A DNA stretch of 10,368 bases from an uncultured Gammaproteobacteria bacterium (GCA_964617525.1 CAZTWG010000015.1:1-10368); one strand, 5' to 3'; shown: positions 1-10,368, numbered from the stretch's first letter. Notes: generated from the letters alone by a model not told the origin. Program-made: numbers and translations.

Positions 1-87
1 ACAAAATATTAATGTGACATTCTATTTATTATATCGTCTTAGTTAGTAATAAGTAGTACTGCGTAAGAAAACTAAAATATATTTTGT

Positions 88-130
88 GCCCCCGATATGC
101 AATTTAGCTAGGGGGCTTTTTATTTTTTTT
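88..130 (+). terminator. Rho-independent terminator for an upstream + strand transcript that ends at or before the window start
   Basis: GCCCCC (88-93) pairs with GGGGGC (111-116) around a 17-nt loop, followed by TTTTTATTTTTTTT (117-130). All three + frames reach a stop codon by nt 46, so any upstream + strand gene ends just before this hairpin. Confidence 0.7.
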
Positions 131-131
131 C

Positions 132-162
132 AAAAAAAATAGAGAGATATTTCTATCTCTCT
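132..162 (-). terminator. Rho-independent terminator of the small - strand ORF
   Basis: Perfect 9-bp stem AGAGAGATA (141-149) / TATCTCTCT (154-162) with a 4-nt loop. Read on the - strand it is followed by an 8-nt T run (complement of A132-A139). It lies 22 nt downstream of the ORF stop codon (184-186). Confidence 0.7.
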
Positions 163-183
163 TAATAATGTTATTCCTCGTAA

Positions 184-471
184 TTACTCACGAATAATTA
201 ACAGTCCAAAATGACCAACATTGTCCTCTACAGTGCCTGCTGATCCTTCAATAATTCTATTTGATCTACATTCATTCCCTCTAAAAAGGGAATAATCCTG
301 ATAACAGCCATTATGATCTTCCAAAAGATGAAATTTGGTCACCATAACCTTGACTTCTACTTCTTCCTTTAGTTGATTGATCCCGATAAATACAATCGGA
401 ACATGCTTTTTTTGAGCATCTCGGATATCCTTCACTGGAACCCCTCTTGTGATAGATATTATTTCTATCAT
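184..471 (-). CDS. Small hypothetical protein (95 aa from ATG at 471; MIEIISITRGVPVKD...); family not recognised
   Basis: Open frame with its own promoter, SD and terminator. The ORF-track start at 480 is a GTG embedded in the SD, so I prefer the ATG at 469-471. That ATG sits 8 nt downstream of the GGAGG core (480-484, - strand; context AAAGGAGGTGATAAAAATG). No TM segment or motif that I can name. Confidence 0.65.
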   Translation of the reverse strand: MIEIISITRGVPVKDIRDAQKKHVPIVFIGINQLKEEVEVKVMVTKFHLLEDHNGCYQDYSLFRGNECRSNRIIEGSAGTVEDNVGHFGLLIIRE

Positions 472-525
472 TTTTATCACCTCCTTTGAAATAAACTACC
501 CTTTGTCGAGTAGCTGATGGTTGTA

Positions 526-553
526 ATGATACCAGTTTTCCGCAAATTGTCAA
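526..553 (-). promoter_or_regulatory. Near-consensus sigma70-type promoter for the small ORF
   Basis: On the - strand: TTGACA (548-553), 16-nt spacer, TATCAT (526-531), with TGn immediately upstream of the -10 (extended -10). Implies a 5' UTR of roughly 50 nt ending in the strong SD. Confidence 0.55.
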
Positions 554-583
554 GCTTTATATTAAAATTTTATAATTTTTTTA

Positions 584-655
584 TAGCCCTATGGAGAATC
601 GAACTCCAGTTTCTTGGATGAGAACCAAGTGTCCTAACCACTAGACGATAGGGCC
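584..655 (-). tRNA. tRNA-Glu, anticodon CUC
   Basis: Reverse complement GGCCCTATCGTCTAGTGGTTAGGACACTTGGTTCTCATCCAAGAAACTGGAGTTCGATTCTCCATAGGGCTA folds as a cloverleaf. Anticodon stem CTTGG/CCAAG, loop TT-CTC-AT (U33, A37). T arm TGGAG-TTCGATT-CTCCA. Acceptor 7 bp with G1-U72 wobble, discriminator A, no encoded CCA. Confidence 0.9.
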
Positions 656-696
656 TAGATATTTTGAATATAACATAATTTTTTAATCTTGACTAC

Positions 697-725
697 TTGA
701 TTTTGATTAGAAAATAAGATAAAAT
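697..725 (+). promoter_or_regulatory. Candidate glyA promoter placing the TSS at or next to the start codon
   Basis: TTGATT (697-702), 17-nt spacer, TAAAAT (720-725). The -10 ends 7 nt before the A of ATG 732, and there is no SD between them. AT-rich context makes false positives easy. Confidence 0.35.
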
Positions 726-731
726 AATGTC

Positions 732-2006
732 ATGGCTAATATTAACAAAGTTGACCCACAAATTGCTAAACTAATTTCTCAGGAAAAAAAAAGACAAAAG
801 AAGGGTTTAGTTTTAATTCCTTCAGAAAATTTTGTTTCAAAAGCAATATTAGAAGCACTTGGTTCAATCTGTACAAACAAATACTCAGAAGGATATCCAG
901 ATAAAAGATATTACAGTGGGAATAAATATATTGATAAAATTGAAAAAATAGCTCAAGAAAGAGCTAAAAAAATATTTAATGCCGAACATGCCAATGTTCA
1001 ACCATATTCTGGCTCTCCCGCAAATTTAGCCGTTTATTTAGCTTTAGCTAAGCCAGGAGATACCATTATGGGTATGAGTTTATCTCAGGGCGGACATTTA
1101 ACTCACGGACATAAAGTAAATATTTCAGGCAAACTTTTTAATTTTGTTCAATATGGAGTTGATAAAAAAACTCATTTGATAGATTATGACCAAATAGAAA
1201 AATTAGCAAAAAAGTATCGTCCAAAAATTATTGTTTCTGGCGCCACTGCTTACTCTAGAATTATTAAATTCAAAAAAATTCATAAAATTGCACATAAAGT
1301 AGGAGCAATTAGTATGGCTGATATATCTCATATTGCTGGATTGATTGTTGCTAAATGTCATCCAAGCCCGCTACCTTTTACTGATATTGTTACAACAACG
1401 ACACATAAAACATTAAGAGGCCCTAGAGGAGCAATCATTCTATGCAAAAAAGAATATGCGACAGACATTGATAAAATGGTTTTCCCAGGACTACAGGGCG
1501 GTCCTCATGAAAACAATATTGCAGGTATAGCTGTAGCGCTCAAAGAAGCTTCTAGAAAAAGCTTTCAAAAATATGGCGAGCAGATTATTAAAAATAGCAA
1601 AGCATTAGCTCAATCTTTAAAGGAGCAAGGATTAAATCTTATTTCTAATGGGACAGACAACCATCTCGTTTTAGTTGACTTAACTAAGGATAAAATTACT
1701 GGTAGTCAGGCAGAAAAAGTTTTAGAAAAGATGAAAATTTACGTCAACAAGAATACTATTCCCAATGACACTCATAGTCCTTTCAATCCCTCGGGGATTA
1801 GGTTGGGTACCCCAGCATTGACTACCCAAGGATTCAAAGAAAAGGAAATGAAAATAATTGGAGAACTAATCGCCCAAGTAATTCACAACGTAGATAGTCC
1901 CAAAATATTAAAACAAATCAAACAAAAAGTAAAAAAATTAATAATTTCTCATGATATTAAATGGCAAAAAAATAGCCGAACAAATCAAAAAACAATTAAA
2001 GAATAA
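732..2006 (+). CDS. glyA: Serine hydroxymethyltransferase
   Basis: Full-length SHMT-like sequence: LIPSENF, YSEGYP, SLSQGGHLTHGH, and the PLP-lysine motif TTTTHKTLRGPRG (Lys226, nt 1407-1409). The C-terminal ~20 aa overlap folD and look like an extension (see findings). Confidence 0.95.
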   Translation: MANINKVDPQIAKLISQEKKRQKKGLVLIPSENFVSKAILEALGSICTNKYSEGYPDKRYYSGNKYIDKIEKIAQERAKKIFNAEHANVQPYSGSPANLAVYLALAKPGDTIMGMSLSQGGHLTHGHKVNISGKLFNFVQYGVDKKTHLIDYDQIEKLAKKYRPKIIVSGATAYSRIIKFKKIHKIAHKVGAISMADISHIAGLIVAKCHPSPLPFTDIVTTTTHKTLRGPRGAIILCKKEYATDIDKMVFPGLQGGPHENNIAGIAVALKEASRKSFQKYGEQIIKNSKALAQSLKEQGLNLISNGTDNHLVLVDLTKDKITGSQAEKVLEKMKIYVNKNTIPNDTHSPFNPSGIRLGTPALTTQGFKEKEMKIIGELIAQVIHNVDSPKILKQIKQKVKKLIISHDIKWQKNSRTNQKTIKE

Positions 2007-2727
2007 TATTGAAAAATATAAATTAGTCCCTGGACTAGCAATAATTTTAATTGGCAAAAACCAAAATTCAAATATTTATGTTAAATTGAAACAAAAGGCT
2101 AGCAAAAGTATAGGGATTAAATGCCAAACATTTCCTTTCCCGTCAAAATGCAAACAAAAAGATATCCTAAAATTGATAGAAAAATTAAATAATGACCCAA
2201 AAATACATGGTATTATAATCCAAATGCCAATACCTAAACGTCTTAACCCCAATCTATTAGTAAACTCTATTTCGCCGAACAAAGATGTTGATGGCTTCCA
2301 AGAAAAATCAAAATTTAGGTCACCCACTCATCAAGCAATTATTAAATTGATAAAAGCGAGCAAACAAAATTTAAAGAATAAAAAAGCTTTAATTCTAAGC
2401 AAAAACCATATTTTTGCTAATCCACTTAAGGATTTTTTGGGGGAACTCTCAATATTAAGCTCTTGGGATGTGAAACCCTCCAAGAATATCCATAGAGCAG
2501 ATATCATAATTAGCGTATTGGGACAACCGAATATTATCAAACCAAAAATGGTAAAAGAAAATGCTATTGTAATTGATGTCGGTTATAGTAGAATTAAAAA
2601 TAAAGCTTATGGTGATGTATCCCATAAGGTCAAAGAAAAAAATGTATTCGTTTCACCAGTACCTGGTGGAGTCGGACCATTGACTGTTATCTATCTTTTA
2701 AAAAATGTTTATTTATCTGCTAAATAA
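1951..2727 (+). CDS. folD: Methylenetetrahydrofolate dehydrogenase / methenyl-THF cyclohydrolase homolog (FolD-like, short and divergent)
   Basis: N-terminus MILNGKKIAEQIK. Motifs SNIYVKLKQK (catalytic-Lys motif), IIQMPIP, KDVDGF, VIDVG, YGDV, SPVPGGVGPLT. At 258 aa it is shorter than typical FolD, and the Gly-rich dinucleotide loop is degenerate. Confidence 0.85.
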   Translation: MILNGKKIAEQIKKQLKNNIEKYKLVPGLAIILIGKNQNSNIYVKLKQKASKSIGIKCQTFPFPSKCKQKDILKLIEKLNNDPKIHGIIIQMPIPKRLNPNLLVNSISPNKDVDGFQEKSKFRSPTHQAIIKLIKASKQNLKNKKALILSKNHIFANPLKDFLGELSILSSWDVKPSKNIHRADIIISVLGQPNIIKPKMVKENAIVIDVGYSRIKNKAYGDVSHKVKEKNVFVSPVPGGVGPLTVIYLLKNVYLSAK

Positions 2728-2779
2728 TATAATTCATTTTAAATCTTATAAATTATTAATTCATTAAATTATTTATTTT

Positions 2780-3001
2780 ATGTCAAAAATCTTAAGCATT
2801 ATTCAAATCATCGTATCTTTATCATTAGTTCTCTGCATTCTTTTCCAATCACGAGAAGGAGGATTATCTAATTTGCTTGGAGGAGGAGGAGAAGTTTATC
2901 GTACTAAAAGAGGTTTAGAGAAAACGATTTTTATCGTTACTATTATTTTAGCTTTTGCCTTTATTGGGTTAGGAATTGCCCGCTTTCTATTAGCTAAATA
3001 A
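2780..3001 (+). CDS. secG: Preprotein translocase subunit SecG
   Basis: 73 aa with two hydrophobic helices flanking a Gly-rich loop: ...LCILFQSREGGLSNLLGGGGEVYRTKRGLEKTIF.... This is the typical SecG layout and length. Confidence 0.8.
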   Translation: MSKILSIIQIIVSLSLVLCILFQSREGGLSNLLGGGGEVYRTKRGLEKTIFIVTIILAFAFIGLGIARFLLAK

Positions 3002-3009
3002 AAGAAATT

Positions 3010-4731
3010 ATGGCTTTTAAAAAAAGAATTCTTAAGCTACATTCTCAAAAAACAAAAAGCATTCCCTCTTTTAAGCAGTTAAAATACATTAAACACCTTT
3101 TAGATAAAAGAGAAAGAAAAATAATCTTTTATTTATTTTGGTTGAGTTTAATTTCTTTGCTTGGACTACTTTTCTCTCTTTATTTTAAAAATTCTGAGAT
3201 TAAACCATCTTACGGAGGTACATATAGCGAGGGCTTGATTGGTCAACCAAAATTTATTAATCCTATTTTAGCTAATGATGATATTGACTTGGCTATTAGT
3301 GGTCTAATTTTTTCCGGTTTATTTAAATATGATAAAAATAATGAAATACAGGCTGATTTAGCTAAAACTCTACCTTCTGATATAAACGAAAATAACAAAA
3401 CTATCTGTCTGAAACCTAATATTTTTTGGCACGACAAAGAAAGATTAACTACCGCTGACTTAATTTTTACTCTTGAATTAATCCAAAAGATAAAATCTAA
3501 ATCGCCATTGTTTGAAAAATTAAAAAATACTGAGTTTTCAGTCATTGATGACAATTGTTTTAGTTTCAAAAATGCTAAATTATCAGATTTATGCTTTGGA
3601 ATTTTACCTAAACATATTTGGCAAACATTAGAACCAGCAAAAATAAATCAATCTATATACAACCTAAAACCAATAGGTAGTGGACCATTCCAATTTGTTT
3701 CTTTGACAAATAGCAGAGAAGATGGCATAAAAAGCTATAAATTAAAACAAAATAAAGATTATTATAATAAAATACCATATATAGAGCAAATAATTTTTAG
3801 ATTTTATCAAAACTTTACTCAAGCTACTCAGGCCTTAAAAGAAAGAAAAATTAGTGGATTAGGCAATATCCCTCAAAACTTGAAAGAAGAAGTTATTGGA
3901 CTAAAAAAAATTAGATACTATCCTCTAAGTTTACCACATTATACTGCTGCCTTTTTCAATCTAGATGACCCCTTGTTGAAAAACAAAAATATCCGCCAAG
4001 CTTTAGCTTTACTTACCCCCAAAGAAGAAATCTTGAGTGCTGTTTTGAATGGGAATGGCATTATTATGGATGGACCCCTTTTGCCTACCTCTAATTTGCT
4101 AAATCCTAATATTAAAAAATATGAATATAATCCTCAATCAGCACAAGAAATTCTGAAAAAAGCAGGATGGGAAAACAAAGAAAATGGATTTTTAGAAAAA
4201 AACGGAGATATTCTAGAGCTAAGTTTGACTACTATTGAAGAAACTGATTTTAATAAGATTGCGACTTTATTACAACAATCTTGGCAAAATGCAGGCATTA
4301 AAATAAAGCTAATATCAATCCCAGCAGAACAAATACAAGAAGTTATAAAAACTCGTAATTTTAAAATATTCTTATACGGAATATTACCCAAAACTGATTT
4401 TAATCCATATTTCTTCTGGCACTCTTCTCAAAAAAATTTTCCTGGTTTGAATCTAACTGGGTTTAACAATCGAAGGGTTGATGAATTGCTAGAAAAAGCT
4501 TATTATCTAAACGATGATGAAACAAAAGAAAAATATTATGACGAATTTCAAGAAATTATAGCAGCTAATATTCCAGCTATATTCTTATATACCACCAATT
4601 ACGACTACTTTATAAACAAAAAAATAAAAGGAATAAGCATTTCCCAAATTGACCATCCTAAGGATAGATTTAGAGACATTGAAAATTGGTATACAAGAAC
4701 CTCTCGTCACTTCGTTCCTCGAGAACCTTGA
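3010..4731 (+). CDS. ABC-transporter family-5 (peptide/nickel, OppA/DppA-like) solute-binding protein with N-terminal TM anchor
   Basis: 573 aa. Basic N-terminus, then the hydrophobic helix IIFYLFWLSLISLLGLLFSLYF, then a family-5 SBP-like body (YSEGLIGQPKFINPILA, WHD, GSGPF, the PHYTAAFFNLD region, LYG...P, ending ENWY). No lipobox Cys. No permease or ATPase genes in the window. Confidence 0.75.
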   Translation: MAFKKRILKLHSQKTKSIPSFKQLKYIKHLLDKRERKIIFYLFWLSLISLLGLLFSLYFKNSEIKPSYGGTYSEGLIGQPKFINPILANDDIDLAISGLIFSGLFKYDKNNEIQADLAKTLPSDINENNKTICLKPNIFWHDKERLTTADLIFTLELIQKIKSKSPLFEKLKNTEFSVIDDNCFSFKNAKLSDLCFGILPKHIWQTLEPAKINQSIYNLKPIGSGPFQFVSLTNSREDGIKSYKLKQNKDYYNKIPYIEQIIFRFYQNFTQATQALKERKISGLGNIPQNLKEEVIGLKKIRYYPLSLPHYTAAFFNLDDPLLKNKNIRQALALLTPKEEILSAVLNGNGIIMDGPLLPTSNLLNPNIKKYEYNPQSAQEILKKAGWENKENGFLEKNGDILELSLTTIEETDFNKIATLLQQSWQNAGIKIKLISIPAEQIQEVIKTRNFKIFLYGILPKTDFNPYFFWHSSQKNFPGLNLTGFNNRRVDELLEKAYYLNDDETKEKYYDEFQEIIAANIPAIFLYTTNYDYFINKKIKGISISQIDHPKDRFRDIENWYTRTSRHFVPREP

Positions 4732-4785
4732 TTCGCTAAGGAATAATTATATAACTCTTGAATTAAGAACGAGAAGGATTATTAA

Positions 4786-4869
4786 GCCGAGGTGATGGAA
4801 TTGGGAGACATGCAGCGTTCAGAGCGCTGTGGACGCAAGTTCGTGCGGGTTCAACTCCCGCCCTCGGCA
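4786..4869 (+). tRNA. tRNA-Leu, anticodon CAG (class II, long variable arm)
   Basis: GCCGAGGTGATGGAATTGGGAGACATGCAGCGTTCAGAGCGCTGTGGACGCAAGTTCGTGCGGGTTCAACTCCCGCCCTCGGCA. Acceptor GCCGAGG/CCTCGGC. Anticodon stem CAGCG/CGCTG with loop TT-CAG-AG. Long variable arm. T arm GCGGG-TTCAACT-CCCGC. Discriminator A, no encoded CCA. Confidence 0.92.
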
Positions 4870-4905
4870 TTATATATAAAAATAAAACAAAAATAATATT
4901 CACTC

Positions 4906-4979
4906 CGTTAGAAATTTTATGTCCAGAAGCTTCTAACGAGGATATTACAAAAATAAAATTTATGAGAATTTCTAACGAG
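4906..4979 (+). promoter_or_regulatory. Triple-repeat element spanning the trpS leader and start codon (candidate operator or alternative RNA pairing)
   Basis: TTCTAACGAG occurs twice as a direct repeat (4931-4940 and 4970-4979). Its inverted partner CGTTAGAA(ATT) is at 4906-4916. Element A can pair 8 bp with copy B, or 11 bp with AATTTCTAACG (4967-4977), which starts 3 nt after the trpS ATG (4962-4964). Confidence 0.4.
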
Positions 4980-5963
4980 ATAAAATTATTTAGTGGCATC
5001 CAGCCAACAGGCATACTTCATATTGGCAACTATTTTGGAACCATCAAAAATTGGGTTAAACTACAAAAAAAATACGATAGCATTTTTTGTGTTGTTGACT
5101 ACCACTCCTTAACTGAGACAATTGATCCTAAAGAATTATCAAAACAAACCTTAGATATGGCTATGGATTTAATGGCTTGCGGGATTGACCCTGTTAAATC
5201 AACTCTTTTTGTCCAATCATCTGTTCCTGAACATACAGAATTAACATGGATATTAAGTTCTTTTACTCCTTTAGCTGAATTGCAACGCATGACTCAATTT
5301 AAAGAAAAATCTCAAAAAAACACTAAAAATATTAATGCTGGACTACTATATTACCCAATTTTAATGGCAGCTGATATTTTGCTTTATAAAGCAGAAATGG
5401 TTCCCGTCGGACATGACCAATTACAACATCTTGAGATAGCTCGTACTATTGCTCGTAAATTCAATAAAAAGCTAGGGAAAACCTTCCCTGAACCAAAGAG
5501 TCTTCTAGCGCCTAACCCCAGAATAATGAGCTTAATAAATCCTAAAGAAAAAATGAGTAAAAGTGGAAGTATAAATAGCTTTATTGCTTTATCTGACTCT
5601 TTGGCAACTATTGAGAAAAAGCTTGCTAGCGCTATGACCGACCCAGCCAGAAAAAGACTTACCGACAAAGGGACACCAGCTAAATGTAATCTTTACAAAT
5701 TACACAAACTTGTTTCCGATGTTTCTGATTTAAGATATGTAGAAAAAGGATGCAATCAGGCTAAAATTGGATGCTTAGAATGCAAAAAACTATTAGCTAA
5801 AAATATATTTAAAGAATTAGAACCAATCCAACAGAGAAAAAGAAAATTAGAGAAAAATCCCGAGAAGATAAAAAAAATACTCCGAAACGGAGCTTTGAGG
5901 GCGCAAAAGATCGCTAGAGAGAATATGAAAGAAATTAAGAAAAAAATTGGATTATTCTCTTAA
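4962..5963 (+). CDS. trpS: Tryptophan--tRNA ligase
   Basis: FSGIQPTGILHIGNY (HIGN, nt 5019-5030), PILMAADILLY, VPVGHDQLQH, KMSKS (nt 5550-5564). Size (333 aa) is typical for bacterial TrpRS. Carries a four-Cys motif (C242, C264, C271, C274). Confidence 0.95.
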   Translation: MRISNEIKLFSGIQPTGILHIGNYFGTIKNWVKLQKKYDSIFCVVDYHSLTETIDPKELSKQTLDMAMDLMACGIDPVKSTLFVQSSVPEHTELTWILSSFTPLAELQRMTQFKEKSQKNTKNINAGLLYYPILMAADILLYKAEMVPVGHDQLQHLEIARTIARKFNKKLGKTFPEPKSLLAPNPRIMSLINPKEKMSKSGSINSFIALSDSLATIEKKLASAMTDPARKRLTDKGTPAKCNLYKLHKLVSDVSDLRYVEKGCNQAKIGCLECKKLLAKNIFKELEPIQQRKRKLEKNPEKIKKILRNGALRAQKIARENMKEIKKKIGLFS

Positions 5964-6730
5964 TTTTTCTTTAATTCTATTTTTGACCCAAACCACTTCC
6001 TAGATAAATATTTAGTTTGATTGTTTATGTCAGAAGCAAAAAATTGACTAAGAGACCCTTTTGAAAGGTTCTCTTTTATCTTTGGGTTATTTTCTAAAAA
6101 TTCATGTAAATAAGAATCAATGATATCGATTGGGCTAATGATTTTAACCTGTTTACCAATTTTAATCTGGATTATATCCGCCAATAAAGAATAAATTGGA
6201 CTTGTTAACACAAGGGTATCTATCCGTTTGCAATGTAAATTGTAGAGATAAGATTTTAATATCTTTTTAGTAACAGCTTTTTTAAGCCAGCTTTCTCTAA
6301 TTAATGGCCGGAGTAAGGGAGTGAATTTAATTAAAATTTTAACATTTTTATCAATTTGATTAACAATTTTAGATATAAAATTATAATCAATAACTACGCT
6401 AGAAGTGATCACCCCTATTCTCTTATTCTTGCTCCCTTTAACCGCTGAATCAATTAACCAATCTATAAGAGATATTACAGGGACCTTAGTTTTGATATCC
6501 TTTAATGCAACGGCCATAGATGGGTCAGAGACAATAATCATTTTGGCACCTCTCCCAATCAAAAAATCAATTCCTTGTTCAGCGCATTTCCTGATAGTCC
6601 CCTCACCTTTATTGTCAAAAGGACCTCTTGCCGTGTCGGCAAAATATAAAATCTGATACTCTGGAAATTTATTTATTATTTCCTTAGTTAAGATTAAACC
6701 ACCTAAATTTGAATCTAAAATGCCAATCAT
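5960..6730 (-). CDS. Glutamate racemase homolog (MurI-like, Asp/Glu racemase fold) lacking both canonical catalytic cysteines
   Basis: MIGILDSNLGGL..YFADTARGPF.. is collinear with MurI (IGVFDSGVGGL, GDTARxPYG). The ACNTA motif position reads VSDPS (aa 67-71, nt 6518-6532). The GCTHYP position reads TSPIYS (aa 176-181; Ser177 at nt 6200-6202). Its start overlaps the upstream methyltransferase stop (ATGA, 6727-6730). Confidence 0.7.
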   Translation of the reverse strand: MIGILDSNLGGLILTKEIINKFPEYQILYFADTARGPFDNKGEGTIRKCAEQGIDFLIGRGAKMIIVSDPSMAVALKDIKTKVPVISLIDWLIDSAVKGSKNKRIGVITSSVVIDYNFISKIVNQIDKNVKILIKFTPLLRPLIRESWLKKAVTKKILKSYLYNLHCKRIDTLVLTSPIYSLLADIIQIKIGKQVKIISPIDIIDSYLHEFLENNPKIKENLSKGSLSQFFASDINNQTKYLSRKWFGSKIELKKN

Positions 6731-7404
6731 ACCTTTTGAGCAATAGTTATTAAGTTAAATCCCCTTAAAGGGTCTTTCCTATTTTTAATAATTCTAAAAC
6801 CTGCACCCTTTACCAATTTTTTAATTTCTCTAAGAGTAAAAACGTGATGATAGCGCAATATTTCCTTTTCTCTTATTTTCCACGGAATAAACACGTTACG
6901 TTGCCCCAAGAACAAAGAATAAAGATGATAACGTAAAATCAATTTCCATTGCATAAGATTCCAAACAGTAAAAATCAAAAAACCATTTGGTTTCAAAATA
7001 GAAAAACAATCTTTTAAAATCTTGAGTTGTAATTTTTTTGATGGAATATGATGCAAAAAAGCAATTGAGAATATAACATCAAACTCATTTCTTGAAAACT
7101 GAGTCCCTAGGTCTAAAGCATCAGATACAATAAATTTAGGTTTATTAAATCGTTCTCTTGCCGCTTCAATCAGTTTTTCACTATTATCAATGCCAATATA
7201 TTCTACCTTTTTGCCTTTAAAAAGCTGGTACAATCGTCCATTACCACATCCTAAGTCTAACACTTTTTGATTATTTTTAATATATTTTGATAAAAATTCT
7301 AACTCACGCCAGTTCCATTTTCTAGTTTTTGCGAATTCCCCAGCAATGGCATCCCAATTCTCTTTATTTTGTTTAAGAATCTTTTCAACTCTTTTTTTAT
7401 TCAT
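6727..7404 (-). CDS. Class I SAM-dependent methyltransferase, Trm9/ALKBH8-like (candidate tRNA cm5U34 methyl-esterifying enzyme)
   Basis: SAM motif I VLDLGCGNG (nt 7237-7263). Additional blocks match, from memory, the conserved Trm9/ALKBH8 methyltransferase blocks: WDAIAGEFAKTRKWNW, SDALDL, FDVIFSIAFLHH, LKPNGFLIFTVWNLMQ, NVFIPW, LRYHHVF, LITIAQK. The methyltransferase call is firm. The Trm9 subfamily call needs a profile search. Confidence 0.85.
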   Translation of the reverse strand: MNKKRVEKILKQNKENWDAIAGEFAKTRKWNWRELEFLSKYIKNNQKVLDLGCGNGRLYQLFKGKKVEYIGIDNSEKLIEAARERFNKPKFIVSDALDLGTQFSRNEFDVIFSIAFLHHIPSKKLQLKILKDCFSILKPNGFLIFTVWNLMQWKLILRYHLYSLFLGQRNVFIPWKIREKEILRYHHVFTLREIKKLVKGAGFRIIKNRKDPLRGFNLITIAQKV

Positions 7405-7410
7405 AACTAT

Positions 7411-7468
7411 ATCTTATCAGAAATATAAGAGTCAGCAAGATTGAATATTTATATAAAACTGATAAGAT
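7411..7468. promoter_or_regulatory. Back-to-back divergent promoters (methyltransferase/murI-like leftward, elp3 rightward) built on a 10-nt perfect inverted repeat
   Basis: ATCTTATCAG (7411-7420) and CTGATAAGAT (7459-7468) are exact reverse complements. Each reads outward as an extended -10, TGaTAAGAT. Candidate -35s are TTGCTG (- strand, 7433-7438) and TTGAAT (+ strand, 7441-7446), each with a 16-nt spacer. The -10s end 7 nt (methyltransferase) and 10 nt (elp3) from the respective ATG. No SD on either side. Confidence 0.45.
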
Positions 7469-7477
7469 AAGATTATC

Positions 7478-9061
7478 ATGAAAAAAGAAATAGAAGAAAA
7501 AAAAATAAAAATAGTTCAGGAAATGGCAAAGAATAAAATAACTTCTGAGGAAGAATTTGGGGAAGTTAAACAAAAAACAATCGCCAAAATCAAAACAAAC
7601 TTCCCTCCAAACAACGAACTATTGATGATATATAAAAAATTACGAAAACAAAATAATGTTCGTGCTAACTTTTATTTTGAAAAATTATTGAAAAAACGAC
7701 CAATACGTAGTTTGTCTGGCGTGGCAGTTGTCGCTGTGCTTACTAAACCATGGCCATGCCCTGGCAAATGCATTTATTGCCCCACAGAGAAGAATATTCC
7801 CCAAAGTTACCTATCAGGTGAACCAGCGGTAGAAAGGGCTAAAATCTTGAATTATGACCCTTATTTGCAAACTAAAAAAAGGATTGAAATGTTAGAAAAG
7901 AATGGTCATCCAACTGACAAAATTGAATTAATTGTTATTGGCGGGACATGGAGTTATCTCCCTAAACATTATCAAACATGGTTTATCAAAAGATGTTTTG
8001 ACGGAGCTAATAAAAAAATATCCAAAACTTTATTTGAAGCTCAAAAGAAAAATGAAAAAGCCAAGAACCGTTTAATAGGGATTACCCTAGAGACAAGACC
8101 AGATTATATTACTCTTAAAGAAATTTTAAGAATGAGAAAACTAGGATGCACTAGGGTAGAAATAGGAGTACAAATAGTTGATGACGAGATATTAAAAATA
8201 AATCAACGTGGCCACTTAATTGACAAAACAATTGAAGCAACGAAACTACTTAAAAACGCTGGTTTTAAAATATGTTATCATATTATGCCTGGACTTTATG
8301 GCTCAAACCCTAAAAAAGATTTAGAAAAATTCAAAAAACTTTTTTCTGATTCTGACTTTCAACCCGATATGTTAAAAATATATCCCTGTGTTGTTACCAA
8401 AGGTTCAAAATTATCTGAACTATATAAACAAAAGAAATATAAACCATATACCGATAACCAATTAATAAATCTACTCATTAAGATGAAATCAGTTGTTCCG
8501 CCTTATGTACGCATTAACCGAGTTATACGCGATATCCCCTCTTGGCAAATTCAAGGTGGAAGCAAAATCTCAAACATGCGTCAATATATACAGATAGAAA
8601 TGAAAAAACAAAAATTAGAATGCCAATGTATTCGTTGCAGAGAGATTAAAGCAAGTCAACTAGAATTAAAAGATTTAAAATTAAAACACCAGCATTACAC
8701 AGCATCGCACGGTCAAGCAATTTTTTTGTCATTTGAATCGCAAAAACAAAACAAGTTAGCTGCTTTCCTTCGTCTTAGGTTACCAACTCTAGAAATAAAA
8801 AAACAACCTCGTGTTTTAAAAAATAGTGCGATTATTCGTGAAATACATACCTATGGACAACTCGTTTCAATTAATCAAAAAAACAGAAAAGCAACTCAAC
8901 ATATTGGTTTAGGGAAGAAGCTAATCAAAGAAGCAGAAAAAATCAGCCGAAAAGCTGGATATAAAAAAATAGCCATTATCGCTGGCATCGGGGTTCGTCC
9001 ATATTACCGCAAACTTGGCTATCGCCTTCAAAATACTTATATGACTAAAATATTATCCTAA
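7478..9061 (+). CDS. elp3: Elp3-family radical SAM / GNAT acetyltransferase (tRNA uridine-34 carboxymethylation enzyme homolog)
   Basis: RPIRSLSGVAVVAVLTKPWPCPGKCIYCP carries the CxxxCxxC radical-SAM cluster (C94, C98, C101; nt 7757-7780). Also GGTWSYLP, TLETRPDYI, GCTRVEIGVQ, KIYPC. The C-terminal GNAT block is IREIHTYG...QHIGLGKKLIKEAEKISRKAGYKKIAIIAGIGVRPYYRKLGY. The 527 aa length and domain order match Elp3. Confidence 0.9.
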   Translation: MKKEIEEKKIKIVQEMAKNKITSEEEFGEVKQKTIAKIKTNFPPNNELLMIYKKLRKQNNVRANFYFEKLLKKRPIRSLSGVAVVAVLTKPWPCPGKCIYCPTEKNIPQSYLSGEPAVERAKILNYDPYLQTKKRIEMLEKNGHPTDKIELIVIGGTWSYLPKHYQTWFIKRCFDGANKKISKTLFEAQKKNEKAKNRLIGITLETRPDYITLKEILRMRKLGCTRVEIGVQIVDDEILKINQRGHLIDKTIEATKLLKNAGFKICYHIMPGLYGSNPKKDLEKFKKLFSDSDFQPDMLKIYPCVVTKGSKLSELYKQKKYKPYTDNQLINLLIKMKSVVPPYVRINRVIRDIPSWQIQGGSKISNMRQYIQIEMKKQKLECQCIRCREIKASQLELKDLKLKHQHYTASHGQAIFLSFESQKQNKLAAFLRLRLPTLEIKKQPRVLKNSAIIREIHTYGQLVSINQKNRKATQHIGLGKKLIKEAEKISRKAGYKKIAIIAGIGVRPYYRKLGYRLQNTYMTKILS

Positions 9062-10354
9062 CCATTCTTTACTTTGACGCACTAAAAGTTTTTTTGCTTG
9101 CTCAGGATTAAGCATTAATTTTTTTACTATTTTTTCTAAATGCATCCCTTGAGAACCTTTAACTAAAATAACATCTCCTTCATGAATTTTTGATTCTAAA
9201 AAATCTCCAGCTTCTGAAGTATTATTAAAACTAAAAATCTTACTCAAAGACAAACCTGAGTCATGGGCTCCCTCTGCTATCTTTTGAGCCTCTTCGCCAA
9301 TCACAACCAAATAATCTAGTTCTGTTTTGCTAACCTCTCGTCCTGTTTCTTTATGAGCTTGAGCGCTTAATTTGCCTAATTCTAACATATCTCCCAACAC
9401 CACCCACTTTCTTGCTCCTGAAGCAATTTCTATTTGGTCCAAAGAAAAAAGAGAAATTTTAACTGCTTGTGGTGAAGAATTATAGGTATCATCTAGAATA
9501 AGGGTTTTTCGTATCCCGGGGATCATAGTTAAACGTCCTGGCAATACTTTATGTTTAGATAGAGTTTTAGTAATATCAATTAAATTTAAACCCAATGCTA
9601 AGCCAACTGCCGTTGCGCCCAAGATAGAATAAATTTGTGCTTGACTTATAACGTTGGGAAGGAAAACTGGAACAATATTTCCTTTATAATTAATTTTAAA
9701 TAATAGTCCTTTTATCTTGGGAGGCCCTTCGTTTAATAATAGCTCTTGGTCAATTTTAATTTCTGTTGCCCGAATGTTAGCTTTTTTAGATAAACCGAAA
9801 GTCAATATTTGCGCTGAAGTTCTATTACTCATAAATTCTACTCGCTCATCATCAGCATTTAAAATAGCCCAATCTCGTTTACCTAGGTCGCTAACAAGGG
9901 TTTGCTTCTCTTTCGCCACTGCATTAATACTTTTAAAAAACTCAGTATGAGTTAATCCTACGGCTGTAATTACTCCTATTTTAGGAGGAGCAATGTTTGT
10001 TAAATATTTGATATCTCCTGGATGGTCAGCTGCCATTTCTAAAATTAAAATCTCCGGATAATTAGTCCGGAACAACAACATCCTGCCAACCGTCAAGAAC
10101 ATTTTTACCCATCCTATAATATTTTTGCCAGGAGACAAAGGACCAAAAATCGTTAATGGCAATCCTATCTCATTGTTATAATTCTTGGAACTGCAACGAA
10201 CATTAAACTTACCTTTTAAAACTGTATAAATCGCTTCCTTGGTTGATGATTTGCCAACACTACCAGTAACACCAATGATAAGAGGATTATATTTCTTGAT
10301 TACCTTTTTGGCAAAATATGCTAAAATTTTATGCAAAAATTTAATATAATACAT
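9053..10354 (-). CDS. murF: UDP-N-acetylmuramoyl-tripeptide--D-alanyl-D-alanine ligase
   Basis: P-loop GVTGSVGKSSTKE (nt 10241-10273), NYNNEIGLPLT, LEMAADHPGDIKYL, ITAVGLTHTEFF, AKEKQ, ILNADDERV, DDTYNSSPQA, VLGDMLELG. These are MurF-specific blocks. The 5' end is uncertain: no in-frame stop lies in the 14 nt between the ATG at 10354 and the window edge. Confidence 0.88.
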   Translation of the reverse strand: MYYIKFLHKILAYFAKKVIKKYNPLIIGVTGSVGKSSTKEAIYTVLKGKFNVRCSSKNYNNEIGLPLTIFGPLSPGKNIIGWVKMFLTVGRMLLFRTNYPEILILEMAADHPGDIKYLTNIAPPKIGVITAVGLTHTEFFKSINAVAKEKQTLVSDLGKRDWAILNADDERVEFMSNRTSAQILTFGLSKKANIRATEIKIDQELLLNEGPPKIKGLLFKINYKGNIVPVFLPNVISQAQIYSILGATAVGLALGLNLIDITKTLSKHKVLPGRLTMIPGIRKTLILDDTYNSSPQAVKISLFSLDQIEIASGARKWVVLGDMLELGKLSAQAHKETGREVSKTELDYLVVIGEEAQKIAEGAHDSGLSLSKIFSFNNTSEAGDFLESKIHEGDVILVKGSQGMHLEKIVKKLMLNPEQAKKLLVRQSKEWLG

Positions 10355-10368
10355 ATCTATATATAAAC

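Follow-up and report, generated by a model that had tools for sequence, protein, structure and literature searches.

The window, by which we mean the whole 10,368-nucleotide stretch of DNA that was analysed, belongs to a tiny uncultured (CPR/Patescibacteria) bacterium and carries a gene for Elp3 that faces away from a gene for a Trm9-like methyltransferase, with a short intergenic region between the two and a third gene, for a MurI homologue, on the methyltransferase side (Table 1). An earlier reading, made from the sequence alone, had called two divergent genes, a methyltransferase of 225 aa and a full-length Elp3, with 73 nt between them, and its coordinates proved to be exact. Its interpretation is supported as well, since every one of its proposed checks that we ran spoke for it.

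Table 1. Features of the Elp3–methyltransferase locus, with positions counted from the first nucleotide of the window
Feature	Position	Strand	Basis or reading
Elp3, radical-SAM and GNAT/KAT enzyme, 527 aa	7478–9061	+	TIGR01211, Pfam and PDB matches
Trm9-like class I SAM methyltransferase, 225 aa	6727–7404	−	PDB and Foldseek matches, Trm9 residues, Elp3 adjacency
Divergent intergenic region, 73 nt	7405–7477	.	read as two putative back-to-back promoters of identical geometry
Inverted repeat, left arm TATCTTATCAG	7410–7420	−	minus strand reads CTGATAAGATA; extended −10-like TGnTAAGAT, hexamer 7416–7411
Inverted repeat, right arm CTGATAAGATA	7459–7469	+	extended −10-like TGnTAAGAT, hexamer 7463–7468
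−35-like box CAGCAA (TTGCTG on the minus strand), for the methyltransferase	7433–7438	−	read from sequence
−35-like box TTGAAT, for Elp3	7441–7446	+	read from sequence
MurI (glutamate racemase) homologue	5960–6730	−	PDB 1B73 at E 1e-24

The identity of the plus-strand gene is easily settled: it is an Elp3. It scores 572.3 bits against the NCBIfam model TIGR01211 (cutoff 350), with residues 12–525 covering model positions 2–521 of 522, and it matches the Pfam families Radical_SAM (8e-20) and Radical_SAM_C (3e-21), with weak matches to the GNAT families (1.6e-3), while in the PDB it finds the Elp3 proteins of M. infernus (6IA8, E 4e-138) and D. mccartyi (5L7J, E 8e-120). The cluster motif CPGKCIYC (C94, C98 and C101) is the same as that of the Dehalococcoides enzyme to which it was aligned, and the alignment also brings out motifs for zinc (CxCxxC) and acetyl-CoA (QHxGxG). 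Indeed, REIHxYG, QHxGxG and YYrkLGY all align with 5L7J and 6IA8, as expected of a C-terminal KAT/GNAT acetyl-CoA pocket, and K148 and K264 are in the same alignment the equivalents of K77 and K193, which have been named as acetyl-CoA pocket residues in Dmc Elp3 (PMC6367351). The full-length Elp3 with a radical-SAM cluster and a C-terminal GNAT domain that had been claimed for this strand is thereby borne out, and we predict that it makes cm5U34 on tRNA. Set beside DmcElp3, the characterised bacterial Elp3, the window's protein has the same CPGKCIYC and a zinc site as well, but it also has a basic N-terminal extension of ~70 residues, which is missing from DmcElp3, and its score against the archaeal M. 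infernus Elp3 exceeds that against DmcElp3 (464 vs 404 bits).

The minus-strand gene calls for more care. Generic libraries see in it only a methyltransferase (Methyltransf_11, 23 and 25 in Pfam), and because neither Pfam nor NCBIfam holds any Trm9 model, it has passed no curated Trm9 threshold. Nor does it join any NCBIfam equivalog family, UbiE, UbiG and BioC included, since all scores fall far under their cutoffs (CpaM 63.8 vs 180; UbiG 52.3 vs 103; UbiE/MenG 45.6 vs 158; BioC 45.4 vs 185; CmoB 30.1 vs 209). Its best PDB match is Yarrowia Trm9, to which it is ~23% identical (5CM2 chain Z; phmmer 1.1e-15, residues 25–208), a profile of 66 family sequences again puts 5CM2_Z at the top (3.8e-26), and Foldseek, given an AF2 model with a pLDDT of 93, ranks the same chain first in the PDB (E 2.6e-17, TMt 0.83). 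The lead over the next PDB matches is small, at 95 vs 83 bits (12 bits), and roughly tenfold in Foldseek, where the runner-up has E 3.5e-16; compared within the PDB, then, the protein is closer to Trm9 than to other characterised methyltransferases, by a small margin. The model shows the seven-strand, Rossmann-like sheet of the class I SAM-methyltransferase fold, together with a two-strand lid (170–177 and 180–187) that comes after the strand at 137–148 and before the helix at 191–201. YlTrm9 has a two-stranded antiparallel lid (betaA–betaB) between beta5 and alphaE (PMC4678810), and the lid in our model likewise sits after beta5. In the reverse direction, Yarrowia Trm9 searched against all 3924 ORFs of 81 loci gives 78 matches, all of them in the Elp3-linked cluster. 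Profiles of the CPR family and of the TACK-archaeal family score about equally against it (94 and 90 bits), and a Chloroflexota branch is weakly similar (49 bits).

Then there is the active site. The blocks that the sequence-only reading had picked out as Trm9/ALKBH8-like (TRxxxW, DxGCGNG, SIAxxHH, VWxxxQ, VxxPW and RYxH) do align with 5CM2_Z over residues 25–208, and in a proper alignment of 79 family members the Trm9-specific residues are present and nearly invariant. Eight residues are essential in yeast Trm9 by mutagenesis, namely R29, D72, H116, W145, W168, R241, Y243 and N271 (PMC4678810), and the first six are identical here, as R28, D73, H119, W148, W175 and R184, with yeast H115 corresponding to H118. 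A seventh is probably supplied by N217, which is placed opposite N271 by the multiple alignment only, outside the HMM alignment, and which is Asn in 54 of the 79 members. The place of Y243 is taken by H186, beside Y185, at a position that varies across the family (Y in 30 of 79, V in 22, F in 7, and others). Conservation elsewhere is high, with R28 kept in 77 members, H118 and H119 in 77 and 76, W148 in 78, W175 in 68 (and F or Y in nine more) and R184 in 72, while D50-x-G-C-G-N-G and D73 (ScTrm9 D72) are invariant and RY is nearly so. The Trm9 catalytic residues are, by alignment, missing from the runner-up PDB matches 3SM3, 1VE3 and 3L8D. These comparisons show the homology to Trm9 and the conserved active site, and we read the methyltransferase as a probable Trm9 orthologue.

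Its pairing with Elp3 is conserved. Among 80 genome loci with a relative of the methyltransferase, 63 have a divergent Elp3 upstream (~60 directly abutting) and three more have Elp3 in another arrangement; at the other 14 no Elp3 was seen, four of these being too short to tell, and at 11 loci with enough flank none was found within 10 kb. Looked at from the Elp3 side, 30 metagenome loci carry an Elp3 that shares 50% identity or more with that of the window; the methyltransferase is present in 23 of them, and in the remaining seven the sequence upstream runs to no more than 1.7 kb. The divergent pair is found in many CPR lineages, in Anaerolineae/Chloroflexota and in Fermentibacteria, in TACK archaea (Methanomethylicia, Crenarchaeota) the two genes form an operon on one strand, and adjacency holds down to 26% identity, across phyla and domains. 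The bacterial Trm9 family comes to at least 309 clusters (50% identity, E up to 1e-30), and the separate Chloroflexota branch to more than 1600 proteins. Adjacency kept to this extent argues that the methyltransferase is functionally coupled to Elp3.

The 73 nt between the two genes may well hold their shared control. The inverted repeat that had been described there as 10 nt long is real and perfect, although it is one base longer, at 11 nt; the −10-like element in its left arm ends 6 nt before the methyltransferase ATG and that in its right arm 9 nt before the Elp3 ATG, and of 5000 shuffles that preserved the composition of the region, 6 gave a perfect repeat of at least 11 nt. Each −35-like box lies 16 nt from its own −10 box, and the two −35-like boxes are adjacent. 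The region is 73–86% identical to that of four relatives, compared with 61–69% at the third-codon positions of the methyltransferase, its central GCAAGATTGAATATTT is invariant in eight sequences, and the −35-like columns vary little or not at all in the alignment of relatives (TTGCCG in two of them). Outside the window a perfect repeat occurs in just one relative, where it is a 9-mer; the arms of the others keep the TGnTAnnAT pattern only, which is retained in all eight aligned relatives. The boxes are weak, with four of six consensus matches in each hexamer, a generic promoter scan does not rise above shuffles (12 sites vs 10.9), and neither ATG is preceded by a Shine–Dalgarno sequence. From this layout we infer two back-to-back promoters of identical geometry, and the inverted repeat may serve to co-regulate the pair.

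The reading that we favour, and to which we would give roughly three chances in four, is that the pair forms a bacterial Elp3/Trm9 wobble-uridine pathway with a shared, compact control region. Elp3 would use its radical-SAM cluster and acetyl-CoA to turn U34 of some tRNAs into cm5U34 by placing a carboxymethyl group on its C5, and the methyltransferase would then pass the methyl group of SAM to the carboxylate, so that mcm5U34 results. If the active-site model of Trm9 carries over, R28 and H119 would position the carboxylate, H118 and N217 would recognise the uracil, and the two tryptophans, W148 and W175, would stack on bases. The control region would provide two mirror-image extended −10 promoters, with mRNAs that are probably leaderless or nearly so, and the methyltransferase would act without a Trm112 partner.

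On this last point the most durable of the rival explanations takes a different line, accepting the chemistry (cm5U to mcm5U) but holding that a Trm112-type zinc-knuckle activator is needed and is encoded elsewhere in the genome. Trm112 is, after all, needed in yeast (PMC4678810) and, in vivo, in H. volcanii (PMC6144793), the short bacterial Trm112 orthologues whose partners are unknown (PMC5372719) would fit a distant activator, and the beta3-strand interface positions I92/V93, along with F108, are still hydrophobic in our protein. However, the hydrophobic patch between YlTrm9 and Trm112 (V59, F78, V102, A110, P112 and F116; PMC4678810) has as its equivalents K47, E68, I92, G100, S104 and F108, which means that charged residues stand at two of the six central positions of the hydrophobic interface, and the V59 and F78 positions are polar across the family (K/R/S and D/E/S/T/N/K). 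Moreover, no recurrent Trm112-like ORF was found in 80 loci up to 6 kb from the pair, with ~20 kb per genome covered, and the cysteine-rich small ORFs near the pair have no Trm112 Pfam match. We therefore regard a distant activator as unlikely, albeit a serious contender, and because the interface residues are polar we think that the methyltransferase possibly works without Trm112.

Less probable still is a methyltransferase that does pair with Elp3 and yet yields an end product other than mcm5U, by acting on a different side-chain atom or elsewhere in the tRNA. The variable Y243 position would suit such an enzyme, as would the weak likeness of the Chloroflexota branch to Yarrowia Trm9 and the diverse fates of archaeal cm5U, which include ncm5U and unknown derivatives (PMC6144793). 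Against this, the R28/H119 carboxylate pair, the H118/N217 uracil readers and both stacking tryptophans are conserved, which points to the same substrate geometry and makes another product quite improbable in our eyes. As for a generic small-molecule methyltransferase (UbiE/UbiG/BioC-like) that neighbours Elp3 by chance, as the generic Pfam domains and the labels 'UbiE' or 'UbiG' given to relatives by some sources might suggest, the NCBIfam scores far below cutoff, an adjacency that persists to 26% identity across phyla and domains and the conserved Trm9-specific residues leave it only the slimmest of chances.

The Elp3/Trm9 pathway that we favour has clear counterparts among known systems. 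Eukaryotic Elongator with Trm9–Trm112 or ALKBH8–TRMT112 likewise works in two steps, with homologous catalytic proteins and the same Elp3 domain architecture. Since Elp3 works by itself in bacteria and archaea (PMC13315578), we would not expect to find Elp1, Elp2 and Elp4–6 of the eukaryotic system in this bacterium. Eukaryotic Trm9 has its fold and two-strand lid in common with the methyltransferase, but the bacterial pair stands physically head to head, the Trm112-contact positions are polar and Y243 is replaced by His. In archaea one finds, as here, a stand-alone Elp3 and a Trm9 homologue with clustered genes: the clustering was noted in 2008 for Sulfolobus solfataricus (PMC2584109), and in H. 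volcanii Trm9 (HVO_1032)–Trm112 makes mcm5U and requires cm5U (PMC6144793). The archaeal loci that we found are same-strand operons, the methyltransferase followed by Elp3 and often preceded by a gene for a 66-aa zinc ribbon, whereas in the bacterial loci a divergent arrangement is the rule, with few exceptions. The host of the window is, besides, a bacterium, and one that has a dcw gene cluster for peptidoglycan. The xm5 group on the wobble uridine is usually treated as a marker of domain: bacteria make it with MnmE/MnmG, eukaryotes and some archaea with Elp3, to which Trm9 adds the step to the methyl ester. The MnmE–MnmG pathway, with or without MnmC, targets the C5 side chain of U34 as well, but it does so by GTPase/FAD-dependent aminomethylation, with enzymes and chemistry unrelated to the radical-SAM carboxymethylation proposed here. 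Methyl esterification of a wobble-uridine carboxylate is also carried out by CmoM, which converts cmo5U to mcmo5U, and neither CmoM nor SmtA appears as a chain name in the 51 PDB matches of the methyltransferase (E up to 1e-3).

How new, then, is all of this? The claim that a bacterial Elp3–Trm9 module had gone undescribed holds in part. No bacterial Trm9 is described in the literature that we searched, the DmcElp3 papers that we read mention Trm9 only as a eukaryotic enzyme and describe no bacterial partner methyltransferase, and a 2017 review placed Trm9 orthologues only in Sulfolobales and Halobacteriales, with none in bacteria, and found no bacterial homologues detectable for the methyltransferases that partner Trm112 (PMC5372719). 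On the other hand, clustering of the two genes was already known in Sulfolobus, and automatic annotation at IMG/JGI already gives the name 'TRM9' to many of the bacterial proteins described here. The novelty lies in the bacterial setting and not in the Elp3–Trm9 module, which was already known.

From a large bacterial Trm9 family so closely linked to Elp3 one would predict the presence of mcm5U in the tRNA of bacteria, and the family offers the much-studied bacterial Elp3 both a partner and a likely end product. If independence of Trm112 is true, a naturally Trm112-free Trm9 would be useful for structural and mechanistic work, and the Elp3–Trm9 pair adds to the archaeal-/eukaryote-like translation features of CPR bacteria. 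One might go further and suppose that in CPR and Anaerolineae Elp3 with a Trm112-independent Trm9 would be the main xm5U34 route, mcm5 replacing the (c)mnm5 of MnmE/MnmG, and that the pair would have moved between CPR and DPANN/TACK archaea; this broader idea we put forward very tentatively, and judge to be rather doubtful.

Finally, the MurI homologue lies downstream of the methyltransferase gene in a shared transcription unit, with a 4-nt ATGA overlap, and by motif comparison it is without both catalytic cysteines. Only close relatives of the window have it as a neighbour, and it is not conserved as a part of the module.

We think that the window's Elp3 and its neighbouring methyltransferase are best read as the known two-step pathway, in which Elp3 would make cm5U34 and a Trm9 orthologue would methyl-esterify it to mcm5U34. 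The literature establishes cm5U34 formation by Elp3 of both archaea and bacteria, and methyl-esterification by Trm9 has been shown in yeast and H. volcanii, where the activity strictly requires cm5U (PMC6144793). The pathway and its gene clustering in an archaeon (noted for Sulfolobus in 2008; PMC2584109) are already known, as is bacterial Elp3, which is credited to 'some bacterial clades' or to 'numerous bacteria'. Since a 2017 review found no bacterial genes similar to Trm112-partner methyltransferases to be detectable, and saw archaeal Trm9 as limited to Sulfolobales and Halobacteriales (PMC5372719), what is new here is that a known system has a large set of bacterial members, whose mechanism may vary in dispensing with Trm112. 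The sequence-only reading knew of no described bacterial Elp3-Trm9 module, and our literature search likewise turned up neither a described bacterial Trm9 nor such a pair in bacteria, the known clustering being archaeal; a search for surveys of tRNA modification in the CPR found none.

Both ORFs and the 73-nt spacer between them are as originally described, and the 527-aa protein is, judged by its sequence, a full-length Elp3, matching TIGR01211 over its whole length at 572 bits (cutoff 350), and the Elp3 proteins of M. infernus (E 4e-138) and D. mccartyi (E 8e-120). The radical-SAM motif CPGKCIYC (C94/C98/C101), the acetyl-CoA pocket residues and the prokaryote-specific CxCxxC zinc motif all align. 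Its N-terminus is extended by a basic stretch of the kind typical in archaeal Elp3 and missing from the D. mccartyi enzyme.

When the 225-aa protein is set against Trm9 and other methyltransferase families, as the sequence-only reading had proposed, Trm9 comes first by sequence, by profile and by Foldseek, if by a small margin. Pfam finds generic Methyltransf_11/23/25/31 domains and nothing more specific, and every NCBIfam match lies far below its own cutoff, so that the protein is not a UbiE, UbiG, BioC or CmoB equivalog; such generic or sub-cutoff results neither support nor refute membership of Trm9. The top match among all PDB sequences is 5CM2_Z, the Yarrowia lipolytica Trm9 chain of a Trm9-Trm112 complex (E 1.1e-15), over residues 25-208 and so well past the Rossmann core, and it improves to 3.8e-26 with a profile built from 66 family members. 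The runners-up in the PDB search follow closely (3SM3 at 83 bits, 1VE3 at 81 bits), small margins being usual among class I methyltransferases. With an AlphaFold model (pLDDT 93, pTM 0.90), Foldseek also ranks 5CM2_Z first (E 2.6e-17, TM 0.83 on target), and the predicted fold has a lid of two strands following beta5, as reported for the Trm9 structure. Among the 3924 ORFs in the fetched loci, a search with Yarrowia Trm9 picks out 78 members of the methyltransferase's cluster and nothing else, and many of the family are already labelled 'TRM9' or 'alkB family protein 8' by JGI's automatic annotation.

The discriminating evidence for this putative Trm9 is the residue-level comparison. Létoquart et al. 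report R29, D72, H116, W145, W168, R241, Y243 and N271 as essential in yeast Trm9 (ScTrm9), with H115 contributing to function (PMC4678810). The Trm9-specific blocks that the sequence-only reading had matched are present in a proper alignment, and none of the HH, W, PW and RY(Y)H residues occurs at the corresponding positions of the next-best PDB matches (3SM3, 1VE3 and 3L8D).

Counterparts of functional ScTrm9 residues in the window methyltransferase and their conservation over 79 relatives
ScTrm9	Window	Conservation
R29	R28	R in 77/79
D72	D73	D in 79/79
H115/H116	H118/H119	H in 77/79 and 76/79
W145	W148	W in 78/79
W168	W175	W in 68/79, F/Y in 9/79
R241	R184	R in 72/79
Y243	H186	variable; Tyr in 30/79
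N271	N217	Asn in 54/79; position from multiple alignment only

Adjacency to Elp3, on which the sequence-only reading had set some weight, is widely conserved. The family alignment, scanned against one genome per species, gave 80 loci; Elp3 lies upstream on the opposite strand in 63, and about 60 of these abut the methyltransferase directly. The median gap is 13 nt when genes are called as the longest ORF, a method prone to placing starts too far upstream. The remaining loci include 3 with Elp3 otherwise arranged and 4 with too short an upstream sequence, and no Elp3 was found within 10 kb in 11 of the 80. The pairing holds at methyltransferase identities as low as 26%. On the metagenome side, the window Elp3 as query gave 57 loci, and a divergent methyltransferase is present in 23 of the 30 whose Elp3 is at least 50% identical to it, upstream sequence being limited to 1.7 kb or less in the other 7. 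In nine of the 23 the two genes are 0.85-3.5 kb apart, with an extra gene confirmed only in L082, a close relative of the window, where it encodes a predicted 193-aa membrane protein. In five of the more distant Elp3 loci, most of which look archaeal, the methyltransferase directly precedes Elp3 on one strand, with its closest relatives in Methanomethylicia, and a Crenarchaeota locus (L049) is alike; these agree with the clustering in Sulfolobus (PMC2584109). One Gracilibacteria genome (L025) also has both genes on one strand, 14 nt apart.

By title, the 80 loci span many CPR lineages (Parcubacteria, Saccharibacteria, Gracilibacteria, Peribacteria, Kerfeld-, Portnoy-, Kuenen- and Komeilibacteria, WWE3), Anaerolineae and other Chloroflexota, Fermentibacteria and a few archaea, and this is a spread of record titles only, because the labels of such bulk-binned assemblies may be unreliable. 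Many of the loci are titled 'Saccharibacteria', and MAGs titled 'Gammaproteobacteria' or 'Nitrosomonadaceae' (L010, L040, L043, L047, L067) carry CPR-like or Chloroflexota-like gene pairs. In an exhaustive search, the matches form 309 clusters of 50% identity at E <=1e-30, rising to 2580 at E <=1e-10, with more than 1600 proteins of the Chloroflexota branch at the latter threshold; the best 120 matches of that branch are all of Anaerolineae-type MAGs, with no named Dehalococcoides protein among them. Against Yarrowia Trm9, the family profiles score 94 bits (CPR), 90 bits (TACK archaea) and 49 bits (Chloroflexota). A DPANN bin titled Pacearchaeota (L012) holds a CPR-type methyltransferase, at 287 bits to the CPR profile, with a divergent Elp3, which hints at either CPR-DPANN inter-domain exchange or a mis-binned CPR contig. 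Four of the longer proteins from the exhaustive search (P0219, P0164, P0177, P0148), considered as informative fusions, yielded only WecG/dehydrogenase fragments or nothing and are probably gene-call artefacts.

Clustering of every ORF lying up to 6 kb from the methyltransferase, over the 80 loci, revealed no third conserved partner, be it Trm112, a 2-thiolation enzyme or an AlkB-like hydroxylase, the recurring neighbours (SLOG/LOG-like, NIF3, permease, GreA, PGM) being lineage-specific only. Small 'conserved' ORFs at -0.9 to -1.3 kb were rejected as antisense shadows of Elp3. Motif scans for MnmG, MnmE, MnmA and Trm112 found nothing credible in the 1.62 Mb of fetched loci, a null that is uninformative on genome-wide absence because these loci sample only about 2% of each genome. 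In place of V59, F78, V102, A110, P112 and F116, the central hydrophobic Trm112 contacts of Yarrowia Trm9, the window's methyltransferase has K47, E68, I92, G100, S104 and F108. Virtually the whole bacterial family is polar at positions 47 and 68, which hints at an enzyme that could act independently of Trm112, a possible difference from the known enzymes. Five archaeal, Methanomethylicia-type loci (L127, L128, L129, L132, L144) have a zinc-ribbon gene, a Trm9-like methyltransferase and Elp3 in that order on one strand. The 66-aa zinc-ribbon protein (CxxC...CxxC) has DUF5817/DUF1922-like matches below threshold and no Trm112 match, and to regard it as a partner or an electron-donor analogue (cf. 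Kti11/Dph3) is speculation.

Between the window's two genes, the perfect inverted repeat first described as 10 nt is real but measures 11 nt, a length equalled or exceeded in 6 of 5000 shuffles. Apart from the window, only L086 has a perfect repeat, a 9-mer in which both arms have changed. All 8 aligned relatives keep a mirror-image layout, in which a TGnTAnnAT element stands on either side, its end 6 nt upstream of the methyltransferase ATG and 9 nt upstream of the Elp3 ATG, around an invariant centre of adjacent -35-like boxes, TTGCTG (or TTGCCG) and TTGAAT, with 16-nt spacers. Because this layout is conserved, no Shine-Dalgarno sequence precedes either gene, and the region is 73-86% conserved against 61-69% at third-codon positions of the flanking gene, we infer two extended -10 promoters, placed back to back, whose mRNAs would be leaderless or nearly so, in support of the shared promoter region proposed in the sequence-only reading. 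The hexamers are weak, and a generic consensus scan showed no enrichment over shuffles and missed the proposed boxes, which score 8/12. The scan's alternative -10 box, TATAGT, ending 1 nt before the ATG, was rejected as fitting the mirror symmetry less well. A palindromic operator is not favoured as the source of the repeat, whose arms lie 38 nt apart and of which most relatives keep only the -10-like positions, and it draws what plausibility it has from the double change in L086. There both arms have changed together, TGATAAGAT to TGGTAAAAT on each side, and a perfect 9-nt repeat is kept; this may be chance convergence on the -10 consensus or selection for symmetry, for example at a regulator site. 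In six other relatives the two arms do not match. The proposed back-to-back promoter layout is clade-specific, since most other lineages leave only 0-50 nt between the start codons of the pair.

Coordinates of features in the window and in related loci
Feature	Locus	Position	Strand
folD longest-ORF call/glyA end overlap	window	1951-2006	
MurI (glutamate racemase) homologue	window	5960-6730	-
Methyltransferase	window	6727-7404	-
Intergenic region	window	7405-7477	
Alternative -10 box	window	7411-7406	
Repeat arms	window	7410-7420, 7459-7469	
Elp3	window	7478-9061	+
Elp3/murF 3' overlap	window	9053-9061	
CPR-type methyltransferase	L012	2150-2839	
Same-strand Elp3 and methyltransferase	L025	459-2694	
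Membrane protein gene	L082	2223-2804	
Intergenic region with changed arms	L086	2927-3000	
Zinc ribbon	L128	~3115-3315	one strand
Methyltransferase	L128	3326-4039	one strand
Elp3	L128	4076-5530	one strand

The AT-rich window (about 31% G+C) belongs to a 36.6-kb metagenome contig (ENA ERZ27248110, k141_384960) and holds glyA, folD, secG, a family-5 solute-binding protein gene, tRNA-Leu(CAG), trpS, the MurI-like gene, the methyltransferase, Elp3 and murF, followed outside the window by ftsI, ftsL, rsmH and mraZ. Its host is a bacterium with a peptidoglycan/dcw cluster, and the closest named relatives of the methyltransferase are from Parcubacteria/Patescibacteria MAGs. The MurI homologue (E 1e-24 to 1B73) is translationally coupled to the methyltransferase gene through an ATGA overlap. 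In the window and 13 close relatives (L082-L094, L102) both of its catalytic cysteine motifs are replaced, ACNTAS by S-DP(S/C)MA and GCTHYP by (T/A)(S/D)PIY, while more distant CPR loci (L019, L022, L028, L040, L043, L045) keep the canonical forms. Because the protein is still conserved (65-73% identity) despite both replacements, it has the look of a pseudo-racemase or a repurposed racemase, in a lineage retaining murF and ftsI. Among the other genes, folD as called by longest ORF runs 56 nt into the end of glyA, so that its true start probably lies further downstream, and Elp3 shares its last 9 nt with the 3' end of the convergent murF.
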